Part shown: positions 1-64,000 of the stretch, piece by piece | Position numbering within the stretch: position 1 is the first letter of the stretch | Layout: each line of letters starts with the position of its first letter | NCBI GenBank assembly: GCA_041649575.1 | Contig: JBAZMW010000004.1 | Coordinates: 21,687-85,686 of the forward strand | Origin: Patescibacteria group bacterium | Lineage (GTDB): Bacteria; Patescibacteriota; Patescibacteriia; 2-01-FULL-39-33 | Length of the DNA stretch: 64,000 nt | Direction: 5' to 3' | Program-made: the position numbers and the translations under genes | The notes under the pieces: model-generated | Database searches by the model: none | Seen by the model: only the letters and a program-made list of their open reading frames with translations | Told to the model about the DNA's origin: nothing

Positions 1-35
1 ATCTTGATCCCAAAAGAGAACGCTACCAAGAGTTT

Positions 36-437
36 TTGCCGATTTATAAAATATTCAGAAACCTAATTTTACTGGTTTTGCTGGTAATCTATCTGGCCGC
101 CAGTTTGTACAACATCGGTTGGCCGATTAATATCGGCGTTGTTGTGGCGCTGGCCATAGGAATATTGATGATCGTCTTGGGCAACTATCTGGGTAAAATA
201 AAAAATAATTGGTTTCTGGGGATACGAACGCCCTGGACATTGTCTTCGGAAAATGTCTGGAACAAAACGCACCGCCTGGGCGGCTGGCTGTTTATGCTGT
301 TTGGGCTGATAATAATTGTCGCGCCCTGGCTGCCAGAGATTGTGGCAACAGTCGCCTTTGTTTTTGGTATTGCCTTGTTGCTTATCGGCACCACGGTCTA
401 TTCTTACTGGCTTTACAGAAAAGAGCGAAAAAAATAA
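36..437 (+). CDS. SdpI/YhfL-family small integral membrane protein
   Basis: 133 aa with four hydrophobic helices and a GIRTPWTLSSENVWNKTHRLGG motif typical of the SdpI/YhfL family. Confidence 0.55.
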   Translation: MPIYKIFRNLILLVLLVIYLAASLYNIGWPINIGVVVALAIGILMIVLGNYLGKIKNNWFLGIRTPWTLSSENVWNKTHRLGGWLFMLFGLIIIVAPWLPEIVATVAFVFGIALLLIGTTVYSYWLYRKERKK

Positions 438-446
438 TAAGCCAAA

Positions 447-480
447 CAAAACCCTTCCAGTTAATTGGAAGGGTTTTGTT
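447..480. terminator. bidirectional intrinsic terminator between convergent genes
   Basis: AAACAAAACCCTTCCAGTTAATTGGAAGGGTTTTGTTTTT is a perfect hairpin flanked by A and T runs on both sides. Confidence 0.6.
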
Positions 481-488
481 TTTAAAAA

Positions 489-1706
489 CTACTTTTTGAC
501 GACTTTAGCAAAAAACTTTTTTCCTTTTTGTAGTAATAGACCGCTGCCTGACACTTCTAGTTGCATTTTTTCATTGCGCACCAATTGATCATCAACCCTT
601 AAAGCGCCCTCTTTGATCAACCGGCGAACTTCGGCATTGCTCTTGGCCAAACCAGCCTTAACAAACAGATCTAAGACACCGATTTTGCCATCTTTGTCTT
701 CGATTAGTACTTCTGATATTTCCAGCGGCTTTTGCTTATCTTGAAAAACCCGCTTGAAATATTGTTCCCCCTCTTTAGCTTTTTTATCGCCCTGATAAAC
801 CCGTACCACCTCGTAAGCCAATTGCATTTTAAGGTCACGGGGATTGACCTTGCCTAAAGACAACTGATCTTTTACTTCTAAAATTGTTTCTTCTGAGACA
901 TCGGTTAAAATCTCAAAGGCCGGAATAATCATCTCATCGGGCCAACTCATTACTTTGCTATACATTTCCTCGGGTGTGTCAATGAGAGGAATCATATTAC
1001 CTTCAGATTTGCCCATTTTTTTACCAGTTGGATCCTCTAGCAATCTAGTGGTCAAAACAAATTTTTCCTTGTTTTTCATTTTTTTCATCAAAGTCCGCCC
1101 AGCCAGCATATTAAACATCTGGTCATTACCACCAATTTCTAAATCTACATCCAGAGCCACGCTATCATAGGCCTGCATTACGGGGTATAAAAATTCATGA
1201 AAATACAAATCCTTTCCCGAATCAATCCTTTCTTTGAACATACTCCTAGCTAAAGTCTGTTGAGCAGTAAAATAAGAAGCGAGCTTAATGGTATCGGCAA
1301 AATTAAGTTTACTCAGCCATTTCGAATTATATTCAAATCTAATTTTTTTAATATCAATCAAATCCTTAATTTGGCCTTTCCACCCTTTTAGATTCTCCAA
1401 AACTTGTTTTTTGGTTAATTGTTTTCTGGTGGCTGATTTATCTGTCGGATCTCCAATCTGGCCGGTAAAATCGCCAAACAAAAAAATCACCTCGTGACCC
1501 AGCTGTAAAAATTGAGCCAATTTGCGAATGGTAATACCATGGCCGATATGTAAAGTAGCTGCCGTCGGATCATAACCACAATAAAGCCTGATTCGTTTTC
1601 CAGACAGCAAGAGTTTTTTAAGCGACTCCTTGTCGGGGTAGATATTTTCTACTCCGCGAGTAAGTAAATGCTCGATTTGTTTTTCGTCGGTGACGATTTT
1701 TGACAT
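489..1706 (-). CDS. tyrS: tyrosyl-tRNA synthetase
   Basis: Class I HIGH motif (TLHIGHGITI), KMSKS-like KMGKSEGN, and a C-terminal S4 domain. Confidence 0.9.
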   Translation of the reverse strand: MSKIVTDEKQIEHLLTRGVENIYPDKESLKKLLLSGKRIRLYCGYDPTAATLHIGHGITIRKLAQFLQLGHEVIFLFGDFTGQIGDPTDKSATRKQLTKKQVLENLKGWKGQIKDLIDIKKIRFEYNSKWLSKLNFADTIKLASYFTAQQTLARSMFKERIDSGKDLYFHEFLYPVMQAYDSVALDVDLEIGGNDQMFNMLAGRTLMKKMKNKEKFVLTTRLLEDPTGKKMGKSEGNMIPLIDTPEEMYSKVMSWPDEMIIPAFEILTDVSEETILEVKDQLSLGKVNPRDLKMQLAYEVVRVYQGDKKAKEGEQYFKRVFQDKQKPLEISEVLIEDKDGKIGVLDLFVKAGLAKSNAEVRRLIKEGALRVDDQLVRNEKMQLEVSGSGLLLQKGKKFFAKVVKK

Positions 1707-2075
1707 CTATTTTAGATTATTGTCTTTTTTGGGACAGAGGATGGCAGTCTCCTCTGTCGGTTAATGGCGGTGACCATTCTCATTTCTTCTTTCGCGAAAA
1801 TTGGGCTGTTTTCTCTTGGCAGTCCGGCCTTGGACTAGATCGCGCAAGGAGCCGGCGATAGGCGAGATGAAAGAAGCGCCTAAGCCGACGACCACGACAG
1901 AAAACGTAAACCTCAAGACCTTGTCGCAGTCTAACTTCAGCCAGATGAGCCCAACCAAGAGCAGCGCTACAACCCAAAGAACGGTTTCTAGCAGGAAGAG
2001 CTTCCGCCATTTCTGCAACGACCTCGCTACTATTCTAAGGTTCATGTGAGAACCCTCCTCTTATCAAATAGTGCT

Positions 2076-4730
2076 CTATTTCAAACTCTGCAAATTATCT
2101 TTTAATTTTAACACTTTTTCCTGGGCCATGGCCAGTTTTTCCTTTTCCCCGTCTACCACTATTTTAGGAGCGTGGCTAATAAACTCCTGGCCAGCCAACT
2201 TAACCTCTAAATTTTTTATATATTTTTCTAACTCGCCAATCTCCTTATTTAAACGCTCTTGTTCTGCTACCCTATTAATTGTAACCGATAAATCCAAATA
2301 TATCTGTGCCTGGTTGGTTACGGCACCAAGACTACTAGCTGGCTTCTGGCTGATGTTGTCGGTGACAGTCAAAGATTCTAGACGAGCCAGACGCTTGATA
2401 ATAACCGCTTGCGACTCGAGCAATTCTTTTTGCCCACTGATAATTACCGCTTTCAATAATTTAGCTGGCTCAATTTTGTTTTCACTGCGTAAATTTCTAA
2501 TGGAAGTGATGATCTGTTTTATTAATTCAAAATCTTTATTCTTGGCCGGCCCGGCTTTAACCGCGGGCCAAGTTTCGACCATCAATAAACCGCTGTCAAA
2601 ATTATGCCAAAGCTCTTCGGTAATAAAGGGGCAGAAAGGATGCCAGAGCCGCAAAATATTTTGCAAGACATAAAGCAGAATTTCATCCTTATCACCCTCG
2701 ATTTTGGCAATCTCCAAATACCAATCGGCAAAACAATCCCAGGTAAATTCCTGCAGTTTTTCCGCAGCTAAAGAAAACTCATATTTATCCATCAAATGCT
2801 CAATTAAATGAGTTGTCGCCTCCAGTTCTTGCAAAATCCAATGGTCGGACAAGGTCTGGGCGGTTGGCTTGGCCGTAATTATTTTAATGTCATCGACTGA
2901 CTGCAAAATAAACCGAGAAATATTCCAAAGCTTATTAATAAAATTCCTGGCGCCAGCCACTTTCTCCTCGAAAAATCTCATATCATTACCCGGGGTCGTG
3001 CCTTTAAGTAAGCTAAGCCGCAGGGCATCGGTGCCGTATTTTTCTATAATCTCCAACGGGTCCAGCCCATTACCGGCCGATTTAGAAAACTTTTTGCCAT
3101 TTTTGTCACGTAACATGCCATGAATATAGACCTCCTTGAATGGGATATCGTCTAAAGCATAGGCGGACAAGAGAATCATCCGCGCCATCCAAAAAAATAA
3201 AATTTCATAACCCATCTGCATCCAGGAGGTAGGGTGAAATTTTTTTAGGTCCGCTGTCTGGTCGGGCCAGCCAAGGGTCGAGAAAGTCCAGGCGCCAGAG
3301 GAAAACCAGGTATCTAGGGTATCTTCGTCTTGTCTGATATTTTTACTCTGACATTTTGGACATTTTAACGGACTACCTTCGCTAAAAAATATTTCTTGGC
3401 AATCATCACAATACCAAACTGGTAAACGATGGCCCCACCAAATCTGACGTGAAATACACCAATCACGCAAATTATCAATCCAATGCAAATAAATACTTTG
3501 AAATCGGTTAGGTGTAATTTTGATAATTTTATCCTGATCGCCGCTGTGGCCCGTAGTAACCGCTTCACGCATTAAATCTTTCAAGCTCTGGTCGCGGCCA
3601 GTAATTTTTTTATTAACATCAACAAACCACTGATCCATCGGCAGGGCTTCGACAACATCTTTGAAACGATCGGAGGTACCGACGTTATGTTCGATTTCTT
3701 CTTCACCAACATAAAGGCCATTATCTTTAAGCCAGTTAACAAATTTATCCCGCGCCTCCAAAACCGTTAAACCCTCATAACCCGGACCAGCGGCCTTAAG
3801 CATCCGGCCATCACGGCCAATGACCGGTGTAATACCGATATCTTTGTTATTCTGATACATTTCAAAATCGATCTGGCTGTGAGCCGGTGTCACACCCACG
3901 GCGCCAGTGCCATAATTCATGTCAACATTCTTATCGCCAATGACAGTGATTGTCAGCGGCCGCTCGGCACCGACATCGACTGTGAATTTCTGGCCAATAA
4001 ATTTTTGGTATTTCCCATCATCGGGATGAACCGCTACCGCAGTGTCCCCCAGCTTGGTTTCTGGACGAGTGGTGGCAATGGTAATGGGAAAATCCTTGGA
4101 ATATCTAAAAGTATAGACCCTCGTCTTTTTTGTTTCATAAACCAGCTCGTCATCGGAACAAGTGCTTTGTCCCTTGACCGACCAGTTGACCACCCGATAA
4201 CCGCGATAAATCAAGCCATCATCAAACATCATCTTAAAAAGCTTATTAACAGCAGCCGACCTCTTATCGTCAAAAGTATAGGCCAAACGCGACCAGTCGC
4301 AAGAAGTGCCCATTTTTTTGATTTGACCAATGATGATGCTTTTGTGATTCTCTGCGAATTCGCGAATTCGCTTCAACAGTTCTTCACGTCCTAACTCTTG
4401 ACGCGGATTGGTAATGCCCTGTTTTTTCAGCTCGTCTTCGACCCTGGCTTGAGTGGCCACGGCGGCATGATCCGTGCCGGGAACTATTAAGGCGCGTTTG
4501 CCTTTCATCCGCTGATAACGAATCTCGATATCCATTAGAGAATTTTCAAAAGCGTGACCCAAGTGTAAAATACCCGTGACGTTGGGCGGCGGCATGGAAA
4601 TAACAAAAACCTCGGGACGATCACCCGGCAATTTGTCAGGATCAAAAAAACCGGAAGCTTCCCATTTTTGATAAATCTGGTCTTCGACTGTTGCGGCTTC
4701 GTAAGTTTTAGGTAATTCGATTTTGGCCAT
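2076..4730 (-). CDS. valS: valyl-tRNA synthetase
   Basis: 884 aa with PPPNVTGILHLGH (HIGH motif), KFSKSAGN (KMSKS motif), an editing domain and a C-terminal coiled coil. Confidence 0.9.
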   Translation of the reverse strand: MAKIELPKTYEAATVEDQIYQKWEASGFFDPDKLPGDRPEVFVISMPPPNVTGILHLGHAFENSLMDIEIRYQRMKGKRALIVPGTDHAAVATQARVEDELKKQGITNPRQELGREELLKRIREFAENHKSIIIGQIKKMGTSCDWSRLAYTFDDKRSAAVNKLFKMMFDDGLIYRGYRVVNWSVKGQSTCSDDELVYETKKTRVYTFRYSKDFPITIATTRPETKLGDTAVAVHPDDGKYQKFIGQKFTVDVGAERPLTITVIGDKNVDMNYGTGAVGVTPAHSQIDFEMYQNNKDIGITPVIGRDGRMLKAAGPGYEGLTVLEARDKFVNWLKDNGLYVGEEEIEHNVGTSDRFKDVVEALPMDQWFVDVNKKITGRDQSLKDLMREAVTTGHSGDQDKIIKITPNRFQSIYLHWIDNLRDWCISRQIWWGHRLPVWYCDDCQEIFFSEGSPLKCPKCQSKNIRQDEDTLDTWFSSGAWTFSTLGWPDQTADLKKFHPTSWMQMGYEILFFWMARMILLSAYALDDIPFKEVYIHGMLRDKNGKKFSKSAGNGLDPLEIIEKYGTDALRLSLLKGTTPGNDMRFFEEKVAGARNFINKLWNISRFILQSVDDIKIITAKPTAQTLSDHWILQELEATTHLIEHLMDKYEFSLAAEKLQEFTWDCFADWYLEIAKIEGDKDEILLYVLQNILRLWHPFCPFITEELWHNFDSGLLMVETWPAVKAGPAKNKDFELIKQIITSIRNLRSENKIEPAKLLKAVIISGQKELLESQAVIIKRLARLESLTVTDNISQKPASSLGAVTNQAQIYLDLSVTINRVAEQERLNKEIGELEKYIKNLEVKLAGQEFISHAPKIVVDGEKEKLAMAQEKVLKLKDNLQSLK

Positions 4731-4874
4731 GGAGATAAAGCTTTTGGAATGGTTTTATTTTACTTAATTTAACTTAATTTTTCAAGTTTTAAAAGCCCTG
4801 TCCGGCGTTTATTGACAATAAATGAAAATTTGGCTAAGATTAAATATTCAGTTAAATTATTATCCAAAACACTT

Positions 4875-6011
4875 ATGGCTCTTTCGGAGCTCCAGCAGAC
4901 GCAGGAACTGATCAGAAAAAACAAATCAATACTGATAATCTTCAAAAAAGACTGGTCGGGCGATGCCGCAGCCAGCTCCTTGGCTTTGGCGGAAACCCTA
5001 AGAAAACTGGATAAAGCGGTGGAAATCGTCTGTCAGGATTTTAAGCCGACAACCAGCCTTAATTTTTTGCCGTTGTCACAAATTAAAAACAGCCTGATCA
5101 ATCTGCAAAAATTTATCATCAGTATTAACACTTCGCAAACCCAGGTGGGTGAATTTTATTATGACCACCAGGAAAACCGCCTGAACATCTACTTAACGCC
5201 GCAGAACGGCCAACTGGAAGCCAAGGACGTCACCACTGCCATTTCCGATTATAAATATGATCTAATTTTTATCATTAATTCTCCGGACCTGGCTTCTTTA
5301 GGCGAGGCCTATGAAAGGCAGCCGGATTTCTTCTTCAATACTCCTAAAATAAATCTGGATCATTCCAACCGCAACGAATATTTTGGCGACGTCAATTTGG
5401 TCAATATCACTTCGGCCGCCAGCGCTGAAATAGCCTACGAGCTGATAAAAAGTCTGGGCGACAAGCTGATTGACGATAATATTGCCACCTATCTATTGGC
5501 GGGAATTATTTTTTCTACCAAAAATTTCAAAGTTTCCAATCTCACTCCCAAAACCTTAAGCATTGCCAGCTTGCTGGTACACTATGGGGCGCGGCGAGAA
5601 CAAATCATCCAAGCCATTTACCAAAATAAATTTTTATCGACCCTGAAGCTCTGGGGCCGAGTTTTATCAAGACTCAACAACGACTTAGACGATCGCCTGG
5701 TGTGGTCGAGCTTGTCGGTTCAGGACTTTCTGGAGACTGCCACTACGCCCGAGGAGATTTTAGACGTGGTGGAAGAGCTGATTGTCTCCATGCCCAAAAC
5801 GGATGTGGTGGTGCTCTTGCACGAGGGCCGGGACATAAACAAAAAAGAGGTCTGCTGTTTGGTTTACGCTGTCAAAAACGGCAATGCCCTCTTTCTTAGT
5901 AAAAGATTCGAGCCCAGCGGTAACAGTGAGATTGCTAAATTCTCTTTAAACAACCTTTCCTTGGCCGAAGCCGAGAGGCTGGTAATCGGTGAGATAAAAA
6001 GCAAGCTGTAA
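4875..6011 (+). CDS. DHH/DHHA1-like phosphoesterase family protein (divergent NrnA paralog; start uncertain, TTG at 4812 possible)
   Basis: Architecture resembles NrnA at 18157..19107, but the D-x-D, DHH and GGGH motifs are degenerate (DWSGDAAASSLAL, LDHSN). Confidence 0.45.
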   Translation: MALSELQQTQELIRKNKSILIIFKKDWSGDAAASSLALAETLRKLDKAVEIVCQDFKPTTSLNFLPLSQIKNSLINLQKFIISINTSQTQVGEFYYDHQENRLNIYLTPQNGQLEAKDVTTAISDYKYDLIFIINSPDLASLGEAYERQPDFFFNTPKINLDHSNRNEYFGDVNLVNITSAASAEIAYELIKSLGDKLIDDNIATYLLAGIIFSTKNFKVSNLTPKTLSIASLLVHYGARREQIIQAIYQNKFLSTLKLWGRVLSRLNNDLDDRLVWSSLSVQDFLETATTPEEILDVVEELIVSMPKTDVVVLLHEGRDINKKEVCCLVYAVKNGNALFLSKRFEPSGNSEIAKFSLNNLSLAEAERLVIGEIKSKL

Positions 6012-6079
6012 GCTAATCTTGAAAATTCGAAAAAAATAGGTTATATTAATAACACTGTTTATTAAAAATCGCTAGATAA

Positions 6080-6152
6080 GGGCCAGTAGCTCAGGGGTTA
6101 GAGCACCGCTCTTATAAAGCGGGGGTCGGTGGTTCAAATCCACCCTGGCCTA
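6080..6152 (+). tRNA. tRNA-Ile2-like with anticodon UAU (decodes AUA)
   Basis: 73-nt cloverleaf GGGCCAG/CTGGCCT; anticodon stem CCGCT/AGCGG, loop CUUAUAA; T-loop TTCAAAT; body resembles bacterial ileX but has T34 instead of C34. Confidence 0.7.
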
Positions 6153-6315
6153 CAAAAACAAATTGGAATTAAAAGTTAATTGTTTTTAAAAAAGTAAAGA
6201 CTGACATTAAAGTGGATTTGAAGGGCAGTAATGAGCCAAATCCCGCCACCGGCGGGATGAAGGCGAGACGCCCGCCAAATCCGAGCAAGCGCAGGATTTG
6301 GCGCTGCCCCGGACC

Positions 6316-6335
6316 CAAATCCACCCTGGCCTACA
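6316..6335 (+). repeat. 20-bp direct repeat of the 3' end of tRNA-Ile(UAU) (copy of 6135..6154)
   Basis: CAAATCCACCCTGGCCTACA occurs at both 6135-6154 and 6316-6335, flanking a 161-bp insert. Confidence 0.8.
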
Positions 6336-6342
6336 AGAATGA

Positions 6343-6416
6343 GGACGGCTAGCTCAGTTGGTTAGAGCACTATCTTGACGTGATAGGGGTCAGAGGTTCG
6401 AATCCTCTGCCGTCCA
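6343..6416 (+). tRNA. tRNA-Val (anticodon GAC)
   Basis: Acceptor GGACGGC/GCCGTCC, D-arm GCTCAGTTGGTTAGAGC, anticodon loop TTGACGT, T-arm AGAGGTTCGAATCCTCT. Confidence 0.85.
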
Positions 6417-6479
6417 TAACTTAAAAGTTCCCACTACTGGTGGGAGCTTTTACTTTAAGCCTGTTTAAAAAAAATAAAA

Positions 6480-6962
6480 CTAAATATTTCTCTCCAATAC
6501 TAAATCATAATCCTTAAACCCCTCTCTTCTGTAAAACCTGATTGCTCTAAAATTTTGAGCACTGGCGACGACACGAACTCTTTTAGCCTTCTTCAGCCGG
6601 CACCATTTAATAAATTCTTTAAATAATTTGCCTCCGATTCCCAGGCTACGGAATTTTTCAAGCACGAACATATTTTCGGCTTCTGCCAATTTAGATATTG
6701 TTCTATATTCTTCGGCCTCAACAATACCACCGACTAGATAACCAATAACTTTATTTTCTAAAACAGCTACTAAGGCACAGCCGCTCCTTATTCTTTTTTT
6801 GAAATACTTTTCACTAGGATCGCTAAGTGAATAGTCCTTATCAATGGTCTGATCAAACTCCGCATACTCTTTTAAACAAAGACGGTGATTTAAGTCTTGG
6901 ATGTCTTTAAAATCTTTAAGGGTGGCAAATTTAATTTTTGGTTTCATATATTTATCTGCCAA
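6480..6962 (-). CDS. GNAT family N-acetyltransferase
   Basis: 160 aa with acetyl-CoA binding motifs (VIGYLVGG ... RSLGIGGKLF ... FYRREGF). Confidence 0.75.
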   Translation of the reverse strand: MADKYMKPKIKFATLKDFKDIQDLNHRLCLKEYAEFDQTIDKDYSLSDPSEKYFKKRIRSGCALVAVLENKVIGYLVGGIVEAEEYRTISKLAEAENMFVLEKFRSLGIGGKLFKEFIKWCRLKKAKRVRVVASAQNFRAIRFYRREGFKDYDLVLERNI

Positions 6963-6997
6963 TTGACTAAAATTACTAGGCTGACTTTATTGAGCAA

Positions 6998-7140
6998 TAG
7001 GAGTGACGGTTATTTCTTGCCCGCGCATCTCGTTTGGACCACCTGAACAAGTCAGGCGGAACTGTTTTTAGCGGCTTACGGGGCACGAGATATACACCAC
7101 CCGCAATAACTAACCGTCACTCCATTTTACCTAATAAAAT
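6998..7140. repeat. 143-bp long hairpin element with perfect 13-bp terminal inverted repeats (MITE-like or structured sRNA)
   Basis: GGAGTGACGGTTA at 6998 pairs with TAACCGTCACTCC at 7128; internal second stem ATCTCGT/ACGAGAT; no ORF. Confidence 0.4.
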
Positions 7141-7265
7141 TTTAAATTTTCATCTTTGAGTTCTACATACGAGCTGGCTAAAATGACCAGCCAAATACAG
7201 TGTCAATTATAGTTGAATACGTCTCTAAAATCAAGACGATCCTGGTGTAATAAAAAAATAAAGGA

Positions 7266-7294
7266 TTGACTTTTTTATAAATTTTACGTAAAAT
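7266..7294 (+). promoter_or_regulatory. sigma70-type promoter (TTGACT-17-TAAAAT)
   Basis: TTGACTtttttataaattttacgTAAAAT lies just upstream of the small GC-rich gene. Confidence 0.55.
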
Positions 7295-7336
7295 AAACAA
7301 ACCATTGTCTCTAAACATGGCACAAGGAGAATGGAG

Positions 7337-7579
7337 ATGGAATTTGTTCCTTTCTATATCGACACCGACACCACTAATACCGGAGTTAGAGATTCTGAGC
7401 AATGGGCCCGAGTCGAGGCTGAGGAAAAGAGACTCCTGCCCAACGCCAGGTTATCGGTTACACAGGAGATACGTGGGTTACCAACTTTCGGCTTCGACAA
7501 CTGGAGAGGCTATACGGGGGAAACGCTCGGGGAGTGGGCGCGTAGGAGGGGAATGGACCTTTTCCCCGACCGATTCTAG
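7337..7579 (+). CDS. orphan small protein (80 aa), GC-rich relative to flanks; alternative start at 7331
   Basis: AAGGAG RBS 8 nt upstream of ATG; own promoter and terminator; about 52% GC against roughly 35% in the flanks; no recognisable domain. Confidence 0.45.
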   Translation: MEFVPFYIDTDTTNTGVRDSEQWARVEAEEKRLLPNARLSVTQEIRGLPTFGFDNWRGYTGETLGEWARRRGMDLFPDRF

Positions 7580-7601
7580 AAAGTCAATGACCTTTGATTC
7601 T

Positions 7602-7642
7602 GCCGTGACCGTGCACTTAGCGGTCACGGCGGTTGCTTTTAT
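7602..7642 (+). terminator. intrinsic terminator
   Basis: GCCGTGACCG-tgcacttag-CGGTCACGGC followed by GGTTGCTTTTAT. Confidence 0.65.
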
Positions 7643-7732
7643 GACAAAAAACTTTATCATAAAACAATCAAATTTAAAATAAAAAATTGGGAATTTAAAG
7701 GCTTTTTATGTTAGAATAAAGATAATAGTTGT

Positions 7733-9331
7733 ATGAAAATTAGCGTAGAAAAAAAATTACGAAACTGGCAACTAGAGGCGCTGAAATCGCCCGAGTTTGC
7801 TTTTGTGGAAAAGTTGACAAAAAAATTCCCCGAGGCGAAAGTTTACTTGGTGGGCGGTGCCGTCAGAGACCTGATTCTAGAGCGTGATACTAAGGATTTT
7901 GATTTTGTGGTGGCCAAAGTGCCGGCCAAGGATTTGGAAAAATTCCTTAGCTCTTTGGGCAAGGTCAATCTGGTTGGCAAAAGTTTTGGAGTATTTAAGT
8001 TTGTACCTAATAACGTCATCCCGAGCGAAGCCAGGGGAGAAGTGTGGGGATCCCGCGGGATTGCCACGTCGTCCGGTTCCGTTACGCGGAACCGGTCTCC
8101 TCGCAATGACATTATTTTTGAACCCTTCGATATCGCTCTGCCGCGCACCGAGCATGCGGGCATGAGCGGCGGCTACAGGGATTTCGAAGTGCAAAGCGAC
8201 CAAGACTTGCCAATCGAGGAAGATTTGTCACGCCGCGATTTTACTATTAATGCCCTGGCCTGGGACTTGAGAGAGAAAAAAATAATTGACGAGTTTGACG
8301 GACTAAAAGATTTGGAAAATAAAACTATCAAAGCGATTGGCAAACCGGAACAGAGATTCCAGGAGGATTATACCCGCCTGCTGCGCGCTATCAGGCTCTG
8401 CTGCCAACTGGATTTTATGATCGAGGCCCACACCCTGAAAACCATTCACGACAAAGCTCAAAAAATCGGCACCATTGCCAAAGAAAGAATTAATGAAGAG
8501 CTAGTCAAAATTGTCATGTCGAACAAAGCCGAGGACGGTTTTCGATTACTGCAAAAAATCGGGCTTTTAAAAATATTAATTCCAGAACTGGAGTCGACGG
8601 TTAACATCAGCCAGAATAAACATCATATTTACGACATTTTTGAACATAGCGTACGGGCGCTGGGAGCAGGCGCTCAAAGGAATTATTCGCTTTGGGTGCG
8701 GCTGGCGGCGCTACTGCATGACATTGGCAAGCCGCAAACAAAAGAGGGCGAAGGCCCCGACTCAACTTTTTACAACCACGACATCGTTGGAGCCAAAATC
8801 GCCAAAAATATTTTAAAACGACTAGATTTTTCCAATGAGACTATTAGCAAGGTGACGCATTTAGTGCGTTATCATATGTTTTATTATGCCCTGGATACGG
8901 TGAGCGACGCCGGAGTAAGGCGACTACTAGCGCGACTGGGCAAAGAAAATATTCAAGATTTCATTGATGTCAGAATCTGCGACCGGTTGGGCATGGGCCG
9001 GCCTAAGGCCAAACCCTGGAAGCTGATTGAGCTGGAACGCCGACTCAAGGAAGTGCAGCTCGATCCCATTACTCCCAAGATGCTCAAAATCAATGGCGAT
9101 GAGCTGATGAAAATTTTGAAAATCAAGCCGGGACCGCGAGTGGGCCTGATACTTAATGCCCTGCTGGGCGAGGTTTTGGAAGATCCCGAGAAAAACGATA
9201 AAAAATATTTGACCAAAAAAATGAAAGAGTTGGATAAATCGAAAGACGAAGAATTAAAAAAACTAAATCCGGATGTAAAATTTTACGAAGAAGAAAGGAA
9301 GAGGTTGCTACATTTCAATAAAGACAACTAA
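7733..9331 (+). CDS. cca: CCA-adding tRNA nucleotidyltransferase / poly(A) polymerase family with HD domain
   Basis: GGAVRD and RRDFTINA head motifs; HD domain (LLHDIGK); 532 aa; contains an in-frame 96-bp repeat insertion. Confidence 0.8.
   Translation: MKISVEKKLRNWQLEALKSPEFAFVEKLTKKFPEAKVYLVGGAVRDLILERDTKDFDFVVAKVPAKDLEKFLSSLGKVNLVGKSFGVFKFVPNNVIPSEARGEVWGSRGIATSSGSVTRNRSPRNDIIFEPFDIALPRTEHAGMSGGYRDFEVQSDQDLPIEEDLSRRDFTINALAWDLREKKIIDEFDGLKDLENKTIKAIGKPEQRFQEDYTRLLRAIRLCCQLDFMIEAHTLKTIHDKAQKIGTIAKERINEELVKIVMSNKAEDGFRLLQKIGLLKILIPELESTVNISQNKHHIYDIFEHSVRALGAGAQRNYSLWVRLAALLHDIGKPQTKEGEGPDSTFYNHDIVGAKIAKNILKRLDFSNETISKVTHLVRYHMFYYALDTVSDAGVRRLLARLGKENIQDFIDVRICDRLGMGRPKAKPWKLIELERRLKEVQLDPITPKMLKINGDELMKILKIKPGPRVGLILNALLGEVLEDPEKNDKKYLTKKMKELDKSKDEELKKLNPDVKFYEEERKRLLHFNKDN
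8035..8130 (+). mobile_element. MITE-like palindromic element inserted in frame in cca (32 codons)
   Basis: 5' GTCATCCCGAG and 3' CTCGCAATGAC terminal inverted repeats; internal 9-bp hairpin CCGGTTCCG/CGGAACCGG; about 62% GC; the 3' half recurs at 35581-35624 and 44431-44466. Confidence 0.65.
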
Positions 9332-9395
9332 AAAGCACGCGACTACTGCCCCGCGTGCCCAGGCTAAGCTGATGGAGTGAACGCCCAATGTATGA

Positions 9396-9680
9396 CTACT
9401 TCCCTAATAAATCACCTGCGCCATTCTCGCGCATGTACGCCTCGGCTCGTGCCGCATTTGGATCGATGCGGGCATAATCATAGACATCGTTGGCGCACCT
9501 ATCCACTTGATCACCAATGAAGGAAAAACGATTGAACCAACCCTTCTCGTCGAATCCTGACGGCCTGATGAACTGCACTACGTCGCCGCTGGGACTACTG
9601 CCAACCGGGCTTAGCAGAATATAGAACCGTCCGGATTCCAAGTCTGCGGCTGTCACTTGTTTTGCTGCTGTCCCCGCCAT
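9396..9680 (-). CDS. hypothetical protein (94 aa), GC-rich
   Basis: AAGGAGG RBS 7 nt upstream; adjacent to and co-oriented with 9693..10028; no recognisable domain. Confidence 0.45.
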   Translation of the reverse strand: MAGTAAKQVTAADLESGRFYILLSPVGSSPSGDVVQFIRPSGFDEKGWFNRFSFIGDQVDRCANDVYDYARIDPNAARAEAYMRENGAGDLLGK

Positions 9681-9692
9681 AGATGATCCTCC

Positions 9693-10028
9693 TTAGCGCT
9701 GACTAACACTGATGTCGAAGAAAGCACGTAGACTCTGTGAAAGCCGTTTTTCCATCTGATCAAGTTGTTTGCCTCTCACGCGACGGCCGAAATCCTTTAA
9801 AGGGACCTGACCTTGGACAAGCTCGCCGGTATCCGAATTGAGCACAAACACATCAATGCCGGCTGGACTCACGAGAGCGCCACTTCTACCGATTACCCTG
9901 ATGATCTGCTGAGATTCTCTCCGATAATAGCAGGCGTCTAGACTCAGCCCTTTATACTTCTTTTTCTTCTCGTCTACCTGCCAATTCATTATCCAAACAA
10001 CTCCGTGTTCGACTTTTCTTCGTCTCAT
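9693..10028 (-). CDS. hypothetical protein (about 111 aa), GC-rich
   Basis: GGAGG RBS upstream of the ATG at 10028 (MRRRKVEH...); forms a two-gene cassette with 9396..9680. Confidence 0.4.
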   Translation of the reverse strand: MRRRKVEHGVVWIMNWQVDEKKKKYKGLSLDACYYRRESQQIIRVIGRSGALVSPAGIDVFVLNSDTGELVQGQVPLKDFGRRVRGKQLDQMEKRLSQSLRAFFDISVSQR

Positions 10029-10085
10029 TGCGACTCCACCTCCCTCCATAAGAGCGGATTAAAAGCCAAAGCCAATGTACAGCTT

Positions 10086-11078
10086 ATGATAGAAAACATT
10101 ACCATAATAAATTCTAATAGTCAAGGCCAACGCCTGGATAAATTTTTGGTGGAAAAATTACCGGAATTATCCCGTTCGCAAATCCAAAAAGCCATTAAAG
10201 ACGGTCTGGCTTTAGTCAATGATAAAAAGGTGACAGTACACCACTTTTTGAAAGCGGGTGATGTCGTTAAAATCATTCCCCTTTCTTCTAAGGAGGGGCC
10301 AGGGGGAGGTTCTGAAAGCCGCGAGAAAAAAAATAAGCCCTCAAAACCCCTCCCCGCCTCTCCTTGGAAGGGGGCGGGGCCAAAAATAATTGCCGACGAG
10401 CCGGAATTTTTGATTATCGAAAAGCCGGCTGGGCTACTGGTCCATCCGACGGAAAAAGGCGAGACAGACACCTTGGCGGATTGGCTGATTGCTAAATATC
10501 CGAAGCTTAAAAAAATCGGCGAAGACCCTAGCCGTCCAGCCATCGTTCACCGATTAGACAAAGAGGTCTCTGGACTGATGCTGATACCCAAAACTCAAGA
10601 GGCTTTTGATTATTTTAAAAATCAATTCAAAAAACATACCATTGTAAAAAAATACTCGACTTTGGTCTGCGGCCAAATAGCAGCGGCTGAAGGAGAGATC
10701 GACCTGCCCATAGGACGAAGCAAAAATAAAGCCGGACTCTTCGCTGCCAAGCCGCACAGCCAATGGGGAGAAAAGGACAAAAAAGCAGTCACCAGGTTTA
10801 AGGTTATTAAAAAATTCAAAAATTATACCTTGCTGGAAGTAGAAATTCTAACCGGGCGCACCCATCAAATCCGCGTTCATATGCTGGCCTTGGGTCATCC
10901 GGTACTAGGAGACCAGTTGTATGGCAAAAAACCAACCAATAAAAAGACAAAAACAACCCCAGAAAGAATCTTCCTCCACGCCACCAGACTGGCCTTTTCT
11001 GATCAACAAGGACAACCTCGGGAATTTATCAGTCCCTGGCCGGCTGAGCTGGAGAATTTTATCAGAACTTTGAAATAA
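10086..11078 (+). CDS. rluD: RluA-family 23S rRNA pseudouridine synthase (RluD-like) with low-complexity in-frame insertion
   Basis: N-terminal S4 domain; catalytic HRLD motif (AIVHRLDKEVSGLML); TGRTHQIRVH; start uncertain (ORF is open from 10005). Confidence 0.75.
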   Translation: MIENITIINSNSQGQRLDKFLVEKLPELSRSQIQKAIKDGLALVNDKKVTVHHFLKAGDVVKIIPLSSKEGPGGGSESREKKNKPSKPLPASPWKGAGPKIIADEPEFLIIEKPAGLLVHPTEKGETDTLADWLIAKYPKLKKIGEDPSRPAIVHRLDKEVSGLMLIPKTQEAFDYFKNQFKKHTIVKKYSTLVCGQIAAAEGEIDLPIGRSKNKAGLFAAKPHSQWGEKDKKAVTRFKVIKKFKNYTLLEVEILTGRTHQIRVHMLALGHPVLGDQLYGKKPTNKKTKTTPERIFLHATRLAFSDQQGQPREFISPWPAELENFIRTLK

Positions 11079-11146
11079 AACTTGTAAAAATTCCCCTTTT
11101 CTGTTAAAATTATTTTAAATTCTTAAGTAACAAATAACATTCATTT

Positions 11147-11395
11147 ATGGGGTTACCAAGCAAGAAAAGAACCAAAACTTCCAAAAGACAACGAGCCTCT
11201 CATTTCGCTCTGAAAAAGATCCGCCTGGTTAGCTGTAAAAAATGCGGCCGGCCAGTCCTGCCTCATCGGGCTTGTGAGTTCTGCGGCGTCTATAAGGGCA
11301 GAGATATTTTAAAAATCAAAACTAAGAAGAAAACCGCCAAGCAAAAAGCGCAGGACAGAAAAGAAAAAGCCAGAGAAAAAGAAGCCAAAAAATAG
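11147..11395 (+). CDS. rpmF: 50S ribosomal protein L32 with Lys-rich C-terminal extension
   Basis: SKKRTKTSKRQRASHFAL ... CKKCG ... HRACEFCG matches the L32 zinc-ribbon pattern. Confidence 0.8.
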   Translation: MGLPSKKRTKTSKRQRASHFALKKIRLVSCKKCGRPVLPHRACEFCGVYKGRDILKIKTKKKTAKQKAQDRKEKAREKEAKK

Positions 11396-11431
11396 CTGAT
11401 TTATAATTTGTAAATTATTTCTAAATCATAT

Positions 11432-11899
11432 ATGTCCAATAGGCATCTGGCCAGAACTTTGGCCATTCAAACCCTCTACCAGTGGGATTTCAACGGACAA
11501 AAGGAAGATGTTTTGCAAATTATGGAAAAAAATCGCCAGGAATTCGCTCCCGAATTCGATGACGGCGGTTTTATTAAACATTTGATTGAAGGAATCAAAA
11601 GCAACCTAAAACAAATAGACGCTCTAATCACCAAATTCGCTCCGGAATGGCCACTGGAGCAAATCACTATTGTTGACCGCAACGTCTTGAGGCTGGGCAC
11701 TTTTGAACTGAAGTTTGATGAGAGCATTCCGGCCAAAGTGGCCATTAATGAGGCGATTGAGCTGGCCAAAACTTTCGGCGGGGAATCCTCGGGTAAATTT
11801 GTTAATGGCGTTTTGGGAGCGGTCTACAAAGAAATCGGCGAAAAAGAAATTGACAAGCAAAAGAATTTGCAGCCAGACAATAAATTAGCCGCTAGTTAA
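11432..11899 (+). CDS. nusB: transcription antitermination factor NusB
   Basis: [17 protein letters not shown] is the NusB N-terminal signature. Confidence 0.85.
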
Positions 11900-11905
11900 A
11901 CAATC

Positions 11906-12613
11906 TTGGCACCACTTATGAAAAATTTGTCTAGTTTAGAAAAAATTCTGGGAGTGACTTTTAAAAAACAAGAATTGCTGCTCCAGGCCGTAACACATCG
12001 TTCTTATCTGAATGAACATCCAGAATTCAAGCTTGAACATAACGAAAGATTGGAATTTCTGGGCGACGCCGTTTTGGAGCTAATAGTTACAGAATATCTT
12101 TATAACAACTACCCCAACCCAGAGGGAGAGCTGACCAACTGGCGAGCCAGCCTGGTCAACCGTTCCAGCCTGGCAGAGACCGCTCAAGAATTAGCCATTG
12201 AGTCTTTTATTTCCATGAGCAAGGGCGAGAGTAAGGATAAAAATTCCAAAGCCCGGCAATATATCGTGGCCAACGCCATTGAAGCCATTATCGGCGCCGT
12301 TTATCTTGATCAAGGAATCGGCTCGGCCAAGAAATTCATCAAAAAAAACATTCTAAGCAAGCTGGAAAGAATCATAGCCAATAAGCTATACGTCGACCCC
12401 AAAAGCGATTTCCAAGAAAAGGCCCAAGACAAATTGGGTGTCACGCCGGTGTATAAAGTTTTGGAGTCGTCCGGGCCGGATCATGCTAAAACCTTCAAAG
12501 TGGGGGTATATCTGGCCAATAAAATGCTAGCAACCGGTGTTGGTTCCAGTAAGCAAGAGGCGCAAACAGCAGCGGCCAGAAACGCCTTGGCCAAAAAAGA
12601 TTGGGAAAATTAA
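11906..12613 (+). CDS. rnc: ribonuclease III
   Basis: RNase III signature NERLEFLGDAVLEL plus a C-terminal dsRBD. Confidence 0.9.
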   Translation: MAPLMKNLSSLEKILGVTFKKQELLLQAVTHRSYLNEHPEFKLEHNERLEFLGDAVLELIVTEYLYNNYPNPEGELTNWRASLVNRSSLAETAQELAIESFISMSKGESKDKNSKARQYIVANAIEAIIGAVYLDQGIGSAKKFIKKNILSKLERIIANKLYVDPKSDFQEKAQDKLGVTPVYKVLESSGPDHAKTFKVGVYLANKMLATGVGSSKQEAQTAAARNALAKKDWEN

Positions 12614-12626
12614 TAACAAAACAAAT

Positions 12627-13661
12627 ATGGATTTAGAATCTCTTTTACAAAAAGCGGTGGGACAAGAAGCTTCTGATTTTCATCTGATTGCCAATCTCCA
12701 ACCCTTTATCAGAATCGATGGGGAATTAAAACAACTAGATAAAAAGATATTTGAACCGAAAGAAATAGAAATTTTAGTCAAAAGAATCATCAGTGAACAA
12801 CAACTAAAAAGATTTTTAGTGGAGAAAGAATTGGATTTTGCTTATGAAACTTCCGACGGTTATCGTTTCCGTATAAATTTACACTTGGAAAAAGGCAATT
12901 TTGGCCTATCAGCCAGAGTGATTCCAAAAGAAATACCTTCAATGGAAGATGTGGACATGCCCGAGACCGTCTATCGCCTATGCGGTTTGGAGCGAGGGCT
13001 GATTATCGTCACCGGCCCGACCGGCTGCGGCAAATCCACGTCGCTGGCGGCAATGATTGATTACATAAATGAGAATCGCAATGTTAATATCATTACTTTG
13101 GAAGACCCGATTGAATTTCTCTTCAAGCCGAAAAAAAGTATTGTCCGCCAAAGACAACTAGGTTCCGATATGCTTTCCTTTCAAAACGGCTTGACTCATG
13201 TCTTGCGCCAGGACCCAAACGTGATCATGGTGGGAGAGATGAGAAACCTAGAAACTATCGCCGCCACCATCACTCTGGCGGAAACCGGACACCTGGTCTT
13301 TGCCACCCTGCACACCTACAGCGCCTCCCAAACCATCGACAGAATCATCGATATTTTTCCTCCTCACCAACAAAACCAAATCCGCATGCAAATATCCATC
13401 ACCCTGCAAGGCATCATCTCGCAACGACTGATTCCACGTGCCGATCATGGCCGAGTGGCCGCCCGAGAAGTGCTTCTTAATACGCCGGCGGTAGCCAACA
13501 TGATCAGAGAAAATAAAATTGCCCAAATCAAAACCGCCATCCAGACCGGCGCTAAGGAAGGCATGGTCACTATGGATAATTATCTTCTGAATCTATTTCA
13601 AAACGGCATAATTTCCAAAGAAACCTTCAATAACAATATTTCGGCCATACCAAAAGAATAA
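12627..13661 (+). CDS. pilT: type IV pilus retraction (twitching motility) ATPase PilT
   Basis: Walker A GPTGCGKST and an Asp box; PilT/PilU-like length (344 aa). Confidence 0.8.
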   Translation: MDLESLLQKAVGQEASDFHLIANLQPFIRIDGELKQLDKKIFEPKEIEILVKRIISEQQLKRFLVEKELDFAYETSDGYRFRINLHLEKGNFGLSARVIPKEIPSMEDVDMPETVYRLCGLERGLIIVTGPTGCGKSTSLAAMIDYINENRNVNIITLEDPIEFLFKPKKSIVRQRQLGSDMLSFQNGLTHVLRQDPNVIMVGEMRNLETIAATITLAETGHLVFATLHTYSASQTIDRIIDIFPPHQQNQIRMQISITLQGIISQRLIPRADHGRVAAREVLLNTPAVANMIRENKIAQIKTAIQTGAKEGMVTMDNYLLNLFQNGIISKETFNNNISAIPKE

Positions 13662-13759
13662 ACGGCCTTCTCTAAAGGTCAGTCTCGTTTGACGCTAAGG
13701 GATTGATCTTTTTTGTTTTTTTTGTTAACCTATAAATGTTCTTCTAAATTTTTATTTTA

Positions 13760-13785
13760 GCTCTCGTAGTGAAATGGATATCACG
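13760..13785 (+). repeat. duplicated 5' half of tRNA-Arg (acceptor + D-arm), 25/26 identical to 13812-13837
   Basis: GCTCTCGTAGTGAAATGGATATCACG matches GCCCTCGTAGTGAAATGGATATCACG. Confidence 0.75.
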
Positions 13786-13811
13786 ACAGACTCCTGCCCG
13801 CCACTGCCTAC

Positions 13812-13883
13812 GCCCTCGTAGTGAAATGGATATCACGCTTGGCTTCGGACCAAGAATTTTGGGTTCGAATCCTGACGAGGGCG
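13812..13883 (+). tRNA. tRNA-Arg (anticodon UCG)
   Basis: Acceptor GCCCTCG/CGAGGGC, D-arm GTGA-AATGGATA-TCAC, anticodon arm CTTGG-CTTCGGA-CCAAG, T-arm TTGGG-TTCGAAT-CCTGA. Confidence 0.75.
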
Positions 13884-13916
13884 TTGGCGATGGCAGGCGG
13901 GTCGGATCTGTTATTG

Positions 13917-13940
13917 GGGGTTCGAATCCTGACGAGGGCG
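13917..13940 (+). repeat. duplicated 3' portion of tRNA-Arg (T-arm + acceptor 3' strand)
   Basis: GGGTTCGAATCCTGACGAGGGCGTT is identical to 13861-13885; the intervening spacers (13786-13811 and 13884-13916) are partly reverse-complementary. Confidence 0.7.
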
Positions 13941-14061
13941 TTACCGCGTGGGATGTTAGCTTCCGCCTCGGCTCGCTTTGTTCGCCAAGGCGAGACAGGC
14001 AGCTAGGCTACGGATCAGACTGGAAGAGTATGATAAACAATTTACATAAAACGAGTAATAT

Positions 14062-14134
14062 GGGACGTTAGCTCAGTTGGTAGAGCAGTTGCCTCTTAAG
14101 CAAACGGTCGCAGGTTCGAATCCTGCACGTCCCA
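14062..14134 (+). tRNA. tRNA-Lys (anticodon CUU)
   Basis: GGGACGT/ACGTCCC acceptor, GCTCAGTTGGTAGAGC D-arm, anticodon loop CTCTTAA, T-arm GCAGGTTCGAATCCTGC. Confidence 0.85.
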
Positions 14135-14145
14135 AAAATTTAAAA

Positions 14146-14172
14146 GCCGCCGTTAGGCGGATTTTATTTATC
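14146..14172. terminator. bidirectional intrinsic terminator
   Basis: GCCGCC-gtta-GGCGGATTTTATTT on the plus strand; on the minus strand GGCGG is followed by CTTTTAAATTTTT. Confidence 0.55.
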
Positions 14173-14259
14173 TTAAATGTTTATTTAAAAAATGGTGGGC
14201 CACCGAGAGGTTGTTCCTCGGCAGCCCAGCAATCCTCGTTGCTCGGCGACCACTCACGC

Positions 14260-14391
14260 TCACTTGCGCAAGCAGCCGAGCACTGTCGACGCTACTCCGG
14301 ACAGCAGGGCGACAACCGATGTCGCAATCCACCAGCCGTCGACGTCGTAGTGCGCCGCGCGCGGCTTCGTCAAAACCTTAACATGCCTCAT
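14260..14391 (-). CDS. small hydrophobic peptide (43 aa, MRHVKVLTKPRAAHYDVDGWWIATSVVALLSGVASTVLGCLRK), type I toxin-like candidate
   Basis: Minus-strand promoter TTGACA-17-TAGAGT (14483..14455); GGAGGG RBS 9 nt upstream of ATG; one predicted TM helix; structured about 70-nt 3' UTR and terminator near 14185-14215; region is about 58% GC. Confidence 0.4.
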   Translation of the reverse strand: MRHVKVLTKPRAAHYDVDGWWIATSVVALLSGVASTVLGCLRK

Positions 14392-14454
14392 GTGCTAGAC
14401 CCTCCAATGCTCTTTCAGTCTCACAACCTCCAGTTCCCACGCGGAACTGGCACC

Positions 14455-14483
14455 ACTCTATCAAACAAAACAATTTTTGTCAA
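14455..14483 (-). promoter_or_regulatory. sigma70-type promoter (TTGACA-17-TAGAGT) on minus strand
   Basis: Read on the minus strand: TTGACAaaaattgttttgtttgaTAGAGT; lies just downstream of the hup terminator. Confidence 0.5.
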
Positions 14484-14545
14484 GATAACTTTTTTCAAAA
14501 AACCGCCCCAATAAGAGGCGGTGAAACTAACATTTTTTAAGGTTT

Positions 14546-14872
14546 TTACTGGCCTGCTTCAACAGTCGATGCCGGTTCGGTTCGTTTGTCTTCTTTGCCT
14601 TTCAGGGCGTCTTTTAGATTTTTGCCGGCTTTGAACTTGGCCACCACTACCGAGGGAATGGCAATTTTTTCTTGAGGATTTCTGGGGTTAATCCCTTCGC
14701 GGCCTTTTCTGGCACGAGCCGAAAAGGTACCAAAACCGGTCAGGGTCACCTCGCCGCCAGCCTTAATGGTCTCGGTAGTAATCTGAGTGAGAGTGTTTAA
14801 AGCTTCCTCTGCCTGCGGTTTGGTAATTCCAACCCGCTCAGCAATTTTTTCGGCTAATTCTGCTTTATTCAT
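14546..14872 (-). CDS. hup: HU family DNA-binding protein with short C-terminal extension
   Basis: MNKAELAEKIAE ... GFGTFSARARKGREGINPRN is the HU/IHF fold signature. Confidence 0.85.
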   Translation of the reverse strand: MNKAELAEKIAERVGITKPQAEEALNTLTQITTETIKAGGEVTLTGFGTFSARARKGREGINPRNPQEKIAIPSVVVAKFKAGKNLKDALKGKEDKRTEPASTVEAGQ

Positions 14873-14906
14873 AAAATGGTCTCCTTTCCAAATAAATTAT
14901 AAATTA

Positions 14907-15701
14907 TTAAACTTTTATTATTTTATTAATTCTTGTTATTTTTTTGATTTTCTTGGTTTTGGTGTCAATTTCTAAATACACCCCGTTGAGTTGACAGCGG
15001 CCGAATTCTGGCAAGTCATGCTTCTTGGAACCACGACCGCGGCCCAAGAAAAGATTAAAAATCTGCTCGGGATTGGCGCCGATAACCGAATCTTTATAAC
15101 CAATCATGCCGGCATCAGTAATATAGCCGGTACCAGCCGGCAAAATCTGCTCATCGGCGGTGGGCACGTGGGTATGAGTACCAATAACAGCCGCCACTTG
15201 CCCGTCGAAATAACGAGCGAAAGCAACCTTTTCAGAAGTGGCTTCGGCATGAAAATCAACCAAAAATATACCCTTTTTGATCTTTTTTAGAATCTTTTCC
15301 ATGGTTTTGAAAGGGCAAGCTGTTTTGTCCGGGATAAAAACTCTACCTAATAAGTTTACCACAATTAGTTTATTTGAGCCAATTTTTACCTCTTTGAAAC
15401 CCACGCCTGATTTTCTGGCCGAGTAATTAGCCGGTCGAACTAAATTTATTTCAGAATCATTTAAAATTTCATCACTACCAGCCTTTTTCCAAGCATGATT
15501 GCCAGAAGTGAAGAAATCCACGCCAGAGACTGACATCTCCGCCAAAGTCTTTTTGGTAAAACCAATACCATGAGCCAGATTTTCCACATTGGCAACGATT
15601 AAATCCGGATGATATTGCTTTCTTAACTTGGGTAGTTGCTGTTTAACGGCCTGACGGCCAATTTTACCGACAATATCAGCAAGAAAAATTACTTTAATCA
15701 T
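14907..15701 (-). CDS. ymdB: YmdB-like metallophosphoesterase (TIGR00282 family)
   Basis: MIKVIFLADIVGKIGR ... GNHAW ... GTHTHVPTAD are metallophosphoesterase motifs; lies downstream of rny as in Bacillus. Confidence 0.75.
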   Translation of the reverse strand: MIKVIFLADIVGKIGRQAVKQQLPKLRKQYHPDLIVANVENLAHGIGFTKKTLAEMSVSGVDFFTSGNHAWKKAGSDEILNDSEINLVRPANYSARKSGVGFKEVKIGSNKLIVVNLLGRVFIPDKTACPFKTMEKILKKIKKGIFLVDFHAEATSEKVAFARYFDGQVAAVIGTHTHVPTADEQILPAGTGYITDAGMIGYKDSVIGANPEQIFNLFLGRGRGSKKHDLPEFGRCQLNGVYLEIDTKTKKIKKITRINKIIKV

Positions 15702-15734
15702 TTTTTCACACTTAAAATTAGAGAGTTGTTGGCT

Positions 15735-17264
15735 TTATCTGGCAAATTCAACCACCCGCTTTTCTCTAATAACATTGACTTTAATTTCGCCAGGATATTT
15801 GAGCTCGGCTTCGATTTTTTCGGCAATATTCTGGGCCATCTTGGCAGCGCCCAAATCATCAACTTGTTCCGGAGTGACGAAAACCCGAACCTCGCGGCCA
15901 GCTTGAATGGCATAAGCCTTTTCTACTCCAGCAAAACCCTTGGCAATGCCTTCCAGCTCTTCGAGCCGTTGCAGATAATTTTCGTAAGTATCCTTTCTGG
16001 CTCCAGGCCTGGCTCCAGAAATCGCGTCAGCCACTTTGACAATCACACCTTCTAAAGTGGTTGGTTTATCGCTATGATGCTCAAAAACCGGTTTGATAAT
16101 ATCTTCGCTAATACCAAACTTTTTACAAATATCACGGCCAATCTCCGGGTGTGTGCCTTGCACTTCATGATCGACGGCTTTGCCGATATCGTGCAGCAAG
16201 CCAGCTTTCTTGGCCACCGAAACATCGGCGCCCAATTCTTCGGCTAACAGCGCCGATAGATGCGCCACCTCGACGGAATGGTTTAGGATGTTTTGGCCGT
16301 AACTAGTGCGATACTTCAAACGGCCGACAATCTGAACCAGCTTGGGATCCAGGCCGGCCACGCCGACTTCGTAAACGGCGCTCTCACCGGCTTTCTTAAT
16401 ATCGGCGGCGATTTCTTTTTTGGCCTCGTTAATAGTCTCTTCTATTCTGGCGGGGTGGATCCGGCCGTCGAAAATGAGTTTTTCCACGGCCAGCTTGGCC
16501 ACCTGGCGCCTAATCGGACTGAAAGAAGAAAGAGTGATGGCTTGGGGCGTATCGTCGATAATCACTTCCACGCCAGTCAATTGTTCAATGGTCCTGATGT
16601 TTCTGCCTTCACGACCGATAATCCTGCCTTTCATCTCATCATTGGGTAAATCGACAACCGAGGAGGTGGTTTCCTGGGCATGAGAAGCGGCGCAACGCTC
16701 AATTACCGCAGATAAAATTTCCTTGGCCTTCCTCTCCAATTCTTCCGAGGCTTCGTATTCCAATTTTTTCAGACGATTGACCAAATTTTCGGCAATGACT
16801 TTTTCGACATTATCCAATAATACTTTTTCTGCCTCAGCCTTGGTCAAACCGGCAATTTTTTCCAGTTTAGCCAGCTGTTCTTCTTTAATCCGACCGATCT
16901 CTTCTTTAACTTGGCTAAGCCTGTCGGCCTTGTCAGCCAATTCCTGTTTTTTGTTTTCCAAATCCATCAACTTTTGATCGAAAAGCGCTTCTCTTTTTTC
17001 CAAACGACGCTTGGCGATCTCAGTTTCCTGTCTTAGTTGCCGAACATCGGTTTTGGCATCTTCCAAAACCTTGATCGATCTTTCCTGGGCATCGAGCAAA
17101 ATCTGTTTTTCTTTAGTACGGGCGTCGGCAATTAATTTTTTGACTCTGGCCTCAATGGTATCTTGGCGATTTTTGGCCCATAATCTTCTGGCCAGATAAC
17201 CAATCGCAAAACCGCCGACCAAAAAAATGACGGCCAGGATAAAATAGATGAATAAATTTTCCAT
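15735..17264 (-). CDS. rny: ribonuclease Y
   Basis: N-terminal TM helix, coiled coil, KH domain, and HD domain (LLHDIGKAVDHEVQGTH). Confidence 0.9.
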   Translation of the reverse strand: MENLFIYFILAVIFLVGGFAIGYLARRLWAKNRQDTIEARVKKLIADARTKEKQILLDAQERSIKVLEDAKTDVRQLRQETEIAKRRLEKREALFDQKLMDLENKKQELADKADRLSQVKEEIGRIKEEQLAKLEKIAGLTKAEAEKVLLDNVEKVIAENLVNRLKKLEYEASEELERKAKEILSAVIERCAASHAQETTSSVVDLPNDEMKGRIIGREGRNIRTIEQLTGVEVIIDDTPQAITLSSFSPIRRQVAKLAVEKLIFDGRIHPARIEETINEAKKEIAADIKKAGESAVYEVGVAGLDPKLVQIVGRLKYRTSYGQNILNHSVEVAHLSALLAEELGADVSVAKKAGLLHDIGKAVDHEVQGTHPEIGRDICKKFGISEDIIKPVFEHHSDKPTTLEGVIVKVADAISGARPGARKDTYENYLQRLEELEGIAKGFAGVEKAYAIQAGREVRVFVTPEQVDDLGAAKMAQNIAEKIEAELKYPGEIKVNVIREKRVVEFAR

Positions 17265-17531
17265 AAATTTCTCCGCTAGAAAGAGAAATTTAGCACGTTA
17301 AGAGTTTGGTTTTTTTAAACCAACTTAAAATCCAGAACGAGAGCGGTAACTTTTGATATGGGTATATCAAGAGTGAGAGATTCTAATTTATAACGGAAAT
17401 TAAACAGTTTCATGACAATGATATTTTTAGACAAACAATCAAAGCGGCTAAATTTCTACTTTTTAATTATTTTATTTAAGTATAGACAGTATAGCACAAA
17501 ACCAAAAATCAGTCAAATTATAACCAAAACC

Positions 17532-18107
17532 CTACTTTACAATCTTATCGATCAGACCGTAATCCAAAGCCTCCGCTGCCGACATAAATTTGTCACGATC
17601 GGTGTCTCTCTCAATTTGCGTCAGAGTGCGCGAAGTGTGCTTAACCAAAATTTTATCTAATTTTTCTTTGACTTTCAAAATATGCTCGGCGCGAATCTTG
17701 ATGTCAATGGCCTGACCCTCGGCTCCACCCATCACCTGGTGAATCATGATCTCGCTGTTTGGCAAAGCCAAGCGCTTACTTTTAGCGCCGCCGGCCAAAA
17801 CTATCGCCGCCATACTGCCGGCCAGACCGACGCAAATAGTGGAGACGTCGGCTTTGACATATTGCATGGTGTCATAAATAGCCAAACCGGCAGAAACCGA
17901 GCCGCCCGGAGAATTGATATAAAGCTTGATATCCTGATCTTTGTCTTCGCTGTCCAAAAACAACAACTGGGCAATGACGGTATTGGCCACCGCATCGTCG
18001 ATAGGCGAACCCAAAAAAATTATCCGGTCTTTTAATAATCGCGAATAGATATCATAAGCCCGTTCGCCTAAATGGGTTTTCTCTAAAACAGTGGGGATTA
18101 AATACAT
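17532..18107 (-). CDS. clpP: ATP-dependent Clp protease proteolytic subunit
   Basis: Ser-His-Asp triad context ([10 protein letters not shown] ... MIHQ); 191 aa. Confidence 0.9.
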
Positions 18108-18156
18108 ATACTTATAAATTTAATTCTAAAATCACACTATCATCTTAATACTTTTG

Positions 18157-19107
18157 TCATGGTTTGACAATCAGCCGGCCGGCGGCCTCTTTTAAGGCCC
18201 AGGGCAGATGGAAGCCGGCGGCTTTTTTGTGGCCGCCGCCGCCAAAAAATCCGGCCAACCTGCTTAAATCAACATCTTCGCGCGTGGTTCGCAGGCTGAC
18301 CTTGGTGTTGTTGGCATTAATACGAAAAAAAATTGCTCCTCTGACGTTACTTAAAGAATTTAAAAAATTAACAAAGCCGTCAATCTCTTCTTCGCTAACA
18401 TGATACCTTTTGAGCTCCTCCTCCTGAATATAGGTATAGACCAATTCCAGTCGACGATTGAAAGCCAGGCGAGACAAAATTAACCCCCACAATCTCAAGC
18501 CTTCGAGGGATTTATTTTTAAAAACATTCTCGGTGATTTTGCTGATCTGGGCGCCACTCTTCAACAGCTGGGCCGCTGCGCTGATAGCAAAAGCAGTGGT
18601 AGCCGAATTGCTAAAGCCACTGGTATCGTTTAGAATGCCGCACAACAAACAAGTGGCTACTTGGCGATCGATCTTAAAGCCAACCGCCAGAAAAAATTTA
18701 TAAACCAGTTCACAGGTGGAGCTGGCTTTTTCATCAACCAAGTTTAGATCGCCAAATTTATTATTGGTGAAGTGATGATCCATATTAACCACCTTCAACC
18801 CCCGCCCTTTTAAATCCCTGACACCAGTATAGTCCCAGGCACCGGAGTCTAAAACCACCACCAAATCCCAAGGTTCGTCCAGTAACGAAAAATCGCTTTT
18901 TAACTCCTCCACGTAGGGCAAAAAATTAAAATAAGAAGGCCACAGATCAATCACCAGGCCCTCGGCCCTCTTGCCTTGGCGGCGCAAATAAACCAGCAGG
19001 CTCAAAATTGAACCTAGGGCGTCGCCATCGGGCTTACGGTGAGTGATAAGCAGAATCTTCCGCGAGCCGGAAAAATATTCATTCAATTGTTCTAAAGCAT
19101 GATCCAT
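18157..19107 (-). CDS. nrnA: DHH/DHHA1 phosphoesterase (nanoRNase NrnA-like)
   Basis: HRKPDGDALGS, MDHH and GGGGHKKAAGF motifs. Confidence 0.8.
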   Translation of the reverse strand: MDHALEQLNEYFSGSRKILLITHRKPDGDALGSILSLLVYLRRQGKRAEGLVIDLWPSYFNFLPYVEELKSDFSLLDEPWDLVVVLDSGAWDYTGVRDLKGRGLKVVNMDHHFTNNKFGDLNLVDEKASSTCELVYKFFLAVGFKIDRQVATCLLCGILNDTSGFSNSATTAFAISAAAQLLKSGAQISKITENVFKNKSLEGLRLWGLILSRLAFNRRLELVYTYIQEEELKRYHVSEEEIDGFVNFLNSLSNVRGAIFFRINANNTKVSLRTTREDVDLSRLAGFFGGGGHKKAAGFHLPWALKEAAGRLIVKP

Positions 19108-19228
19108 ATTTTTTAAACCTGATTGGGTAATCTTTAACTATAGACGGAAAAAATAATTCTGTCAATACTAAAACAAAAAATTCCCTTGAGGGAATTTCCT
19201 TTGGCCAAATTTAAATATTAATTTTAAC

Positions 19229-19561
19229 CTACTGCAAATTATCCAGTAAATGCTCGATTGCCACCGCTTTGCTTTCGGTTTCATCCAGAAAAAAAATTAA
19301 ACGAGGTATGCTTCTTAAAACGATCTTTTCGTTTATCAAACGCCGAAATTCTTTAGCTCCTCTGATCAGAATTTTCATCGCTTCTTGCTTGGCGCTTTCC
19401 GGAAAAACACTAACATAAATCCGGGCCGACTTGAGATCAATGGAAGTTTGCACTTTGGTAATCGTCACCAGACTGCCCAGAGGAAACTCCGCTTCGCTCG
19501 ACAGAATTTGGCCCAACTGCTGCTTGATTAGTTCGTTAACTTTCACTATCCTTTCGGACAT
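19229..19561 (-). CDS. rbfA: ribosome-binding factor A
   Basis: RbfA KH-like fold signature (RIYVSVF ... IPRLIFFLDE); sits immediately downstream of infB. Confidence 0.85.
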   Translation of the reverse strand: MSERIVKVNELIKQQLGQILSSEAEFPLGSLVTITKVQTSIDLKSARIYVSVFPESAKQEAMKILIRGAKEFRRLINEKIVLRSIPRLIFFLDETESKAVAIEHLLDNLQ

Positions 19562-19566
19562 AAAAT

Positions 19567-21549
19567 TTAAACACTTTTGGCTTCCTGATAGAATTCCAGA
19601 ACGTCACCGACTTCAATGGCCGCTTTGCCTTCAAAATTAATGCCGCATTCCTGGCCGCTGTGCACCTTGTCCACCGCCTGCCGCGAGCATTCCAGACGAT
19701 TCACTTTGCCGGAAGCCACTGGCGCGCCGCCGCGCGTGACGATCACCGTGTCGCAGACAAAGATGCCACCGTCAATAACCCGGCCGCCGACAATCATGCT
19801 GCCGGCTTCGCGACGAAAAACTTTCAAAATTTCGAGTTGGCCAATTAGTTTTCTGACGACTTCTTTTTCCTTTAAGCTTTCTATTTCTTTTTTGGTGTCC
19901 TCGATTAAGTGATAAATAACTTGGTAGGTTTTTATGGTCACGCCCTTGTCTCTGGCCAGATCAGCCACTTGGACGCTGGGCTTGACATGAAAGCCAATGA
20001 CTTTGGCCTTGGTGGCTTCGGCTTTTAAAATATCGGCTTCGGTGATAATGCCCAGACCCTTGCCGATAATCTTGATTTTCACCTCGGCGGTTTCCAGTTT
20101 GGCCAAACTTTCTATAATCGCCTCGACCGAACCCAGGACATCGGCCTTGATTACCAAATTAATATATTTGGCTTGACTGTCGGTTTCTGTTTCGCGCGTA
20201 TGAGTTGAAAAATCTTTTTCTTGATTAATCCGGTGTTGTTTGACGTCTTTGGTTAAATCCTTGGCGCTGTCAGCTACGGCCAAAATACTGCCAACCGCCG
20301 GCGCGATTTTCAGTCCCAAAATTTTGGCGGGCGTGCTGGGTGCGGCGGCGGTTATGGTTTCGCCTTTATGATTTTTCAAACCGCGGACCTTGCCGTAGAA
20401 AGTATTGTCCATGCTTAAGATATCACCAATTTTTAGAGTACCTTTCTGCACCAAAATCGTCGCTACCGGCCCCTCGCCTTTGTCGATATGAGACTCGATT
20501 ATCGTTCCCACAGCCAAGCCCGACGGATCGGAAAAAATGTTTTCTTTTTCCATTTCCGCCACCAGCAAAATGGTTTCCAACAGATCATCGATGCCCAAAA
20601 ACGCTTTGGCCGAAACCGGCACGCAAATCACCCGACCGCCCCAATCTTCGGACAACAAATTCAAGGCGGCTAAATCCTGTTTGACTTTTTCGATATTAGC
20701 CTCGGGCTTGTCGATTTTATTAATAGCCACGATAAAAGGCAACTTATTGTCCTGAATGATTTTAATCGCCTCTTTGGTCTGCGGCCGAACGCCATCGTCG
20801 GCGGCAATTACCAAAATAGCGATATCGGCTACCCGCGCCCCGCGACTGCGCATGGCGGTAAAAGCTTCGTGACCAGGAGTATCAATAAAGGTTATCGGGC
20901 AATCTTTTTTGTGAACCTGATAGGCGCCAATATGCTGGGTGATACCGCCGCTCTCGCTGGCTACCACGTCGGTTTTTCTAATTGCGTCCAGAATTTTGGT
21001 CTTACCGTGATCGACATGGCCCATGACCACCACTACCGGCGGCCGGCTTTGGCAGTTAATGGTTTTTTCTTTTAGCACTCCTTCCAGCTTCTGCTGATTG
21101 GAGGAACTCGCTTTATTAAAAGCCTGGTCATCGGCTACAATTTTAAAACCCAGCTCTTCACCGACGATTGAAGCGGTATCAAAATCGATCCTCTCGTTCA
21201 TGGAAGTCAAAACGCCGTTTTTCATCAATTCCACCAAAACCTTATTGACCGGCAAATTCAACAGAGCGGCAAATTCCCGCACAACGATAACCGAAGGAAG
21301 GCGCACTTCTATGATTTTTTCTTCAACCGGCTCCGAATTTTCTTTGCCGGCTTCTCCGCGAATTTCCGCTATCCGAGAAATTTCTCGTTCATGTTTGACC
21401 TGGCTTTTCCAGGCCTCGATTATTTTATTGGCGATCCGGTCGTCTACCTTGATAGCGCGCCGGCCGATGTCAAAACCCAAAGCCGGCAGTTTGTCAAACA
21501 GCTCGGAAGTGGTCACTTTAAATTGTCTTGCCAGCTCGGTAACGTTCAT
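19567..21549 (-). CDS. infB: translation initiation factor IF-2 (short form)
   Basis: G domain VVVVMGHVDHGKT, DTPGHEAF, NKID; C-terminal beta-barrels. Confidence 0.9.
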   Translation of the reverse strand: MNVTELARQFKVTTSELFDKLPALGFDIGRRAIKVDDRIANKIIEAWKSQVKHEREISRIAEIRGEAGKENSEPVEEKIIEVRLPSVIVVREFAALLNLPVNKVLVELMKNGVLTSMNERIDFDTASIVGEELGFKIVADDQAFNKASSSNQQKLEGVLKEKTINCQSRPPVVVVMGHVDHGKTKILDAIRKTDVVASESGGITQHIGAYQVHKKDCPITFIDTPGHEAFTAMRSRGARVADIAILVIAADDGVRPQTKEAIKIIQDNKLPFIVAINKIDKPEANIEKVKQDLAALNLLSEDWGGRVICVPVSAKAFLGIDDLLETILLVAEMEKENIFSDPSGLAVGTIIESHIDKGEGPVATILVQKGTLKIGDILSMDNTFYGKVRGLKNHKGETITAAAPSTPAKILGLKIAPAVGSILAVADSAKDLTKDVKQHRINQEKDFSTHTRETETDSQAKYINLVIKADVLGSVEAIIESLAKLETAEVKIKIIGKGLGIITEADILKAEATKAKVIGFHVKPSVQVADLARDKGVTIKTYQVIYHLIEDTKKEIESLKEKEVVRKLIGQLEILKVFRREAGSMIVGGRVIDGGIFVCDTVIVTRGGAPVASGKVNRLECSRQAVDKVHSGQECGINFEGKAAIEVGDVLEFYQEAKSV

Positions 21550-21625
21550 AAATTTTTTACTTAATATAATCTACCATAAAATCCATATTTTTTCAAGGAT
21601 TTATCAAAAAATAAATGACGCCCGT

Positions 21626-21660
21626 GTTCAGCACACAGGCGTCGAAACCTCCATAAACGA
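21626..21660 (-). terminator. intrinsic terminator downstream of pilM
   Basis: On the minus strand: GACGCCTGTGTGCTGAACACGGGCGTCATTTATTTTTTG. Confidence 0.6.
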
Positions 21661-21679
21661 ATCGCTTGTCGCGACCGGA

Positions 21680-22789
21680 CTACGCCAGGTTGATGTTGAT
21701 CTCGGCTCGTCCCAAAGCGGCCAAGGCCAGACCCAGAACGGTAGCAGCGGCATACGGCCGTTCCAAGAACACTGTGGAGCCGGAACTCATGCCGGCGAGC
21801 GGGTCAACCAGACGCACCTCCCTGCCAAACGCCCGCTGGAAGTACAGCGCGATGTTGCGTAAGCGCACGCCACCGCCTGTCAACAGGAACCGGTCCACCT
21901 CGCCGCCACCAGGCAACGAGCGGAAGTAAGCCAAGGAATCTTTGACTTCCGTGACCAGCCGGCTAAGCACCGGGCCGGTCGCTTCGCCCATCTTACCATC
22001 GCTGCTGACATCGCTGGTTGGAACGAAGCCTTGCTCGAGCTTCATGGCTTCCGCCTCCAAGAAAGGCACACCGAAAGCATTGCCGATCGCCGCGGTAACG
22101 TCGTTGCCGGCTAGGTGCAGCGGCCGCGTATAAGCGAATTGACCGCCCCTCTCTATTACCAGGTTGGTCGTGTTGGCGCCCAGGTCGAGCACGGCGACGC
22201 ACTCATCCGCGTGTCCCAATTCGCCGATATGCCTCAACCAGTCATAGAGCGCCACCGACGCGGGGATGCAGGCTATCGGATTGACCAGTTCTAGAGGCAA
22301 AGGCGCCAGGTGAGCATTCAGCGCATCTCGCTTGATAGCGGCCATCATAACCTGGTATCCCTTTTCCTTGGCGTCCGCCCCGCAGAGGAGCCCGCTCGTG
22401 TCCGTTGTGGGAAAAAGGTGATATCCCAGGCGAATCTGGTCGAGCTTGAATGGTATCTGTTGCTGAAGTTCATACCGCACGATCTTGTCGATTCTCTTCC
22501 TTGGAATCGGTGGCAGGAACCTGGTCCGAGTGAAAACCGAGCGGCCTGGCACTCCAACCACTGCTGGCTGACGCCAGAAGTGAAGACGATTGCCAATGCC
22601 CATTTCAGCCAGTAGTTCTTCCAGCGCCTGCCGCTTCTTGGCCCGCTTGTCGGCTTCATCGGCCAAGGGATCAAGTAGGTACTCCTTGAGGCCGAAACGA
22701 GACAGCCGCAGCATGGTGCCGGCACCACGCTCTAGTTCGCACACACGAACCTCGCTGGTACCGATGTCAACAGCAATCCTTCTAAACAT
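21680..22789 (-). CDS. pilM: type IV pilus assembly protein PilM (actin-like ATPase), orphan and GC-rich (about 58%)
   Basis: VDIGTSEVR N-terminus; PilM-like blocks (VGVPGRSVFTR ... IPFKLDQIRLGY ... VLDLGANTTNL ... LTGGG). Confidence 0.65.
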   Translation of the reverse strand: MFRRIAVDIGTSEVRVCELERGAGTMLRLSRFGLKEYLLDPLADEADKRAKKRQALEELLAEMGIGNRLHFWRQPAVVGVPGRSVFTRTRFLPPIPRKRIDKIVRYELQQQIPFKLDQIRLGYHLFPTTDTSGLLCGADAKEKGYQVMMAAIKRDALNAHLAPLPLELVNPIACIPASVALYDWLRHIGELGHADECVAVLDLGANTTNLVIERGGQFAYTRPLHLAGNDVTAAIGNAFGVPFLEAEAMKLEQGFVPTSDVSSDGKMGEATGPVLSRLVTEVKDSLAYFRSLPGGGEVDRFLLTGGGVRLRNIALYFQRAFGREVRLVDPLAGMSSGSTVFLERPYAAATVLGLALAALGRAEININLA

Positions 22790-22923
22790 GGGGGATCCCT
22801 CCAGTTGGTTTTACACATGTACTGACCAGAGATTAACAAAAATCATGTCGACCTGTCAATTTTATGACAAAGCCAACCAATTGAAAAAAAGATGTTTTTT
22901 TGCTATGCTAGCATTAGTTATTT

Positions 22924-22994
22924 GGCCTGATAGCCAAGTGGTAAGGCAACGGTCTGCAAAACCGTTATCGCGGGTTCGAATCCCGCTCAGGCCT
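22924..22994 (+). tRNA. tRNA-Cys (anticodon GCA)
   Basis: GGCCTGA/TCAGGCC acceptor, anticodon loop CTGCAAA, T-arm GCGGGTTCGAATCCCGC, discriminator U. Confidence 0.85.
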
Positions 22995-22999
22995 AAATA

Positions 23000-23034
23000 A
23001 AAACAGAGACCATCTTGGTCTCTGTTTTTATTGG
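23000..23034. terminator. bidirectional intrinsic terminator
   Basis: AAAAACAGAGACC-atctt-GGTCTCTGTTTTTATT. Confidence 0.65.
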
Positions 23035-23042
23035 TAATACTT

Positions 23043-23615
23043 TTAATAAATTTCCGCTTCCACATACTTGACGCCAAATTGCTTGGCCGCCTCGCGGCTG
23101 GACATCCAAACGTCAATGTAATAATGATAACGAGGATTCATCCGATCTTCGACACTGAAAACCCGATCACCAAAAATTTCCGGCAACTTGATTTTGGTGC
23201 CAAAAGGCAAAAAGTTGGTGGCGACAATTCCGTCCTTAACCCGGCTGCCATTGGCAGTGGTAAAAGGGTCACTATCGCACTGATCAACGGTTGAAGAGTA
23301 GGCGGTAACCGTTACCTTGACCCTGCGCTTGGGCCGGTTCCAGTCGGCCAAAACCAGTCTGGCCGAAAAGTCGGTTTCATCTTTGGCGTTAAAAATAACC
23401 TTTTCTTGGGAATTAGCCAAAGCCAATATGCTCTCTTGAGGGGTGGTTTGGCTAAAATCAACCGAATAGGCATGAGAGTACTGCGGAAACAGCAACTGAA
23501 AAGTAAAAATCAGAACAGCAACTATTAGTACTTTTTTCTCTAAATTTAAAGTAAAATTGTAAATTTGTTTTTTCATATATTTATTAACTTCCGGAAATAA
23601 AAACCACCCTAGCAT
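23043..23615 (-). CDS. 3D-domain (MltA/YabE-like) cell-wall-associated protein with N-terminal signal/TM
   Basis: C-terminal 3D-domain block (VTAYSS ... DSDP ... TANG ... IVATN ... PFGT). Confidence 0.65.
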   Translation of the reverse strand: MLGWFLFPEVNKYMKKQIYNFTLNLEKKVLIVAVLIFTFQLLFPQYSHAYSVDFSQTTPQESILALANSQEKVIFNAKDETDFSARLVLADWNRPKRRVKVTVTAYSSTVDQCDSDPFTTANGSRVKDGIVATNFLPFGTKIKLPEIFGDRVFSVEDRMNPRYHYYIDVWMSSREAAKQFGVKYVEAEIY

Positions 23616-23928
23616 TGTAGGGTGACCTTTCCAGACTTAACGAGTCATTATATCAAACAAAAAACTTTTTGTCAATGATTTTGTGCCTGTTTTTTATATT
23701 TTTTCGGCTAAAATTAGACAAAATTAATTAATTGAAAAATGTTTTTTATTTAAATTTAGATAAAAAAACAGTGTCTTTCAGTTGTTGCCAACCAAAAGAC
23801 ACCGAAACACAAACGCGCACGGAAGACAGTTCAGAACCAAGCGCGATAACCAACGTCTTGCGTGATCATCCTGATAGTCCCCTCCTGCCGCCCTCCCTCT
23901 CCATATCCTTGGCACCACTGATGATCTG

Positions 23929-24367
23929 TTAGACCTGGGCGGCCTTGCGAAAACGAAGTTGCTCCACGGTGATGCCCAGAGACCTGGCTTCGGCAGCATC
24001 GCTCTTCTGCCTGCCGAGGCTGTTTGCGGCTTTGCGGGCCTTGGCCTTGGCCACGTTGACGGTTGTTCGTTGACTGGTCAAAAACGGCCGATAGTCATAC
24101 TTGCTGCGCTGCCCGCCGGAACGTAACGAACCCGCTCCGCCTTTAGCGCTGGAGGATTGACCGACCCCCCCCCTGCTGATGTTTGGGGACAGACGTCGAG
24201 GCGTTGGTCGCTGAAGCATGTGCTCGATTGCCCATGTATCTCTTGTGGCGACTTTTTCCGTCGTCGCCGGAACGGTCACCTTTCCCTTTCCTGGCCATGG
24301 CTGTTCCTTTCCGCACGGAGTGCTCCAAACAAGACAAACAGAATGTACATGCAAAAAAACTTATCAC
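23929..24367 (-). pseudogene. small Lys/Arg/Gly-rich protein gene (KGG-repeat stress-protein-like?) interrupted by a frameshift at a G10 homopolymer
   Basis: RBS AGGAA followed by ATG at 24300 (MARKGKGDRSGDDGK ...); the frame ends 15 codons past the (G)10 run at 24167-24176 and a protein-like frame (...SAKGGAGSLRSGGQRSKYDY...) continues at -1; about 60% GC. Confidence 0.35.
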
Positions 24368-24485
24368 AACAGATAAAAATAGTCAATTTGATTTATCTCG
24401 CTAACCCGTTTAATTCCAGTTCTTTTCTATAACAAAAATAATCACCAAAAAGGTGATTATTTTTTGCTAAGCGGGTAACGGGAAT

Positions 24486-24633
24486 TACGCGTCGCTCCCT
24501 GCCTACCGGTAGGCAGGCGCTCCTTGCCCTGGGTTGGCAGCAGACCTGCCACCGGCAGGTCTGCTGACGTTCGACCTCATCACTTCGTGATTTGTCTCAC
24601 TGCCAACCCGTTCGATTCCCGTTAATTTCTGTT
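24486..24633 (-). repeat. 148-bp GC-rich hairpin-rich insert between tRNA-Gly and a duplicated copy of its 3' end
   Basis: 17-bp direct repeats AAGCGGGTAACGGGAAT at 24469-24485 and 24634-24650; insert holds palindromes CCTGCCTACCGGTAGGCAGG, CAGCAGACCTGCC-acc-GGCAGGTCTGCTG and GGGTTGGCAG/CTGCCAACCC. Confidence 0.65.
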
Positions 24634-24634
24634 A

Positions 24635-24709
24635 AGCGGGTAACGGGAATCGAACCCGTATTTCCACCTTGGAAGGGTGGCATAATAACCATTATACTAT
24701 ACCCGCGCT
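24635..24709 (-). tRNA. tRNA-Gly (anticodon UCC)
   Basis: Minus strand: GCGGGTA ... CCACC-CTTCCAA-GGTGG ... ACGGGTTCGATTCCCGT-TACCCGC-T. Confidence 0.8.
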
Positions 24710-24723
24710 TATTTGCTTCTTGG

Positions 24724-24794
24724 TCGGGGTGCGGAGAATTGAACTCCGGCTACATGCACCCCATGCATGCGTACTACCGTTATACTACACCCCG
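24724..24794 (-). tRNA. tRNA-Pro (anticodon GGG)
   Basis: Minus strand: CGGGGTG-TA-GTATAACGGTAGTAC-G-CATGC-ATGGGGT-GCATG-TAGC-CGGAGTTCAATTCTCCG-CACCCCG-A. Confidence 0.8.
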
Positions 24795-24837
24795 TAAAAC
24801 TAATTTATTGTATACTTAATAAAAAATGTCTCGTTAT

Positions 24838-24880
24838 GTCGGGGTGACAGGACTTGAACCTGCGACCTCTTACTCCTTCA
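24838..24880 (-). pseudogene. tRNA-like 3' fragment (T-arm + acceptor 3' strand), 3' half of an outer tRNA-like gene enclosing tRNA-Pro(UGG)
   Basis: Minus strand: TGAAGGAGTAAGAGGTC-GCAGGTTCAAGTCCTGT-CACCCCG-ACA; no D or anticodon arm immediately upstream. Confidence 0.55.
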
Positions 24881-24896
24881 CCCTGTTAAATAATTG

Positions 24897-24970
24897 TCGG
24901 AGTAGTGGGATTTGAACCCACGATCTCCTGCTCCCAAAGCAGGCGCGATAGCCAGCTTCGCTATACTCCG
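24897..24970 (-). tRNA. tRNA-Pro (anticodon UGG)
   Basis: Minus strand: CGGAGTA-TA-GCGAAGCTGGCTATCGC-G-CCTGC-TTTGGGA-GCAGG-AGATC-GTGGGTTCAAATCCCAC-TACTCCG-A. Confidence 0.8.
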
Positions 24971-24979
24971 GTAATTTAA

Positions 24980-25021
24980 CAGGGCGAGAAGCAAGCGCTC
25001 TAGCCAACTGAGCTACACCCC
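24980..25021 (-). pseudogene. tRNA-like 5' half (acceptor + D-arm + 5' strand of a long helix), 5' half of the outer tRNA-like gene
   Basis: Minus strand: GGGGTGT-AG-CTCAGTTGGCTAGAGC-G-CTTGCTTCTCG-CCCTG; acceptor GGGGTGT is complementary to CACCCC at 24843-24848. Confidence 0.55.
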
Positions 25022-25088
25022 GTATTAAAACAAACAATCAACAACGATGAGCGCATTGTCAATTGCAAATCGTTAACTGTTTTGAGTA

Positions 25089-25160
25089 TGCCGAGGGCGA
25101 GAATCGGACTCGCGACACAAAGATTTTCAGTCTTCTGCTCTACCACTGAGCTACCTCGGC
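25089..25160 (-). tRNA. tRNA-Phe (anticodon GAA)
   Basis: Minus strand: GCCGAGG-TA-GCTCAGTGGTAGAGC-A-GAAGA-CTGAAAA-TCTTT-GTGTC-GCGAGTCCGATTCTCGC-CCTCGGC-A. Confidence 0.85.
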
Positions 25161-25235
25161 TCTCACCTCGCCGTAGCCGATAGGCGAAAGCGGGTTAAAC
25201 TTTTATCAGTCCGCCTTCGCTAAAGCTACGGCGGA

Positions 25236-25300
25236 CACTGTGCGCATACCTGGATTTGAAGTCTGGACCTTCCCGATATATCGGGACGCTCTAATTAAAT
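25236..25300 (-). pseudogene. partial tRNA-Ile-like copy (D-arm end, variant anticodon arm, T-arm, acceptor 3' strand)
   Basis: Minus strand: TTAGAGCG-TCCCGATATATCGGGA-AGGTC-CAGACTTCAAATCCAGG-TATGCGC-A; matches the 3' two-thirds of tRNA-Ile(GAU) except the anticodon arm. Confidence 0.55.
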
Positions 25301-25527
25301 CCTCTAGATACTTTCGCGACTTCATTCTTTTTAAACAACTCTCTCTTCTGATTGCCTCTTTTTTGTCCTCGTATTCTTCATGATAGACTAATTTTTAAGG
25401 CTTTTTATTGCTGGTGTACCGGCCTGTAGAGCTATTATGCTGGCGAATTCTCTTTTCCAAATCAGAAGAGTAACCAATATAGTAGCTACCATCTCTTTCG
25501 CTTTGCAAGATATAAAGGCAATGCATG

Positions 25528-25601
25528 TGCGCATACCTGGATTTGAACCAGGGACCTCGTCATTATCAGTGACGCGCTCTAACCAACTGAGCTATATGCG
25601 C
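25528..25601 (-). tRNA. tRNA-Ile (anticodon GAU)
   Basis: Minus strand: GCGCATA-TA-GCTCAGTTGGTTAGAGC-G-CGTCA-CTGATAA-TGACG-AGGTC-CCTGGTTCAAATCCAGG-TATGCGC-A. Confidence 0.85.
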
Positions 25602-25604
25602 TTA

Positions 25605-25731
25605 ATTTTAAACCTGGGACCTTCCCGATATATCGGGACGCTCTACCAACTTTTCAATCCCGACTTGTCGGGGGGAGCCCCGCCCGACTGAACGGCGTTC
25701 AGCCGTTCGGGCGGGTATATGCGCTTAAATT
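25605..25731 (-). pseudogene. degenerate tRNA-Ile-like copy carrying a 66-nt GC-rich palindromic insert in the D-arm
   Basis: Minus strand: GCGCATATA + CCCGCCCGAACGGCTGAACGCCGTTCAGTCGGGCGGGG... + TTGGTAGAGCG + TCCCGATATATCGGGA + AGGTCCCAGG; shares the variant anticodon arm with 25236-25300. Confidence 0.5.
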
Positions 25732-25841
25732 TACTTAAATAATATAACAAAAAAAATTGATTTTGGCAAGATGAAAAAAATAGGCCTGACGACGGCCTAC
25801 AATGCCTGTGGAGCTTCCCAAGACTGGGGCTCTGTCATGTA

Positions 25842-26234
25842 TCAGAAAGGTACTGGCTGGCACCTGGATTGTTCCAGGCCTTCTTTTAAGGCGCTGGCCA
25901 GTTCATCTCTACTACCCCAATAGCAGACCGCATCCAGCCCATTTGGCTCTGTCAATGGAGCACGAGTCACCCCAATTAAGAACGGCCTGGGCCGACAACG
26001 CCGAAAATGTTTGACAACTTCTTCCGCGCCAGGATGTTGAAAGTCGACTATCAGGATTTGCGGCCGCATTACGCCTTGTAATTCCTTGCTGTTGACGACA
26101 CTGGTGATGGTGACCTGGGGATTGCTTCCATACCAATTAACACCAAGATCGTCAATGGCCCAGTCTTTGGCGCCTCGCCAGAGCTCCAAAGCCGATTGGG
26201 TATTGACGGCCAAAAAGGTTACCAGTGTGGGCAT
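25842..26234 (-). CDS. hypothetical protein (130 aa), GC-rich, own promoter; weak paralog of the next gene
   Basis: RBS GGGAGG; promoter TTGTCA-17-TAATAA; palindrome TTAACCAAGCGGTTAA between the -10 and the RBS; shares an ILIVDF/ILFIDF block with 26378..26893. Confidence 0.45.
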   Translation of the reverse strand: MPTLVTFLAVNTQSALELWRGAKDWAIDDLGVNWYGSNPQVTITSVVNSKELQGVMRPQILIVDFQHPGAEEVVKHFRRCRPRPFLIGVTRAPLTEPNGLDAVCYWGSRDELASALKEGLEQSRCQPVPF

Positions 26235-26377
26235 GGTTAGATCCTCCCTTAAAGAACAGCTCGACCAAATTAACCGCTTGGTTAATTATTAACATGCCAT
26301 AAAAAATTTGACAAGAAAAAGCCGTGCGCGAGGCAACGGCTCAAATCGCTCCCAATCTGTCGGAAGGGAGCGGCGTA

Positions 26378-26893
26378 CTAGAAGGGAATAATGTCGCTGA
26401 TGGCGTCTTCCAATCCTTGACTGGTCCTGGCGCAGAGGTCGAATTCCTCACAAACCATCGGGTCGTTGGGATAATGATCGTGATAAGGAACGACTACAAT
26501 ATGGAGCGCCGGGTTGTTGCGCAAGAAAGGCGGCAACGCCTCATCGGCCTCTGTGTGATCGTTACAAATCACGACGATGAACGGTTCGAACTCGACTAAG
26601 CGCCAAAGCTGCGAGTCACGTATGTCAGCAAACATGACCCTAAAATCGCCGTAACGATAACGACGGGTGCCAAGCCACAGCTCTTTCATCTGCGTCGGCT
26701 CAAAATCGATGAACAGAATGCGTGTGCCGTTTCCTTCAAGCACCTCGACTTCGTACTCCATTGACTCAACTGGTGGCGGGATCAAACGCTCCTGCGGCGG
26801 TGGCGCTACTGGTTCCTCCTCCCGAGTCTCCAGCCAATCCAAAAAGTCTGCGCCACATTCTGCCAGGGTTGCCGGCGCCGTTGACATGGCCAT
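26378..26893 (-). CDS. hypothetical protein (171 aa), GC-rich
   Basis: AAGGAG RBS 8 nt upstream of ATG; lies downstream of the 16S terminator; no recognisable domain. Confidence 0.45.
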   Translation of the reverse strand: MAMSTAPATLAECGADFLDWLETREEEPVAPPPQERLIPPPVESMEYEVEVLEGNGTRILFIDFEPTQMKELWLGTRRYRYGDFRVMFADIRDSQLWRLVEFEPFIVVICNDHTEADEALPPFLRNNPALHIVVVPYHDHYPNDPMVCEEFDLCARTSQGLEDAISDIIPF

Positions 26894-26960
26894 TCTCCTT
26901 CTGTTGCATACTAAAGTGCTTTATAAAAGAATTTAAAACAAAATACCAAAAAAAGCAAAT

Positions 26961-26985
26961 ACAAAAACCCCGCCCAAAGGCGGGG
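26961..26985 (-). terminator. intrinsic terminator downstream of 16S rRNA
   Basis: Minus strand: CCCCGCC-tttg-GGCGGGGTTTTTGT. Confidence 0.6.
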
Positions 26986-27098
26986 CAGTTGTTGTGACAA
27001 CTAAAAAGCGACAAAAAGTTTGTAAGCCCTCTTCCCGCCTAATGGCGGGACGACCTATCATAGATGTGACTTTTAAAAAGTCACATCAATTTCTCCCT

Positions 27099-28577
<1,479 letters not shown>

Positions 28578-28869
28578 AAAAAATTTGCAACTAGATTACG
28601 GCCAGTTGCCAACCGTATGAAACATTGCTTCGCTAGAAAGCGAAGATGCTTTGTTCAAAGAAAAATAACTTGGGCTTACGCTTTTTGTCACTTTTTAGTT
28701 GTCAAATTGCCTTTTTCCTCCGCTTTCAAGCGGAAAGAAAAAACAGAGGGATCCGATTTGGCGAACTCTCGTTTCAGGCGAGAATTCTGTCAGATACCAC
28801 TGTTTTCCCTCAAAATCTAAATTTTAGGAATTTTTTAAGAATGTTTTGTGCTTATTAGTCTGCCCTATT

Positions 28870-28898
28870 ATTTTATATTATTTTCGGCCGGTTGTCAA
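28870..28898 (-). promoter_or_regulatory. candidate rRNA promoter (TTGACA-17-TAAAAT) on minus strand
   Basis: Minus strand: TTGACAaccggccgaaaataataTAAAAT, about 290 nt upstream of the 16S 5' end. Confidence 0.5.
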
Positions 28899-29069
28899 GT
28901 AAAATGGCTGGTTATTGATTTTATTTCGATAAATTAAATTTTTGTCTAAATTTAGACGAATAAACTATAAAACTAATCTATGTCTGTTTTTATTAAACTT
29001 TTTTTGCACAAGATTTACACAAATAGTTTAAAAAAAGATCTGGCTTAACTTAAACTATTAAAAATGTTT

Positions 29070-29771
29070 CTATCTTCTTTTTCTGCTCTTCCGATCGCGC
29101 CACTCATCAATCTCGCCATGATGCCCAGAGAGTAAAACTTTTGGCACTCTTAGCTTTTTGCCTTCCTCTGTGACGAAGACTTCTGGCCGGGTATAGTGCG
29201 GATGTTCCAGATAGCCCGCTTGAGAGTGCGACTCGTTTCTGACAGATTCCTGTTTGCCAACAAAGCCGGGAATAAGCCGACAGACGGCTTCGATAATCAC
29301 AGCCGTCGGCAGCTCACCGCCGGCGAGGACATAATCGCCGATGGAGATCTTTTCGTCAACCAGTTTTTCCACTCGCGCATCAGCGCCCTCATAACGCGGA
29401 CAAACGAAAATCAACCTGTCATATTTTGATAACCGCTCGGCTTCTTTTTGACTGAATTTTTTGCCATTAGCTGCAGTTAAAATTATTCTGGTTTTAAATT
29501 TTACGTTTTTCCGCCTCGGCTCGCCGAGGGCGAGACGGGTAGCTTTAAGTTTCTTTAGCGCTTTATAAATCGGCTCCACCTTAAATAGCAGCCCGGTACC
29601 GCCGCCATAGAGGCGATCGTCGACGGTCTGGTGGCGATCAGAAGTCCACTGGCGCAAATTATGTATTTGGATTTTAATTAATTTGTTGTTTTTGGCGCGC
29701 TTAAATAAGCTCTCATTGAAATAGGAGTCTAAAATGTTGGGAAAGATGGTGATGATATTAAATTGTTTCAT
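29070..29771 (-). CDS. trmD: tRNA (guanine37-N1)-methyltransferase
   Basis: TrmD fold signatures: MKQFNIITIFP ... RLYGGGTG ... trefoil-knot SAM site. Confidence 0.85.
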   Translation of the reverse strand: MKQFNIITIFPNILDSYFNESLFKRAKNNKLIKIQIHNLRQWTSDRHQTVDDRLYGGGTGLLFKVEPIYKALKKLKATRLALGEPRRKNVKFKTRIILTAANGKKFSQKEAERLSKYDRLIFVCPRYEGADARVEKLVDEKISIGDYVLAGGELPTAVIIEAVCRLIPGFVGKQESVRNESHSQAGYLEHPHYTRPEVFVTEEGKKLRVPKVLLSGHHGEIDEWRDRKSRKRR

Positions 29772-30140
29772 GGTAATTTTATTATATACTAATTTATTAT
29801 TCTTTCATAACTGAAAAAGTTTTTTAAATCGTGAACCTCTTATTTGCTTACTTTTTCATATCTTAGAAAAGAAAAAGCTAACAAAAAGAAAAGTCGCGAG
29901 CTATTTGATAAATTCAGACAAAATCTGGCGCCAGTTTCGCTAGGCCATAAAGTCGCTACGCTCCAGTTATGGCCTTTCCGCCTAAAAGGCGGAACCGCTC
30001 AACTGACTTGATTTTGTGGCTGAATTTTCAAGCGCTCGCAACAGCTATTTCTAAACCAAATTTTCATGGGCTCGCAGAAATAATCCTGAAAACAAAACCC
30101 TCCCGGTTCATCGGGAAGGTTTTGTTTTATTGTGATGGTT

Positions 30141-30530
30141 TTAGATGGTTAAATCATCTACCACATCGGTATCAACCTGGTCTCTTCTGGGCCGAGGGCC
30201 GCGGGAACCTTCCGGTTCATTGATCTTCAAGTTGACACGAGCATTGTTTTTGGCGCCAACGATTTTAGCTAGAGTTCTGATGGCGCGAGCGGTCTGTCCT
30301 TGTTTGCCAATGACATAGCCGATATCGCCCGAGTTGACGTTCAAGGTGAGTAAAACACCGCGCTCGTCAACTGTTCTGTCGACTTTAACATCGTTAGGAT
30401 TGGCGACAATCTCTTTAACGATCATCTCGACGAACTTTTGATCTTTTTCCATACTTACTGTCGTGTTATTTCTTAAAAGTTCTAAAACTTCTTGAGTTGC
30501 TGACCTAGTGGCAACTGCTTTTTCGTCCAT
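30141..30530 (-). CDS. KH-domain RNA-binding protein (YlqC/UPF0109-like)
   Basis: KH motif VIGKQGQTARAIRTL; lies between rpsP and trmD as in the rpsP-KH-rimM-trmD operon, but rimM is absent. Confidence 0.7.
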   Translation of the reverse strand: MDEKAVATRSATQEVLELLRNNTTVSMEKDQKFVEMIVKEIVANPNDVKVDRTVDERGVLLTLNVNSGDIGYVIGKQGQTARAIRTLAKIVGAKNNARVNLKINEPEGSRGPRPRRDQVDTDVVDDLTI

Positions 30531-30638
30531 TTTTCTTTTAAGGACTAACCTCACTTTAACAGAAGGTAGAGAGCCTGTCAAGGATTTACCAAAACCCCGC
30601 CTGAAAGGCGGGGTTTAAAGACTAATGCTAGATTAATT

Positions 30639-31064
30639 TTAGGCGCTGGGAGTGTCTGCTGAAGCGGCTTCTGCCGGCGCGGCTGTTTCGGCTTTCTCTT
30701 GAGCCTGCTTGGCGGCTTCGGCTTCGGCTTTCTTGGCGGCGTCGATAGTGGCTTTCTCTTGAGCCTTTTGAGCAGCTAGGGCCGCCTGTTTTTTCTTGCC
30801 GGGCTGCGACTTGGAGGCTCTGACTTTCTTGTCTTTGATAATCCCTTGGCTGACCAGTAGATTGTGAACCGTCGAGGTAGCTTGAGCTCCTTGCTTTAGC
30901 CAATACAAAATTCTGTCATTTTTTATCTGACTTACTTTGGTCTTAGGGTTATAAGAACCCAGGTTTTCTAAAAATTTACCCCAGGGATCACGGGTTTTTT
31001 CGGTGACAATCAGCCGATAAAGCGGCTGTTTTTTCTTGCCAACGCGAGATAGTCTGATTGATAA
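30639..31064 (-). CDS. rpsP: 30S ribosomal protein S16 with Ala/Lys-rich C-terminal extension
   Basis: MLSIRLSRVGKKKQPLYRLIV is the S16 signature. Confidence 0.85.
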   Translation of the reverse strand, partial: LSIRLSRVGKKKQPLYRLIVTEKTRDPWGKFLENLGSYNPKTKVSQIKNDRILYWLKQGAQATSTVHNLLVSQGIIKDKKVRASKSQPGKKKQAALAAQKAQEKATIDAAKKAEAEAAKQAQEKAETAAPAEAASADTPSA

Positions 31065-31288
31065 CATTATTTGTTGCTGATTAATTCTTAATTTCTGAGC
31101 ATTGAACGGTAAAGTTATGCTACTATATTTTACAAAAAAAGTCAATTAACCTTATTGGATTAATATATTTTATAACCAGCTTTTACAAAAAAAGGGCCAG
31201 CGATACGAGATCACTGTCCCTTGGAAAATCGCGGCCGAAGGCCAAGGATTCAATCCAATGGCCAAGCGGCCGAAAACCGAAGTCCAGA

Positions 31289-32251
31289 CTACCCGAGGCA
31301 GAACACCGACGCCGAATAGTCGTCGCTGGCATACGACAGATAGTCGGTGTAGTCGAAGTTCGCATAGGAATCGTAGGCGAGGAAGCGGAGCGAGTAGGAC
31401 TGCCACTGAAGAGCCGGGCAGCGCACTATTGGTGTCTTGGCGTCTCGGCAGAGCTCCTTGGCATAGGCCATGTAAGCCACTGCCGTGTCCAAGCCGCCGC
31501 CCAAGAGCATCCATTCGGGAATCTGGGCGGACAGTTCATGCCCGACGAAGGTCTCGCGACAAGCGTCGACGCTGTAACCGCCGAAAGGCAGAAGCGTGAC
31601 GCCGACAACCGGTTCTTTGGCCAAGGCGGCGAGCAGACACTCGTGCCGACTGCCGGCTACGATGCTGACCTCGCCGGCCAAGTCGGTTTCACGGTAGTTC
31701 GTGAACTTCCTGCCCTCGGCCTCGAAGGCTTCCTCATAAGCGCTCCTCACCCCGTCGACAAAAAGCTTCAAGGTGGCGCCGTAGCCACCTTTGTCCTCCG
31801 GCAGAATCGTGCCCGCTGGCAGAACAGTCGGCAGCCAAATGCCTTTGACGGCATTGGCCGTGCGAGGATCGCCCGCCAGCCTGGTGATAGTGGCCTTGGC
31901 TCGTACTTCGAATTCCTCGGCCGACGGCAAGCTGAGCGCCTCGGCTTTGACTCGCAGTCCGATGGCCAGATGCCGACGGACGCGCTCGAGGATCTCGCCG
32001 TAGTTGATCGAGGGTTGGTTGACGTAATACGCGCCAGCGTCGCAGAACGCAGCTTTGAGTCCGGGAAACGGAATGAAGCGGCTGTTCTTGTCGAACAGCT
32101 TACGGACGGTCTCCTTGATCTCCGCGGTCATTTCGTGACGCAGCAGCGCCTTGACGACATTGACGCCGCCAAGCTGGTTGCCAAGCGCCACCCAGTGGGT
32201 ATGTGGCAGGTCGTCCAGTGTTTCCAGTTGATCAATGTTAAAGTCCTTCAT
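31289..32251 (-). CDS. hypothetical protein D (320 aa) of GC-rich island
   Basis: RBS AAAGGAG; strong promoter TTGACA-17-TATAAT at 32363..32335; about 60% GC; no recognisable domain. Confidence 0.5.
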   Translation of the reverse strand: MKDFNIDQLETLDDLPHTHWVALGNQLGGVNVVKALLRHEMTAEIKETVRKLFDKNSRFIPFPGLKAAFCDAGAYYVNQPSINYGEILERVRRHLAIGLRVKAEALSLPSAEEFEVRAKATITRLAGDPRTANAVKGIWLPTVLPAGTILPEDKGGYGATLKLFVDGVRSAYEEAFEAEGRKFTNYRETDLAGEVSIVAGSRHECLLAALAKEPVVGVTLLPFGGYSVDACRETFVGHELSAQIPEWMLLGGGLDTAVAYMAYAKELCRDAKTPIVRCPALQWQSYSLRFLAYDSYANFDYTDYLSYASDDYSASVFCLG

Positions 32252-32334
32252 CTTGCGCTCCTTTCAGCCCATGGCCGAAATGGCTTTTCCCCTACCCGAG
32301 GATTGGGAACAGTCCTACGCAGGACCATCAGACT

Positions 32335-32363
32335 ATTATACTAAATAAAAAATAATCTGTCAA
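32335..32363 (-). promoter_or_regulatory. consensus sigma70 promoter (TTGACA-17-TATAAT) on minus strand
   Basis: Minus strand: TTGACAgattattttttatttagTATAAT in the AT-rich spacer upstream of gene D. Confidence 0.6.
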
Positions 32364-32520
32364 TACTAACAAATTATTTAAAGTTAAATAAAAACTTCCT
32401 CATCTGTCCGGCCAAGCTTCTTGAATGAGATAGAAACTATCTCAAACAAGAAGAAGAGAGAGTTTGGCCGGACGAATGAAGAAGCTTTAAAAGTATTCCT
32501 CAAAACTTGTAAAAAAGATT

Positions 32521-32569
32521 TGCAAGTTTAGTTGGAAGGAGAAGCTGACAAACCACATCAGCTTCTCCC
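32521..32569. repeat. island repeat, short copy 3
   Basis: TGCAAGTTTAGTTGGAAGGAGAAGCTGA-caaaccaca-TCAGCTTCTCC: 11-bp perfect hairpin plus the CCAGTTGGAAGGAG-like core. Confidence 0.6.
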
Positions 32570-32593
32570 AAAACCATCTACCGATCAAGGCCG

Positions 32594-33451
32594 CTAGGCC
32601 TTGGCGATGACGGCGCGAGTTGCCTCAACCGCCGCCACGACGTCGGCCAGCATCATGCGCTGACCGCGGGGACTGCCGGCGATGCCCGCGTGCCCGCCGG
32701 CCGCCTCGCCCCAAAGCCCCTGCACGATCTCTCGTGCCGAGACTCCGGGGATCGGGTCGGCGATAGACACTGTCACCGCACCGGTGACTGTGTTGAAGGC
32801 GACAACAGCTTTCGCCAAGTCGCCTTCCGGGTCGACGTACAGATGGCTGACAAACGTGTCCGCCACCCGCACTGCCACCCCGCCGCCAGCCTCGACGAAC
32901 GATTGCGCATTCAGCGCGACCTCCGCCGAGCGGAACGCCTCGCCCGCCGCGAGAAGTTCCGGGTCGTCAGCGCAAATGCGCTCAACGACCCTGACGGCCT
33001 CCATCACCTGCTCGGTGACTTCGGCCGCGCTGCCGTCGCGCGGGGGCAGGCAGCGGTGACCGTTGCTCCACGCCCAGAAAGCGTAGAGCCGGACGATGTC
33101 GGCTGGCTCGGCGCCGGCTTGGCCTAGCTTGTGCGGACCGTTGAGGTCCACAAAAGCTGCCAGGAGCCAGAATCCCGGCGTCTCGGGCTTGCGACCGAGA
33201 ACGGCCGCACAGCCGCCGACGGAATCGAGATCAAGGTGGGAAAGTCCCACCGCCTCGACTTCACCAGCCGCGCCGTTGTCGGCGAGGCAGGGGGCGGGGT
33301 TGCCCGCCCGCGGCCCGTGATGGGCCAGGGTTGCGACGGACCCGGCGACACACTCGTCGCCGAATTCCGCCTCAACCGAAGCGGTCAGGCCGAAGGGGGC
33401 GAGGACGGCGGCCAATGCGGCCGCATGGTTTGAAATAAAAAACTTCGTCAT
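32594..33451 (-). CDS. hypothetical protein C (285 aa), about 68% GC; faint DHH/DHHA1-like motifs (HLDLDSVGG ... AAGGHAGIAGSP)
   Basis: RBS AGGAGA 7 nt upstream of ATG; longest frame in the region; the motif resemblance is weak and unverified. Confidence 0.45.
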   Translation of the reverse strand: MTKFFISNHAAALAAVLAPFGLTASVEAEFGDECVAGSVATLAHHGPRAGNPAPCLADNGAAGEVEAVGLSHLDLDSVGGCAAVLGRKPETPGFWLLAAFVDLNGPHKLGQAGAEPADIVRLYAFWAWSNGHRCLPPRDGSAAEVTEQVMEAVRVVERICADDPELLAAGEAFRSAEVALNAQSFVEAGGGVAVRVADTFVSHLYVDPEGDLAKAVVAFNTVTGAVTVSIADPIPGVSAREIVQGLWGEAAGGHAGIAGSPRGQRMMLADVVAAVEATRAVIAKA

Positions 33452-33560
33452 GGCTTATCTCCTCTCTCGGAGTTTCAGCGCGCCACGCGCTGTGCCTCTC
33501 TCTGGTTTATCAAACCCTGCAAGCGAGAGACAAACTGGCAACTCCGCGCCGACAACCGGT

Positions 33561-33724
33561 GCAGAGTTTTTTCCTCAAGCCCCGCAAACTCACATTGTTT
33601 GCGAAGCCAGTTGGAAGGAGGAGACAGAAAAACCACTCTGACTCCTCCGGATAACCTTGTTTGCGTTTGTAACGAGGCCGCCGCCTCCGATTGTTTGACC
33701 TCTAACAATCGTAAAGGAGTGTTC
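33561..33724. repeat. island repeat, long copy 1 (164 nt, multi-hairpin)
   Basis: About 96% identical to 34422-34585; contains the TGCGAAGCCAGTTGGAAGGAGGAG core plus hairpins GGAGGAGACAGA/TCTGACTCCTCC, GCAAAC/GTTTGC and CGATTGTT/AACAATCG. Confidence 0.75.
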
Positions 33725-33762
33725 AGATTAAGGCCTAACACACAAGGTCTTTCTGGCGTGAC

Positions 33763-34333
33763 CTACTCGGACAGCGTGATGATCAGGTCTTTGACCTGAT
33801 CATCACGCTCAGACCAGACGGCGTTGGCTGGCTTCTGCCACCACCGCTTCTTCGGTGCGCCCCATTCGGCGGCGCATTCAGCGAAGTGGCTGCAATCCCC
33901 CCCCGAATCCGCGCAACAGAGCGCGTAATACGCGGCTAGCGCTCGGCGTTCGGCCGCGATACCAGAGGAGGAGCAGCAGAAGGCAGCGACGTCACCCGCT
34001 ACCTTTTTCGCCCGGGCGAGTTGCTCCGGAGAACTTACATTCTCCAGATAACCGCGGGCCCACTCTTCAACATCCGCGATGTCGCACATCGCGGCATGCT
34101 GCGCTACGATCCTTCTGGAAACGCGCACAGCCCACTTATTCGCTAGCTCCTTGGCTAGCGAATAAGAGGCGAGGCAAATGATTTCGTAGCTTGAAAATTT
34201 CCACGAAATCAGAGCATCCACGTCCTCCCTCCTAAACTCATTGCCCGCCCCATACCAGCGGCGGGCCACTTCTCTTTCGCATTTAGGAAAGCTCCTGAGA
34301 GCTTCCCTCAGGGTTCTGTACCTTTTCAAGTTC
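33763..34333 (-). CDS. hypothetical protein B (190 aa) of GC-rich island
   Basis: RBS GGAAAGGAGAGAGAG-ATG; the longer upstream frame is an artefact of running into repeat copy 2. Confidence 0.5.
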
Positions 34334-34421
34334 ATCTCTCTCTCCTTTCCGGATGTGGCCGAGATGTGGCCGGTCCCCTCGGAAACTACCATATATCCAA
34401 AACTCCGCACCGACCATCGGC

Positions 34422-34585
34422 GCAGAGTTTTTTCCTCAGGCCCCGCAAACTCACATTGTTTGCGAAGCCAGTTGGAAGGAGGAGACAGAAAAACCACTCT
34501 GACTCCTCCAAATAACCTTGTTTGCGTTTGTAATGAGGCCGCCGCCTCCGACTGTTTGACCTCTAACAATCGTAAAGGAGTGTTC
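34422..34585. repeat. island repeat, long copy 2
   Basis: Near-identical to 33561-33724. Confidence 0.75.
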
Positions 34586-34717
34586 TAATTAAGCTCTTGC
34601 GAGCCGGCCTAACACACAAGGCCGTTTGCCCATGATTTTACGCGGATGGCTTCTGCCCTTGACACGGGCCAAGGACTTTACCGCAACCGCCGAAGCGGGC
34701 TGTGAGGACGCCGAAGG

Positions 34718-35206
34718 TTACTTGGCTTTCGGCATCCCCGGCAGCTCCTGGAGCTGTCGGATGAAGGGGCCGACGATGTCGGCCACCTCCGAACGGAAGC
34801 ACGTTTGTGCTTCCATCGCGCACTCGCAGTCACCAACGGCGATTGCGAATGGAGGAAGGGGAAGTTCCACCGCCTCTTCCGGCAGTGAAACTTCCACCTG
34901 CAGAGGATATTCTCCCCCACAAATGTCTTCTGCCAATACCTGAATATGATCCAGGTAACCGCCCACGCTCACGTAGCGGCGAAACTCCGCCGCCACACTC
35001 GACACGCCCACCGAATATGAAACGGCGAACGTGCCCGACCGGGAGGATAGGCTAACCTCCATCCCGGCCTTCGTAAGAATGACGTACCCGCCATCATTAC
35101 GACCCACCTTCCACCCCGCTGCTACTGCAGCGGAGATGGGAATATTCCCTTCCCGCGGCCAGTTCGACCGCAGAAAAGACTTAACCCCTTCAGAATAGAA
35201 ACTCAT
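34718..35206 (-). CDS. hypothetical protein A (162 aa) of GC-rich island
   Basis: RBS AAAGGAGATAAGTT-ATG; no recognisable domain. Confidence 0.5.
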   Translation of the reverse strand: MSFYSEGVKSFLRSNWPREGNIPISAAVAAGWKVGRNDGGYVILTKAGMEVSLSSRSGTFAVSYSVGVSSVAAEFRRYVSVGGYLDHIQVLAEDICGGEYPLQVEVSLPEEAVELPLPPFAIAVGDCECAMEAQTCFRSEVADIVGPFIRQLQELPGMPKAK

Positions 35207-35404
35207 AACTTATCTCCTTTCACAGAGATCTCGGCCTGCCACAGGCCGTGTCCGCGAGGATCGACAATCCTCTTTTTTCGTCTCATGACGGCGGACAAAT
35301 TACTGCCAGTACCGCACAATGCGGCGCTGGTTTTTTCTATGCTTACCAGCCGCTGACCCAAGTCAGCTGCTAGGAATTTCCTCAGACTTCACGGACAACA
35401 GGCC

Positions 35405-35450
35405 TGCGAAGTCAGTTGGAAGGAGAAGCCGAGACTCGCCCGGCTTCTCC
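35405..35450. repeat. island repeat, short copy 4
   Basis: TGCGAAGTCAGTTGGAAGGAGAAGCCG-agactcgcc-CGGCTTCTCC. Confidence 0.6.
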
Positions 35451-35547
35451 AAAATCAATCATGAATAAATATTTAATTTATTTATCTCTTAATTTTTTAT
35501 TCAGTTGTCAAAATACTTCTTGTCTTAGCTTCTCACCATATGCTCCC

Positions 35548-35624
35548 GTAGCCCGAAGCGCCTTGTTTCTTATAACTCGGGATTGCCGCGGTCGCCCGCC
35601 TCTGGCGGACTCCCTCGCAATGAC
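35548..35624. mobile_element. intergenic copy of the MITE-like element (degenerate 5' end)
   Basis: CGGGATTGCCGCGGTCGCCCGCCTCTGGCGGACTCCCTCGCAATGACA matches the 3' halves of the cca and polA copies. Confidence 0.6.
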
Positions 35625-36349
35625 AGTTACGAAAGGCGTTTTACTAATCAAGACGGTTCTTCCAACCAACGGGTGGTTAATCTGTTGATTGGAAATGTCT
35701 GTCTCGAATAGATAGACATTTGGCAAAGGAGTTGCGATCCGAGAGGCTGACGCTAACAAGCATGCGGCGCCAGACCTCGAGCCGGACAGCTATCCAACAA
35801 CCGTCACTCTAACGGTGGTTTGTTGCCCTATGAGTGATATTTAGCGAGGCGAGGATTTCTCTCTTCGATAGTCCTGGCTTCGCCAAACATTTTAAGGTGC
35901 TTGAGTTTAAAGTGCTGTTCCCAACTCTCTCTTTGGGAAGGCCGGGTTCAGAAGTGACAAGCTCTTCCGAGGCCCGGCTCTCCCGCCCGATCTAGAAAGT
36001 TTCAAAAAACTCTCAACCGGGCGGAGAGAGCTTCGAGGTGCTTCCTTTTTCTATTGGTCGCCGCCCTCTCTCCTTGGCGGCTTCCAAATCCAGTAAGGAA
36101 GCAATTGACTTTTTATTTAATGTTCTCTGGTCGGCTATCTTTTTCCTGTTTTCAGCTTACAAACCCATTATATCATATATAACAAATATTGTCAAGCATA
36201 TATGACTAAAAATTTAGAATTTATTATTATTTTCCTAAATTTATTAAAATATATTATCTAATTTATAATACTATTTTGTCACAAAAATTTGACATTTAAA
36301 TATTATGGGTGTATAATGAAAGTATCTATTTAATAAATCAACAAAGAAT

Positions 36350-37138
36350 ATGTACAAACAGTCATTAACTCAGGCCGGGCTGACCGAAGAAATGGCCCAA
36401 ATTTATGAGGTTTTGCTGAAAAACGGGCCACAAAATGCTGGAAAATTAGCCAAAAAAACCGGCTTAAAACGCGGTTTGGTTTACAAAACACTGGATCGCC
36501 TGTTAGAAAAAGGGTTGCTAGAAAAAAACGAGGCCGACAAAAAGGTGTCCCTATTTTCCGCCAATCATCCGCTAAAATTGCAAGAAATAGTAGAAACCAA
36601 GCAGCAAAGGGCAAAAAACGCCGCTTTGGCCCTGGATGGTGTTTTGCCAGCCCTGGTTTCCGACTACAACCTGCTAAGCGGCAAGCCAGAAGTTCTCTAT
36701 TTCGAAGGCGAGGAGGGTCTAAAAAAAATTGCTTTCGATTCCCTGTCGGCCAAAACGGAAATACTGCAATATATAGACAACGAGGCAGCCAATAAATATT
36801 GGCCAAATCTTAATGAGGAATATGTAAAAAAAAGAAAGGGCCTGGGCATTAAAAAACGCATGATTACCATTGACAGCGAGTTTATCAAAAAAAATAAAGC
36901 CAAGTACGATCGCAGTATTACCGATATTCATCTGATAGACGGAGAGCGCTACCCCTTTGCCACCTCCATGCAGATTTATGACAATAAAGTAAGCCATGTC
37001 ACTTTGAGCCAGAATAAAAAAATCGGCTTTCTCATCGAAGATGCCGAGATTGCTGGAATGCATCGGACTATTTTTGAGTATATGTGGGAAAAAACCAGTC
37101 CACTTTTTGAGCCTCAAACCGCCGCGGCCAATGATTGA
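36350..37138 (+). CDS. TrmB-family transcriptional regulator
   Basis: N-terminal wHTH (AGLTEEMAQIYEVLLKNGPQNAGKLAKKTGLKRGLVYKTLDRLLEKGLL) and a TrmB-type C-terminal domain. Confidence 0.65.
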   Translation: MYKQSLTQAGLTEEMAQIYEVLLKNGPQNAGKLAKKTGLKRGLVYKTLDRLLEKGLLEKNEADKKVSLFSANHPLKLQEIVETKQQRAKNAALALDGVLPALVSDYNLLSGKPEVLYFEGEEGLKKIAFDSLSAKTEILQYIDNEAANKYWPNLNEEYVKKRKGLGIKKRMITIDSEFIKKNKAKYDRSITDIHLIDGERYPFATSMQIYDNKVSHVTLSQNKKIGFLIEDAEIAGMHRTIFEYMWEKTSPLFEPQTAAAND

Positions 37139-39414
37139 GGCTGGGCGGCCAAATCGTTTCTCTCAATCACAACAAATTTTTCGCCGGCAATTTCCGTCTC
37201 GCCCACTTCCTTGAAACCGAACCGACTTTTATAAAAATCCAGCAGTTCCGGCCGGCGACCGTAAACAACCGCCTCAATAATATTTTCCCGGGCCGCCGAG
37301 TCAATGACTTCTTTGATCATGGCATTGCCGATTTTAAAACCCTGGGCTTCGGGACGAACATTAAAGGAGGCGGCATAGAGCCGGTTTTGGCCGCGCGGCT
37401 CCAGACGCAGAAAACAAATAATTTTTCTGTCATATCTAAGAATGGTAAAAACCGATTGAGACTTGGCAGAACCTTCTTCTGGGGAAACCGCCTCTTCAAA
37501 ATCACTAGAAACTTCTCTAAGCAGCTCTTCGGGGTAATCCTCTCTGTTGGCCAAAAAAATTCTAATCATCTCCTCTTTTTCCGAGGGCAAAAGATCGGCT
37601 GGCTGCCTGGTCTCCATACTAACCTTGGCCGCCTCTTTGAAATCAATCTCTTCTCCGGCTTCCAATAAAGCCCTGAAAGAAGCGGCGAACAGCAAAACGT
37701 CCGCTTTAATACTATCCATCTGGTCCAGAATTTCTGATGCCTCAAAACCGCGAGCTGCCTTCAGACAAAAATCATTTAAAACGTCCCTACCTCGAGACAA
37801 CAGGCTTGAGCGCACCTTATCTAAAACATCACCAGGAATATTTCTGCCAAACTCTTTGGCCACCAGCTCTATTGTCTCATCGGCTGTCTCGATGATTTCG
37901 ACATACTTGGCAAAAATTTTTTCCGCCACGGCTGGCGGCAACCTTTCGCCTAACTCCAGAATCTTGTTACCCATTTCTTGACCATATTCACAGGAAAGAA
38001 AAGTCTTAAATCCAGTCAAACCAAACCGAGAGGCAAACCGCCTAACTGGCTCCATTTTAACAGAGGACATGGTCTTAATGAATTGCAAAAAATGAAACTG
38101 CTCCCTCAGGGACAGGTTTGATAAATCAATATTTAGCTCTTGGCCTATTTTTTCACGCATGGATTTTTTTGACATCCACTTAAAATCCACCAATGCCTCT
38201 TCCCGCTGCCTACTCTCATCTTTGGAGCGACTGGCGGGTATAAAAACATCGGTGACAGACAATTTCCTGGAAAAAAAAGACTCTAACGACCTAAAAAGTT
38301 GGTTACGCTCGTACAGTAAGGCTGAGTCAGGACTAAAAAATACTTCTGTTTCGCCATTGGCTATCGCTAAATCAATTAAGTGCTGGGGAGGACGAATTTT
38401 ATCTTCAATAGAATCTATCTCTTGATTTAAACGGCAAATTTCATCAAAGTCTGACTCATCAGCGACATAAAGACCATGACGAGATTCCCAAGCGTAAATT
38501 CTGCCACTTAAAATAAAAGGTCGACGATTATTGTGCCTTGACTCTAGTAGTTCACCTTTTTCAAAATGGTTATATATTTCCTGAGCTCGCATTTTTAAAA
38601 AATAACTGCCCTCGTTTTTTTCTATGGCTTCCTTTAAAACCATTATAACTTTAGAGCCAGCTTTCTCGGAAAAAGAATAGTCCTGAGAAACCTCACATAG
38701 CCTCCTAATAAACTCTAAAAAAACAGCGGTACGAGAAAAATTCTTACTATTGGAAAAATCTAAATTATCAACTAAAACCTGATCATAAAGTTCGCTAAAA
38801 AAAGAATAGGCGTAGTTTAAACCATGCAGAACCTCGCTCTCCAAATCCGCGTCAGTGTCTGGCCGACAAATTAAATCCACTAAGCCTTCTATAAAAATGT
38901 CTGGGCGTATTGTCTGGGGATCCTGAAAAAGATACTGAAAAAATTTTCTACTAGCACTCGGGCTCTGGTGGTGAGTTTTAATAACAGCTTTAAAGGTCTT
39001 GTCAGCTATAGATTCATCTTTGGAGCCGTCCCTTTTAAAATCTCCGTGAAGCTGAAGCGCGCAATTCAAGTCCATCGCCAGAAGATCTTGCTCTGCCTCT
39101 GGCCTATCCTCGATTAAGGATAAACCCCTACTAATTATCGCCTCTACTATCTCTGGTGGCAATAAGTGTCTCTGACTATTTTGCTCTAATTCTGGCAGTA
39201 GCTTCTTAAAAAAATAGTCAAATGGCAGGGAATTAATTAAAACCAGTGCCTGATTTTTTTTAGTCTGATCTACAGGGGTTGTTTCTTGTCTATCCGCTAT
39301 AGATAGCAACAAACCCCTGCCCACCAAATAGTCAAACAAATTTTCTTCAAATTTTGACTCTTTTTGATCAGAACTTGCTTCAGCTTTATTTGCTATTTTT
39401 TTTTCGCCTTCCAT
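37114..39414 (-). CDS. large hypothetical protein (766 aa) with C-terminal GNAT acetyltransferase domain
   Basis: C-terminal about 150 aa show GNAT motifs (IIEAVVYG ... FYKSRFGFKEVGE); lies 4 bp downstream of smc on the same strand. Confidence 0.55.
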   Translation of the reverse strand: MEGEKKIANKAEASSDQKESKFEENLFDYLVGRGLLLSIADRQETTPVDQTKKNQALVLINSLPFDYFFKKLLPELEQNSQRHLLPPEIVEAIISRGLSLIEDRPEAEQDLLAMDLNCALQLHGDFKRDGSKDESIADKTFKAVIKTHHQSPSASRKFFQYLFQDPQTIRPDIFIEGLVDLICRPDTDADLESEVLHGLNYAYSFFSELYDQVLVDNLDFSNSKNFSRTAVFLEFIRRLCEVSQDYSFSEKAGSKVIMVLKEAIEKNEGSYFLKMRAQEIYNHFEKGELLESRHNNRRPFILSGRIYAWESRHGLYVADESDFDEICRLNQEIDSIEDKIRPPQHLIDLAIANGETEVFFSPDSALLYERNQLFRSLESFFSRKLSVTDVFIPASRSKDESRQREEALVDFKWMSKKSMREKIGQELNIDLSNLSLREQFHFLQFIKTMSSVKMEPVRRFASRFGLTGFKTFLSCEYGQEMGNKILELGERLPPAVAEKIFAKYVEIIETADETIELVAKEFGRNIPGDVLDKVRSSLLSRGRDVLNDFCLKAARGFEASEILDQMDSIKADVLLFAASFRALLEAGEEIDFKEAAKVSMETRQPADLLPSEKEEMIRIFLANREDYPEELLREVSSDFEEAVSPEEGSAKSQSVFTILRYDRKIICFLRLEPRGQNRLYAASFNVRPEAQGFKIGNAMIKEVIDSAARENIIEAVVYGRRPELLDFYKSRFGFKEVGETEIAGEKFVVIERNDLAAQPQSLAAAV

Positions 39415-39417
39415 ATT

Positions 39418-42180
39418 TTATTTCCCTATTTTTTCCGCCTCGGCTAATTTGAGCGACAAGAGCCGAGAAACACCGTCGCCTTGCATAGTGACACCATAAA
39501 GCACATTGGCGCGCGACATAATGGCCCGATTGTGGGTGATGACGATAAATTGAGTTTTATGGGCCAGCTCCTCGATGATATCGCTGAACTTGGCGGAGTT
39601 GTTTTCGTCCAGAGCCGCGTCTACCTCGTCAAAAAGAATGAAAGGCGAGGGATTGTTGGCAATGATGGCGCAAATTAAGGCCAGGGCGGTCATGGTTTTT
39701 TCCCCGCCGGAAAGCACGCTGACGCTTTTAATTTTTTTGCCTGGCGGACAGGCTTCGATATCAATGCCTATATTGGCCAAGAAAGATTTATCCTCGGGAC
39801 AAACCTCTTTTTTTTCTGGGGTAGCTTCTTTTAGCTCCTCTGCCGCCGTATTTTCTGGCAACGGAACAGAATTTTTCTGGGCGATTTCTTCGCGGATTAT
39901 TTCGGCTTCGGTTTGTTCTTCCTGTTTCTGCGTCAAAACCAATTTGGCGCCGCCGCCATCGAACAACTTTTTGAAATAACGCGAAAAATCCTGATTGATT
40001 CTTTTAAATTCTTCTTCGAATTGCTTTTTAATTAATTTGTCCAACTCCACCACCACCTTCTCCAAGTCTTTGATGGCTTTTTTCAGGTCGTCGCTTTGCT
40101 GACTAAGAAAATCATAACGAGTTTTGACTTCCTCATATTCTTTTTCCACCTCCGGATCGGTGCCGCCAATCAGTTCCAACTGTTTTTTGAGCCGGCTGAT
40201 TTTCAAAGACAGTTCGCCAATGTTGATATTTTTCAAACTACTGTCGACTTTGGGCCGATAGTCCTGGCCCAAATCTTGCCGCATGGCGGAAAAAAGGTCT
40301 TCTTTTTTGGTTTCTACCTTGGCCAATTCCACCCGCACCTCATTAAAGGCCAAATTGACTTTATTTAATTCCAATTGCAATTGGTGCATCTTTTCCTGCA
40401 GAATAAAAACTTCTTGTTTTTTGCTTTCCTCGGCTTCATTAAAGCTATCGATTTGCTCTTTAACTTCCGCCAATGATTTTTCGGTTTTGGCCAACTGGCT
40501 TTCTAATTCCTTTTTCTCTGCCGCCAGCCCTTTGGCCAGCTCGTCCTGATCTTTGGGGGCTAGCTGGTTTTTGGCCAGTTGTTCGGCGGTTTTATTCAGC
40601 TCGGACTCCAATTCTCCTACTTTATTCCGGAGAGAATTCTTTTGGGAAAGCGCCACTTCGACTTTAATTTTTATCTCGTTAATTTCGTTGACCAAGAGGT
40701 CTTTATCTTTCAAAAAACCTGACAGTTGATTTTGCAGAGCGGCAATCTCTTGTGACTGCTCCTGACGGTTGGCGCTGGAGAGACGCTGATAAAAAACTTC
40801 CATCTCCGCGAACAGATTATCGGCTTCGCGTTTCAAGTCTTCCAAAACTTCCAGGGTGGCAGTCCGCCTCAATTTATTAGTGAAATCACGCTGCAACAGA
40901 TAGATGCGATTGACGGTTTGGCGGATTTCTTTTTCGGAAATACCCAATTCGCTCTGAAATTCTTTTTGTAATTTCAATAAATTATCCTCCAACTCCCTGA
41001 ATTCGCTCAAAACCATTTCTTGCCGCGATCGCTTGCCGTTTAAATCCTCTTGCCAGCGCTTAATTTGTTTTTCTTGATCAGCGATCTGAACGCCAAAATT
41101 TTTAAGCTGCGCGTTTAATTCGTCCTGACGCCTTTCGAGCCAAGACAAGTCCTGCCGACCGACTTTCAGATATTCCACATCCAATTTGCCTTTGACTTCC
41201 GCCAGTGACTGGAGCAAAGAGTTTCTTAAAGCCAGCTTTTGATCGTAATCGTTTTGCAATTTATTGAACTCTTCTGCCCGTCCGCGCTGACGACCGATTT
41301 CTTCCAATTGCCTGTGTAGTAAGTCTATTTCCCGCTCCAGCCGCATGCCGCTTTTTTCTTTTTCGGTAAAAGAGCGGGCCAGCTCCTGATAACTAGCGTC
41401 TAAATCAAGCCAGAGGTGGCCGTAATAGTTCATTTGCCATTGCCGCAATTCTTTTTCTATCTCTTTGCGTTTTTGCAAACGATTGACCTGGCGCGTCAGT
41501 GATTTCAGGTGCGGCTCCAGCTCAACCAACAACCCCTTGACCTGTTCGATGTTTTCCCTGGATTTTTTTAGCTTACCAACCGAACGGTCGCGCTTGAGCT
41601 GAAACTGCTTGACACCGGTCGCCTCATCAAAAAATTCTTTTCTTTCCTGGGTCGAATAGTTAACCAAACGATCAACCATGCCTTGGCCGATGATACTATA
41701 GGTATTTTGGCCAAAGTTGGCTTTGGCCAAAAATATAATAATATCAAACAGCCGCACTTCATTTTTATTGAGTAAATATTGAGAGGAAGCGTCACGATAA
41801 ATTTTTCTGGTAATCGCCACTTCGGCATAGTCCACCGGAGCCGATTTGTCTTCATTGTTTAAATGCAGAGAAACTTCGGCCAAGCTCATTTGGGATCTGT
41901 TGGAGGAACCGGAAAAAATCACGTCGGTCGATTTTTTGCCACGCAGCAGCTTCAGCGACTGTTCGCCCAAAACCCAGCGCACGGCGTCAACCACATTGGA
42001 CTTGCCCGAGCCATTAGGGCCGACGATGGCTGTGACGCCGCAAATGCCTCGCGGCAACTGTCCGGTCCGCGACGAAAGGTGTGGGGCGATTTGGCAGCCC
42101 TGGCCGGGCGTGGGAAATTCCAACACCGTCTTTTGGGCAAAAGATTTGAATCCTTGGAGTTCGATACGCTGAAGATACAT
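39418..42180 (-). CDS. smc: chromosome segregation protein SMC
   Basis: N-terminal Walker A GPNGSGKSN, long coiled coils, hinge, C-terminal LSGGEKTMTALALICA/D-loop; about 25-aa GC-rich in-frame insert before the Walker A. Confidence 0.85.
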   Translation of the reverse strand: MYLQRIELQGFKSFAQKTVLEFPTPGQGCQIAPHLSSRTGQLPRGICGVTAIVGPNGSGKSNVVDAVRWVLGEQSLKLLRGKKSTDVIFSGSSNRSQMSLAEVSLHLNNEDKSAPVDYAEVAITRKIYRDASSQYLLNKNEVRLFDIIIFLAKANFGQNTYSIIGQGMVDRLVNYSTQERKEFFDEATGVKQFQLKRDRSVGKLKKSRENIEQVKGLLVELEPHLKSLTRQVNRLQKRKEIEKELRQWQMNYYGHLWLDLDASYQELARSFTEKEKSGMRLEREIDLLHRQLEEIGRQRGRAEEFNKLQNDYDQKLALRNSLLQSLAEVKGKLDVEYLKVGRQDLSWLERRQDELNAQLKNFGVQIADQEKQIKRWQEDLNGKRSRQEMVLSEFRELEDNLLKLQKEFQSELGISEKEIRQTVNRIYLLQRDFTNKLRRTATLEVLEDLKREADNLFAEMEVFYQRLSSANRQEQSQEIAALQNQLSGFLKDKDLLVNEINEIKIKVEVALSQKNSLRNKVGELESELNKTAEQLAKNQLAPKDQDELAKGLAAEKKELESQLAKTEKSLAEVKEQIDSFNEAEESKKQEVFILQEKMHQLQLELNKVNLAFNEVRVELAKVETKKEDLFSAMRQDLGQDYRPKVDSSLKNINIGELSLKISRLKKQLELIGGTDPEVEKEYEEVKTRYDFLSQQSDDLKKAIKDLEKVVVELDKLIKKQFEEEFKRINQDFSRYFKKLFDGGGAKLVLTQKQEEQTEAEIIREEIAQKNSVPLPENTAAEELKEATPEKKEVCPEDKSFLANIGIDIEACPPGKKIKSVSVLSGGEKTMTALALICAIIANNPSPFILFDEVDAALDENNSAKFSDIIEELAHKTQFIVITHNRAIMSRANVLYGVTMQGDGVSRLLSLKLAEAEKIGK

Positions 42181-42395
42181 TCAAATAAATTTAACTTTTA
42201 TTAAATCGGGCTTTAATCGCCTTGATAGTTTAAAGATTAAACTATAAAAAACCGGAGTTGTTCCTTTTATCTATTCTAACAGAAAATTCAACTTGACAAA
42301 ATAGCTGAAACAATATATAATGCCGGAGTTGCCCGAGAACTGTTCTTGGCCGCAGCATTAAACCGTGGAGAAGTTTTGGAGGAGGGAAGACGCCC

Positions 42396-43235
42396 ATGGC
42401 AATATCCGCCAACAATGGCGCCAACTCAATGCCAGCGCCGCTACTAGAAAGGCAGGAAGCGGTACTTAAGTTCTTTCCCAACAGAAAGCCGTCATCCAGA
42501 CTTGATAGCAGCCCGTCTATCTCTGGACACGAAGGCATCGTGGTCTTTCCTGACAAGGAGCTTGGGCGAGCGATCGCTTCACAATGCTTGGTTGGCAAGA
42601 GTCTGCAGATCATGCTACAAGTCTACAAAACCGCAAGAGGGACCCACGTCTGGACCGCCAGCAAACACCCCCGAAAGAATCTGGTACTTCAAACCGCCGA
42701 CCTTGGCGGAAAAGAAGTGGCGGTCATCATCGACGGGCAAAACCTGCTGGGGTCCATGAGACGACTCGGGCTGAAGTCAATGGTTGACACTATTAGCAGG
42801 GTTCTGCGACCATTCAGGCCGAAGCTTATCAATCTTTACCTGGGAGCCAACGACCTTATACAACTACTTCCCGCTGACAGGACAGCACTCCATTCCGGCG
42901 CAAGGATTGGTGAAACGCAGTTGACACTCTTCACTGTGGAGACTCGGCGCGTGGCCGACGATAACGGTACCAGAATGAAGAACAATATCGACGGCAGTAT
43001 ACTGCCGATCCTGGGAGAGCTGACAAACGACAGATCTTGCGAAGGCCTAATACTCTTTACGGGCGACAAGGATTTCAGCACCGGCGTGGAGCTTTGGATG
43101 GGTATTGGCGAACAATCACACCGCCCGGGCAGACCGGCCATTGTGGTCTCGGCCGATCCCATGCTTAGCACCGAACTGCGAGAGGCCATGAACCACCCCA
43201 GAGGGAACCTGATCTTTTTGGAAGACCTGTGTTGA
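42396..43235 (+). CDS. NYN/LabA-like PIN-domain protein
   Basis: VAVIIDGQNL and ILFTGDKDF blocks typical of NYN domains; RBS GGAGGAGGG; about 54% GC. Confidence 0.55.
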   Translation: MAISANNGANSMPAPLLERQEAVLKFFPNRKPSSRLDSSPSISGHEGIVVFPDKELGRAIASQCLVGKSLQIMLQVYKTARGTHVWTASKHPRKNLVLQTADLGGKEVAVIIDGQNLLGSMRRLGLKSMVDTISRVLRPFRPKLINLYLGANDLIQLLPADRTALHSGARIGETQLTLFTVETRRVADDNGTRMKNNIDGSILPILGELTNDRSCEGLILFTGDKDFSTGVELWMGIGEQSHRPGRPAIVVSADPMLSTELREAMNHPRGNLIFLEDLC

Positions 43236-43401
43236 AACCAGTCTGCGCTATAACACCCGGCCGACTCTGGCAAGAGTCTGGCCGATTTTTTTTATTAAAA
43301 AACGCCAAGACAATCTAAATTCCGAAGCCTGACTTAAAATTTGTAAATTCCTGAATTTCAACTAAAATGCTATAATACAGCCAATTAAGCAACCAATAGC
43401 T

Positions 43402-46302
43402 ATGACAAACAAAAAACAGAGGCTGGTTATCGTTGACAGCAATGCTCTGATTCATCGCGCTTTCCATGCCTTGCCACCACTCTCCAACAAAGAAGGCCAA
43501 TTGACCAATGCGGTCTATGGCTTCACTATGATTTTAATCAAAGCCATCAAAGACTTAAAACCAGATTATTTGGCTGCCTGCTTTGATTTAAAAGGCAAAA
43601 CTTTCCGCCACGAGGCCTATGATCAATACAAGGCCACCAGGATAAAACAGCCCGACGAACTCTACCAGCAAATTCCCATCGTCAAAGAGGTTTTAGAGGC
43701 TTTCAAAATTCCTGTTTTCGAAAAAGAGGGGCTGGAAGCCGACGATTTAATCGGCACCATCGCTCACTTAAAATCTGTTGACCGTCCGGACATCGAAACC
43801 ATTATCGTCACCGGCGACCAAGACACTCTGCAGCTTGTCGACTATAATACCAAGGTGCTAACGCCGCATAAAGGCATGAGCGAAACCATCCTTTATGGCG
43901 AGGATGAGGTAAAAGGAAAATTCGGCGGCCTGGAGCCCAAACAACTAATTGATTATAAAGGGCTACGTGGCGACGCCTCTGATAACATTCCAGGAGTCAG
44001 GGGTATTGGTGAAAAAGGAGCCATTGAACTTTTGCGAGAGTTTGGCAGCGTGGAGAATGTTTACAAAAACATTAAATCCAAAAAAATTAAAGAACGAACG
44101 CGCGAGCTGCTTTTGGCCAACAAAGACACGGCGCTATTATCGAAAAGGCTGGCGACCATAGTTTTGGACGCTCCGATAAAATTCGAATTGGAAAACTGCC
44201 GCTTTAGCGGCTTTGATAAAAATGCCGTGGTAGATATTTTTCAAAAATTAAACTTCAAACGACTACTGGCGCAACTAGCCACACTTTTAAAAAATGACCC
44301 TGCGACAACAATAGGGCAAGGAAATTTATTTTCCCAGATGTCATTCCGAGGAGTCCAGTCATTACACCGACTAGACGACGTTGGCCTGCCTGCCGGCAAG
44401 GCAGGGATCCCGTCTAATATTGAAAAAGATGGGATTGCCGCGGTCGCTCCGCTCCCTCGCAATGACAATAAAAAAATCGGCCGGCAAAATTATCAGTTGG
44501 TTGATGAGGAAAAAACCGCCAAAAAATTCTTAACTGAACTGAAAAGGCAGCGCGAGTTTTGTTTTGATACCGAAACCACCGGACTGGATCCTTTTCAGAA
44601 CAAACTACTGGGAATCAGTTTTTGTTGGCAGGAAGGCGAGGCTAGTTATTTGACAGTCAGGATTATTAAAAACAATCTTAAAGAGCTAAAAAAAATATTT
44701 GAGAACAAAAATGTAAAAAAAATCGGCCATAATCTAAAATATGATATTGAGATTTTGGAAAAAAGCGGCCTAAAGACCAATAGGCTTCACTTCGACACCA
44801 TGATCGCTTCCTATGTTTTGAACCCCGGCGGCCGCCAGCATAATTTAGACACGCTGGCTTTCGTTGAACTGGGATACCAAATGCAACCGATAGAGGAGTT
44901 GATCGGCAAGGGACGAGGCCAAATATCCATGGCCGAAGTGCCAATAGACAAAGTTTGTTGGTATTCTTGCGAAGATGCCGATCTGACTTTTAGACTGTAC
45001 CAGAAACTGAAGCAAGAGCTGGGTGAGCAAGGCACGGAGGGCCTGTTGGAAAACCTGGAAATGCCGCTGGTGGAGGTTTTGGCGACAATAGAAACTAACG
45101 GCGTTAAAATTAATGACAAAATTTTAAAAAAATTAAGTGATGATTTCGCCAAAAAAATTTCTGCCATAGAAAAAAATACCTGGAAGCTAGTTGGAGAAAA
45201 ATTCAATTTGGCCTCGCCGTTACAATTAAAACAAATACTGTTTAAAAAACTAAAAATTGACGGGGCTGGGCTGGCTAAAACAAAAACTGGCATTTCCACC
45301 GGCGCGGCAGAACTGGAAAAACTGGCTGCTTGGTTCAGAGAAAACAAGGCGGACGAAAAAAAACTCAAGGTTATAAATTTACTTCTTGAATTTCGCGAGT
45401 TATCAAAATTGAAATCAACTTATCTGGACGCCTTGCCGGCTCTAATAAATAAGGTTGACGGCCGGGTCCATACCAGCTTTAACCAAACCGTGACAGCCAC
45501 CGGTCGCCTATCGTCCAGCGAGCCAAACCTGCAAAATATTCCTATTCGCACAGAAACTGGCGGACCAATAAGACGCGCTTTCATCGCCGAGCGGGGCTAC
45601 AAAATAATGAAAGCCGACTATTCGCAAATCGAATTGCGTATTGTCGCCTCACTGGCCAATGACAAAAAAATGTTAAAAATTTTTGAGAGCGGCGGCGACA
45701 TTCATACCAGCACCGCGGCTTTTATCCACGGCATCAAACCCGAAGAGGTGACCAAAGAAATCAGGCGTACCGCCAAGGAAGTTAATTTTGGTGTCCTCTA
45801 TGGCATGGGTGCCTGGGGGCTCTCGCAACGCACCGGCATTTCCAACACGGAAGCGCAAAAATTTATCAGCAAATACTTTTCTACTTTTAAAGAAGTGAAA
45901 AAATGGCTGGATGAAACCATTGAGCTTGCCAAAGAACGCGGCTACGTGGAAACGCTTTACGGCCGCCGGCGCTACTTACCGGAAATCAATTCGGGCGTCA
46001 GCCAGGTACGCAGCGGCGCCGAACGCATGGCGGTCAACATGCCCATTCAGGGCACAGCCGCCGACTTAATAAAACTAGCGATGATCAAAATTCATAAAAA
46101 TTTGCCCCATATCAGCCCTAAAGCCAAAATAATCCTGCAGGTGCATGACGAGTTGGTTTTTGAGGTGCCGGAAAAAGACATTAAAAAAGTGGCAAAGTTT
46201 GTCAGGGAAAAAATGAGCTCGGTCATTAGGTTGCGCGCTCCGATTGAAGTAGAGGTCTCCGCCGGCGACAATTGGGGTGAGACCCGGGAAATAAATTTAT
46301 GA
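43402..46302 (+). CDS. polA: DNA polymerase I
   Basis: 5'-3' exo (LVIVDSNALIHRAFHA), 3'-5' exo and pol motifs A/B/C (DYSQIELRI, KEVNFGVLYG, QVHDELVFE); in-frame repeat insertion in the exo-exo linker. Confidence 0.9.
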   Translation: MTNKKQRLVIVDSNALIHRAFHALPPLSNKEGQLTNAVYGFTMILIKAIKDLKPDYLAACFDLKGKTFRHEAYDQYKATRIKQPDELYQQIPIVKEVLEAFKIPVFEKEGLEADDLIGTIAHLKSVDRPDIETIIVTGDQDTLQLVDYNTKVLTPHKGMSETILYGEDEVKGKFGGLEPKQLIDYKGLRGDASDNIPGVRGIGEKGAIELLREFGSVENVYKNIKSKKIKERTRELLLANKDTALLSKRLATIVLDAPIKFELENCRFSGFDKNAVVDIFQKLNFKRLLAQLATLLKNDPATTIGQGNLFSQMSFRGVQSLHRLDDVGLPAGKAGIPSNIEKDGIAAVAPLPRNDNKKIGRQNYQLVDEEKTAKKFLTELKRQREFCFDTETTGLDPFQNKLLGISFCWQEGEASYLTVRIIKNNLKELKKIFENKNVKKIGHNLKYDIEILEKSGLKTNRLHFDTMIASYVLNPGGRQHNLDTLAFVELGYQMQPIEELIGKGRGQISMAEVPIDKVCWYSCEDADLTFRLYQKLKQELGEQGTEGLLENLEMPLVEVLATIETNGVKINDKILKKLSDDFAKKISAIEKNTWKLVGEKFNLASPLQLKQILFKKLKIDGAGLAKTKTGISTGAAELEKLAAWFRENKADEKKLKVINLLLEFRELSKLKSTYLDALPALINKVDGRVHTSFNQTVTATGRLSSSEPNLQNIPIRTETGGPIRRAFIAERGYKIMKADYSQIELRIVASLANDKKMLKIFESGGDIHTSTAAFIHGIKPEEVTKEIRRTAKEVNFGVLYGMGAWGLSQRTGISNTEAQKFISKYFSTFKEVKKWLDETIELAKERGYVETLYGRRRYLPEINSGVSQVRSGAERMAVNMPIQGTAADLIKLAMIKIHKNLPHISPKAKIILQVHDELVFEVPEKDIKKVAKFVREKMSSVIRLRAPIEVEVSAGDNWGETREINL
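44340..44466 (+). mobile_element. MITE-like element inserted in frame in polA linker (effective about 126 bp)
   Basis: TIRs GTCATTCCGAGG ... CCCTCGCAATGACA; internal hairpin CCTGCCT/AGGCAGG; 3' half GGGATTGCCGCGGTCGCTCCGCTCCCTCGCAATGACA shared with the cca and intergenic copies. Confidence 0.65.
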
Positions 46303-47249
46303 TTTTCTTCCTCTATGGCACGGATCATTACCGCGTCAAAGAAAAACTGAAAGAATTAAAACAAGGTTTCACCCAAAAACGCGATGAGACCGGCTTGAAC
46401 GTAATCAATTTAAACGGCGAGAATTTAGAGGCCGATCAGCTGCGGCAAGAAGCGCTGGCCACGCCTTTTTTGGGCGAGAAAAAAATGATTATTGTCAAAA
46501 ACGTTTTAGCCAACAAAAAACAGGCCAGGGCTATAATTGAGTTTTTAAAAAATTATGAAGAAAAAATTGACAATATTCTTTGTTTTATCGACCTTTTAGA
46601 CGAAGTAAAATCAACGCGTCAGACAAAAGCCGAGAACGCCAACGCCTTATTTCAATATTTGACCAAACAAAAATTTCACTGGCAATTCAACCTCATGAAC
46701 AACCTGGAAGTCGAGCGCTGGCTAAAAAAATATTTAGAAGACAAAAAAATACTCATGGAAAAAACCGCCAGTCAGCAACTGGTTGCTGCTGTCGGCAATA
46801 ACCTGGATAGCCTAATTTTGGAGCTTGGCAAACTGGCCGCCTACAGAAATGGTCAAATCATCACCAACGCTGATATAAAAGAATTAGTCCGAGCCAAATT
46901 TGACGAAAATATTTTTAACCTGGTTGACGCCCTGGGACACAAAGACAAAAAGCTGGCCCTAAAACTAACTAGCAACCAGTTACGGAGCGGCAATTCCCCT
47001 CTGGCCATTTTTAATATGATGGCCAGGCAATTTAAAATCTTACTTCAGGTTAAAACGGAAAAGGCCACAGCCAACAGCTTAAAGCTCCATCCCTTTGTTT
47101 TTAAAAAGGCGCGGGATCAGTCGCAAAAATTTACAAAAAATCAACTGCTGAAAATTTATCAGGAACTGGTGGCGCTGGAAGCGCGGTTAAAATCCGGCAC
47201 CAAAAATCCCGAATTATTATTTGACCTGTTTATTATGAACATGCGCTGA
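46299..47249 (+). CDS. holA: DNA polymerase III delta subunit
   Basis: HolA N-terminal MIFFLYGTDHYRVKEKL and a clamp-loader fold; overlaps the polA stop by 4 nt. Confidence 0.7.
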   Translation: MIFFLYGTDHYRVKEKLKELKQGFTQKRDETGLNVINLNGENLEADQLRQEALATPFLGEKKMIIVKNVLANKKQARAIIEFLKNYEEKIDNILCFIDLLDEVKSTRQTKAENANALFQYLTKQKFHWQFNLMNNLEVERWLKKYLEDKKILMEKTASQQLVAAVGNNLDSLILELGKLAAYRNGQIITNADIKELVRAKFDENIFNLVDALGHKDKKLALKLTSNQLRSGNSPLAIFNMMARQFKILLQVKTEKATANSLKLHPFVFKKARDQSQKFTKNQLLKIYQELVALEARLKSGTKNPELLFDLFIMNMR

Positions 47250-47295
47250 TACAGATAATAATGATTACTTTAAAAGCCCCGTTAAGGGGCTTTTG

Positions 47296-47562
47296 TTATT
47301 TTAGCATTTTACTGAGTTTTTTCATTAACCTCGACTTCTTGCGAGCGCCGGTATTCTTTTTGATAATTTTTTGCTGCATTGCCTTGTCAATCGCCTTAAC
47401 GGCTGCTTTAATTTTTTGTACCGCCGAATCCTTTTCTTGTTTGAGGATAAATTTCTGCGATTTTTTAACTAAATCCCTGATTGCGGTTTTGGCCTTCAGA
47501 TTTCTGGCCAACTTTTTTTTGCTTTGGCGCAGGGCTTTAATAGCTGATTTTTTTATGGGCAT
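47296..47562 (-). CDS. rpsT: 30S ribosomal protein S20
   Basis: MPIKKSAIKALRQSKKK...NLKAKTA is the S20 signature. Confidence 0.85.
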   Translation of the reverse strand: MPIKKSAIKALRQSKKKLARNLKAKTAIRDLVKKSQKFILKQEKDSAVQKIKAAVKAIDKAMQQKIIKKNTGARKKSRLMKKLSKMLK

Positions 47563-47687
47563 AACAAAAAGATTTATTTTTTACGCAAACGGTTGACAAA
47601 TTGACTATAACACAAAAAATTTTTTTTGACAAGCGGCTTTTGTTTAAGCTAGAATTAATCAGTAATAACAAATAACTTGCCGCTTAT

Positions 47688-48146
47688 ATGTTCAAAGAAA
47701 ATCAGCCCGCCGGTGAAACCGAAACCGTTATTGGACCGTCGGTAAAAGTGGAGGGCGACTTTGTCACTGAAGGCAATGTCGTGGTTCAGGGAACGGTTTG
47801 CGGTACCATTAAAACCTCCAAGGACCTCAAAATCGGCTCTAAATCAAAAATTTTCGCCGATGTCAGCGCCGAAAACGCCCTAGTTGCCGGAGAAATTCAA
47901 GGGAATATCAGGATCGGCTCTAGATTAGAGCTCACTTCTACGGCCAAAGTCTTCGGCGACGTTAAAACCGAAACCCTGATTATGGCAAACGGCGCCATTT
48001 TAAATGGCAAGTGCCAAATGGGTAATGTCAAAGAGCGGTCTTCTCGACCCGACTTTACCAAGCAGGCGAAAATCGACCTAAAACCACAAACGACGGAGGA
48101 ACTGACGGAAAATTCAAACGAAGAAAACAAAAAAAAGAAAAAATAA
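47688..48146 (+). CDS. bactofilin family cytoskeletal protein
   Basis: Repetitive beta-helical G-x-I/V pattern (VEGDFVTEGNVVVQGTVCGTIK ... IFADVSAENALVAGEIQGNIRIG). Confidence 0.7.
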   Translation: MFKENQPAGETETVIGPSVKVEGDFVTEGNVVVQGTVCGTIKTSKDLKIGSKSKIFADVSAENALVAGEIQGNIRIGSRLELTSTAKVFGDVKTETLIMANGAILNGKCQMGNVKERSSRPDFTKQAKIDLKPQTTEELTENSNEENKKKKK

Positions 48147-48186
48147 ACAAAACCAACCGCCAATAAGCTGTTATTGGCATCTTTTT

Positions 48187-48930
48187 ATGTATTACTATCT
48201 CTATGATTCGCGCTTGGCTGAAAAAAAATATGGCAGCACTGTCGCTAAAATTGAAACCCGGCTAACGGATTTGGGCATTAATGGAAAAATAAACCATCTG
48301 TCTTTTCTAAAAAACATTCAGCAAGTGGTGGGCGAAGAGCTTAAAAGGGGCGTGAAAACAATTGTCATTGTCGGCGATGACAAAACTTTTGGACAAGTAA
48401 TAAACCTGATAGCCGACTTTAATGTGGTTGTCGGCTTTATACCTGTTGAGGGCAAAAACGACATTGCCAGGTTATTAGGCATACCTGAGGGTGAGAAGGC
48501 CTGCGACGTCTTGTCTTCTAGAATAATCAAAAAGATGGATCTTGGAGAAATTAATGGCTATTACTTTTTTACCTCCTTGGAGGTTATTAACCACCAGGTG
48601 GCCCTAGAGTGTGACAATAGTTATTTTATCAACTCTGAAAAAAAAGAATTGGCGATAAAAATTGCCAACCTGGACTGTTATCAAGAAGCGCCCACTCAGC
48701 CCGATGACAATAAATTGGATATTTTTTTAACCGGCCCTAAAAGCACTTTTTTTTGGAAAAAAAATACCGACCCGCCGACGCATCTAAAAGCCAAAAACAT
48801 AAGAATTACCAGCTTTAAATCAACACCCATCTTATTAAACGATGACGGCCGCATTATCAAAACTCCGGCCACCATCACCATCAGCCACAAAAAAATAAAA
48901 GTTATCGTAGGAAAAAATAGATTATTTTAA
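48187..48930 (+). CDS. diacylglycerol kinase catalytic-domain (YegS/LCB5-like) lipid kinase family protein, degenerate GGDGT motif
   Basis: IVIVGDDKTFGQVIN aligns to the DAGK_cat GGDGT region. Confidence 0.5.
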   Translation: MYYYLYDSRLAEKKYGSTVAKIETRLTDLGINGKINHLSFLKNIQQVVGEELKRGVKTIVIVGDDKTFGQVINLIADFNVVVGFIPVEGKNDIARLLGIPEGEKACDVLSSRIIKKMDLGEINGYYFFTSLEVINHQVALECDNSYFINSEKKELAIKIANLDCYQEAPTQPDDNKLDIFLTGPKSTFFWKKNTDPPTHLKAKNIRITSFKSTPILLNDDGRIIKTPATITISHKKIKVIVGKNRLF

Positions 48931-48969
48931 AAAAACGGCCTCTAAGGCCGTTTTTTTATTCTAAGAAGA

Positions 48970-49239
48970 TCAAGTGGCGACCGGTTCCCGAATAAACTTT
49001 TTTTGTTCAATTAAATTATCATCAACTATCATCACTTTTTCTCTTATCTCTATTACCCGACTACTATCGATGATTAAATCATGAACCAATAGCTTTTCAA
49101 CCAACTTGGGAGAAGAGACGATATATTTTTCCAATTGCTGGGTCTCACTGTTAAACTCAAAATCCTTTACCTGGCCTAATCTTTGACCACTTTCAGTCTC
49201 GACCTCCAGGCCAATTAGTTGTTTTTGATTAAGAAACAT
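48970..49239 (-). CDS. PRC-barrel domain protein (YlmC/YmxH-like)
   Basis: 89 aa with a GLEVETESGQRLGQVKDFEF PRC-barrel pattern. Confidence 0.55.
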   Translation of the reverse strand: MFLNQKQLIGLEVETESGQRLGQVKDFEFNSETQQLEKYIVSSPKLVEKLLVHDLIIDSSRVIEIREKVMIVDDNLIEQKKFIREPVAT

Positions 49240-49251
49240 CGATTTTAAAAA

Positions 49252-49995
49252 TCAACGCTTATCTAATATTTCTACGGCGGGCTGATCCTTCTTTTTTCTA
49301 AAAGTCACTAATTGCTGCAAAATTGTTAAAAGAGTAACTACCAGCCAGTAGAGAACTAGGCCGCTAGGCAAGGTAAAACCAATAATAAAAGTCATGATGG
49401 GCATAAAAATAACCATCTGTTTGTTCATAATAGCCAACGTACCCTCATCTTTACTACCAGTGGTTTTAACTTCCGGTTTATTGAAATTAAGCATTCGAGC
49501 TTGCCAGAATTGAGCCAGAGCGGCTAAAGCCGCCAGAATTACCTGTGGCTTGGATAAATCCAAAAAACCAAAAGCGATCGGGCTAAGTGTGCCGGGATTG
49601 GGAATAAAAGAATAAAGCTTGCTTAAACTGCCCTGGGCCAAACCAGTGTAAAAAACTTGATAAATGGCTATTAAAAAAGGAAATTGAATCAATAGGGGCA
49701 AGCAGGAAGAAAAGGGACTGACTTTTTCTGCCTTATAAAGCTTCATCATCTCTACGCCCATTTTTTCCCGTTGATCCTTGTATTGATTTTTCAGGGCGTT
49801 AATTTTTGGCTGAAGCTGTTGTAAGGCTTTCTGCGACTTCAAGGATTTGGCAGAAAAAGGATATAAAATCAATTTAATCAAAAAAGTTAATAAAATAATA
49901 GCCACTCCGATGTCATGACCGGGAATAAAATTATAAAACAACACCAATAGATTCAGCAGCGGCTGATAAAAAATAATATTAAATAATTGAATCAT
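49252..49995 (-). CDS. yidC: membrane protein insertase YidC (short form)
   Basis: Multi-TM; YidC/Oxa1 conserved helix hairpin (ILLTFLIKLILYPFS ... SKLYSFIPN ... QFWQ). Confidence 0.85.
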   Translation of the reverse strand: MIQLFNIIFYQPLLNLLVLFYNFIPGHDIGVAIILLTFLIKLILYPFSAKSLKSQKALQQLQPKINALKNQYKDQREKMGVEMMKLYKAEKVSPFSSCLPLLIQFPFLIAIYQVFYTGLAQGSLSKLYSFIPNPGTLSPIAFGFLDLSKPQVILAALAALAQFWQARMLNFNKPEVKTTGSKDEGTLAIMNKQMVIFMPIMTFIIGFTLPSGLVLYWLVVTLLTILQQLVTFRKKKDQPAVEILDKR

Positions 49996-50026
49996 AAATT
50001 AATTTTAGTCCGGCCTGGAAAAATTT

Positions 50027-50299
50027 TTATTTTACCTGGTCGAGGCCGCCTTTAGAAAATGGGTTGCAACGCAGCACCCGCCCCAAAGCCTTTAACCCCC
50101 CCTTAATAATTCCATATTTTTCTACCGCCTGATAGGCATACTCTGAACAGGTCGGCTGAAACTTACAGTAACCGCCCGGGTAAAAAATCCGTGGCCAGCC
50201 GTAGTCAAAAGAAAGGGTTTTTTGGTAGAGTCTGATTAATCTTAAAGCAAAAAAACGAAGAGAATAAGCCAGGTTGCGAATTGTTAAATTAATCGGCAT
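50027..50299 (-). CDS. yidD: membrane protein insertion efficiency factor YidD
   Basis: Conserved Cys pattern (PTCSEYA ... RCNPF). Confidence 0.8.
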
Positions 50300-50622
50300 T
50301 TTTTAAAAACAGTTAGGAGCTCCGATTCTAAAAACTGTTGTTTTTGACCCAAGGCCAAAGGCGTAGCGCTAATAATTATATCAATATTTTGACTAAATTT
50401 AAATAAATTTTTTTTAACAATCTCCCTTAATCGTCTTTTGATTAAATTTCTTTGCGAGGCCTTTTTAGAGACTTTATTAGAAACGACTACCGCAAAACGA
50501 CAGAAATCTAAACCATTAGGCTTATAATAAATTGCCAAAAATCCACTGAAAGCCCTCTTACCGCTTCTAAAAATTTTAAGAAAATCGTTACGTTTGGTTA
50601 GACGATATTTTTTGGCCAACAT
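50284..50622 (-). CDS. rnpA: ribonuclease P protein component
   Basis: [16 protein letters not shown] ... [25 protein letters not shown] is the RnpA signature. Confidence 0.85.
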
Positions 50623-50663
50623 AATAATAAAAAATTAGGTAATTATGGCCAAAACCGTGCCGA

Positions 50664-50792
50664 CTAGTTTGACCGACCTCGATTTTTTCTTCTTTTTAGG
50701 ACTTTTCTGCCATTTTTAGTCTGCATCCGATGACGAAAGCCGTGCTTTTTGACTCTTTTTCTCTTTTTTGGTTGGTAGGTTCTCTTGGGCAT
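50664..50792 (-). CDS. rpmH: 50S ribosomal protein L34
   Basis: Manual translation [42 protein letters not shown]; not in the ORF track (under 60 aa). Confidence 0.85.
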
Positions 50793-50799
50793 AAAACTT

Positions 50800-51004
50800 C
50801 AATTAATAACTCTTTGTATTATTTTTTGTCGCTTTCAAAAGAATAACATTTTTTTAATAACACGTCAATGAAAAGAAAAAATATTTATCAACATCTAATC
50901 AACATCTAATCAACACTTTTTGTTTTTTATTGACTATTTCTAATTTTGTTAACTTGTGCTAAAATTATAAAGACTTATTTTTACTCTTAATCCAACCCTC
51001 CATC
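50800..51004. promoter_or_regulatory. putative oriC / dnaA promoter region between rpmH and dnaA
   Basis: AT-rich; TTATCAACA (one mismatch from DnaA box TTATCCACA); tandem ATCTAATCAAC repeats; classic rnpA-rpmH-dnaA-dnaN synteny. Confidence 0.5.
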
Positions 51005-52396
51005 ATGATTCCCCAGCAACTCTGGCAAGCAGCGCTCGGCGAGCTAGAACTTTTATTATCAAAGGCTAATTTTACCACTTGGTTTAAAAACACGGGAATC
51101 TCTTCTGTTGAAGAAAACAAGGCAGTGATTTCTGTGCCCAACAGCTTTACTAAAGAATGGCTGGAAAAAAAGTACCATCAAACTATTCTTAAGGCCCTAA
51201 AAAACGTTACCGACAATAAAATCAAAGAGGTGGTTTACAAAATCGAGGCCGTAGCCCAACAACCAAGCTTTAATTCGGCCAGCCTGCTTAATAAAAACAT
51301 TACCCCAGATAACACCCCACCAGAAGCCACCAAAGAGAGCTACTTCAGTGATAAAATCCCGGAAACAACCAATAATTTTATTCTTAATCCCCGCTATACC
51401 TTTGCCACTTTCATTGTCGGCAAAAACAACGAACTGGCCCATGCGGCTTCGCTGGCGGTCGCCAAGAACCCGGGCCACGCCTATAACCCATTGTTTATTT
51501 ATGGCGGCGTGGGTCTAGGAAAAACCCACTTACTTCAAGCTATCGGTCATAAAATTTTAAACGATAATCCTAAAACCAAAGTTTTGTATGTTTCCTGCGA
51601 GAAATTTGCCAATGATTTTATTAATGCTATCCAAAACGGCAAGGCCGAAGAATTCAAACAAAAATACCGCTCTATTGATTTGTTGTTAATCGATGATATT
51701 CAATTCATTTCTGGCAAGGAACAGACCCAGGAAGCTTTTTTTCACACCTTTAACGAACTACACCAGCAAAACAAACAGGTGGTGATCTCCTCTGACCGGC
51801 CGCCCAAGGCTATCGCCACCCTGGAACATCGCTTGGTTTCACGTTTTGAGTGGGGAATGATTGCCGACATCTCCAGCCCGGATTTAGAAACAAAAATGGC
51901 CATTATCGAGGCTAAAGCCAAGGAAAAAAATTACTCTCTGGAGCCGGCAGCCACCAACTACTTGGCCAGCGTCATTCATAATAATGTCAGGGAATTAGAA
52001 GGTGCGTTAAACCGTATTATTGCCCACAGTCAACTACAAAATAAAAAGTTAACTCTTGAGGAAATCAAACAAATAACCGACTCCATTACCACCAACTCTC
52101 AAAAAAAATCAATGACCCCTAAGTATATCATTAATACTGTCGCCGAATACTTTGATATTGAAATAGCCGACATTCTCTCACCTTGCCGCAAAAAAAGCCT
52201 CACCGAGCCAAGACAAATAATTATGTATTTGATGCGCGAGGAAATGAAAGCCTCCTATCCGACAATTGGCCAGGAGCTCGGCGGTCGCGATCATACCACA
52301 GTCATCCACGCTTACGAAAAAATTGTCAAAAATTTAAAAACCGACGACAAATTAAGGCAGGACATTAATGTTTTAAAACAAAAACTATATAGTTGA
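51005..52396 (+). CDS. dnaA: chromosomal replication initiator protein DnaA
   Basis: AAA+ Walker A GGVGLGKTHL, box VII, and a C-terminal HTH (domain IV). Confidence 0.9.
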   Translation: MIPQQLWQAALGELELLLSKANFTTWFKNTGISSVEENKAVISVPNSFTKEWLEKKYHQTILKALKNVTDNKIKEVVYKIEAVAQQPSFNSASLLNKNITPDNTPPEATKESYFSDKIPETTNNFILNPRYTFATFIVGKNNELAHAASLAVAKNPGHAYNPLFIYGGVGLGKTHLLQAIGHKILNDNPKTKVLYVSCEKFANDFINAIQNGKAEEFKQKYRSIDLLLIDDIQFISGKEQTQEAFFHTFNELHQQNKQVVISSDRPPKAIATLEHRLVSRFEWGMIADISSPDLETKMAIIEAKAKEKNYSLEPAATNYLASVIHNNVRELEGALNRIIAHSQLQNKKLTLEEIKQITDSITTNSQKKSMTPKYIINTVAEYFDIEIADILSPCRKKSLTEPRQIIMYLMREEMKASYPTIGQELGGRDHTTVIHAYEKIVKNLKTDDKLRQDINVLKQKLYS

Positions 52397-52685
52397 TAAT
52401 TTGGGTAAAAATTCTTTATAAAAAGTAACTAACTTGGTGATAGTATTGTTTTAAAAAGTTAATAAACTTTAGATAAGTTAAAATAAAACTGGAAAAATTT
52501 TTTAAAACCATTTAATAAAATTCAAGTCACTAGTTTTAAACAGTTGGTTGTAATAATTATTCAGTGTTTATACCTAAAAAATTTATTTTAAATATTAAAA
52601 AAGGTATAGTTTCATAAATTTTTAATAACTTTCCACTTTTCCCCTGTCATTAATATAATTATTAATAATTATTTTATTAAACTAT

Positions 52686-53810
52686 ATGAAAATTTCTTGT
52701 ACCCAAGAAAATTTAAATCAAGGGTTGATGGTAGTTAGCCATATTGCCAATAAAAATTCTAATTTGCCAATTTTAGCTAACATTTTAATAAAAGTAGAAG
52801 ATAAAATTTTAACTTTCTCGGCAACTAATCTAGAAATTGGCATTATAGCTCAAGTAAGGGGTAAGGTGGAAAAAGAAGGCGACTTCACAGTGGATGCTAA
52901 ATTACTAGCCGACTATATTTCTTTATTACCAAAAGAAAGGGTGGACCTGGAGTTAGTAGAAGATAATTTAAAAATAGAGTGCCAAAAACAAAAAACAAAA
53001 ATTAAAGGATTAACAGCTAGTGATTTTCCTTTAATCCCTAAAATAAACAAAGAAAACCCCTATATTATTAGTGCTAAGAGTTTTAAAGAGGCAATCAGCC
53101 AGGTGACTTTTGCTGTTTCTAATTCAGAAACTAGGCCGGAAATTTCTGGGGTGTTTATAAAATTTACTAATAATACTGCTGTTTTTGCTGCTACTGACGG
53201 CTATCGGTTGGCGGAAAAAACAATTGACCTAATTGAGGGCGGCAAAGAAGAAAAGACAATAATCGTACCAGTCAGAACCCTACAGGAGATTTCCAGGGTG
53301 TTAGGAATTTTTAAAGAGGACGTGTCCCTAAAAGAAGTGGAAAATGTGGAGATTTATATTTCTAATAACCAGATAGTGTTTACTTATAATGGGGTGGAGT
53401 TAGTCTCCCGTTTAATTGAGGGAGAATATCCTAATTATTCCCAAATCGTACCCAATAACAGTAAGACACAAATTAAAACCAATATCAATTCTTTAATTAA
53501 AGCAGTTAAAACAGCCAGTCTCTTCACTAAGAGTGGTATTTATGATATTAAATTAGAATTTAAAAAGAATAATGAAATAATCATCACCTCCTCCTCTTCT
53601 CAAACAGGGGAAAATATTTCAACCCTGGAGGCGGCTGTTAGCGGCGAAGAAAATAGTATTGTTTTAAATTATCGGTATTTTTTGGATGGTTTACAAAATA
53701 TTAATACAGAAGAAATAATTATAGAAATAAATGACAGTAACAGCCCCTGTTTAATGAAGCCATCCGGATTGAGTGATTATTTTTATATTATCATGCCAAT
53801 AAAACAGTAG
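52686..53810 (+). CDS. dnaN: DNA polymerase III beta sliding clamp
   Basis: 374 aa; N-terminus MKISCTQENLNQGLMVVSHIA; three-domain clamp pattern. Confidence 0.85.
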   Translation: MKISCTQENLNQGLMVVSHIANKNSNLPILANILIKVEDKILTFSATNLEIGIIAQVRGKVEKEGDFTVDAKLLADYISLLPKERVDLELVEDNLKIECQKQKTKIKGLTASDFPLIPKINKENPYIISAKSFKEAISQVTFAVSNSETRPEISGVFIKFTNNTAVFAATDGYRLAEKTIDLIEGGKEEKTIIVPVRTLQEISRVLGIFKEDVSLKEVENVEIYISNNQIVFTYNGVELVSRLIEGEYPNYSQIVPNNSKTQIKTNINSLIKAVKTASLFTKSGIYDIKLEFKKNNEIIITSSSSQTGENISTLEAAVSGEENSIVLNYRYFLDGLQNINTEEIIIEINDSNSPCLMKPSGLSDYFYIIMPIKQ

Positions 53811-53862
53811 ACTGGCTAAATAAAAAGATCACCCCAGTTTGGGGTGATCTTTTTATTTAGCA

Positions 53863-56757
53863 TTATTTTATTTCTAAATTCAACTTAGCGGTAGGTGTTT
53901 TTTTGTTATTTAGATCAAATATATAGCCGTAAATTTCATAATGGCCGGGACTGATTGTCTTATTCCAAATAATGGAAATGTCGGCTTTTTGGGGTTCACT
54001 GTAGCCCAAATATCCCTCTGAGCCATCCCCTACTTTTTGATAGTAGAAATCAATTTTTTTTACCTTTTGCCAATTGGTGAGCTGGGCACGCAGGGTAATT
54101 GGCAGTTTAATAGTGAAATTATCCTCTGGATAGGACCAAGTAAAGACGGGCAGGGTTTGTGGTAAAAGAAGATTTAATTCCACAGATTTTTTGGTGGTAT
54201 TTTCCAAATCATCCTTGGCCAAAACCGATAGAGTATGATAGCCATTAGTTAAGGCTGATAAATTAAGGGAAGCGTCGCTGGAATCATTTTTGGTCTCAAT
54301 TAGCTTGTTATCCAAATAATATTCTATTTTTTTTATACCCCGTCTGGCTGATGCCGCTATTTCCACAGTTAGGCTGGCTTCTTTTATGGTTTGGTTGGGT
54401 AGTGGAGTAATAATAGTTAGGTTGGGCTGGTCGGCTTCCAGGTGAATATTATCATAATCCGTCGGCAAGTTTTGATTATTTTGGCTAGTGTCATAACCTT
54501 TCTCTTTTGCCCATCTTTGGACGGCCTGCTCCCAGTTATTAAATTGGGGATCGGCAGAGGGATTTTGGGGCGGCTCACCGTGAGGATCGTCTTTGTTTAT
54601 ATAATTTAAAATGTCGTGAATCTCTTTGATTTTGATTTCTTTAATGGTTGATTCCGGTGTGTATTGCGTGGCCAGTTTATTGGACATGGTATCGATTTTT
54701 ACAATGGTCTCCGGGCTGGTTTGGCCGTCTAAAATCGGCTTGCCGGTGGTTATTTTTTCTGGGGCAGTAAAATTTTCTGGGGCAGTATCTTTTAGCGCTT
54801 CAAGCATAAATTGATTCCAAATGGGAGCGGCAACAATACTGCCGTCGGCGCCGCGTTTCATTTCCTTATTGTTATTGTTGCCCACCCAAACGCCGGCTAC
54901 CAGGCTGGGCGTATAGCCAATAGTCCAAGCGTCATGATAATCATTGGTGGTACCGGTTTTAGCGGCGACAGGACGGTTTGGTAGGGTCAGTTTACTGCCT
55001 CGTCCAAAAATAAACGACCTGGCTTCATCGTCAGAAATAATACTGGTGGTTAAGCGGGCAATTTCCGGTTCTAAGATTTTTTTTGTTTTATCTTTGTACT
55101 CATAAAGCACCCGGCCTTGTTTATCTTCGATTTTAAGGATGGGGTTAAGCTCATGTTTTATGCCTTCTTGGGCCAAAACCGCATAAGCTCCCACGTGTTC
55201 CAAGAGTTTTATTTCCCCGCCACCCAAACAAATTGACAGACCAAAGCGGTCGCGATCCTTGAGGGTGGTATATCCCAGTGAGTCGGCCAGATCCAAAATA
55301 TTATTAATGCCGGTGAGGTAGGTGGTTTTAACGGCCGGGATATTAAGCGAGCCGGCCAGCGCCACTTTCATGGTTATGGGGCCGTGTTCTTTTAGGTCAT
55401 AATTTTTAGGCTCATATGGCTGGGAACCAGTGGTGTCGAAATTGGTATTAACATCATACAATACCGTGTCAGGGGTGTAGCCCTTAAGAAAGGCGGCGCT
55501 ATAAACGATCGGTTTAAAAGAAGAGCCGGGTTGCCTAGGTCTTAGGGAGACATTGACCTGGCCGTCAATTTCGTCATTAAAATAATCAACGGAACCAACC
55601 ATAGCCAGAATTTGTCCGGTTTTCGGATCGAGAGCGGTTAAAGAGGCGTTGGTAAAATTATATTTTTTACCATTAGTTTCCACTCCCGCTTTCACTGCCT
55701 CTTCCGCTATTTTTTGCTTGTCTAAATCTAAGGTGGTAAAAACTTTTAAACCTTCTTGAGTAATAAAATCTTCGCCATATTTTTCTGAAAGCAATTCCTT
55801 GATATACATGACAAAGTGCGGGGCGATAATTGACTCCCGAAGCGGTTTAAAAATAATTTTTTCCTGTTTGGCGGTTTTGGCCTGGTCTTGGCTAATGTAG
55901 CCCAACTCCGCCATGGAATCTAAAATATAACGCTGGCGAGCGATTAGCTTGTCTTTGTTGTTGCCATGGGGAGAATAATAGGTTGGGGCTTGAGGAATAG
56001 CAGCCAGAATGGCACTTTCGGCCAGCGTCAGTTCTTTGGCTGGTTTGCCAAAGAATGACTGAGAAGCAGCTTCAATGCCATAAATTATCGAGCCATAAGG
56101 TATTTCATTAAAATACATTTGTAAAATCTCGTCTTTACTGAACTTTTTCTCCAGTTGATAAGAAATTAAAAACTCTTTGATTTTACGAGTGTAAGTCTTC
56201 TCTCCAGTCAAAACCGCATTTTTTACAAACTGTTGGGTGAGGGTTGAACCACCAACCTTACTGCCGGTAAGAACATTTTTTATTAATGAACGGGCGATAC
56301 CTGTCAGACTAAAACCTTTATGCTTGTAAAAATCCCTATCTTCGGCGGCTAGAGTCGCTTGCTGGGCGAATTTGGGGATATCGTCTAATTTGATTAAAGT
56401 TCTCTTGATGTCGCCGTGTACATCATATAAAACAGTTTGCCCGGTGCGATCGTAAATTTTAGTGCTGACCGTCAGGTTGCGGTTGATTACTTTGTTGGGG
56501 CTGGGCAGGTCCTTGGAAATCCAGGCCAGAACTCCAATCGAAGAAAGCCCAACCAGAAGAATTATAAAAATTATTAGAGGTACTAGGGTACCAATCAGCT
56601 TCTTTAATCCTTTTTTGGGCGGCCGATAACTACTTTTGGCAAAGGTTAGATCGGCTTGATGGTGGGTCTTGTCTTTCTGGCGCCGTGATTTTTTCAGATA
56701 AACCGGATTACGCCAGTCTGGCGTGGGTTTGCGAGGAGAGAGTTGAGGTATGGTCAT
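53863..56757 (-). CDS. class A penicillin-binding protein (glycosyltransferase + transpeptidase) with C-terminal extension
   Basis: N-terminal TM; GT51 motifs (EDRDFYKHKG ... GGSTLTQQ); TPase SxxK/SxN/KTG. Confidence 0.85.
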   Translation of the reverse strand: MTIPQLSPRKPTPDWRNPVYLKKSRRQKDKTHHQADLTFAKSSYRPPKKGLKKLIGTLVPLIIFIILLVGLSSIGVLAWISKDLPSPNKVINRNLTVSTKIYDRTGQTVLYDVHGDIKRTLIKLDDIPKFAQQATLAAEDRDFYKHKGFSLTGIARSLIKNVLTGSKVGGSTLTQQFVKNAVLTGEKTYTRKIKEFLISYQLEKKFSKDEILQMYFNEIPYGSIIYGIEAASQSFFGKPAKELTLAESAILAAIPQAPTYYSPHGNNKDKLIARQRYILDSMAELGYISQDQAKTAKQEKIIFKPLRESIIAPHFVMYIKELLSEKYGEDFITQEGLKVFTTLDLDKQKIAEEAVKAGVETNGKKYNFTNASLTALDPKTGQILAMVGSVDYFNDEIDGQVNVSLRPRQPGSSFKPIVYSAAFLKGYTPDTVLYDVNTNFDTTGSQPYEPKNYDLKEHGPITMKVALAGSLNIPAVKTTYLTGINNILDLADSLGYTTLKDRDRFGLSICLGGGEIKLLEHVGAYAVLAQEGIKHELNPILKIEDKQGRVLYEYKDKTKKILEPEIARLTTSIISDDEARSFIFGRGSKLTLPNRPVAAKTGTTNDYHDAWTIGYTPSLVAGVWVGNNNNKEMKRGADGSIVAAPIWNQFMLEALKDTAPENFTAPEKITTGKPILDGQTSPETIVKIDTMSNKLATQYTPESTIKEIKIKEIHDILNYINKDDPHGEPPQNPSADPQFNNWEQAVQRWAKEKGYDTSQNNQNLPTDYDNIHLEADQPNLTIITPLPNQTIKEASLTVEIAASARRGIKKIEYYLDNKLIETKNDSSDASLNLSALTNGYHTLSVLAKDDLENTTKKSVELNLLLPQTLPVFTWSYPEDNFTIKLPITLRAQLTNWQKVKKIDFYYQKVGDGSEGYLGYSEPQKADISIIWNKTISPGHYEIYGYIFDLNNKKTPTAKLNLEIK

Positions 56758-56813
56758 AAGAAAATTTTATTGAGACTATCGCAAGTATTTGTACTTTAAG
56801 ACAAGGATTGGTT

Positions 56814-57746
56814 TTAGCGGCGGTAAAATCTGGCTGCCTCTTCGGGAGAGATAGGATTGACGATTAGTCCGGAGCCGATCTCCACTCCTGCCCAAACGGA
56901 GCCACGTGGCGTTACTTTGAGATAGAGATGTTGATCGTTGTCGTTTATAACTTGATGGAAGTAATAATTATAAGGCAGATTAAGCTGGTTGATTTTATTT
57001 AGAACTTTCTTAAGCATCTTTGCCAGGCTAAAAAATTCAGCTTTTGTAAGCAAGGAGATGTTGTCTACGTGACGTTTGGGCATCAGCCAAATTTCATAGT
57101 TGTGCATCGGCGCCCAAGGGCAAAAAACAAGGAAATTTTTGTCTTCGAAGACGGCGCGCGGACCACGTTTTTCTTTTTTAAGGACATCACAATAAACACA
57201 TGAGCCATTTTGCAGCTTATAGTCACGGGTTCGTTGGGATTTGTCCTTTAGGTGCGGCGGCAAGAACTGAGTGGCAAAGATTTGGGAATGGGCGTGCCGC
57301 AAGGAAGCGCCGGCGGCACCCCCGTGGTTTTTAAAAATCAAAATGTATTCGATTTTTTTGTACCGGCTGATGATTTTGGTGCGCTCGGCGTAGATTTCTA
57401 ATATTTTAACCAGGTGACTATCAGAGAGATTTTCAACTTCTTGCAAATGATCCGGCGTCTCTATCACAACTTCCTGCCGACCATAGGCGCGGGGATTATC
57501 TTTACTAACTGCAGGAAATTTGTTACGGATGACTTTTATTAACCAGCCTCGGCTTTTTCCGGGCAAAAAGACGGTAGTGATCAACCGGCCCGCTTGGCCG
57601 ATTTTTGGGGGACAAAAAATGCAGTTTTTTTCGCCAGTTGAGATTGAAGCTTGAGGCAATTCTAAATCATGAGGCCGTCGGCCGCGTTTGGGCGCGATAA
57701 TGACGTATTTATTTTGGATGTAATCTTGGCGAATTTCTGATTTCAT
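56814..57746 (-). CDS. GalT-family (HIT superfamily) hexose-1-phosphate uridylyltransferase-like protein
   Basis: CxxC zinc site (CIFCP); HxHxQ motif (RHAHSQ); two HIT-like halves. Confidence 0.6.
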   Translation of the reverse strand: MKSEIRQDYIQNKYVIIAPKRGRRPHDLELPQASISTGEKNCIFCPPKIGQAGRLITTVFLPGKSRGWLIKVIRNKFPAVSKDNPRAYGRQEVVIETPDHLQEVENLSDSHLVKILEIYAERTKIISRYKKIEYILIFKNHGGAAGASLRHAHSQIFATQFLPPHLKDKSQRTRDYKLQNGSCVYCDVLKKEKRGPRAVFEDKNFLVFCPWAPMHNYEIWLMPKRHVDNISLLTKAEFFSLAKMLKKVLNKINQLNLPYNYYFHQVINDNDQHLYLKVTPRGSVWAGVEIGSGLIVNPISPEEAARFYRR

Positions 57747-57838
57747 CTTTTTATTTACTTAATATATCATTTTTTTCTAAGCTTTTCAATTAAAAAACGT
57801 CGATTGATTAAAATCGACATTTTTTAATTTTAATCTTA

Positions 57839-57970
57839 TTATTCTACTTCTTCTTCTGACTCTTCGGCATCTGGCTCCGTTTCGTCCCCTTCCTCGCCTT
57901 CTCCGTCAGTAAGGGGATCTAGCTCTGCATCGTCGTCAACCAAAGAGAGATTTTGGATTTCATCCAACAT
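57839..57970 (-). CDS. small highly acidic peptide (43 aa: MLDEIQNLSLVDDDAELDPLTDGEGEEGDETEPDAEESEEEVE)
   Basis: Manual translation of an intact short ORF between galT-like and ruvC; not in the ORF track. Confidence 0.25.
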   Translation of the reverse strand: MLDEIQNLSLVDDDAELDPLTDGEGEEGDETEPDAEESEEEVE

Positions 57971-58033
57971 ACTTAGTTGTTTATTAATTAAATAACTAAC
58001 AGTTTCTTTATTATAACTTTTTTATAAAAATTG

Positions 58034-58558
58034 TCAAGAGCCAAGTTGGCTGGTAAAATTTTGGTGATTTAGGCCACAAATAGCTATAGCTAGAGCGTCG
58101 GCCGCGTCATCCGGTCGGGGCACCTCCTTTAATCCAAGAATGGCTTTAACCATTAGCTGGATTTGTCTTTTGTCGGCTTGCCCGTAGCCAGTAATTCCTT
58201 GTTTGACTTGCAAAGGGGTAAACTCTTTGATTAAGAGATGGTTTTTTTCGCCAACCAAGAGGATCACTCCGCGGGCTTGCCCGACCATAAGGGCGGTTTT
58301 GACATTTTTGCAGAAGAAGAGCTGCTCGACGGCCAACAGTGTTGGCCGGTAAACTTTTATCAACTTGGTTAGTTCTCGTTCCAGACTTTCTAGGCGTTTG
58401 GCCAACTCTAAACCCTTTTTGGTTTTGATGGAGCCATAAGCCAGAAGAGTTAGCTGATTTTGTCTCTGGCTGATAAGACCATAACCAGTATCGGCTATTC
58501 CCGGATCGATGCCCAGAACAATGGAATTGGTTTTACCAGCTGGCATTGGTGTAGACAT
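58034..58558 (-). CDS. ruvC: crossover junction endodeoxyribonuclease RuvC
   Basis: RNase H-like fold with catalytic acidic residues (GIDPGIADTGYG ... LAVEQ ... DAADALAIAIC). Confidence 0.85.
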   Translation of the reverse strand: MSTPMPAGKTNSIVLGIDPGIADTGYGLISQRQNQLTLLAYGSIKTKKGLELAKRLESLERELTKLIKVYRPTLLAVEQLFFCKNVKTALMVGQARGVILLVGEKNHLLIKEFTPLQVKQGITGYGQADKRQIQLMVKAILGLKEVPRPDDAADALAIAICGLNHQNFTSQLGS

Positions 58559-59267
58559 TGCTTATTTCATCATAATCACTTAAAGCGTCATATAATTGGG
58601 AAATTTTGTTTTGCATTTCTGAATCAGAGACAATCAGTTTGTCTTTGGGGGCATAGACCAAGCCGGATTCAGCCGGGTTTATTCCTAATTTTTTTAGGGC
58701 CTCGTTAATTTTTAACAGCTCTTGGCTGGCGGTATAAATTTCCCAGTCAGCATCATTTTTTGTGATATCCAGAGCGCCCAGATCGATAAATTGGAGCTCA
58801 AGCTCATCGGGTTTTTTGTTGGACAATTGGTCAAGGCCCACGACAAGCAGGCCGCATCTTTCAAACATCCATAAAACACTATTGGGAGCACCCAGTTGGC
58901 CACCATTTTTATTCAGAATGTTCTTGAGCTGCGCCACGGTTCGGTTTTTGTTATCGGTAATGGCCTCGACAATAAAAGCGCTGCCGCCGGGACCAAATAT
59001 TTCATAGGTCACTTCCTCCAGGGCGCTGTCGCCGCTGGTCAAGCCAGCGCCTCTACTAATTGCTCGTTCGATGTTGTCTTTTGGCATGTTGGCTTCACGA
59101 GCCTTATCAATCGCCAGGCGCAGTTTAAAGTTGCTATTAGTATCAGAACCGCCTTCTTTAGTGGCGATGGTTATGAGGTTGGCTAACTTGGTAAAAATAG
59201 CACCTCGTTTGGCGTCTTGGGCCGATTTTTGGCGGTGGGTGGTGGCCCACTTACTGTGTCCGGACAT
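58533..59267 (-). CDS. yebC: YebC/PmpR family DNA-binding transcriptional regulator
   Basis: MSGHSKWATTHRQKSAQDAKRG is the family N-terminal signature. Confidence 0.85.
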   Translation of the reverse strand: MSGHSKWATTHRQKSAQDAKRGAIFTKLANLITIATKEGGSDTNSNFKLRLAIDKAREANMPKDNIERAISRGAGLTSGDSALEEVTYEIFGPGGSAFIVEAITDNKNRTVAQLKNILNKNGGQLGAPNSVLWMFERCGLLVVGLDQLSNKKPDELELQFIDLGALDITKNDADWEIYTASQELLKINEALKKLGINPAESGLVYAPKDKLIVSDSEMQNKISQLYDALSDYDEISNVYTNASW

Positions 59268-59400
59268 AAAGGTTAAAAAATTTGATGAAGATTATTGATT
59301 AATATACCCCATTGAAGCCAAAAAAGCAACCAAAAATAATTTTGTCATTAGGGGTGATTTCTGTTAAAATGTAATCAATTAATAGCTAAACTAAAAAGCA

Positions 59401-60474
59401 ATGAAAAATTTTTTAGACGATATTGACGAATTAAAAAAGTATAACCAATTGAAAGAAACAGAATCGGTAGCTTTTTTGCCGGAGCAGCTGCTAGATTCGT
59501 GGCAATCGGCTAAAGTGACCGCCCTTAAGATTACTCCCCAGAAGTTTAACAATCTGGCCGTTTGCGGTATGGGCGGATCAAATTTGGCCTCGGAAATAAT
59601 CAGAGGCGTTTATAGCGAACAGCTGGAACAGCCATTAATTTTAATCAGAAACTATGGTTTGCCAAAATGTATTAAGATTGGCAGTTTGGTGATTATTTCC
59701 AGTTATTCCGGTAATACCGAAGAAACTATCAGTTGTTTTTTGGAGGCCAAAAAGAGAAAAGCCAAAATAGTTTGTATTTCCAGCGGCGGCCGGTTGGAAG
59801 CCTTGGCCAAGAAGACTAAAACGCCATTTTTCAAGTTAAACAGCAGATACAATCCATCGAAACAGCCGCGCTATGGCCTGGGCTTGCAGTTAATGGCAGT
59901 TTTAGTAATTTTTTGCAAATTAAAATTGATTAAAATCGGTGACCGGGAGGTGATTGGCCTGGCCAGGCACCTTAAAGGATTGGATCGGTCTTTGGGTTGG
60001 GCGGCAAAAACCGATATTAATCCAGCCAAGCAGGCGGCGATCTTTTTGAAAGGCAGTGTGCCTTTGGTGGTAGGCTCTGGTTTTTTGGCAGCCAACGCTC
60101 ATATTCTGGCCAATCAACTTAACGAGAGCGCCAAGGTTTTGGCCTATCCTTACCTGTTGCCAGAATTAAACCACCATTTATTAGATGGTCTGATGTTGCC
60201 ACCAGCCAGCGCCAGACAAATAAAATTTTTATTTTTTAATTCCAATCAGCTCCACCCCCGGATCCAAAAGAGATATAAGATTACGCAAAAAATATTAAAA
60301 AAGCAAAAAATAGAGTTTATGGAATATCTGCTTGCCAGTGACGAAAAGCTGGCTTCGAGCCTGGAAATTCTATTTTTTGGGTCTTACCTAAGCTTTTATC
60401 TGGCGGTTTTAAATCAGCAAGAGCCGGCCGCGGTGCCCTGGGTCGACTATCTTAAGGCGGAATTAAAAAAATAA
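59401..60474 (+). CDS. bifunctional phosphoglucose/phosphomannose isomerase (SIS domain)
   Basis: Two SIS domains (CGMGGSNLASEI ... ISSYSGNTEET ... VGSGFLAAN). Confidence 0.65.
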   Translation: MKNFLDDIDELKKYNQLKETESVAFLPEQLLDSWQSAKVTALKITPQKFNNLAVCGMGGSNLASEIIRGVYSEQLEQPLILIRNYGLPKCIKIGSLVIISSYSGNTEETISCFLEAKKRKAKIVCISSGGRLEALAKKTKTPFFKLNSRYNPSKQPRYGLGLQLMAVLVIFCKLKLIKIGDREVIGLARHLKGLDRSLGWAAKTDINPAKQAAIFLKGSVPLVVGSGFLAANAHILANQLNESAKVLAYPYLLPELNHHLLDGLMLPPASARQIKFLFFNSNQLHPRIQKRYKITQKILKKQKIEFMEYLLASDEKLASSLEILFFGSYLSFYLAVLNQQEPAAVPWVDYLKAELKK

Positions 60475-60549
60475 TTAAGCCGGAAATTATTTTTGGCGGG
60501 GTTTGCAAACCCCGCTAATTTTGTTATAGTTGGTTTATAAAAATTATTT

Positions 60550-62193
60550 ATGTTTTTAGGTATTTTCATTAGAGTCAACAGGTGGTTAGAGCAAAATAAT
60601 TTACTGGCATATTTAATAATATTTTTGATTTGTCTGGTCGTTTTTTCTTGGTTGCAGTATGCCCCAGTCTTTCCCGATCCAGACTCTTTTTATCATGTTA
60701 AACTAAGCCAACTAATGGGGCAGGGTGGGATCATAAAAAGTTTTCCTTATCAGCAATTCACGATTTTAAAAGATGGTTATATTGATCATCATTTTTTGTA
60801 TCATCTGTTTTTGGTGCCCTTTGTCACCTATTTGCCCTCACCGCTCGGTGGCAAGTTGCTTCAGGTGATTTTGGATTCTTTGTTGGTTTTGACTTTTTTT
60901 TGGTTGTTAAAAAAGTTTAAGATCAGGGGAGCTTTTTGGTATGTTTGGTTGTTGTTTCTGGGAACGACTTTTATTTTTCGTATCAGTCTAGTCAAAGCCC
61001 AGCCCTTGTCTATCATCATTCTCTTTTTAGGCGTCTATCTGATTCTGAGTCGTCGTTATTTTAAGCTTATGGCTCTGGCTTTTGTTTACGTTTGGGCCTA
61101 CGGCGGCTGGTTTTTGCTATTAATTCTAACTTTGATTTATATTTTCACTGTGGCTCTAAATCAGGCCGTAAAAGAAACAGACGTCGGTCGAGTTAGAAAA
61201 ATTTTGATAAAAACCGGCTGGCTAAAAAGAAGGTGGCTGCTTAATTTTGTTAAGGGCTTGATAAACGGTTTGTTTAAGGCCGACAATTTTAAGCTGCTGG
61301 CCAGCGTGGCTGGCGGTTTATTGCTGGGAGTTGTCATTAATCCTTATTTCCCGCAAAATCTGAATTTTTATTGGGTGCAAATAGTTCAAATTGGTTTGGC
61401 TAATTACCAGCATCTTATTGGTGTCGGCGCGGAGTGGTATCCTTATAGTTTCCCGGATTTTTTAAAGAATTTAGCCGTACCGCTCGTCTTGGCGCTGCTG
61501 GCTTTAGTCTTGTATCTCGATTATTATAAAAAATACAGCGTGGCAGTAAAATATTTGAGTTTTATTTTCTTATTTTTTTTGATAGCCACCATTAAATCCA
61601 GAAGGAACATCGAGTATCTGGTGCCTTTTTGCTTGTTGTTCGTCGCTATGGTTTTTAGCGCCGCCAGCCAACTGAAAGAAGTAAAAGGAGCTTTGGCGGT
61701 TTTTAGAGAGAGAATTTGGCAGACCCTTTTTATTAAACAATCGGTCAATCTCTTGCTAATAGCGGCGTTAGTGCTGCTGTTCGCCAATTCGCTTTTGGGG
61801 GTCAAAAGCAGCTTAAGTCGCGGCTGGAATTTTAATTATTTGCAGGCGCCGTCCGAGTACCTAAAAAACAATTCTCAAACAGGCGACATCGTTTTTACCA
61901 GTGATTGGGACGAATTTACGGTGCTTTTTTATCATAACGATAAGAATTATTATCTAAATGGGCTGGACCCGACCTTCATGTATTTGTATAATAAAGACCT
62001 CTATCGCCAGTGGCGCGACATTACCGAGGGCAAGAGATCGGGGGAAATTTACGAGATTATAAAAAATAATTTTCGGGCCAAATACGTTTTGGTTTCCCAG
62101 GGCCATACGGCCATGGAGAATAACTTGGATAATAATTTTCGTTTTAAAAGAGTTTATCAGGATAAAGAAGCCACTCTTTATCAGGTTTTATGA
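60550..62193 (+). CDS. polytopic membrane protein, putative GT-C fold glycosyltransferase
   Basis: At least 12 predicted TM helices; overlaps the downstream GT2 start by 4 nt (operon). Confidence 0.5.
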   Translation: MFLGIFIRVNRWLEQNNLLAYLIIFLICLVVFSWLQYAPVFPDPDSFYHVKLSQLMGQGGIIKSFPYQQFTILKDGYIDHHFLYHLFLVPFVTYLPSPLGGKLLQVILDSLLVLTFFWLLKKFKIRGAFWYVWLLFLGTTFIFRISLVKAQPLSIIILFLGVYLILSRRYFKLMALAFVYVWAYGGWFLLLILTLIYIFTVALNQAVKETDVGRVRKILIKTGWLKRRWLLNFVKGLINGLFKADNFKLLASVAGGLLLGVVINPYFPQNLNFYWVQIVQIGLANYQHLIGVGAEWYPYSFPDFLKNLAVPLVLALLALVLYLDYYKKYSVAVKYLSFIFLFFLIATIKSRRNIEYLVPFCLLFVAMVFSAASQLKEVKGALAVFRERIWQTLFIKQSVNLLLIAALVLLFANSLLGVKSSLSRGWNFNYLQAPSEYLKNNSQTGDIVFTSDWDEFTVLFYHNDKNYYLNGLDPTFMYLYNKDLYRQWRDITEGKRSGEIYEIIKNNFRAKYVLVSQGHTAMENNLDNNFRFKRVYQDKEATLYQVL

Positions 62194-62921
62194 AAATTTT
62201 AATTGTCTTTCCGGTTTATAACGAGCAGCTGATTGTGGAGAAGAGTGTCAGACAAACGCTGGATTTTTGTCGAGGAAATTTTTGCTCCGATCGGTTCAAA
62301 ATCGTGGTGGCCGACAACAATTCAACCGACAAGACGGCGGAAGTGGTTAAGGGGCTGGTCGGGGAAACAGCCGAACTGGAGTATTTTTTCATTCCGGAGA
62401 AAGGCAAGGGTCTGGCTTGGCGTAGCGTTTTTTTGCAAGAGACGGCCGACATTTATATTTTTATGGATGTTGATCTGGCGGTGGCTCTCGAGGATCTTAA
62501 ATCTCTAGTGGCAGGAATAAAATCGGGCTATGCTTTGGTAATCGGTTCGAGATTTTTGGCAGCGGCCAAGGTGGAGCGATCTTTTTTGAGAAGCTTGGTT
62601 TCTTTCACTTATCGTTTTTTGGTGCGGCTGATGCTGAAAAGTAAAATTAGCGATTTTCCTTGCGGCTTCAAAGCCTTAAACCAAACAATCAAAGAAAAGG
62701 TTTTGCCTCTGACGCAGGACAAACTGTTTTTTTTGGACACGGAGCTGGTGGTGCTGGCCGAAAAAATGGGTTACCGGATCAAAGAGGTGCCGGTTAACTG
62801 GTCGCAGTTTCGCGATCTGGCCAGGAAGAGCACAGTTAATATTATGGAAACCGCTGTCGAGTATTTTGTAAAAATCTGGCGGTTAAGAAAAAGGATAAAC
62901 AATTTATCAGAACGTCGCTGA
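62190..62921 (+). CDS. family 2 glycosyltransferase (polyprenol-phosphate sugar transferase, DPM1-like)
   Basis: GT-A motifs VFPVYNE ... DNNSTDKT ... DVD (DxD). Confidence 0.75.
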   Translation: MKILIVFPVYNEQLIVEKSVRQTLDFCRGNFCSDRFKIVVADNNSTDKTAEVVKGLVGETAELEYFFIPEKGKGLAWRSVFLQETADIYIFMDVDLAVALEDLKSLVAGIKSGYALVIGSRFLAAAKVERSFLRSLVSFTYRFLVRLMLKSKISDFPCGFKALNQTIKEKVLPLTQDKLFFLDTELVVLAEKMGYRIKEVPVNWSQFRDLARKSTVNIMETAVEYFVKIWRLRKRINNLSERR

Positions 62922-63037
62922 AGTCAGCGGCGTTTTTTGGCTATTGACATTTTGGGTTATTTTTGGAATAATGGAGCGTTACCCTGGAGGTAATGAACAT
63001 TGGTCAACAAATCCCCTTTTCGGGGTATGGGAGAGCG

Positions 63038-63625
63038 ATGATGAACAGGAACAGGCAAGCGGTATTTCTGGTGATTTTGGCGGTTGCGGCGGCTGGGTGT
63101 TCGACGACGGTCAGTCCCAACGGCTATCGTAGGGACTTTCTGACTTTCGGCGGCGAGCGGTATCAGAAGTACCAAGACCCGCGGCTGGAGGCGAATTCCG
63201 GAGTCGTGGCTTACAGTGGCATTAACGGCCCAAGCGGTCCATACGCGGCCGCGTTGGCAGTCGGCAGTATCTCCGACCCGGCGGCGCGGCGTGATGCGGC
63301 CGAGACCATAAAGAGCGTGGCCGAGAATGAAGGAGCCTATGGCGGCGGACGAGCGGCCGGTGGCTACCGCGGCTATCACGGCGGGTTTAGACAGTTGGGC
63401 TATCTGCTCAACAACAGCAACGAAACGCGTTTTGTCAGTGTTGACGGCAGCCGGCCGATCGAGGTGCTGCCTTGGCGCAAGTTGTTTCTGGAGCTGCTGC
63501 CCGGCGACCACCAGCTGGTGGTGACAAGCCGGAGCGGCGCTTTCATCAAGGAACGGTCTTTCGTCGTGAATGAGGAAAGGCGCGATGCGCCCGATCACCT
63601 CCACGATTGGATGCAGAACATTTAG
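63038..63625 (+). CDS. putative lipoprotein, GC-rich (about 60%)
   Basis: Promoter TTGACA-17-AATAAT at 62945-62975; signal peptide with lipobox VAAAGC; opposite-strand ORF 62957..63652 judged spurious. Confidence 0.5.
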   Translation: MMNRNRQAVFLVILAVAAAGCSTTVSPNGYRRDFLTFGGERYQKYQDPRLEANSGVVAYSGINGPSGPYAAALAVGSISDPAARRDAAETIKSVAENEGAYGGGRAAGGYRGYHGGFRQLGYLLNNSNETRFVSVDGSRPIEVLPWRKLFLELLPGDHQLVVTSRSGAFIKERSFVVNEERRDAPDHLHDWMQNI

Positions 63626-63654
63626 GGGGAGTGTAAACAGGCACAAGAACAAAA

Positions 63655-63702
63655 GGGACGCGAGATCTCGGAAATCGCGCCCCTTGAAATTTTTATTACA
63701 GA
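63655..63702. terminator. bidirectional intrinsic terminator between convergent genes
   Basis: GGGACGCGAgatctcggaaaTCGCGCCCC followed by TTGAAATTTTTATT. Confidence 0.5.
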
Positions 63703-63707
63703 CGAGA

Positions 63708-64000
63708 TTAAGGCGTACCTGTTCCAGTAGAGGCTCTGTTTAGCTGATCGACGATAAAATAAGAGATGGAGTAGGAAGCTAAGACGATCACTAGTCCAAT
63801 GGTAGCGGCGATAATAATATCTTTGGCTTTTTTGACTTTTCCATCGTCGCCGCTAGCGATCATCCAGATGAAGCCGGCATAGATAATAAGCATGATGAAG
63901 ATGACGCCGAGAATTCCCAAGGCTACGCCGATTATTCTGCCGACAGCGATAGGCAGAGCGTTTTCACTGGCGTCGCCGCCCAGGCCGGAATTTTCTTTGA
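63708..64000 (-). CDS. small two-TM membrane protein, pilin-like (TrbC/VirB2-like?), 5' end outside window
   Basis: Open frame continues upstream of the listed TTG start to the window edge (...NSGLGGDASENALPIAVGRIIGVALGILGVIFIM...); two hydrophobic helices. Confidence 0.4.
   Translation of the reverse strand, partial: KENSGLGGDASENALPIAVGRIIGVALGILGVIFIMLIIYAGFIWMIASGDDGKVKKAKDIIIAATIGLVIVLASYSISYFIVDQLNRASTGTGTP

Follow-up and report, generated by a model that had tools for sequence, protein, structure and literature searches.

A tRNA-Ile gene flanked by hairpin-bearing partial copies and a GIY-YIG nuclease pseudogene in a Patescibacteria genome: probable remains of a tRNA-linked selfish cassette

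Introduction

The GIY-YIG enzyme SegB of phage T4 is encoded by a free-standing homing endonuclease gene lying in the phage tRNA cluster (PMC2330249) and drives segmental amplification (PMC13096335). The locus described here, found in a 64-kb stretch of DNA ("the window") from a Patescibacteria MAG, resembles this system in that a small GIY-YIG gene lies between or behind tRNA genes and is co-inherited with the neighboring tRNA region. The tandem amplification of tRNA segments that follows SegB-type nuclease breaks is, furthermore, comparable to arrays seen at related loci (L002, L021, L065 and L113). SegB differs, however, in being larger, in having a DNA-binding part and in being the product of a phage gene, whereas the protein considered here is a bare Slx1/UPF0213 core of about 80 amino acids, encoded on cellular chromosomes and with a predicted nuclease role. 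Partial tRNA copies with hairpin-substituted arms are not described for SegB.

Eukaryotic SLX1 is a structure-specific repair nuclease that requires SLX4 and is not a selfish element. Short GC-rich palindromes of the REP/REPIN type flank, and co-vary with, the gene for a single-domain nuclease, RAYT. The palindromes of the present cassette likewise border the gene of a single-domain nuclease and vary along with it, and in both cases the relevant form appears to be the hairpin and not the duplex; yet RAYT is an enzyme of the HUH/Y1 superfamily and the cassette's is of the GIY-YIG type, and REPs occur in hundreds of intergenic copies whereas the cassette hairpins stay within tRNA-like copies next to the gene. 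Sequence family and minimal single-domain build are shared with the stand-alone UPF0213 proteins BH0048 (PDB 1zg2) and EF2693 (PDB 1ywl) (PMC1564403); a 2006 survey mentions no tRNA-gene linkage of stand-alone Slx1-family proteins (PMC1564403). The searchable literature yielded neither a functionally characterized member of this stand-alone family nor a cleavage target. Islands and prophages integrated in tRNA genes, finally, have a complete and a partial tRNA in direct repeat at their ends, with tRNA function preserved, a likeness to the cassette (PMC9897764). In contrast to these elements, the cassette insert measures only about 250-350 nt and lacks a tyrosine or serine recombinase, its breakpoints fall at variable places in the D or T arm, the displaced copy is rewritten with hairpins, and upstream 5' copies and arrays are seen.

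Results

Organization of the tRNA-Ile locus

The functional gene of the locus is a tRNA-Ile(GAU) gene (25527-25601, minus strand), called as tRNA-Ile(GAT) by ARAGORN and matching Rfam RF00005 with 77 bits. It has a native anticodon arm, CGTCA-CTGATAA-TGACG, and CCA is not encoded. The initial annotation had placed this gene between fragments derived from tRNA-Ile, and every piece was found again in its place. The upstream pseudo-copy (minus strand throughout) comprises a duplicated leader (TAAATTTAA) with the 5' acceptor strand and positions 8-9 (GCGCATATA) at 25716-25733, recognized by repeat search and alignment; a remnant of the D loop and of the 3' strand of the D stem, TTGGTAGAGCG, at 25639-25649; and the variable loop with the 5' strand of the T stem (AGGTCCCAGGTT) at 25602-25622, the last two placed by alignment. 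In the repeat search, leader and 5' acceptor strand form a duplication (25593-25610 versus 25716-25733) with 94% identity. The copy ends within the T loop, the leader of the real gene following directly, and upstream copies at other loci are, as a rule, likewise truncated in the T arm. What is left of the downstream pseudo-copy is its 3' part (25240-25270, minus strand; repeat search, blastn and alignment), with the variable loop, a T arm damaged to CAGAC instead of CCTGG, the acceptor 3' strand TATGCGC and the discriminator A; the repeat search gave 88% identity for this duplication of the tRNA-Ile 3' end (25239-25270 versus 25526-25557). On alignment, the T arms of both partial copies carry scattered substitutions. 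A perfect 29-nt direct repeat, GGACCTTCCCGATATATCGGGACGCTCTA (25265-25293 and 25617-25645; 100% identity in the repeat search), contains the 3' strand of the D stem, a hairpin and the start of the variable loop, and the 323 nt between its two occurrences hold the tRNA-Ile gene and a nuclease gene. The Ile origin of the partial copies stood, but the idea that they are simple variants with a changed anticodon arm did not: they are two truncated halves typical of the cassette, the upstream one cut in the T arm and the downstream one in the D arm.

Neither partial copy matched the tRNA family when 25236-25300 and 25602-25735 were compared with Rfam RF00005, even at E<=10, and in an Rfam search of 24300-27150 at E<=10 the fragments matched no family, tRNA included. 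An intron-containing tRNA made of the outer fragments was considered and dropped, as ARAGORN calls none with introns of up to 400 nt. The tRNA-Arg and tRNA-Pro(TGG) genes of the window are also bracketed by fragments, making this locus the third such case, as had been claimed. No nuclease gene was found at the window's other tRNA-fragment loci (Arg, Pro, Gly and Ile-UAU), and among 211 loci there was no informative recurrence of the inverted repeats that surround the tRNA-Arg and tRNA-Pro genes.

A GIY-YIG nuclease pseudogene behind the tRNA gene

The 227 nt that separate the tRNA gene from the downstream copy had been taken for a spacer. They turned out to belong to a GIY-YIG ORF with one internal stop, around which the whole structure is organized. 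This is a pseudogene of 80 codons for a putative nuclease of the stand-alone Slx1/UPF0213 type (25287-25526, minus strand), the ORF translation of which matches Pfam PF01541 with an E value of 4.5e-18 (65.8 bits; cut-off, 22.6). Its ATG is found 1 nt past the tRNA discriminator base and the frame continues through the downstream pseudo-copy to 25206. Conserved residues Y5, Y16, G18, R26, H30, N31, E62 and K66 are present; of the invariant residues only Trp44 is lost, an in-frame TAA (25395-25397) occupying the position where all homologues have this residue (TGG to TAA). The gene is thus not intact, this single in-frame stop having killed it. Homologues are 42-66% identical and 79-86 amino acids long, and have all the invariant residues. 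The family profile matches PDB 1zg2 (E 5.7e-14), 1ywl (E 2.8e-12) and eukaryotic SLX1 (9e-7), the nearest relatives of solved structure; by these sequence criteria the protein belongs to the stand-alone Slx1/UPF0213 subfamily, which consists of a single domain of about 80-100 amino acids without auxiliary domains. C-terminal tails of homologues (LIGASR, LVRTSRA, LVRASRV) translate the same AGAGCG-TCCCGA junction, and the Ile-type junction of the window is also found at the end of the closest homologue (L087). Searches of NCBIfam and PADLOC with the nuclease returned nothing significant, which leaves a reading as a defence system without support.

Hairpins at the locus

Both partial copies carry the perfect palindrome TCCCGATATATCGGGA instead of an anticodon arm, in agreement with the initial annotation. 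The first (25623-25638) replaces the 17-nt anticodon arm of the upstream pseudo-copy; the second (25271-25286) replaces that of the downstream pseudo-copy and is overlapped by the extended nuclease reading frame (..RASRYIG..). The palindrome occurs exactly twice in the window, each time inside the 29-nt repeat. Shuffled sequences gave 0.21 matches even with 3 mismatches, and 0.01 for the pattern TCCCGA..TCGGGA. In the D arm of the upstream pseudo-copy, GCTCAG is replaced by a GC-rich insert of 66 nt (25650-25715, minus strand), which forms two hairpins (DNA fold of -32.8 kcal/mol, z -5.6). The insert and its hairpin CCCGCCCGA...TCGGGCGGG (25679-25715, minus strand) had been correctly described, but a second hairpin, CCCCGACAAGTCGGGA (25658-25673, minus strand), which belongs in one class with the anticodon-arm palindrome, had been overlooked. 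The CCCGCCCGA...TCGGGCGGG arms recur in a Flavobacteriales MAG (L041), in a pseudo-tRNA that directly follows a GIY-YIG ORF and has them in place of its T loop, and the exact center CAAG recurs in a pseudo-tRNA-Phe (L120).

An imperfect 68-nt hairpin lies between the downstream pseudo-copy and tRNA-Phe (25165-25232, minus strand). Its fold was confirmed (RNA fold of -37.5 kcal/mol, z -4.7) but a tie to the system was not, no counterpart being present in 211 loci. Within the 64-kb window, TCCCGA-type hairpins are found at this locus only, apart from a native 16S helix. The insertion-like hairpin TCCCGATC..GATCGGGA inside the 16S gene was rejected as a candidate, being the native V2 helix.

Recurrence of the cassette in other genomes

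Eighty genomes from many phyla were gathered through the nuclease protein alone, using a profile made from 11 closer sequences. In 60 of these 80 genomes a tRNA gene lies on the same strand within 200 nt of the nuclease gene, and tRNA density is 0.95/kb near that gene versus 0.038/kb elsewhere. The order tRNA, nuclease gene, AGAGCG plus TCCCG-loop-CGGGA plus native 3' part plus trailer is found in clean form at seven loci (L148, L135, L160, L155, L102, L049 and L009), and its mirror image at three loci of candidate phyla (L070, L071 and L081). Tandem arrays of the unit occur at L002, L021, L049, L065, L113 and L130, and the nuclease ORF lies within a few nucleotides of a tRNA also in L040, L057 and L085. 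The signature hairpin was present in tRNA context in about one third of the protein-only genome set. When the motif was searched for in its GAGCG...AGGTC context, it was found in at least 120 metagenome contigs; the nuclease gene was also present in 40 of the 80 examined, a set which, having been picked by motif, does not gauge the conservation of the fixed-hexamer stem. These recurrences, in metagenomes and in the protein-only set alike, run decisively counter to the earlier provision that the fragments might be decayed duplicates whose palindrome is not seen elsewhere.

The tRNA-Phe site of L120 is occupied and that of L121 empty, with differing numbers of pseudo-copies, a strain-level difference readable as insertion or as deletion. 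Duplication junctions vary, both in the starting position of the copies (8, 10 or 21) and in the length of the trailer duplication (2-31 nt), which argues against a precise, transposase-like step. A search for an empty or intact allele of the window locus found no variant contig and no close relative that would show an empty site. The flanking 171-aa ORF is an orphan, and the nearest PilM relative is 49% identical. Phage collections contained only distant homologues of the nuclease (35-44% identical) and the motif was present in 2 of 2.9 million viral contigs; hence, the cassette is not mainly a phage trait. For several of the hairpin-bearing copies, ARAGORN called a tRNA with an odd anticodon. 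No description of the architecture (tRNA, nuclease gene, hairpin-bearing partial copies) was found in the searchable literature. The layout and its signature hairpin appear to be a previously undescribed arrangement beside tRNA genes in many bacterial phyla.

Properties of the hairpin class

In the 80 genomes, the pattern TCCCGA-N4-6-TCGGGA is 33-fold enriched near the nuclease gene (0.64/kb versus 0.019/kb elsewhere), 51 copies being near it and 5 far from it (262 kb of sequence more than 400 nt away). GC-rich perfect hairpins in general are 11-fold enriched in the flanks of the nuclease gene, and 51 of 144 begin with TCCCG or CCCCG. The hairpins lie inside tRNA-like copies, in place of anticodon, D or T arms. 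The seventh stem pair, left free in the search pattern, is of the Watson-Crick type in 75 of 97 distinct hairpins, with four pair types represented; the stem shows compensatory changes. The hairpin class tracks the nuclease clade. With this lineage association and the covariation, the original suggestion of "a protein-binding site or a mobile hairpin" is still the best reading of the palindrome.

Some young copies retain native loop nucleotides (TTGCA in L148, TTACA in L157 and L112). The possibility that the palindrome is the scar of a hairpin-capped break repair, in the manner of P nucleotides, was rejected, as its sequence is conserved whatever the flanking tRNA. Flip-flop inversion of the hairpin centers, a potential sign of nicking and unfolding, was set aside as well, since pairs of centers 2-4 nt long are too weak. 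Suggestive inverted-center pairs were noted in L155 and L162, in L070, and in a terminator loop in L160.

Discussion

Several explanations of the locus were weighed. The frequent tandem occurrence of tRNA genes and the scattered substitutions in the T arms of both copies might suggest ordinary tandem duplicates in random decay, with the palindrome a chance product of mutation. Point decay does not, however, replace an arm by a hairpin, nor does it fit with an identical 16-mer in both copies, with compensatory changes in the stem, or with a motif that recurs across phyla beside the same protein family; since the palindrome recurs elsewhere, random decay is refuted and retains practically no credibility. 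Remnants of the attL/attR type, left in tRNA-Ile by an integrase-driven prophage or island that was later almost wholly deleted, are very improbable. A complete tRNA and a partial copy in direct repeat are, to be sure, the classic signature of integration into a tRNA gene (PMC9897764), and the perfect 29-nt repeat resembles an att core. Yet this repeat runs over the D stem, with the replaced arm and the variable loop, instead of the 3' end of the gene; just 323 nt lie between its occurrences, holding the tRNA and the GIY-YIG gene and no tyrosine or serine recombinase gene, and the ORFs listed for the region include no recombinase; the extra 5' copy upstream is not a product of integration; and more than 100 unrelated contigs have the same tiny layout.

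An action of the pseudo-copies as RNA, whether as processing signals or 3' stabilizers flanking the nuclease mRNA or as tRNA mimics whose anticodon has given way to a stable stem-loop, seems quite unlikely. It would account for an ORF that begins just after the discriminator base (and near a tRNA in L040, L057 and L085), for hairpins just past or overlapping the stop codon in many homologues, and for folds far more stable than those of shuffled sequence. The stem covariation is what a selected RNA hairpin should show, but a DNA hairpin or cruciform predicts it equally. Moreover, with one acceptor strand missing, the copies cannot be substrates of RNase P or RNase Z; they have no tRNA score even at E<=10; their hairpins are found in both orientations and not always at the same arm position; and the upstream copy arrays (L113, L130, L009) do not adjoin the 3' end of the ORF. 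Unlikely, too, though deserving some attention, is the notion that the hairpins are autonomous miniature palindromic elements with a preference for tRNA-like DNA, in the manner of REP/REPIN, RPE or mitochondrial GC clusters; the GIY-YIG gene would then be their mobilizing enzyme, as in REP-RAYT pairs, or a mere neighbor with the same site preference, and the partial tRNA copies collateral damage. Such elements could explain the replacement of one arm or another (anticodon, D, T) along with small deletions that vary, the accumulation of hairpins in older copies (L088, L043, L049, L074, L080, L057), the presence of both orientations in one pseudo-copy (GAT and ATC centers in L070), a T-arm hairpin that carries anticodon-loop sequence (L099), and a hairpin class that follows the nuclease clade as REPs follow their RAYT. 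The hairpins are not dispersed, however, as shown by the 5 copies in 262 kb more than 400 nt from the nuclease gene and by the single locus in the window outside 16S; their borders have no visible target-site duplication or conserved target, and 16 nt is too short for a function of its own.

It is very likely that the locus is the relic of a tRNA-linked nuclease cassette, and probable that this cassette was a parasite of tRNA genes, now decayed. According to this cassette reading, the tRNA-Ile gene would be bracketed by its own broken copies because a small selfish nuclease gene, now inactive, lies directly behind it. The core is the stand-alone GIY-YIG nuclease of about 80 amino acids, directly behind a working tRNA gene; lying on the same strand, it is probably co-transcribed with the tRNA, and cleavage by RNase Z at the window locus could free a nearly leaderless nuclease mRNA. 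Cassettes are always placed between a complete tRNA and an incomplete copy in direct repeat, in one of two layouts: tRNA and trailer, nuclease gene, then a copy without its 5' part; or a copy without its 3' part, nuclease gene, then leader and tRNA. The window represents the first, with an additional upstream copy of the second kind. The duplications may arise on entry of the cassette, or from recombination at the tRNA gene, through nuclease-stimulated recombination, while selection would keep one intact tRNA copy. Spread may be homing-like, between alleles of one tRNA; jumps to other tRNAs would be rarer, and arrays would come from local amplification. Such a mechanism is plausible but falls somewhat short of probable, and one objection to homing is that the nuclease should also target the intact tRNA next to its own gene.

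In the incomplete copies, the place of cloverleaf arms is taken by GC-rich hairpins specific to the cassette, each made of a 7-bp stem and a 2-4-nt loop; the window has two copies of TCCCGAT-AT-ATCGGGA and two more hairpins in the D arm. Any specific role for them is proposed tentatively. It seems conceivable that the hairpin is the nuclease's partner in cis, either as a structure for recognition or cleavage or as a "capped" arm that cannot be cleaved; as a side effect, it could disrupt the homology between the repeats, through which the cassette would otherwise be lost. The conversion of the anticodon stems of unrelated tRNAs (Ala, Ile, Val, Met, Phe, Asp) to the same TCCCG/CGGGA counts against the cassette reading as a whole, as do the other tRNA-fragment loci of the window, where there is no nuclease gene; an 80-aa domain, moreover, has no obvious means of reading a specific sequence. 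With the nuclease gene of this Patescibacteria MAG already dead (TGG to TAA), the remainder would be a footprint.

A broader and more speculative possibility is that stand-alone bacterial Slx1-like GIY-YIG proteins, which form a large family, are the nucleases of an unrecognized class of tRNA-gene parasites. They might recognize structured tRNA-gene DNA (cloverleaf or hairpin) and drive the duplication and turnover of tRNA genes and the formation of arrays, leaving behind pseudo-tRNAs in which a DNA process without a described counterpart has turned the arms into 7-bp hairpins particular to the lineage. Recognition of DNA structure instead of sequence, as proposed here, would open almost any tRNA species and many phyla to colonization. 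The findings point to a process at the DNA level that swaps cloverleaf arms for defined hairpins, and we know of no mechanism for such a replacement. If correct, the cassette reading would give a concrete role to the stand-alone bacterial Slx1/UPF0213 proteins, for which structures have existed for some 20 years and no reported function was found. It would also identify a source of fragmentary tRNA genes, pseudo-tRNAs and arrays of tRNAs in tandem, which tRNA annotation tools and databases now mislabel, and it suggests that several odd tRNA loci of this small candidate-phyla genome have one shared cause.

Results

Organization of the tRNA-Ile locus

The initial annotation described a tRNA-Ile(GAU) gene bracketed by partial Ile-like copies carrying a palindrome, and this arrangement was confirmed. 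The elements of the locus are listed here in the reading direction of the minus strand. The upstream partial copy begins with a duplicated leader and 5' acceptor strand (25733-25716), followed by a 66-nt GC-rich insert (25715-25650) in place of the D-arm GCTCAG, a D-arm remnant (TTGGTAGAGCG), the palindrome TCCCGATATATCGGGA (25638-25623), and a variable loop and T-stem 5' strand ending in the T loop; this copy contains three hairpins. Next come a leader and the complete tRNA-Ile(GAU) gene (25601-25527; found by ARAGORN, 77 bits in Rfam), a 240-nt coding sequence 3' of it, and the downstream partial copy. In the latter, TTAGAGCG precedes a second instance of the palindrome (25286-25271), after which come a variable loop, a T arm that is damaged, and the 3' strand of the acceptor stem, which reaches 25240. 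Beyond this copy lie a hairpin of 68 nt (25232-25165) and then tRNA-Phe. The confirmation rests on several tests. A repeat search placed each palindrome within a perfect 29-nt direct repeat, and alignment A3 shows the expected match among the three Ile-related copies. Chance matches are too rare: shuffles gave 0.21 matches to the palindrome even with three mismatches allowed, and 0.01 to the hairpin pattern TCCCGA..TCGGGA. Neither partial copy qualifies as a tRNA by ARAGORN or Rfam. The interval first read as a 227-nt spacer proved to be a gene, as it holds a GIY-YIG frame.

The ATG of this gene lies 1 nt past the discriminator base of tRNA-Ile; the frame reads MHCLYILQSERDGSYYIGYSSDLEKRIRQHNSSTGRYTSNKKP*KLVYHEEYEDKKEAIRRESCLKRMKSRKYLEDLIRA and continues into the downstream fragment. 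A GIY-YIG domain is recognized once the stop is taken as Trp (Pfam E 4.5e-18). The stop stands at the invariant Trp of the homologues' KPWKLVY, and every other residue invariant across 24 homologues is present in the window frame. The gene is a pseudogene, killed recently. SLX1 is a structure-specific nuclease, and the family profile matches eukaryotic SLX1 next after 1zg2 and 1ywl, two UPF0213 structural-genomics proteins. The family is the "stand-alone prokaryotic Slx1-family" of a 2006 GIY-YIG survey, which recorded neither a function nor a link to tRNA genes (PMC1564403). The closest homologue (L087, 66% identity) ends in ...GGAGCG TCCCGATAGTAATCGGGA AGGTCCCAAGTTCGAATCTTGGTATGCGCACAG, its Ile-type junction and 3' end being the same as in the window when aligned. 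Several homologues have C-terminal tails (LIGASR, LVRTSRA, LVRASRV) that are simply AGAGCG-TCCCGA in translation.

Conservation of the architecture among relatives

Relatives gathered through the protein alone comprised 80 genome loci, from Bacteroidota, Patescibacteria, Omnitrophota, Ignavibacteriota, Zixibacteria, Planctomycetia and others. In 60 of them the nuclease gene has a tRNA gene on its own strand no more than 200 nt away, and many of the remainder end at contig edges. Across the set, tRNA density is 0.95/kb at up to 400 nt from the nuclease gene versus 0.038/kb elsewhere; the corresponding figures for TCCCGA-N4-6-TCGGGA are 0.64/kb and 0.019/kb. GC-rich perfect hairpins of all kinds are enriched 11-fold in the 250-nt flanks of nuclease genes, 51 of 144 flank hairpins starting with TCCCG or CCCCG. 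The hairpins do not stand alone: they sit within partial tRNA copies, where they substitute an arm and 6-17 nt of tRNA are lost. Mostly it is the anticodon arm that is substituted; at times it is the T loop or the stem or loop of the D arm. The exact window sequence CCCGATATATCGGG also occurs in Algoriphagus vanfongensis. In metagenomes, the motif was found in the tRNA context GAGCG...AGGTC in at least 120 stretches, whereas 22 fixed bases should match some 0.3 times at random, a rough estimate with an assumed collection size; the nuclease gene is also present in 40 of the 80 motif-bearing stretches loaded. The association of tRNA, nuclease and pseudo-copy is characteristic of the family rather than an accident of one locus.

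Two layouts recur. In class I (L148, L135, L160, L155, L102, L049, L009, L120), the native tRNA is followed by a 2-31 nt trailer, the nuclease ORF and the hairpin-bearing partial copy, which begins at tRNA position 8-21; beyond the hairpin this copy keeps the variable loop, T arm and acceptor 3' strand of the native gene and then repeats the trailer. Class II, found in candidate-phyla loci (L070, L071, L081), is the mirror image: a leader and tRNA positions 1 to ~60, in which hairpins stand in for arms, then the nuclease ORF, then a leader and the native tRNA. Upstream copies are generally truncated in the T stem or the T loop. In the window, a class I unit is accompanied upstream by a class II-type copy.

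Structure and variation of the hairpin

The search pattern fixed the hexamers and left the seventh stem pair free. Among 97 distinct hairpins, 75 have a Watson-Crick pair at this position, with four pair types, and the eighth pair is at chance level in the same set; the unit therefore comprises a stem of 7 bp and a loop of 2-4 nt, kept as a hairpin or palindrome. Hairpin class (TCCCGA... or [T/C]CCCGCC...) tracks nuclease clade, subject to an ascertainment caveat. In L070, one hairpin occurs in both orientations within a single pseudo-copy (2437-2482: TCCCGCC-GAT-GGCGGGA and TCCCGCC-ATC-GGCGGGA, with inverted centres), which argues for an origin at the DNA level. A terminator loop in L160 (1545-1990) reads GAAA in one duplicated copy and TTTC in the other. 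Such inverted centres may have come from insertion in one or the other orientation, or from palindrome flip-flop.

The arm TCCCG-ATGGCAT-CGGGA is also found in full-length tRNA-Ala(GGC) genes scoring 60-68 bits, so the stem is compatible with a real tRNA and may be where the motif historically came from. The window loop, ATATAT, is the ATGATAT of L093 less one base. Stems of unrelated tRNAs are rewritten to TCCCG/CGGGA, while in some young copies the loop still has the nucleotides of the native tRNA. The second hairpin type of the 66-nt insert, CCCCGCCCGACTGAAC...GTTCGGGCGGG, was found again in a Flavobacteriales MAG, in place of a pseudo-tRNA T loop directly after a nuclease ORF. ARAGORN calls some hairpin-bearing pseudo-copies (L116, L100, L124, L093) tRNAs with odd or four-base anticodons, such as '???(agca)', Cys(gca) in an Ala scaffold and Ile(gat) in a Met-like scaffold. 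Infernal found no tRNA above gathering score in the L093 pseudo-copy, the one tested of these four. Such copies are a likely source of mis-annotated tRNA genes.

Polymorphism between strains

Two near-identical strains, L120 and L121, differ at the tRNA-Phe site: the former has tRNA-Phe, the nuclease gene and a pseudo-tRNA-Phe bearing TCCCGACAAGTCGGGA, whereas the latter has one clean tRNA-Phe alone. The number of pseudo-tRNA-Ile units also differs. The 3' 36 nt of the L120 pseudo-copy are identical to the native gene and its 5' part is divergent, a pattern that fits a cassette-borne 5' part and hairpin recombining inside the 3' part. Tandem unit arrays are common (L002, L021, L049, L065, L113, L130), and older-looking copies hold several hairpins (L088, L074, L080, L057). 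The GIY-YIG ORF of L120 (2301-2530) has in-frame TGA where homologues have Gly (..SD[TGA]KRYY[TGA]ST..), which suggests that the organism reads UGA as glycine; its nuclease gene may therefore be intact.

Other features of the window

The window is part of a 132.9-kb metagenome contig (ENA ERZ27247363), and its PilM protein is identical to one that NCBI assigns to a Patescibacteria group MAG. At 13811-13884 (+), tRNA-Arg(TCG) is nested in an outer Arg-like pseudo-tRNA (13760-13941; 5' part 13760-13785, 3' part 13918-13941), the complementary GC-rich arms ACAGACTCCTGCCCGCCACTGCC and GGCGATGGCAGGCGGGTCGGATCTGT joining outer copy to inner tRNA. In the minimum-energy fold (z -6.0) one cloverleaf encloses another, and 13760-13941 holds no nuclease gene. 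Likewise, tRNA-Pro(TGG) (24896-24970, -) lies between 5' and 3' parts of a Pro-like pseudo-tRNA (24838-25022) joined by a ~22-bp helix including CCCTGTTAAAT/ATTTAACAGGG (fold z -6.7). Like series lie 3' of tRNA-Ile(TAT), at 6154-6334 (+), and of tRNA-Gly(TCC), at 24466-24634 (-): a short AT-rich spacer, an antisense part of the tRNA's own T arm, GC-rich hairpins of 100-130 nt (TCCCGCCACCGGCGGGA; CCTGCCTACCGGTAGGCAGG) and a direct repeat of its own 3' end. Each region folds into one long hairpin. Hairpins of these types also border GIY-YIG genes in loci from candidate phyla, so these regions may be older cassette footprints. The tRNA-Ile at 6080-6153 (+; 71 bits in Rfam) has anticodon TAT (UAU); tRNA-Ile(UAU) genes are uncommon in bacteria, AUA usually being read by a modified CAU anticodon.

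A 16S rRNA gene occupies 27101-28583 (-), and the window contains no 23S gene. A hairpin, TCCCGCCTAATGGCGGGA, lies at 27033-27050, 50 nt past the 16S 3' end. Within the gene, TCCCGATCTTGTGATCGGGA (28395-28414) was considered as a cassette hairpin insertion and rejected as a coincidence; against the bacterial SSU model it falls on the native V2 helix. In the region 25842-28583, two ORFs of 171 and 130 aa with no Pfam match on record lie between the 16S gene and the tRNA-Ile locus, the 171-aa one having no homologue among 5.8 billion proteins. The segment 31000-36000 (G+C 0.55-0.62; window mean 0.446) may be foreign.

Discussion

The analysis establishes the gene and the repeats, an architecture shared across phyla, the enrichments, the covariation and the polymorphism between strains. 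The window locus is very probably the relic of a tRNA-linked nuclease cassette. A remnant of integrase-type integration is ruled out by the size and gene content of the locus, and random decay by the recurrence of the hairpin and the covariation of its stem. Possibly, the partial copies act as RNA, or the hairpins are mobile autonomously.

For the nuclease cassette, we tentatively propose a homing-like mechanism of spread, whose chances we place slightly short of even. The nuclease gene would be co-transcribed with the tRNA; in the window, RNase Z would free a nearly leaderless nuclease mRNA. Breaks made by the nuclease at tRNA genes would provoke recombination, by which the cassette would be copied into cassette-free alleles of the same tRNA, with occasional moves to another tRNA and local amplification. 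Phage T4 SegB promotes local amplification within its tRNA cluster (PMC2330249, PMC13096335). Selection would keep one intact tRNA copy, the incomplete copy serving as a homology arm. The hairpin might be a cis element of the cassette, either as a structure recognised by the Slx1-like nuclease or by making the arm uncleavable, and it might break up repeat homology that otherwise would delete the cassette; any specific role for it is, in our judgement, rather doubtful.

The nearest known systems are the free-standing GIY-YIG homing endonucleases of phage tRNA clusters and integrase-driven insertion into tRNA genes (PMC9897764), with REP-RAYT pairs close by analogy only. Unlike any of these three, the cassette brings together a bare Slx1-type domain, cellular tRNA genes of many different identities and partial copies with arms replaced by hairpins, a combination of which no description was found in the searchable full-text literature. 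We rate it as a variant form of selfish nuclease cassette. The window copy is dead; the finding opens a testable hypothesis for the whole nuclease family.

Follow-up and report, generated by a model that had tools for sequence, protein, structure and literature searches.

The attC sites of integrons recombine through their bottom strand, and in the early region of phage T7 hairpins that serve as RNase III processing and stabiliser sites lie between cistrons. Both are points of reference for the locus described here, which lies in a 64,000-nt window, the whole stretch of DNA that was analysed. The window comes from a CPR (Patescibacteria) contig, and the GC-rich island that it carries is real. 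On balance, and with moderate confidence, we read the region as a regulated cassette array, in which horizontally acquired genes with RNA punctuation are held in a layout that recurs in the CPR. Its features, from high to low coordinates, are listed below (CM, covariance model; RBS, ribosome binding site).

36350–37138, plus strand: TrmB-family winged-helix regulator of TrmBL2 size, 262 aa (Pfam TrmB, 7.9e-12)
36289–36317, plus strand: TrmB-gene promoter, pointing away from the adjacent array promoter (12/12 consensus)
36167–36195, minus strand: array promoter, TTGACA-17-TATAAT with extended −10 TG (12/12 consensus)
35455–36160, minus strand: non-coding structured leader, ∼0.7 kb, with no convincing ORF (fold −244 kcal/mol, z = −6.2)
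35375–35454, minus strand: RNA motif copy 1, upstream of A (CM R1 86.8 bits, E 2e-20; fold z = −3.3)
34718–35206, minus strand: cassette gene A, 162 aa, ORFan, RBS AAAGGAGA
34401–34626, minus strand: repeated intergenic unit, ∼225 nt, 94% identical to 33540–33752 (fold z = −5.1)
34429–34513, minus strand: RNA motif copy 2, between A and B, a CM match inside the repeated unit
33763–34335, minus strand: cassette gene B, 190 aa, ORFan, ATG behind GGAAAGGAG
33540–33752, minus strand: second copy of the repeated intergenic unit (fold z = −5.4)
33568–33652, minus strand: RNA motif copy 3, between B and C, a CM match inside the repeated unit
32594–33451, minus strand: cassette gene C, 285 aa, divergent putative phosphoesterase of DHH/DHHA1 fold
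32493–32572, minus strand: RNA motif copy 4, after C, closing the array (CM R1 88.4 bits; z = −4.9)
32391–32488, minus strand: probable terminator of the array transcript, a long hairpin followed by UUUUUAUUU (inverted repeat I1; −55 kcal/mol, z = −8.5)
32335–32363, minus strand: separate promoter of gene D, just upstream of it (12/12 consensus)
31289–32251, minus strand: gene D, 320 aa, a stand-alone GC-rich member of a small CPR family, with no motif framing its 3′ side
31198–31216, minus strand: predicted terminator-like hairpin and T-run after D

Between about 31250 and 35300 (31.2–35.5 kb) GC content is 0.55–0.70, against 0.446 for the whole window and 0.42–0.49 for the flanking genes, bearing out an earlier description of a GC-rich island that was made from the letters alone (hereafter the sequence-only reading). 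Genes D, C, B and A have GC contents of 0.60, 0.68, 0.58 and 0.58 and GC3 values of 0.75, 0.78, 0.66 and 0.64, where host GC3 is 0.41–0.58; gene A has 0.63/0.46/0.64 at its three codon positions. The excess, which had been put at 20–25 points, thus exists but ranges from 10 to 25 points. At four-fold sites the cargo reaches 0.75–0.89 and host genes 0.45–0.62; since such sites in the window's host genes are themselves fairly GC-rich (0.62), the contrast is milder here than at other loci, where GC3 is 0.73–0.98 in CPR hosts of 39–53% GC.

The four minus-strand genes with AGGAG-type RBSs were confirmed, as was the lack of a recognisable domain, none of them matching Pfam, PHROG, PADLOC or NCBIfam. 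The description of all four as orphans holds for A and B but not for C, with more than 569 homologues, or D, with 10. Gene A retrieved only itself among 5.8 billion proteins. The sole other protein in the collection with the sequence of B is a 168-aa version, and an exhaustive HMMER search of 1.84 billion representatives returned only B itself and one marginal match. The homologues of D are solitary in other CPR contexts, and its AF2 model is poor (pLDDT 59). Gene D had been counted into one promoter-driven island with the other three; with its own promoter and terminator, and lying behind the strong terminator-like hairpin that ends the array, it is instead probably a separate transcription unit.

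The intergenic gaps had all been said to hold the same hairpin. What recurs is a structured element of ∼80 nt, in four minus-strand copies placed before A, between A and B, between B and C and after C; the 3′ side of D is not framed. The CM E-values of these copies are 1e-20 to 1e-23, and the search of the 64 kb found no copy beyond the four in the array. Each consists of a hairpin (P1), a 4-bp helix (P2) enclosing an internal loop (5′-AACU/5′-UGA) and a second hairpin (P3). Over 20 copies, 96.4% of cells are paired, and the 14 copies from outside the window show compensatory changes in 21 of 25 pairs; for these 14, none of 500 shuffles reached the observed values and slid controls gave 45–60% pairing. 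P2 itself covaries (UUCC:GGAA, CACC:GGUG, CUUC:GAAG), whilst the unpaired AACU/UGA is conserved and the P1 loop reads GUGGU in many copies. Given this strong covariation and the 53 G-U against 6 A-C appositions on the sense strand of the 20 copies, the element most probably acts as RNA. It matched nothing in Rfam and is a newly recognised folded RNA. Model R2 added further motif arrays (L018, six copies; L001, three). The C-containing GC-rich arrays L012, L014, L005, L020 and L021 gave no match to the motif model; in two of them, L012 and L014, the hairpin repeats are of other kinds, specific to each array. Punctuation thus differs from array to array.

Upstream of the first copy lies the leader, which matched no Rfam family, and beyond it the two divergent promoters. 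That a TTGACA-17-TATAAT promoter drives the island had been proposed before; the sequence is a perfect 12/12 match, although at 36195–36167 it falls outside the island as then drawn, and a second stands at 32363–32335. The stretch 35455–36340 had been taken for a MITE copy beside the island. No second copy of it occurs within the window, and we rejected this identity, the stretch being highly structured non-coding leader (z = −6.2). For the regulator, a profile matches TrmB and TrmBL2 N-terminal domains only.

The same arrangement of TrmB gene, divergent consensus promoter, structured leader and GC-rich gene array was found at no fewer than seven other CPR loci. Rather than an isolated acquired insertion, as first supposed, the island is one instance of a conserved platform present in several CPR lineages, with the TrmB-family gene as the array's constant neighbour. 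Orthologous TrmB genes lie upstream of and divergent from the arrays at L001/L013, L003/L005, L012, L021, L160 and L176; at all but the last two they diverge from C homologues across a gap of 1–2 kb. The last two, with L212, are further arrays adjoining TrmB that came from a metagenome scan with the CM. An equivalent consensus promoter stands 110–180 nt from the TrmB start at all five TrmB-linked loci examined, and the leader, ∼0.7 kb in the window, is 1–2 kb elsewhere, with patches conserved between the window, L160 and L212. The hosts concerned can have TrmB proteins only 20–40% identical. The constant part is made up of the intergenic frames together with the regulator, promoter and leader; the framed ORFs, mostly orphans, vary even among close relatives. 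Between L160 and L212, similarity spans the leader patches and the frames and ends at ORF boundaries. Gene C is the only cargo common to arrays among the 17 arrays or loci compared, and the L212 array lacks it; the L013 island holds a Csx3-like gene and a bpMoxR-VWA pair.

Gene C has the DHH/DHHA1 phosphoesterase fold, in agreement with the faint motifs noticed earlier, and is a predicted enzyme; the relationship was undetected by Pfam DHH/DHHA1 HMMs and by the family profile. The family is carried by large phages (45 IMG/VR contigs and one 153-kb phage-like contig), the closest viral homologues being in phages of 58–68% GC. Distant homologues sit inside type III CRISPR loci in Firmicutes; at L033/L037 the homologue lies amid RT-Cas1, a CRISPR array and Cas6, and at L232 it is flanked by 2H-SAK and Peptidase_M78. 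Comparison of L013 with L012 gives 20% identity for TrmB, but for C 86% in protein and 85% in nucleotides, with nucleotide similarity restricted to the C coding sequence, and indicates that the family moves horizontally between very different CPR hosts. Solitary GC-rich C genes without platform or motif (L008, L031, L233) place the GC anomaly in the gene, not the platform.

Under our preferred reading, the promoter at 36195 would give one long leader-A-B-C transcript ending at the 32488–32391 hairpin, D would form a second transcription unit, and the TrmB protein would control both divergent promoters. In the mRNA the motif may serve for processing and/or stabilisation between cistrons, as a structured target of a protein or RNase comparable to the RNase III sites between T7 early genes, by which each foreign ORF would end up on a stable message of its own that can be translated. 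Within each array the repeated frames, which reach 94% identity over ∼225 nt, are presumably homogenised, and they could provide the matching sequence through which ORFs are gained, lost or swapped. Homologous recombination between frames cannot alone account for transfer where the frames of two lineages do not align. The high GC (GC3 0.64–0.78 here, up to 0.98 elsewhere) would derive from a GC-rich source pool, such as phages or bacteria rich in GC, and GC-biased gene conversion may have added to it at a recombination-prone locus. The acquired cargo is probably conflict-related and would serve defence or counter-defence between genomes, with C degrading short or cyclic oligonucleotides; the case for this role comes from the genes around distant homologues and from a few cargo genes that carry an annotation; A, B and D give no hint of function.

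Several other explanations bear on the same data. That a GC-rich organism was joined to a CPR genome by assembly or binning is suggested by the sharp GC steps and by the source being a metagenome-assembled genome, yet this is extremely improbable: AT-rich host-like segments (promoters, motif, terminator) are interspersed in the island, independent ENA and Logan assemblies keep TrmB, leader and gene A in identical order, with an ENA contig spanning the entire island, and the architecture recurs in many independent samples. The genome record of Shimazuella kribbensis DSM 45090, a strain kept in a culture collection, shows a GC spike at the single gene C as well. That the genes have homologues which are GC-rich genome-wide, raised earlier as an objection, is partly true of C: family members match the native composition of high-GC genomes and also occur in GC-rich phages, an indication of a GC-rich source pool and not of an artefact. 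We also doubt that a prophage or other integrated element from a GC-rich donor decayed here, leaving ordinary terminators or REP-like hairpins and an incidental TrmB linkage. The foreign composition, the orphan cargo and the frequency of the C family in large phages, GC-rich ones included, would suit this; but neither an integrase nor any structural, replication or att-like boundary feature turned up, the flanks are housekeeping genes (rpsP, trmD, SMC, PolA), the TrmB-promoter-leader context persists at the low TrmB identities given above, and the motif, whose covariation is well above that of simple terminators, is absent from 35 viral loci scanned save one marginal match (E 0.029).

The hairpins might instead be DNA recombination sites, folded as single strands, in an integron-like attC cluster whose recombinase is encoded elsewhere. 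Co-oriented, mostly orphan cassettes behind a strong promoter, n+1 repeats per n cassettes and content that differs among relatives are what such a cluster would show. Recombinases also occur nearby at other loci: one of the Xer-like tyrosine type is three genes away from the L001/L002 array, and one of the large serine type is close to the solitary C of L233. We nevertheless think it rather unlikely. As the sequence-only reading had noted, no integrase is present, the 64-kb window having no tyrosine recombinase homologue, but the integron-like character it saw in the repeat did not survive: the element is two hairpins with a closing helix, has no RYYYAAC...GTTRRRY inverse cores (UUCCAAC pairs only via UUCC:GGAA) and, by its G-U bias, folds on the sense strand, the opposite of attC. 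It also belongs to the array and not the gene, as C transfers with similarity limited to its coding sequence and L160 and L212 have common frames around different ORFs. The element might also be a cis-regulatory switch, riboswitch-like or titrated by protein, whose polypyrimidine tract CUCCUUCC, complementary to GGAAAGGAG-type RBSs, gates translation of the next ORF. RNAs that bind ligands or proteins typically show covarying helices and conserved unpaired nucleotides such as it has, the P1 loop included, the P1 3′ and P2 5′ strands form an anti-SD-like tract where every cassette has a purine-rich RBS, and the motif always lies 5′ of an ORF. Against this, which we regard as unlikely, the motif stands at very different distances from the start codon (94, 117, 169 and 242 nt), the last gene is also trailed by a copy with only a terminator beyond, and in L176 and L018 P1 keeps its structure but not its sequence.

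Set beside integrons and CALINs, the cassette array shares promoter-proximal, co-oriented, orphan acquired ORFs between recurrent structured repeats, content that varies among relatives and, as in sedentary chromosomal integrons, near-identical repeats within one array. It differs in having no IntI, a sense-strand fold without attC R/L-box anatomy, a repeat tied to the array instead of the mobile gene, and a constant TrmB-type regulator with 0.7–2 kb of structured leader in front. The motif resembles T7 RNase III hairpins and REP/BIME elements as an internal-loop structure placed between cistrons on what would be one long, strongly promoted transcript, and by analogy offers plausible sites of cleavage and 3′-end protection; its conserved two-domain architecture and invariant loop nucleotides set it apart, the processing is inferred, and unlike REP/BIME it is confined to the array within the window and not dispersed. 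Compared with DHH/DHHA1 phosphoesterases (NrnA, TM1595 PDE, PggH, GdpP, RecJ and the CRISPR-associated NrN), C escapes the Pfam HMMs, has AHH ahead of HxDxD and is only 285 aa, with a predicted phosphoesterase role. Finally, the array shares with defence and hypervariable islands a deviant composition, strain-specific orphan cargo and occasional conflict genes (Csx3-like, bpMoxR-VWA, helicases), but it has no mobility genes or tRNA attachment site and its cargo is ordered along a single strand, punctuated uniformly by RNA elements and served by a regulator and promoter of its own.

The overall GC content of the window, which belongs to a Patescibacteria contig, is 0.446, and it rises to 0.55–0.70 across ~31250 to ~35300, broken by AT-richer intergenic stretches. 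The GC-rich blocks hold four minus-strand ORFs, A (34718..35206), B (33763..34335), C (32594..33451) and D (31289..32251), each with an AGGAG-type RBS, just as the sequence-only reading of a GC-rich island of co-oriented genes had it; D, C and A are NCBI hypothetical proteins (WC518_03635, WC518_03640 and WC518_03650). Codon-usage profiling, which that reading had proposed, gave GC 0.58–0.68 and GC3 0.64–0.78 for A–D, compared with 0.42–0.49 and 0.41–0.58 for neighbouring genes, so that the GC excess lies at synonymous sites and goes beyond amino-acid composition. At four-fold sites, GC is 0.75 in the cargo and 0.62 in host genes. This deviant composition, together with presence/absence variation between relatives, marks a horizontally acquired island; mobility genes, a tRNA target and the direct-repeat boundaries of a genomic island were not found in the window.

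Three perfect (12/12) sigma-70 promoters were identified, one of which is the textbook promoter already proposed to drive the island. The regulatory features are as follows.

36289–36317, plus strand: promoter of the divergent TrmB-family regulator gene (36350..37138), 12/12 sigma-70 match
36195–36167, minus strand: promoter aimed into the island, 12/12 sigma-70 match
32363–32335, minus strand: promoter immediately upstream of D, 12/12 sigma-70 match
31216–31198, minus strand: putative terminator after D

Since a hairpin of high stability with a U-run behind it (−55 kcal/mol, z = −8.5) lies between the last repeat copy and D's own promoter, the island is read as two putative units, promoter–leader–A–B–C–terminator and promoter–D–terminator. 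The leader, which fills the 0.7 kb from the array promoter to the first repeat copy and has no convincing ORF, folds far better than its shuffles (z = −6.2). No second copy of it was found across the window, so it is not the MITE that had been placed against the island. The leader (35579–35625) shares two neighbouring exact matches, of 17 and 16 nt, with the polA coding region (44431–44467); these may be due to chance or to a small duplicated fragment.

The island is flanked by housekeeping genes, and a Pfam scan of ten flanking genes gave TrmB, GNAT, SMC, NYN, PolA, holA, bactofilin, DAGK, YidC and DnaA. Homology of the TrmB protein past its wHTH was not detectable. Convergent with TrmB is a large protein (37114–39414) with homologues in three other CPR (candidate phyla radiation) loci (L003, L012 and L021). 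It retains a poorly conserved ~600-aa N-terminal region and has a swapped C-terminal enzymatic domain, GNAT in the window (the sole domain detected there) and SAM-methyltransferase in L001 and L003. Between SMC and polA, a 279-aa protein (42396–43235) matches the NYN ribonuclease domain weakly (E 5.5e-05, a little under the Pfam cut-off). Elsewhere in the window, the 16S rRNA gene (27101–28583) has no adjoining 23S gene, and a five-tRNA cluster (24635–25601) lies 1.5–2.5 kb from it on the same strand. A 51-nt hairpin-containing repeat (AAAACCCTTCC...GGAAGGGTTTT) occurs at 432–482 and 30078–30128, the copies being 78% identical and 29.6 kb apart; one lies within the KH-domain gene region near the rpsP–trmD cluster, and the repeat looks like a shared terminator or a small dispersed repeat.

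The hairpin repeat noted in every gap between A and D is indeed there, as a structured motif of ~80 nt in four copies: before A, in the A/B and B/C gaps, and after C. A ~225-nt unit around copies 2 and 3 is duplicated at 94% identity. The contig L281 (Logan SRR8542065), assembled independently from short reads of the same organism, ends shortly after A, inside the array, and the ~225-nt repeat would be an obvious cause of a break there. From 5′ to 3′, the motif comprises the P1 hairpin (~10 bp, its 5′ strand rich in purines), directly followed by P2 (4 bp), a conserved AACU, the P3 hairpin (~11 bp), a conserved UGA and the 3′ strand of P2. In the alignment of 14 copies found on other contigs, pairing reached 96.9% of cells, a figure somewhat inflated because the alignments are model-fitted, and 21 of 25 pairs showed changes on both sides; none of 500 shuffles came up to these figures, and sliding the partners by one to three columns reduced pairing to 45–60%. 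P2 covaries cleanly across lineages, as UUCC:GGAA, CACC:GGUG, CUUC:GAAG and UUUU:AAAA. In 20 copies G–U pairs outnumber A–C by 53 to 6, and therefore the sense strand folds much better than its complement (96.4% versus 86.5% paired). Taken with the strict co-orientation of motif and genes, this points to a function in the transcript.

Rfam 15, riboswitches and self-cleaving ribozymes included, gave nothing at gathering score in the window and ten related loci, and at E ≤ 5 only chance miRNA, snoRNA and lncRNA matches in 31000–36400. By eye, a hammerhead, a K-turn and attC were each rejected as readings of the conserved CUGA/AAC, the partner sequences and stems being missing and Rfam negative. 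A MITE or REP-type dispersed repeat was also discarded, since all four covariance-model matches in the 64-kb window fall within the array. A pattern scan of viral contigs (CCTTCCAACT-N-TGAGGAA) gave 99 matches, consistent with chance once scored with the covariance model. The motif is a candidate new RNA family, ready, given its strong covariation, for Rfam-style curation and biochemical testing. In one long regulated transcript from the array, it would be a site between cistrons for processing, stabilisation or protein binding; a riboswitch-like translational gate is a possible alternative.

CPR bacteria account for much of bacterial diversity; their genomes are tiny, they live on other microbes, and the ways in which they gain and use accessory genes are, to our knowledge, little understood. 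Around C homologues, a common order recurs: the large GNAT/methyltransferase protein, a TrmB-family gene, a 1–2 kb non-coding gap and C on the opposite strand, with a consensus TG-extended promoter 110–180 nt from the TrmB start in each such locus. GC jumps at the island start elsewhere too, for example from 43% to 60–68% over 9 kb in L013. When metagenomes were scanned for the invariant motif core and the matches filtered with a covariance model, three further arrays came to light.

L160: TrmB, ~1.9-kb leader, then motif–218 aa–motif–126 aa–motif–C–motif
L212: begins in the TrmB promoter region; four motifs, three small ORFs and no C, then rpmF–nusB–rnc
L176: TrmB and five motifs

With a second model, built from 20 copies, L018 (Paceibacteria) proved to carry six and L001/L013 three. 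Two other C-containing, GC-rich CPR arrays carry hairpin repeats of their own, of 58 nt in five to six copies (L014:9860–15540) and of 47 nt in three copies (L012:8413–10290), each followed by a second helix enclosing more hairpins; these may be divergent relatives missed by the covariance models. What recurs is a regulator-linked array of strain-specific orphan genes.

The cargo itself varies. When sense-strand ORFs from 17 arrays or loci were compared all against all, the only links were C genes and one weak pair. L160 and L212 differ in content, and their nucleotide similarity is confined to leader patches and intergenic frames, ending at ORF starts; the shared frame takes in the motif together with ~40 nt on its 5′ side and, on its 3′ side, the ~130 nt that lead to the RBS. 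The window and L160 show the same pattern. C and TrmB have not shared one history: L013 and L012 have TrmB proteins only 20% identical and C genes 86% identical in protein and 85% in nucleotide sequence, the similarity lying within the CDS only, whereas L012 and L021, the most similar TrmB pair (41%), have C proteins only 43% identical. C therefore passes between distant hosts into like slots, the frames being host- and array-specific. Movement of C without its frames suggests that the frames of an array become homogenised with one another; the 94% duplicate in the window implies this too, and the repeated frames would serve as recombination substrates.

None of A–D matched Pfam, PHROGs, PADLOC or NCBIfam, in keeping with the earlier view that they lack recognisable domains. 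The description of all four as orphans holds for A, which found only itself among 5.8 billion clustered proteins, and for B (likewise among 1.84 billion representatives), and not for D, with 10 homologues, all CPR or metagenomic, nor for C, with more than 569. The two D contexts read are both solitary and in unrelated settings; in another CPR contig (L046:10001–13017), a D homologue adjoins a diversity-generating retroelement module (bAvd and reverse transcriptase). An AF2 structure of D was too poor for a fold search (pLDDT 59) and was dropped.

The suggested DHH/DHHA1 likeness of C stands at the level of fold and not of profile membership: C has the two-domain DHH plus DHHA1 fold, with no match to PF01368, PF02272 or NCBIfam, and its family profile found no DHH protein among PDB sequences, only spurious lectin matches. 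Its motif order also departs from the canonical I–IV, with an invariant AHH upstream of the HxDxD-like motif. C belongs to an unannotated DHH-like family with links both to phages and to type III CRISPR loci, and is a candidate nucleotide-signal-degrading enzyme. In Lachnospiraceae (L033/L037), homologues of ~35% identity are found in a stretch bounded by RT-Cas1 plus a CRISPR array and by Cas6; next to them come a 767-aa TPR protein and two ~500-aa proteins weakly similar to CARF_Card1. These two are paralogous; no recognisable Cas10 or Cas7 was found by Pfam in the block (L037:8000–17000, L033:2800–11700), which could be an atypical module, effector or accessory, of type III-like character. 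In the L013 island, a Csx3-like gene and a bpMoxR–VWA pair adjoin C. These contexts suggest that C may act in nucleotide-signal or nanoRNA turnover during phage–host conflict, and the cargo generally would have a conflict-related role. In the window, no CRISPR array was found, nor any cas gene among the ten flanking genes.

The C family also occurs in 45 IMG/VR contigs, many of 100–300 kb, and on a 153-kb phage-like contig of 63% GC with a phage-type DNA polymerase (phrog_17, 1e-110); outside one clonal phage group, C has no conserved neighbour in phage loci. Phage C genes roughly follow phage GC, and the viral relatives nearest to the CPR genes are in phages of 58–68% GC. In AT-rich Clostridia, GC3 of C is 0.11–0.3. 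In high-GC genomes, C has native composition beside 2H-SAK and Peptidase_M78 genes; elsewhere, C is a single-gene GC spike, with 60% as opposed to 33% in the Shimazuella kribbensis DSM 45090 genome record, and at GC 0.71 and GC3 0.98 as a solitary gene (L233:8001–8852) in a contig of ~50% GC. A large serine recombinase gene (Resolvase, Recombinase and Zn ribbon) starts ~2.9 kb downstream of the latter. The most puzzling feature is that C genes only 42–86% identical keep GC3 of 0.7–0.98 inside genomes of 40–50% GC, and no model considered here fully explains it. An adenine-specific (DGR-like) mutational source was rejected, the four-fold-site A<T asymmetry being equal in host genes. The composition would derive from a pool of GC-rich donors, with GC-biased gene conversion possibly adding to it, and the puzzle bears on amelioration, on such conversion and on gene flow among phages, hosts and episymbionts.

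A chimeric assembly, in which the island would come from another organism, is unlikely, and so is a prophage remnant: the phage occurrence of C speaks for the latter, but the PHROG search of A–D was negative, no window ORF matched an Xer-like integrase (phmmer, E ≤ 10), and the motif is missing from 35 C-carrying phage loci bar one marginal match (E 0.029). The locus is a real feature among hypervariable cassette-type islands, and a limited literature search on CPR GC-rich islands, integrons and TrmB-linked defence found no description of it, although an earlier one may exist; it brings a candidate new RNA family and an unannotated DHH-like family. A broader reading, which we offer tentatively and think rather doubtful, is that CPR bacteria possess an integrase-independent capture and expression platform. 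A TrmB-type regulator and strong promoter would drive leader and array; the new structured RNA in the frames could act in processing, as a ribozyme or in guiding recombination; GC-rich ORFs of phage or host origin would be exchanged ORF-precisely within the frames; and the extreme GC3 would be kept up by capture or recombination itself rather than recent transfer.

Whilst the layout was earlier likened to an integron array, it fails three defining tests of an integron with intI, attI and attC cassettes. There is no integron-type tyrosine recombinase among the ten flanking genes, and the Xer-like query was equally negative, in agreement with the earlier remark that no integrase is present. By inspection, the motif is a P1 hairpin plus P2 enclosing P3, not the lone imperfect hairpin of attC with its R″ (RYYYAAC)/R′ (GTTRRRY) and L″/L′ boxes, and its 3′ side reads YUGAGGAA instead of GTTRRRY; its G–U excess favours the sense strand, whereas the bottom strand of attC is recombinogenic. 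Finally, in attC cassettes the repeat moves with the gene, whereas here C moves and the frames stay, L160 and L212 having frames in common and not ORFs, which is the opposite arrangement. The array resembles an integron in its logic, but its machinery differs.

Follow-up and report, generated by a model that had tools for sequence, protein, structure and literature searches.

What is the structured repeat that recurs between the genes of a short island in this Patescibacteria genome, and does it act in RNA or in DNA? The island lies within a 64-kb stretch of DNA that was analysed as a whole (hereafter, the window). Its genes are all on the minus strand, including one for a 320-aa protein (31289-32251), and are flanked by rpsP and trmD on one side and by a TrmB-like gene on the other. 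Pfam scans covering most long ORFs of the window identified housekeeping genes, among them dnaA and dnaN (51-54 kb). The initial annotation described two long and two short copies of the repeat in every intergenic gap of the island, and proposed a cis-regulatory leader or riboswitch-like RNA, an attC-like recombination site or an antisense sRNA family as candidate roles. Our results are best explained if the repeat forms the junctions between the units of a cassette-type operon that is conserved in a Patescibacteria sub-lineage.

The two 164-nt copies (33561-33724 and 34422-34585) are identical at 159 of 164 positions (97.0%), close to the ~96% first given. A repeat finder extends them to 33540-33732 and 34401-34593 (94% identity), and after an indel an extra 16-21 nt (GGCCTAACACACAAGG) is common to both, at 33732 and 34606. 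The short copies (32521-32569 and 35405-35450) contain the core (TGCRAR-NNN-AGTTGGAAGGAGRAG) and hairpin ascribed to them, but their extent had been underestimated. Alignment of the four copies demonstrated that all have TTCCTCA upstream and a second hairpin between TTCCTCA and the core. A 16-mer form of the core (CAGTTGGAAGGAGRAG) matches the window four times, always on the plus strand, where 0.93 matches are expected.

The window thus contains four junction elements of ~85 nt each, which score 73-88 bits (E 1e-13 to 1e-17) with a covariance model built from 11 sites (R1). They share one orientation relative to the genes, as originally noted, and are given here on the minus strand: w4, the first site (35372..35456; 73.1 bits); w3, the core of the second long copy (34426..34515; 83.4 bits); w2, the core of the first long copy (33565..33654; 78.3 bits); and w1, the terminal site (32490..32574; 88.5 bits). 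No further R1 copy was detected in the 64-kb window, even with filters off. Occupation of every gap holds for the four gaps of the array and not for the gap between the 320-aa gene and rpsP, where there is no copy.

The remainder of each long copy consists of modules belonging to the adjacent units, all on the minus strand. The right parts are 3'-UTR modules (E1) of the 190-aa unit (33655..33752), with hairpins GAGGC/GCCUC and CGAUUGUU/AACAAUCG, and of the 162-aa unit (34516..34626); the former is 95% identical to the start of the latter. The left parts are 5' modules (Ht) of the 285-aa unit (33540..33564), a hairpin between A and U runs, and of the 190-aa unit (34401..34425). The stems named by the initial annotation are real: GCAAAC/GTTTGC is the H0 hairpin of all copies, and GAGGC/GCCTC and CGATTGTT/AACAATCG belong to the 3'-UTR module, which is also found in another species with compensatory changes.

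On the plus strand, the alignment columns run in the order TTCC, TCA, H0 (11-12 bp stem), ARTT, GGAA and H1 (base GGAGRA/TYCTCC). Read on the gene strand, the order is a hairpin H1' with base GGAGRA..UYCUCC and a variable top, UUCC-AAYU, a 12-bp hairpin H0', and UGA-GGAA. Pairing of UUCC with GGAA (TTCC with GGAA on the plus strand) forms a 4-bp helix, P1, which stacks on H1' and encloses H0', with a conserved 4x3-nt internal loop, AAYU/UGA. The unconstrained minimum free energy (MFE) fold of w1 is H1'/P1/H0', and its H1' comes from the 285-aa unit; H1' of w4 is GGAGAAGCCGG..CGGCUUCUCC. K-turn, hammerhead-like and tRNA-like readings of the junction were compared by inspection and misfit the conserved nucleotides. 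A short reading frame that would open within the H1' loop, where SD-like GGAGRA precedes GUG or AUG, was also considered and rejected, its frame across the core not being conserved.

The covariation suspected from the window alone is borne out across 22 sites in five species. Pairing cells amount to 86.5%, versus 33-50% in controls with the 3' partners displaced by 1-3 columns; double-sided changes occur at 22 of 25 pairs, and none of 500 shuffles reached the observed covariation score. Covariation was also computed on an earlier 11-site alignment. Helix P1 contributes a single compensatory change (n=1), TTCT/AGAA at position 9262 of locus L045. Because the alignment was fitted to the model, seven sites from four species were also folded singly and unconstrained, and all seven returned H1'-P1-H0' on the minus strand.

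Non-Watson-Crick cells are strongly asymmetric between strands. Counted on the plus strand, 61 are A.C, which correspond to G.U on the sense strand, versus 13 G.T; in H0 alone the counts are 49 and 7. Wobble occurs at three positions in about half of the sites, a tandem pair included. The sense strand has the lower MFE in six of the seven singly folded sites (e.g., -41.8 vs -30.8 kcal/mol); the sense and antisense values are -41.7 vs -32.8 kcal/mol for w2, and -105.3 vs -86.2 kcal/mol for the 236-nt long copy around w3. From the wobble asymmetry and the sense-strand energies we conclude that selection acts on the sense-strand fold.

A plausible transcriptional frame surrounds the array. Its promoter (36167..36195, minus strand) is TTGACA-17-TATAAT with an extended TG and matches the sigma-70 consensus at 12 of 12 positions. 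Divergent from it is an equally perfect promoter (36289-36317) for the TrmB-like wHTH regulator (36350..37138, plus strand), which is the conserved neighbour of every array; a perfect promoter pair at the equivalent position is also present in loci L043, L044, L045 and L048. A catalytic, PLD-like role for the TrmB-like protein was rejected, as it has neither an HxK motif nor a PDB relative. Downstream of the array promoter is a structured non-coding leader of ~700 nt (35457..36160, minus strand; z = -8.4). The ~275-nt leader core (35642-35917) matches L045 with an nhmmer E value of 1e-33 and, more weakly, L048, L043 and L051. Its best-conserved hairpin (35652-35699) has the loop UAACCAC and sense-strand G.U pairs, and the leader matched no Rfam family. 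The H1' of w4 is common to the first site of L048, and is therefore assigned to the leader. The leader also has CUUCCAAC-like strings, and a guide-RNA role was considered; leader and site core do not co-vary across species, and the idea was abandoned.

Inside the units of the window, only one sigma-70-like match was found, a weak one (9/12) within the 162-aa ORF. The likely array terminator (32380..32488, minus strand) is a hairpin with 28-nt arms followed by UUUUUAUUU, and 3' of it stands a perfect promoter for the 320-aa gene (32363-32335). Because terminator and new promoter intervene, w1 is not a leader of the 320-aa gene. The array of L045 ends in a bidirectional terminator. Together, promoter, leader and terminator suggest that the array is transcribed as one unit. 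A link between the elements and the 320-aa gene, a homolog of diversity-generating retroelement (DGR) variable proteins, was likewise discarded, the loci of its relatives (L038-L041) being without elements.

In nearly every segment between two sites there is a single sense ORF, preceded by a strong ribosome-binding site of GAAAGGAGG type, with a 5' UTR of 29-165 nt and a 3' UTR of 1-250 nt. Unit lengths range from 92 to 2752 nt; one L045 unit is empty (92 nt), and L045 also has a terminal copy without a downstream ORF. Unit G+C is mostly 46-67%, with two L051 units at 32-37%, and that of the flanks is 30-47%. In the window, unit 1 encodes a 285-aa protein (32594..33451, minus strand; SD AGGAGA) with more than 569 homologs, the named members of which are all from Patescibacteria. 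Its structural model (pLDDT 97.5) has DHH/DHHA1 phosphodiesterases as best PDB matches, and the protein is predicted to adopt a DHH/DHHA1-like fold. Unit 2 encodes a 190-aa ORFan (33763..34335, minus strand) without homologs among 1.84 billion representatives, and unit 3 a 162-aa protein (34718..35206, minus strand; SD AAAGGAGA) without a family match. No Pfam match was found for the 320-, 285-, 190- or 162-aa proteins, and no NCBIfam or PADLOC match for the three cassette ORFs. Units of L051 include a sigma-70 region-2 protein and a radical-SAM protein (precomputed Pfam). Homologs of the 285-aa protein did not lead to further arrays: L059 has a TrmB neighbour and other repeats, without R1 sites, and L053, near a serine recombinase, has no sites.

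Syntenic loci were retrieved through orthologs of the TrmB-like protein. R1 detected 18 further copies in four other Patescibacteria species, all at the equivalent locus, divergent from the TrmB-like gene. In addition to the four window sites, there are seven in L045 (one outside the training set), one in L043, eight in L051, and two plus one truncated in L048/L049. In L045 (GCA_964512275.1; TrmB identity 62%), the element family has the same place and orientation, and the cassette genes are on the strand opposite TrmB. L044 and L059 gave no R1 match, nor did the loci that encode homologs of the 320-aa protein. From this distribution, we conclude that the element is specific to one locus type in a Patescibacteria sub-lineage, represented by five species-level genomes. 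Gene content at the equivalent locus is completely different in the five species, and no ORF is common to two arrays. Logan contigs terminate exactly at the repeats, and the arrays probably break metagenome assemblies.

Searches beyond these loci returned only chance or unrelated matches. The exact core (TGCRAR-NNN-AGTTGGAAGGAGRAG) had no match in a viral collection, one in species-representative genomes (a Pseudomonas coding region, taken as chance) and 32 in metagenomes, where a single unrelated human-gut sequence accounts for 30 and the other two are isolated chance matches. An exact-pattern scan is unsuitable here, because the core varies between species (ATTGG, GTCAG). A gapped pattern matched viral contigs seven times, all at ≤17 bits with the covariance model and attributed to chance, and a long copy run by blastn against phage and plasmid collections had no match. 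Comparison with Rfam did not place the motif in a family: cmscan of Rfam 15 over window positions 32200-36300 gave nothing at the sites, either at the gathering threshold or at E ≤ 10, and the L045, L048 and L051 sites had no match at E ≤ 1. In the literature that was searched, we found no relevant report of integrons, cassette arrays or structured intergenic repeats from Patescibacteria. We regard the motif as new and absent from Rfam, and as one of a known kind, the structured repeats that delimit gene cassettes.

Comparison of sites within and between arrays demonstrated that the elements are modular. In L045 and L051, sites with a matching H0 side have dissimilar H1 sides, and vice versa; for example, L045 sites 6745 and 7727 have the left half in common (93%), and sites 6745 and 8603 the right half. 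From such independent assortment of halves we conclude that unit ends have been exchanged in evolution at a point within the conserved 12-17-nt core. Terminal sites are complete elements whose outer half looks native: in the window (w1) as in L045, H0' of the last site is AT-rich and resembles the native flank. Conserved structured modules also fill the stretch between stop codon and H1' and extend from H0' in the direction of the ribosome-binding site, an arrangement that fits a UTR function. The ~100-nt module E1 of the window is 79% identical to its counterparts in L045 units 3 and 6. It has wobbles of the sense-strand type and an 8-bp stem in which four changes are compensatory, and 5'-UTR hairpin modules are also common across species. 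Unit 2 of the window has its 5' module in common with unit 1 and its 3' module in common with unit 3, and exchange or homogenisation is therefore not restricted to the core.

The reading that we favour, at a probability close to but short of even, is that the repeat acts in RNA to punctuate a polycistronic cassette transcript, with a putative role in processing, stabilisation or protein binding. The consensus sigma-70 promoter would produce one long RNA composed of the ~700-nt leader, promoterless single-ORF units and the terminator, in which H1' would close the upstream unit, H0' would open the downstream unit and P1 would bridge the two. A structure-specific RNA-binding protein or endonuclease may recognise the conserved helix bases and the AAYU/UGA loop, and its cleavage or binding would leave the mRNA of each ORF with a 5' H0' hairpin and with H1' and E1 at the 3' end. 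The window has genes for RNase III (rnc; 11906-12613) and RNase Y (rny; 15735-17264). The logic would be that of the RNase III sites between the early genes of phage T7, structured intercistronic elements with an internal loop that leave a stabilising hairpin on the upstream mRNA. The elements described here are likewise structured and intercistronic, with an internal loop and a putative polycistronic transcript, and unlike the T7 sites they consist of two adjacent hairpins, bridged by P1, that delimit exchangeable units.

A function in RNA is favoured because of the sense-strand selection, the tandem wobbles, the promoter-leader-terminator frame and the UTR-like modules. Three independent assemblies that encode the same TrmB protein also have identical arrays, as expected if the operon is stable. 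H1' does not have the form of a canonical terminator, and none of the known nuclease signals testable here matches the internal loop. An RNA role alone leaves unexplained why unrelated ORFs of very different G+C stand one per unit at a single locus, and why the H1' and H0' halves assort independently around the core.

These same features are what an alternative, possible though on balance doubtful, would account for: the element as the integrase-less, attC-like recombination site of a new cassette platform. The sense strand would fold as single-stranded DNA, a recombinase encoded elsewhere (tyrosine, serine or HUH) would cut at UUCC-AAYU, and circular single-ORF cassettes would enter and leave downstream of the fixed promoter and leader, with the leader-proximal site in the role of attI. 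The architecture agrees with this proposal, the sites occupying consecutive intergenic regions with one promoterless ORF per unit behind a common upstream promoter. So do the heterogeneous, mostly foreign-looking G+C of the units, the complete turnover of gene content at one locus in five species, the assortment of halves around an exchange point in the core, the 92-nt empty unit and the complete terminal sites with native-looking outer halves. Within the L051 array there is a leader-plus-site duplication, and near another TrmB gene, in L059, there is a 68%-identical homolog of the 285-aa protein, although L059 itself has no such sites. G.T wobble is also tolerated in single-stranded DNA, and the sense strand in the window is, by GC skew, the lagging-strand template, so that a DNA-level fold of the sense strand is conceivable.

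Several observations weigh against recombination. No integrase or transposase was found by Pfam among most long ORFs of the 64-kb window, RuvC being the only recombination-related enzyme, and no integrase in the precomputed Pfam assignments within ±10 kb of five loci. Sites of attC type end an imperfect palindrome of 57-141 nt in R'' (RYYYAAC) and R' (GTTRRRY); a regular-expression scan of 32201-35700 on both strands gave no such candidate, and the GTT triplet is not conserved, being ATT or GTC in many sites. In attC it is the bottom strand that folds, whereas here the sense strand is selected. G.U-type cells often stand in tandem, units have 5' and 3' modules in common independently of the core, and the arrays of the three independent assemblies do not differ. 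The elements are thus not canonical attC sites, whether judged by core sites, strand or integrase, and of the attC-like proposal it is the architecture that stands. IS200/IS605-type (HUH) elements and PATEs have hairpins near their ends on one strand, a conserved motif for cleavage or targeting, and a Y1 TnpA encoded in the genome; here, same-strand hairpins flank a conserved core, and no Y1_Tnp was found among the scanned ORFs of the window.

In common with integrons and CALIN arrays, the locus has a structured repeat after every ORF, and single promoterless ORFs in one orientation behind one upstream promoter. As in integrons, the repeat varies in sequence and keeps its structure, gene content is variable and the cassette proteins are mostly of unknown function. 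Unlike integrons, it has neither R''/R' nor IntI, its site is two hairpins with a 4-bp closing helix rather than one imperfect palindrome, selection is on the sense rather than the bottom strand, and a ~700-nt structured leader and TrmB-like regulator replace intI and attI. The closest published analogue is the DUF1874 RNA motif, a multistem structure whose internal loop is conserved and which recurs in one intergenic region after another (motif-ORF-motif-ORF), without an integrase at the 5' end; its authors were undecided between an RNA and an unusual single-stranded DNA attC, and it is the precedent for a multistem attC-like site without an integrase (Weinberg et al., 2017; PMC5737381). Ours would be a different motif in a different lineage; it matched no Rfam family, although the DUF1874 model may lie outside the library used.

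A broader form of the recombination proposal holds that the arrays are a new Patescibacteria gene-capture platform, integron-like but with different parts. These would be a two-hairpin sense-strand site, a strong promoter with a leader RNA under the TrmB-like regulator, and a recombinase or leader-dependent RNA mechanism, by which foreign single-ORF cassettes would be inserted, excised and shuffled. Taken jointly, these propositions are rather unlikely, and we put them forward only tentatively.

It is improbable that each element is a cis-regulatory leader, riboswitch-like or protein-binding, controlling the next ORF. Most copies do precede an ORF, the structure is that of the sense strand, and the bases of the internal loop and helices are highly conserved. 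The distance to the start codon nevertheless varies between 29 and 165 nt, the intervening modules differ and share no expression platform, the genes downstream bear no relation to one another, and Rfam has no match. Moreover, w1 is followed by a terminator and then by a perfect promoter that serves the next gene, and in L045 neither the terminal copy nor the empty unit has an ORF to control. Of the 5'-leader proposal, the gene-strand fold is retained; the position is revised to a junction at which one unit ends (H1', its 3' part) and the next begins (H0', its 5' part).

Selfish intergenic repeats of REP/BIME, BOX or MITE type that have settled in an operon are a very improbable explanation. 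REP/BIME and BOX repeats are modular intergenic palindromes that can stabilise the mRNA upstream of them and that become homogenised within a genome. The elements here are also palindromic, modular and intergenic, their modules combine as in BOX elements, and the long copies are near-identical within one genome. In contrast to such repeats, they are found at one locus in one orientation, conserved there across five species, with zero copies elsewhere in the 64 kb (filters off). Terminal inverted repeats or target duplications were not seen, Pfam scans of most long ORFs of the window revealed no RAYT or transposase gene, and the cross-species covariation points to function.

Least probable of all, and hardly credible, are antisense small RNAs or plain intrinsic terminators: a plus-strand hairpin followed by a T-run stands just before several copies and H1 is a strong hairpin, but the G.U asymmetry favours the sense strand, no plus-strand promoter was found within the units, and in place of a U-tract it is UUCCAAYU that follows H1', which the terminator scan did not call, although canonical U-tracts exist nearby; the antisense family of the initial annotation is not supported, because the fold belongs to the gene strand. 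A CRISPR array was also rejected, CRISPR repeats being 23-47 nt and spacers 21-72 nt, compared with ~85-nt repeats and 92-2752-nt units with ORFs here.

Patescibacteria (Candidate Phyla Radiation) have tiny genomes. The locus described here unites a regulator gene, a promoter of consensus sequence, a long and conserved leader RNA, a structured motif that is new and covaries with exceptional clarity, and exchangeable single-gene units encoding "dark-matter" proteins, and the covariance model can be used to find such arrays in metagenomes on either an RNA or a DNA reading. If the element acts as DNA, it would represent a second, independent invention of the integron principle and would join the DUF1874 motif as a multistem recombination site. 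If it acts as RNA, the reading that we favour, it would be a new intercistronic punctuation or stability signal and would offer a practical handle on accessory-gene expression in Patescibacteria.

The array is set apart from the TrmB-like gene by two back-to-back sigma-70 promoters (36167-36317), about 95 bp apart, each matching the consensus at 12 of 12 positions (TTGACA-17-TATAAT) and together separating the TrmB-like gene from the array leader. The pair is conserved across species, occurring in the window and in the related loci L043, L044, L045 and L048; L044 has TrmB and the promoters, and junction elements are absent from it. The array leader (35457-36160, minus strand) contains a conserved, strongly structured non-coding RNA core of about 275 nt (35642-35917), which is located between the perfect promoter and the first junction element, the two-hairpin repeat comprising H1', P1 and H0'. 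This core was found in at least five species and has no match in Rfam. The loop of its hairpin at 35652-35699, UAACCAC, is complementary to GUGGUU(U/A), which is present in many H1' loops; no covariation between the leader hairpin loop and the H1' loops was seen. The leader also carries a palindromic repeat (GGGATTGCCGCGGTCGC...CTCCCTCGCAATGACA, 35580-35625), a second copy of which lies in frame within the DNA polymerase I gene (44431-44467). The repeat looks like a small mobile palindrome whose translation is tolerated.

Within the array of L051, the 3' part of the leader recurs as an incomplete copy (..CTTTGCCAATTCTCAGG..GGACTTTGACAATTGAATAG, 3485-4051) flanked by two junction elements with identical H0' and downstream promoter, which indicates that array ends have been duplicated or fused. 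Four short-read Logan contigs (L035, L037, L048 and L052) end exactly at junction elements or long copies, and metagenome assemblies therefore probably contain too few such arrays or split them into fragments.

The genes rnpA, yidC, dnaA and dnaN are found at 50-54 kb of the window, and the cumulative GC skew has its turning point at approximately 52-53 kb, marking the replication origin. The array is about 17-20 kb from the origin, and its sense strand is the lagging-strand template.

The 320-aa gene adjoining the array (31289-32251, minus strand) encodes a member of a small family of DGR variable proteins that is confined to Patescibacteria. Its homolog in L038 has a VR/TR pair (10897-11015 and 11409-11527) with 16 mismatches, all 16 at TR adenines, and bAvd and an RT adjoin the pair. 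The C-terminus of the window's protein is VR-like (YDSYANFDYTDYLSYASDDYSAS), yet no TR, Avd or RT was found within the 64-kb window, and the gene thus appears to be a DGR target that has been orphaned.

A below-threshold Rfam match to LOOT RNA (31.6 bits, where the gathering score is 46.4), in which the first hairpin fits well, was observed in the 3' UTR of one cassette ORF of L045 (8849-8945, minus strand). The 285-aa cassette protein of the window (32594-33451, minus strand) has no Pfam hit and contains the conserved motifs AHHG, DLD and GGHxGIAGSPRG; named members of its family are without exception from Patescibacteria. Its structure is confidently predicted (pLDDT 97.5). The top PDB matches to the model are DHH/DHHA1 phosphodiesterases (NrnA, TM1595 and GdpP), which suggests that the family represents unrecognised nanoRNases or (cyclic) nucleotide phosphodiesterases.
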